Below, in pieces: positions 1 through 18,705 of a stretch of 18,705 nt of DNA. The notes beneath the pieces were generated by a model, which made no database searches, had not been told where the DNA came from, and was given only the letters and a program-made list of their open reading frames with translations. How positions within the stretch are numbered: position 1 is the stretch's first letter; every line of letters starts with the position of its first letter. Where the stretch lies: the IMG/VR virus record IMGVR_UViG_2778261458_000001, positions 1 to 18,705 of that record, one strand, 5' to 3'. The DNA comes from a virus (taxonomy: Duplodnaviria > Heunggongvirae > Uroviricota > Caudoviricetes). The position numbers were made by a program, and so were the translations under genes.

Positions 1-15573: not shown

Positions 15574-15907
15574 TTCACCCTCCTGAGGGTTGGTGATTAA
15601 GGAGTTCTCCACGGGTGAGGTGGAGTGCGTGCGCCGGACACGGGTGAGCATCCGGCACTGACAGTTTACTGAAAGGATATTTCCCTGAAAAGTCAGACCA
15701 TAACGCGAAAGCGCACGGCGAGGTAGCTGGTTCATAGATAGCCTGTCGTTAAATTTTCGTCGACCGTGCGCTTCCGGTTGTGGCAATCCGCGAAATGGCG
15801 CGGCGGTAAGTATGGCGGGGTTATTCCTTCCCCGTTGAGGACACCGGGTTGTCAGGTTGACCATACGCTTAAGTGACAACCCCGCTGCAACGCCCTCTGT
15901 TATCAAT

Positions 15908-15958
15908 TTTCTGGTGACGTTTGGCGGCATCTGTTTGCCCATGAACTGATGTCCGCCC
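15908..15958 (+). ncRNA. dicF: DicF small RNA homolog (variant 3' half)
   Basis: TTTCTGGTGACGTTTGGCGG matches the remembered 5' 20 nt of K-12 DicF; ends in a GC-rich hairpin plus TTTTT (15959-15963); correct position between ydfC and dicB. Downstream TTTTTAAAGTGAATTTTGTGATG also matches K-12. Confidence 0.8.
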
Positions 15959-16132
15959 TTTTTAAAGTGAATTTTGTGATGCAGTGAATGCGGCTAAGCG
16001 CACGCGGAACAGTTAAAGCTAAAAACAGTGTTATGGGTGGATTCTCTGTATCCGGCGTTAATTGTTAACTGGTTAACGTCACCTGGAGGCACCAAGCACC
16101 GCATCACAAAATTCATTGTTGAGGACGCGATA

Positions 16133-16321
16133 ATGGAAACGTTATTACCAAACGTTAATACGTCTGAAGGTTGTTTTGAAATTGGTGTCACTATCAGTAA
16201 CCCAGTATTTACTGAAGATGCCATTAACAAGAGAAAACAAGAACGGGAGCTATTAAATAAAATATGCATTGTTTCAATGCTGGCCCGTTTACGCCTGATG
16301 CAAAAAGGATGCTGGCAATGA
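16133..16321 (+). CDS. dicB: Cell-division inhibitor DicB
   Basis: Internal ATG 16133 (GAGG SD) of ORF 16028-16321: METLLPNVNTSEGCFEIGVTISNPVFTEDAINKRKQERELLNKICIVSMLARLRLMQKGCWQ, 62 aa, matching remembered DicB. Confidence 0.9.
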   Translation: METLLPNVNTSEGCFEIGVTISNPVFTEDAINKRKQERELLNKICIVSMLARLRLMQKGCWQ

Positions 16322-16521
16322 ATACTACATTTGCACTTGTTCTGACGGTTTTTCTTGTTTCCGGTGAACCGGTTGACATGGTTACTGGCGTATACGGCTC
16401 AATGAAAGAATGCATGGTTGCCGCAGCGGAACAGAAAATTCCCGGTAACTGTTATCCGGTCGATAAAGTTATTCACATGGACAATAACGAAATCCCGGCA
16501 GGATTAAAAACAGCGCCGTAA
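16318..16521 (+). CDS. ydfD: YdfD-like small membrane/lysis protein
   Basis: ATG 16318 overlaps the dicB stop (ATGA); MNTTFALVLTVFLVSGEPVDMVTGVYGSMKECMVAAAEQKIPGNCYPVDKVIH..., N-terminal TM segment, resembles remembered YdfD. Confidence 0.75.
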   Translation: MNTTFALVLTVFLVSGEPVDMVTGVYGSMKECMVAAAEQKIPGNCYPVDKVIHMDNNEIPAGLKTAP

Positions 16522-16600
16522 TTAATATCCAGTTTCATTTTTATATGCCAGCAATGGCAGGGATTTGTTCACCCTTAAATCTGTAATGAGGTAAAACAAA

Positions 16601-18705
16601 ATGAGTAAAGTCTTTATTTGCGCCGCCATTCCGGACGAACAGGCAATAAAGGAAGAAGGTGCCGTCGCTGTAGCCACTGCCATTGAAGCCGGTGATGAAC
16701 GTCGCGCCCGCGCAAAATTTCACTGGCAATTCCTGGAACATTATCCGGCTGCTCAGGACTGCGCTTATAAATTTCTTGTTTGCGAGGATAAACCCGGTAT
16801 ACCCCGCCCTGCCCTCGATTCCTGGGATGCTGAATATATGCAGGAAAACCGCTGGGATGAGGAATCCGCTTCCTTTATTCCGGTCGAACCAGAATCCGAT
16901 CCGATGAACGTCAATTTTGACAAGCTGTCCCTTGAAGTACAGAACGCGGTCCTGGTTAAGTTCGGTACATGTGAAAACATCACCGTTGATATGGCGATTG
17001 ACGCGCAGGAATTACTGCAGGAAGACGTTGCTACCTTTGACGGGCATATCGTTGAAGCACTGATGAAAACGCCTGAAATTAACGCTATGTATCCGGAACG
17101 CAAACTGTTCGCTATCGGATGGGTTAAACACAAATGTAATCCGGGTGCCAAATGGCCCGAAATTCAGGCTGAATTACGTAACTGGAAAAAACGGCAGGAC
17201 GCAGAGCGCAAAGAGACTGGAAAATACACGTCTGTTGTTGATCTCGCCAGCGCCAGAGTCAATCAACAGAACACTGAAAACTCAGCAGGAAAAATCAACC
17301 CAGTCACTGCCGCCATTTGTCGCGAATACAAGCAGACATGGAAAACGCTGGATGAAGAACTGGCCTACGCTCTCTGGCCTGGCGATATTGATACCGGAAA
17401 CATTGACGGCAGCATCCATCGCTGGGCAAAAAATGAAGTTATCGACAAAGATCGCGAAGACTGGAAGCGCATTTCCGCATCAATGCGCAAACAACCCGAT
17501 GCCGTTCGCTACGACCGTCAGACTATTTTTGGCCTTGTCCGCGAGCGTCCGATCGACATTCACAAAGATCCCGTAGCACTGAACAAATACATCACTGAAT
17601 ACCTGACTACCAAGGGCGTGTTTGAAGATGACGAAGGAACAAATCAGGGCACAGCTGGTACTCTCCCGTCACCAGTACCAGAAACTGATGCAGTGGAAAC
17701 GGCAATGCCGGACAACGAAAAAACCGAATGCGAAGTGGAAGACGAACCATCTGTAGAGCGTGAGGGACCGTTCTACTTCCTTTTCACCGACAAGGGTGGC
17801 GAAAAATACGGTCGCGCAAACAAACTTTCTGGTCTGGAAAAAGCACTGGCCCTGGGAGCTACGGAAATCACAAAAGAGGAATACTTCGCACGTAAAAACG
17901 GCACGTACTCAGGTTCACAACAAAATACTGGTGCATCTGACACGATCGCACAACCAGAGCCGGTAAAAGTTACCGCTGACGAAGTAAACAAAATTATGCA
18001 GGCAGCCAATATCAGCCAGCCTGACGCCAATAAGTTGCTTGCTGTATCACGTGGTGAATTTGTTGCAGGGATTAGCGACCCGAATGATCCGAAATGGGTG
18101 AAGGGGATTGAAACCTGCGATTCAGTGAATCAGAACCAGCAAGAAACGGAACAGAACGGCCAGAAAGCGGAACAAAACAGCCCAAATGCGTTACAAAACG
18201 AGCCAGAAACGAAACAACCTGGACCAGTAGCGCAACAGGAACCGGAAAAAGTCTGCACCGCCTGCGGTCAGACCGGCGGCGGCAACTGCCCTGATTGTGG
18301 CGCGGTGATGGGCGACGCAACATACCAGGAAACATTCGATGACAAGAACCAGGTTGAAGTTCAGGAAGACGATTCGGAGAAAATGGAAGGCGCTGAACAT
18401 CCACACAAGGAGAATGCTGGCAGCGCTCAGGACCACGCCAGCGATAGTGAAACTGGCGAGACGGCAGATCCCTTAATTACGGTGAATGGTCATCACGTTA
18501 TCACATCCACCAGCAGGACGTGTGACCATCTAATGATCGACCTTGAAACCATGGGAAAAAATCCTGACGCCCCGATCATCTCAATAGGTGCAATATTTTT
18601 CGATCCGCAAACCGGAGATATGGGACCCGAATTTAGTAAGACTATCGATCTGGAAACTGCTGGCGGAGTCATTGATCGGGACACCATTAAATGGTGGCTT
18701 AAGCA
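16601..18705 (+). CDS. Large acidic prophage protein at the ydfE/recE position with C-terminal DEDD (DnaQ-like) exonuclease motif; 3' end beyond window
   Basis: ATG 16601 (GAGG SD, in-frame TAA at 16592-16594) opens a frame with no stop to position 18705 (about 701 codons, hand-translated; absent from the ORF track like other edge-truncated ORFs). Acidic low-complexity N-terminal part, CxxC...CxxC at about 18257-18304, then MIDLETMGKNPDAPIISIGAIFFD (Exo I-type motif) from 18533. Confidence 0.75.
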   Translation, partial: MSKVFICAAIPDEQAIKEEGAVAVATAIEAGDERRARAKFHWQFLEHYPAAQDCAYKFLVCEDKPGIPRPALDSWDAEYMQENRWDEESASFIPVEPESDPMNVNFDKLSLEVQNAVLVKFGTCENITVDMAIDAQELLQEDVATFDGHIVEALMKTPEINAMYPERKLFAIGWVKHKCNPGAKWPEIQAELRNWKKRQDAERKETGKYTSVVDLASARVNQQNTENSAGKINPVTAAICREYKQTWKTLDEELAYALWPGDIDTGNIDGSIHRWAKNEVIDKDREDWKRISASMRKQPDAVRYDRQTIFGLVRERPIDIHKDPVALNKYITEYLTTKGVFEDDEGTNQGTAGTLPSPVPETDAVETAMPDNEKTECEVEDEPSVEREGPFYFLFTDKGGEKYGRANKLSGLEKALALGATEITKEEYFARKNGTYSGSQQNTGASDTIAQPEPVKVTADEVNKIMQAANISQPDANKLLAVSRGEFVAGISDPNDPKWVKGIETCDSVNQNQQETEQNGQKAEQNSPNALQNEPETKQPGPVAQQEPEKVCTACGQTGGGNCPDCGAVMGDATYQETFDDKNQVEVQEDDSEKMEGAEHPHKENAGSAQDHASDSETGETADPLITVNGHHVITSTSRTCDHLMIDLETMGKNPDAPIISIGAIFFDPQTGDMGPEFSKTIDLETAGGVIDRDTIKWWLK

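Follow-up and report, generated by a model that had tools for sequence, protein, structure and literature searches.

A fairly common prophage allele of dicF with a conserved 5′ seed and a replaced hairpin top predicted to lack the ftsZ-pairing module

DicF is a textbook prophage small RNA, and its toxicity is due in part to the repression of ftsZ. In a stretch of 18,705 nucleotides from a virus of the Caudoviricetes (IMG/VR record IMGVR_UViG_2778261458_000001; the whole stretch is referred to here as the window), the initial annotation had singled out positions 15908-15958 as a DicF homolog with a divergent 3′ half, and had proposed that such a variant could have an altered target set. The locus raises the question of whether this element is DicF and, if so, which part of the DicF functions an RNA of this kind would retain.

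The position of the element within the window was examined first. It occupies the place of dicF in a lambdoid dicBF operon. In this part of the prophage, the early region, the gene order is dicC/Cro-like, dicA-like, ydfA, ydfB, ydfC, a 109-aa ORF, the element, dicB, a ydfD-like gene and an exonuclease gene. The features around the element are the following:

13530..13757, minus strand: DicC/Cro-like regulator (Pfam P22_Cro), divergent from the dicA-like gene
13834..14241, plus strand: DicA-like HTH repressor (Pfam HTH_3 and Phage_CI_repr)
14444-14599, plus strand: ydfA (Pfam DUF1391; coordinates via the JP538 annotation)
14601-14729, plus strand: ydfB (coordinates via the JP538 annotation)
14759-14977, plus strand: ydfC (coordinates via the JP538 annotation)
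15000..15329, plus strand: extra hypothetical ORF of 109 aa between ydfC and dicF (JP538 annotation)
16133..16321, plus strand: dicB, cell-division inhibitor (Pfam DicB PF05358, 136 bits; dicB in the JP538 annotation)
16318..16521, plus strand: ydfD-like DUF1482 gene (Pfam DUF1482; JP538 annotation)

This layout agrees with the annotation of JP538, 86-24 and EDL933. The closest relatives of the whole window are prophages of swine E. coli isolates; CFSAN018748 covers 100% of the window and JP538 90%, both at 97% identity. The 109-aa ORF is not in K-12 and gave no Pfam family in a Pfam search; the interval that contains it (15000-15907) makes the distance between ydfC and dicF about 590 bases longer than in K-12. 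The spacer between dicF and dicB gave a sub-threshold Rfam STnc100 match (15947-16152, plus strand; 25.1 bits, gathering score 47), with 34.4 bits at the same place in K-12 and 35.5 bits in the spacer upstream of kilR; strong STnc100 matches occur elsewhere in these prophages, near tRNA genes. Other parts of the window carry two prophage tRNA genes (3591-3664 and 3765-3837, minus strand) with anticodon loops that read UCU and CAU when aligned to Rfam (their counterparts in O157 prophages are annotated as tRNA-Arg and tRNA-Ile), and a hok/sok type I toxin-antitoxin locus (8306-8630, minus strand), in which sok scored 110.7 bits in Rfam at 8456-8630 and hokD was assigned by homology to the JP538 annotation. 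An alpha/beta hydrolase gene (9165-9938, plus strand), with neighbours on the opposite strand, separates the replication genes from hokD.

The element itself, designated here as type B, reads TTTCTGGTGACGTTTGGCGG CATCTGTTTGCCCATGAACTGATGTCCGCCC on the plus strand, followed by TTTTT. Its parts are as follows:

15908..15958, plus strand: DicF-like RNA body, type B allele, 51 nt (Rfam DicF match and alignment to K-12 dicF)
15908..15927, plus strand: conserved 5′ region, nt 1-20, identical to K-12
15923..15957, plus strand: terminator hairpin, nt 16-50 (minimum-free-energy and centroid folds agree)
15928..15952, plus strand: allele-specific block, which contains every one of the 15 fixed differences that separate type B from the K-12 type (context comparison)
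15937..15942, plus strand: hexaloop GCCCAU, in place of the K-12 9-nt loop UUACUCCGU (folds)
15959..15963, plus strand: U tract of an intrinsic terminator (from the sequence; same in K-12)

Alignment with the MG1655 record confirmed the K-12 sequence used in the initial annotation and, as proposed there, the exact match of the first 20 nt to K-12 DicF. The further statement that the remainder differs held for nt 21-45 (CAUCUGUUUGCCCAUGAACUGAUGU; 15928-15952) but not for the final six bases (CCGCCC) or the U tract, both of which are conserved. The element is thus not identical to a standard DicF: its interior carries the 15 fixed differences and is 2 nt shorter than that of K-12 dicF. Around the element, the window is identical to K-12 over 48 nt upstream (the extent shown in the alignment) and 24 nt downstream, and the K-12 match extends approximately 100 nt upstream and 60 nt downstream.

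A search of 501 nt gave a match to the Rfam DicF family (RF00039) at 15909-15958 with 43.5 bits and E = 2.7e-08, in comparison with 76.7 bits for K-12 dicF. This match is not due to chance, because of its E value and its syntenic position 170 nt upstream of the Pfam-confirmed dicB. Since 43.5 bits lie below the curated gathering score of the family (48 bits), a default Rfam scan reports no DicF at this place. By position and descent, the element is a dicF homologue. It has the position in the dicBF operon, the single-stranded 5′ region with the seed, and the hairpin followed by UUUUU that characterize DicF; the property that gave the family its name, antisense to the ribosome-binding site of ftsZ, is predicted to be absent. 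Given this prediction and the sub-threshold score, we filed type B as a divergent allele of the dicF locus and not as a standard DicF.

The changes in type B affect both sequence and structure. Nucleotides 1-15, which are the seed used on xylR, are predicted to be single-stranded, and the divergent part still folds as a terminator hairpin, in agreement with the initial annotation, whose 13 base pairs are accompanied by a U.U mismatch and a single bulged U (−17.3 kcal/mol, in comparison with −15.9 kcal/mol for K-12; z = −2.8 against shuffles). In the K-12 fold, nt 1-15 are also single-stranded, and the 3′ hairpin has an internal loop and the 9-nt loop; the folds of type B give a tighter hairpin with a more fully paired stem. 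Type B shares with DicF of the K-12 Qin prophage the dicBF slot between ydfC and dicB, the hairpin plus U5 and the predicted pairing with xylR, and differs from it in the loop (UUACUCCGU to GCCCAU) and in the 3′ arm (CUGCUCUG to CUGAUGU). The type B hairpin was absent from the output of a simple consensus terminator scan; the U.U mismatch and bulged U of its stem are the probable reason. Promoter-like matches in a promoter scan were no more frequent than in shuffles.

Loci with the DicF 5′ half were then gathered from IMG/VR, GTDB representative genomes and RefSeq E. coli. Those with the K-12 5′ half split into two hairpin alleles, the K-12 type (type A) and the window type (type B), and no intermediates between both hairpins were found among the collected loci sharing this 5′ half. 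Type A showed a few single-base variants. Regarding type B, 23 copies were identical, one was changed at the bulged U and three had a 1-nt deletion in the seed, so that the allele is near-invariant over at least 24 loci in different prophage backgrounds; its neighbourhood of about 200 nt is conserved to the same degree as the element. The three copies with the deletion (L189, L190 and L191) carry UUUUCUGUGACG in place of UUUUCUGGUGACG, a change that would weaken pairing of the xylR type. Comparison of unique 900-bp contexts (95 for type A and 13 for type B) placed all the fixed differences in the upper part of the hairpin, and divergence between types in the flanks (15805-15923 and 15952-16010) was similar to the divergence within types. 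These data point to a discrete allele rather than to drift.

The exact 71-nt type B sequence was present in 288 complete E. coli genome records, and a further 3,523 E. coli records contained only the K-12 type. Carriers of type B include O157:H7 EDL933, O157:H7 86-24 and O121:H19, and the allele was also found in E. albertii NBRC 107761. Type B is therefore neither rare nor private, but a fairly common allele. In the INPHARED phage collection, type B was absent and all 21 records with dicF had the K-12 type. True matches in the GTDB scan were confined to Escherichia/Shigella, one type A copy on a Veillonella parvula MAG contig being the exception; the remaining matches were due to chance.

The type B loop also bears on a coding alternative, in which the real feature of the region would be a 214-aa ORF on the opposite strand (15298-15942, minus strand). 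The CAT in the loop, read in reverse complement, supplies the start codon of this ORF, which PGAP annotated as a hypothetical protein in JP538. Against this, the ORF has no Pfam family, and the frame ends after 12, 54, 68, 117, 123, 124 or 214 codons in the 28 examined copies of the type B hairpin, window included; in O157 it has 54 codons and no annotation. We consider it extremely unlikely that this ORF is the real feature, and rejected it as a gene on account of its non-conserved frame and lack of a Pfam family; it is probably an annotation artefact.

To place the type B hairpin among related elements, we scanned for its 3′ arm, CTGATGTCCGCCC, which revealed a wider family at many IMG/VR loci (L199-L398). 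Dozens of prophage loci have the stem base GGCGG...CTGATGTCCGCCC plus a U tract, a spacer of about 155 nt, and then dicB or kilR. The hairpins in this position bear several unrelated 5′ regions and several loops, and one hairpin type of the family was found before either gene. An example is the Rac-like prophage of EDL933, where a 56-nt DicF match upstream of kilR (L197, 16460-16515) scored 39.1 bits, below the Rfam gathering score, with a stem, GGCGGCATCAG...CTGATGTCCGCCC-TTTTT, almost equal to that of type B. This Rac-type hairpin, listed as 'DicF_3' in the EDL933 ncRNA table (PMC5331693), resembles type B in its stem (GGCGGCATC.G ... CTGATGTCCGCCC TTTTT), its downstream spacer and the division-inhibitor gene located about 155 nt downstream, and differs from it in having a longer loop and a 5′ region, UGUGUGUAGUCCU, that bears no relation to that of type B.

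Type B agrees exactly with the wider family in 3′ arm and spacer, and its loop is closest to the TTTGCCGATTG loop type. K-12 DicF is the odd one out, with another 3′ arm (CUGCUCUGCCGCCC) and an anti-Shine-Dalgarno loop. Type B is thus a mosaic that joins the DicF 5′ seed to the common stem and adds its own loop, and the data are compatible both with type B as the ancestor of type A and with type B as a recombinant. The 3′UTR-derived sRNA SdhX shows a similar arrangement, with a constant seed and a remainder that varies between lineages (review); in dicF, by contrast, the variable part is a second, experimentally defined target-binding module.

The conservation of the stem base and the U tract over many unrelated 5′ regions fits a hairpin selected mainly as a terminator. 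This suggests a second alternative, that type B is mainly a terminator or processing hairpin setting the read-through into dicB, its RNA having no regulatory role and its top being free to vary. The occurrence of stem base, U tract and spacer in many prophages before dicB or kilR favours this explanation, and the more fully paired stem of type B could alter the efficiency of termination. However, the 20-nt seed equals that of K-12 base for base, whereas other lineages differ widely in this region, and the near-invariance of type B over its loci also argues against a terminator only, although the surrounding neighbourhood is equally conserved. Furthermore, terminator and regulator roles are compatible, as K-12 DicF is both. 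On balance, a terminator without a regulatory role is possible, but we regard it as unlikely.

The functional modules of K-12 DicF have been defined experimentally. The 53-nt RNA arises when the ydfABC-dicF-dicB transcript is terminated and processed by RNase E (review); biochemical data indicate an RNase E 5′ end, a 3′ end made by termination or RNase III, and Hfq dependence (review). Mutational and compensatory analysis assigned pairing with the ribosome-binding sites of ftsZ and pykA to its 3′ region and pairing with xylR to its 5′ end; control of ftsZ is abolished by 3′-region mutations that leave xylR unaffected (PMC5069750).

Pairing of both alleles with mRNAs was calculated with our own simplified, IntaRNA-like, accessibility-aware dynamic programme, in which the energy is the sum of nearest-neighbour hybridisation (interior loops of up to 5 nt) and the opening energies of both RNAs. 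The panel consisted of 65 K-12 translation-initiation regions from three loci. Two simpler procedures had been discarded: plain RNAduplex, applied to long leaders, predicted duplexes with unrealistically large loops, and windowed RNAduplex with a loop filter was unstable and gave no K-12 DicF output for ftsZ or xylR. With the accessibility-aware calculation, the first three of the 65 ranks for K-12 DicF were occupied by xylR, pykA and ftsZ, that is, by the validated targets, which supports the method, its validation being based on these three known targets against 62 bystander genes.

The xylR site was the same for both alleles (−12.3 kcal/mol, rank 1; nt 5-15 with +10..+20). For pykA, K-12 DicF gave −10.0 kcal/mol (rank 2), with nt 26-42 paired with −18..−1, including UACUCCGU with ACGGAGUA; pairing with this ribosome-binding site was lost in type B, where the value for the 3′ half alone went from −10.0 to −3.1 kcal/mol. 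A second pykA site, read by the 5′ seed (+30..+37, −9.2 kcal/mol), exists for both alleles. For ftsZ, K-12 DicF gave −9.3 kcal/mol (rank 3), with nt 25-52 paired with −28..−1 and CUCCG with the CGGAG of the Shine-Dalgarno sequence, and the best site of type B reached −3.5 kcal/mol (rank 40 of 65), a value at background level given a panel median of −4.0 kcal/mol for this allele. In the calculation, the K-12 9-nt loop makes the contacts with the Shine-Dalgarno sequences of ftsZ and pykA. The interaction prediction against ftsZ, xylR and pykA suggested in the initial annotation thus moved ftsZ from rank 3 to rank 40 and left xylR unchanged. In computational terms it backs the proposed alteration of the target set, as pairing of type B with the ribosome-binding sites of ftsZ and pykA is predicted to be lost and pairing with xylR to be retained.

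These values also bear on the possibility that type B is functionally equal to K-12 DicF and represses ftsZ through the shared 5′ half or through Hfq loading of the kind described for manX. In the K-12 duplex model, the 5′ half also contacts ftsZ at +5..+25; type B retains that half, its first 20 nt being those of K-12, so residual regulation is possible, and DicF is known to act on manX in a non-canonical mode that depends on Hfq (PMC5861419). On the other hand, the 3′-region mutations DicF9 and DicF23 abolish or weaken ftsZ repression despite an intact 5′ end (PMC5069750), and type B has no CUCC anti-Shine-Dalgarno motif and only a background-level ftsZ site. Functional equality of both alleles is, accordingly, quite improbable in our judgement.

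A gain of function was also considered, in which the new loop and stem would give type B targets of its own beyond those of the 5′ seed. In favour of this, the loop GCCCAU is conserved as a discrete substitution and could form kissing contacts with AUGGGC. Nevertheless, the 3′ half exposes only these six bases, and its best contact in the 65 initiation regions was −5.7 kcal/mol, with contacts of 4 nt, which makes targets of this kind very unlikely.

In EHEC, DicF has been reported to pair with an anti-Shine-Dalgarno element within the coding region of pchA. We examined a PerC-family gene in CP-933M of EDL933, which from its annotation we take to be pchA. In its minimum-free-energy fold, the Shine-Dalgarno sequence pairs with +93..+100, and nt 1-8 of DicF pair perfectly with +98..+105 (−6.1 kcal/mol, both alleles); this is the site overlapping the Shine-Dalgarno-pairing segment, the only one considered, and the top-scoring long duplexes of K-12 DicF on this mRNA were set aside. 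The predicted pairing is compatible with, and gives a weak indication of, a retained pchA-type function in type B.

Altogether, we favour, with somewhat better than even confidence, the explanation that type B is an sRNA that acts through its 5′ seed only, the division-blocking module having been replaced by a generic terminator top. The RNA would derive from the ydfABC-dicF-dicB transcript, with RNase E cutting at the 5′ end and its own hairpin acting as terminator, a route proposed by analogy since the flanks carrying these signals are those of K-12. The single-stranded seed would then maintain the action on targets read by it, namely xylR and probably the EHEC PerC-family activator pchA. 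Type B has a GCCCAU hexaloop on a tighter stem where K-12 DicF has an open anti-Shine-Dalgarno loop, UUACUCCGU, and a different 3′ stem arm, and with this replacement it should not block translation of ftsZ or pykA in the way that K-12 DicF does. We infer expression, Hfq binding and phenotype of type B from these comparisons, and the allele probably regulates only part of the usual target set of DicF. Type B would then represent a natural separation-of-function DicF, with the metabolic and virulence seed but without the division-blocking module.

The presence of type B in O157:H7 led us to locate the DicF-like loci of the current EDL933 assembly, of which there are five:

EDL933, CP-933M: K-12-like copy with two 5′ changes (76.9 bits)
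EDL933 NZ_CP008957.1, 5′ end at 1847321, minus strand: type B copy, in the ompW-adjacent prophage, which also has paa and hokD
EDL933, prophage adjoining that of type B: K-12-like copy with one change (75 bits)
EDL933: Rac-like element (39.1 bits)
EDL933, prophage adjoining ynfA (its position in the old table matches CP-933P): copy identical to K-12 (76.7 bits)

At the Rfam gathering threshold, the three other dicF copies of EDL933 are called and type B is not. In 86-24, type B is likewise located in the prophage adjoining ompW, and in these O157:H7 strains it coexists with K-12-like copies. In the O157 ompW prophage with type B, the adhesin gene paa occupies the slot of the alpha/beta hydrolase gene of the window. 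The copy in CP-933M (L196, 8064-8115, minus strand), of the K-12 type, is altered at two positions of the 5′ seed (AUUCUGGUGACAUUUGG) and at one of the stem (GUAACUG), indicating that the DicF seed also varies between copies of one genome.

The EDL933 ncRNA table lists four DicF entries (PMC5331693). On the basis of order, length and neighbouring sok and STnc100 matches, these entries map to the copies in CP-933M, right-hand CP-933O, the Rac-like prophage and the ynfA-adjacent prophage, type B being unlisted. An assignment of type B to 'DicF_2' of the table, derived from the spacing between dicF and sok, was wrong, as DicF_2 is the K-12-like copy in the adjacent prophage. Four dicF copies are also the number given for EHEC in reviews citing Melson and Kendall (2019). 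The multiple dicF copies of EHEC reportedly connect type III secretion with oxygen limitation by way of pchA. A text search of a literature collection for the type B sequence returned nothing relevant.

As a tentative extension, which we hold at clearly less than even confidence, type B would be an expressed, Hfq-dependent separation-of-function DicF and an overlooked extra dicF-like gene of O157:H7, and the hairpin proximal to dicB or kilR would be a modular platform for shuffled 5′ seeds and loops. Since annotation based on Rfam misses type B, copy counts in O157:H7 and 'all-copy' deletion strains may be incomplete, and type B may persist in strains described as being without any dicF copy. 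If this reading is true, an allele with only the seed could explain the tolerance of extra dicF copies, and type B would be a ready-made natural tool to separate the functions of DicF.
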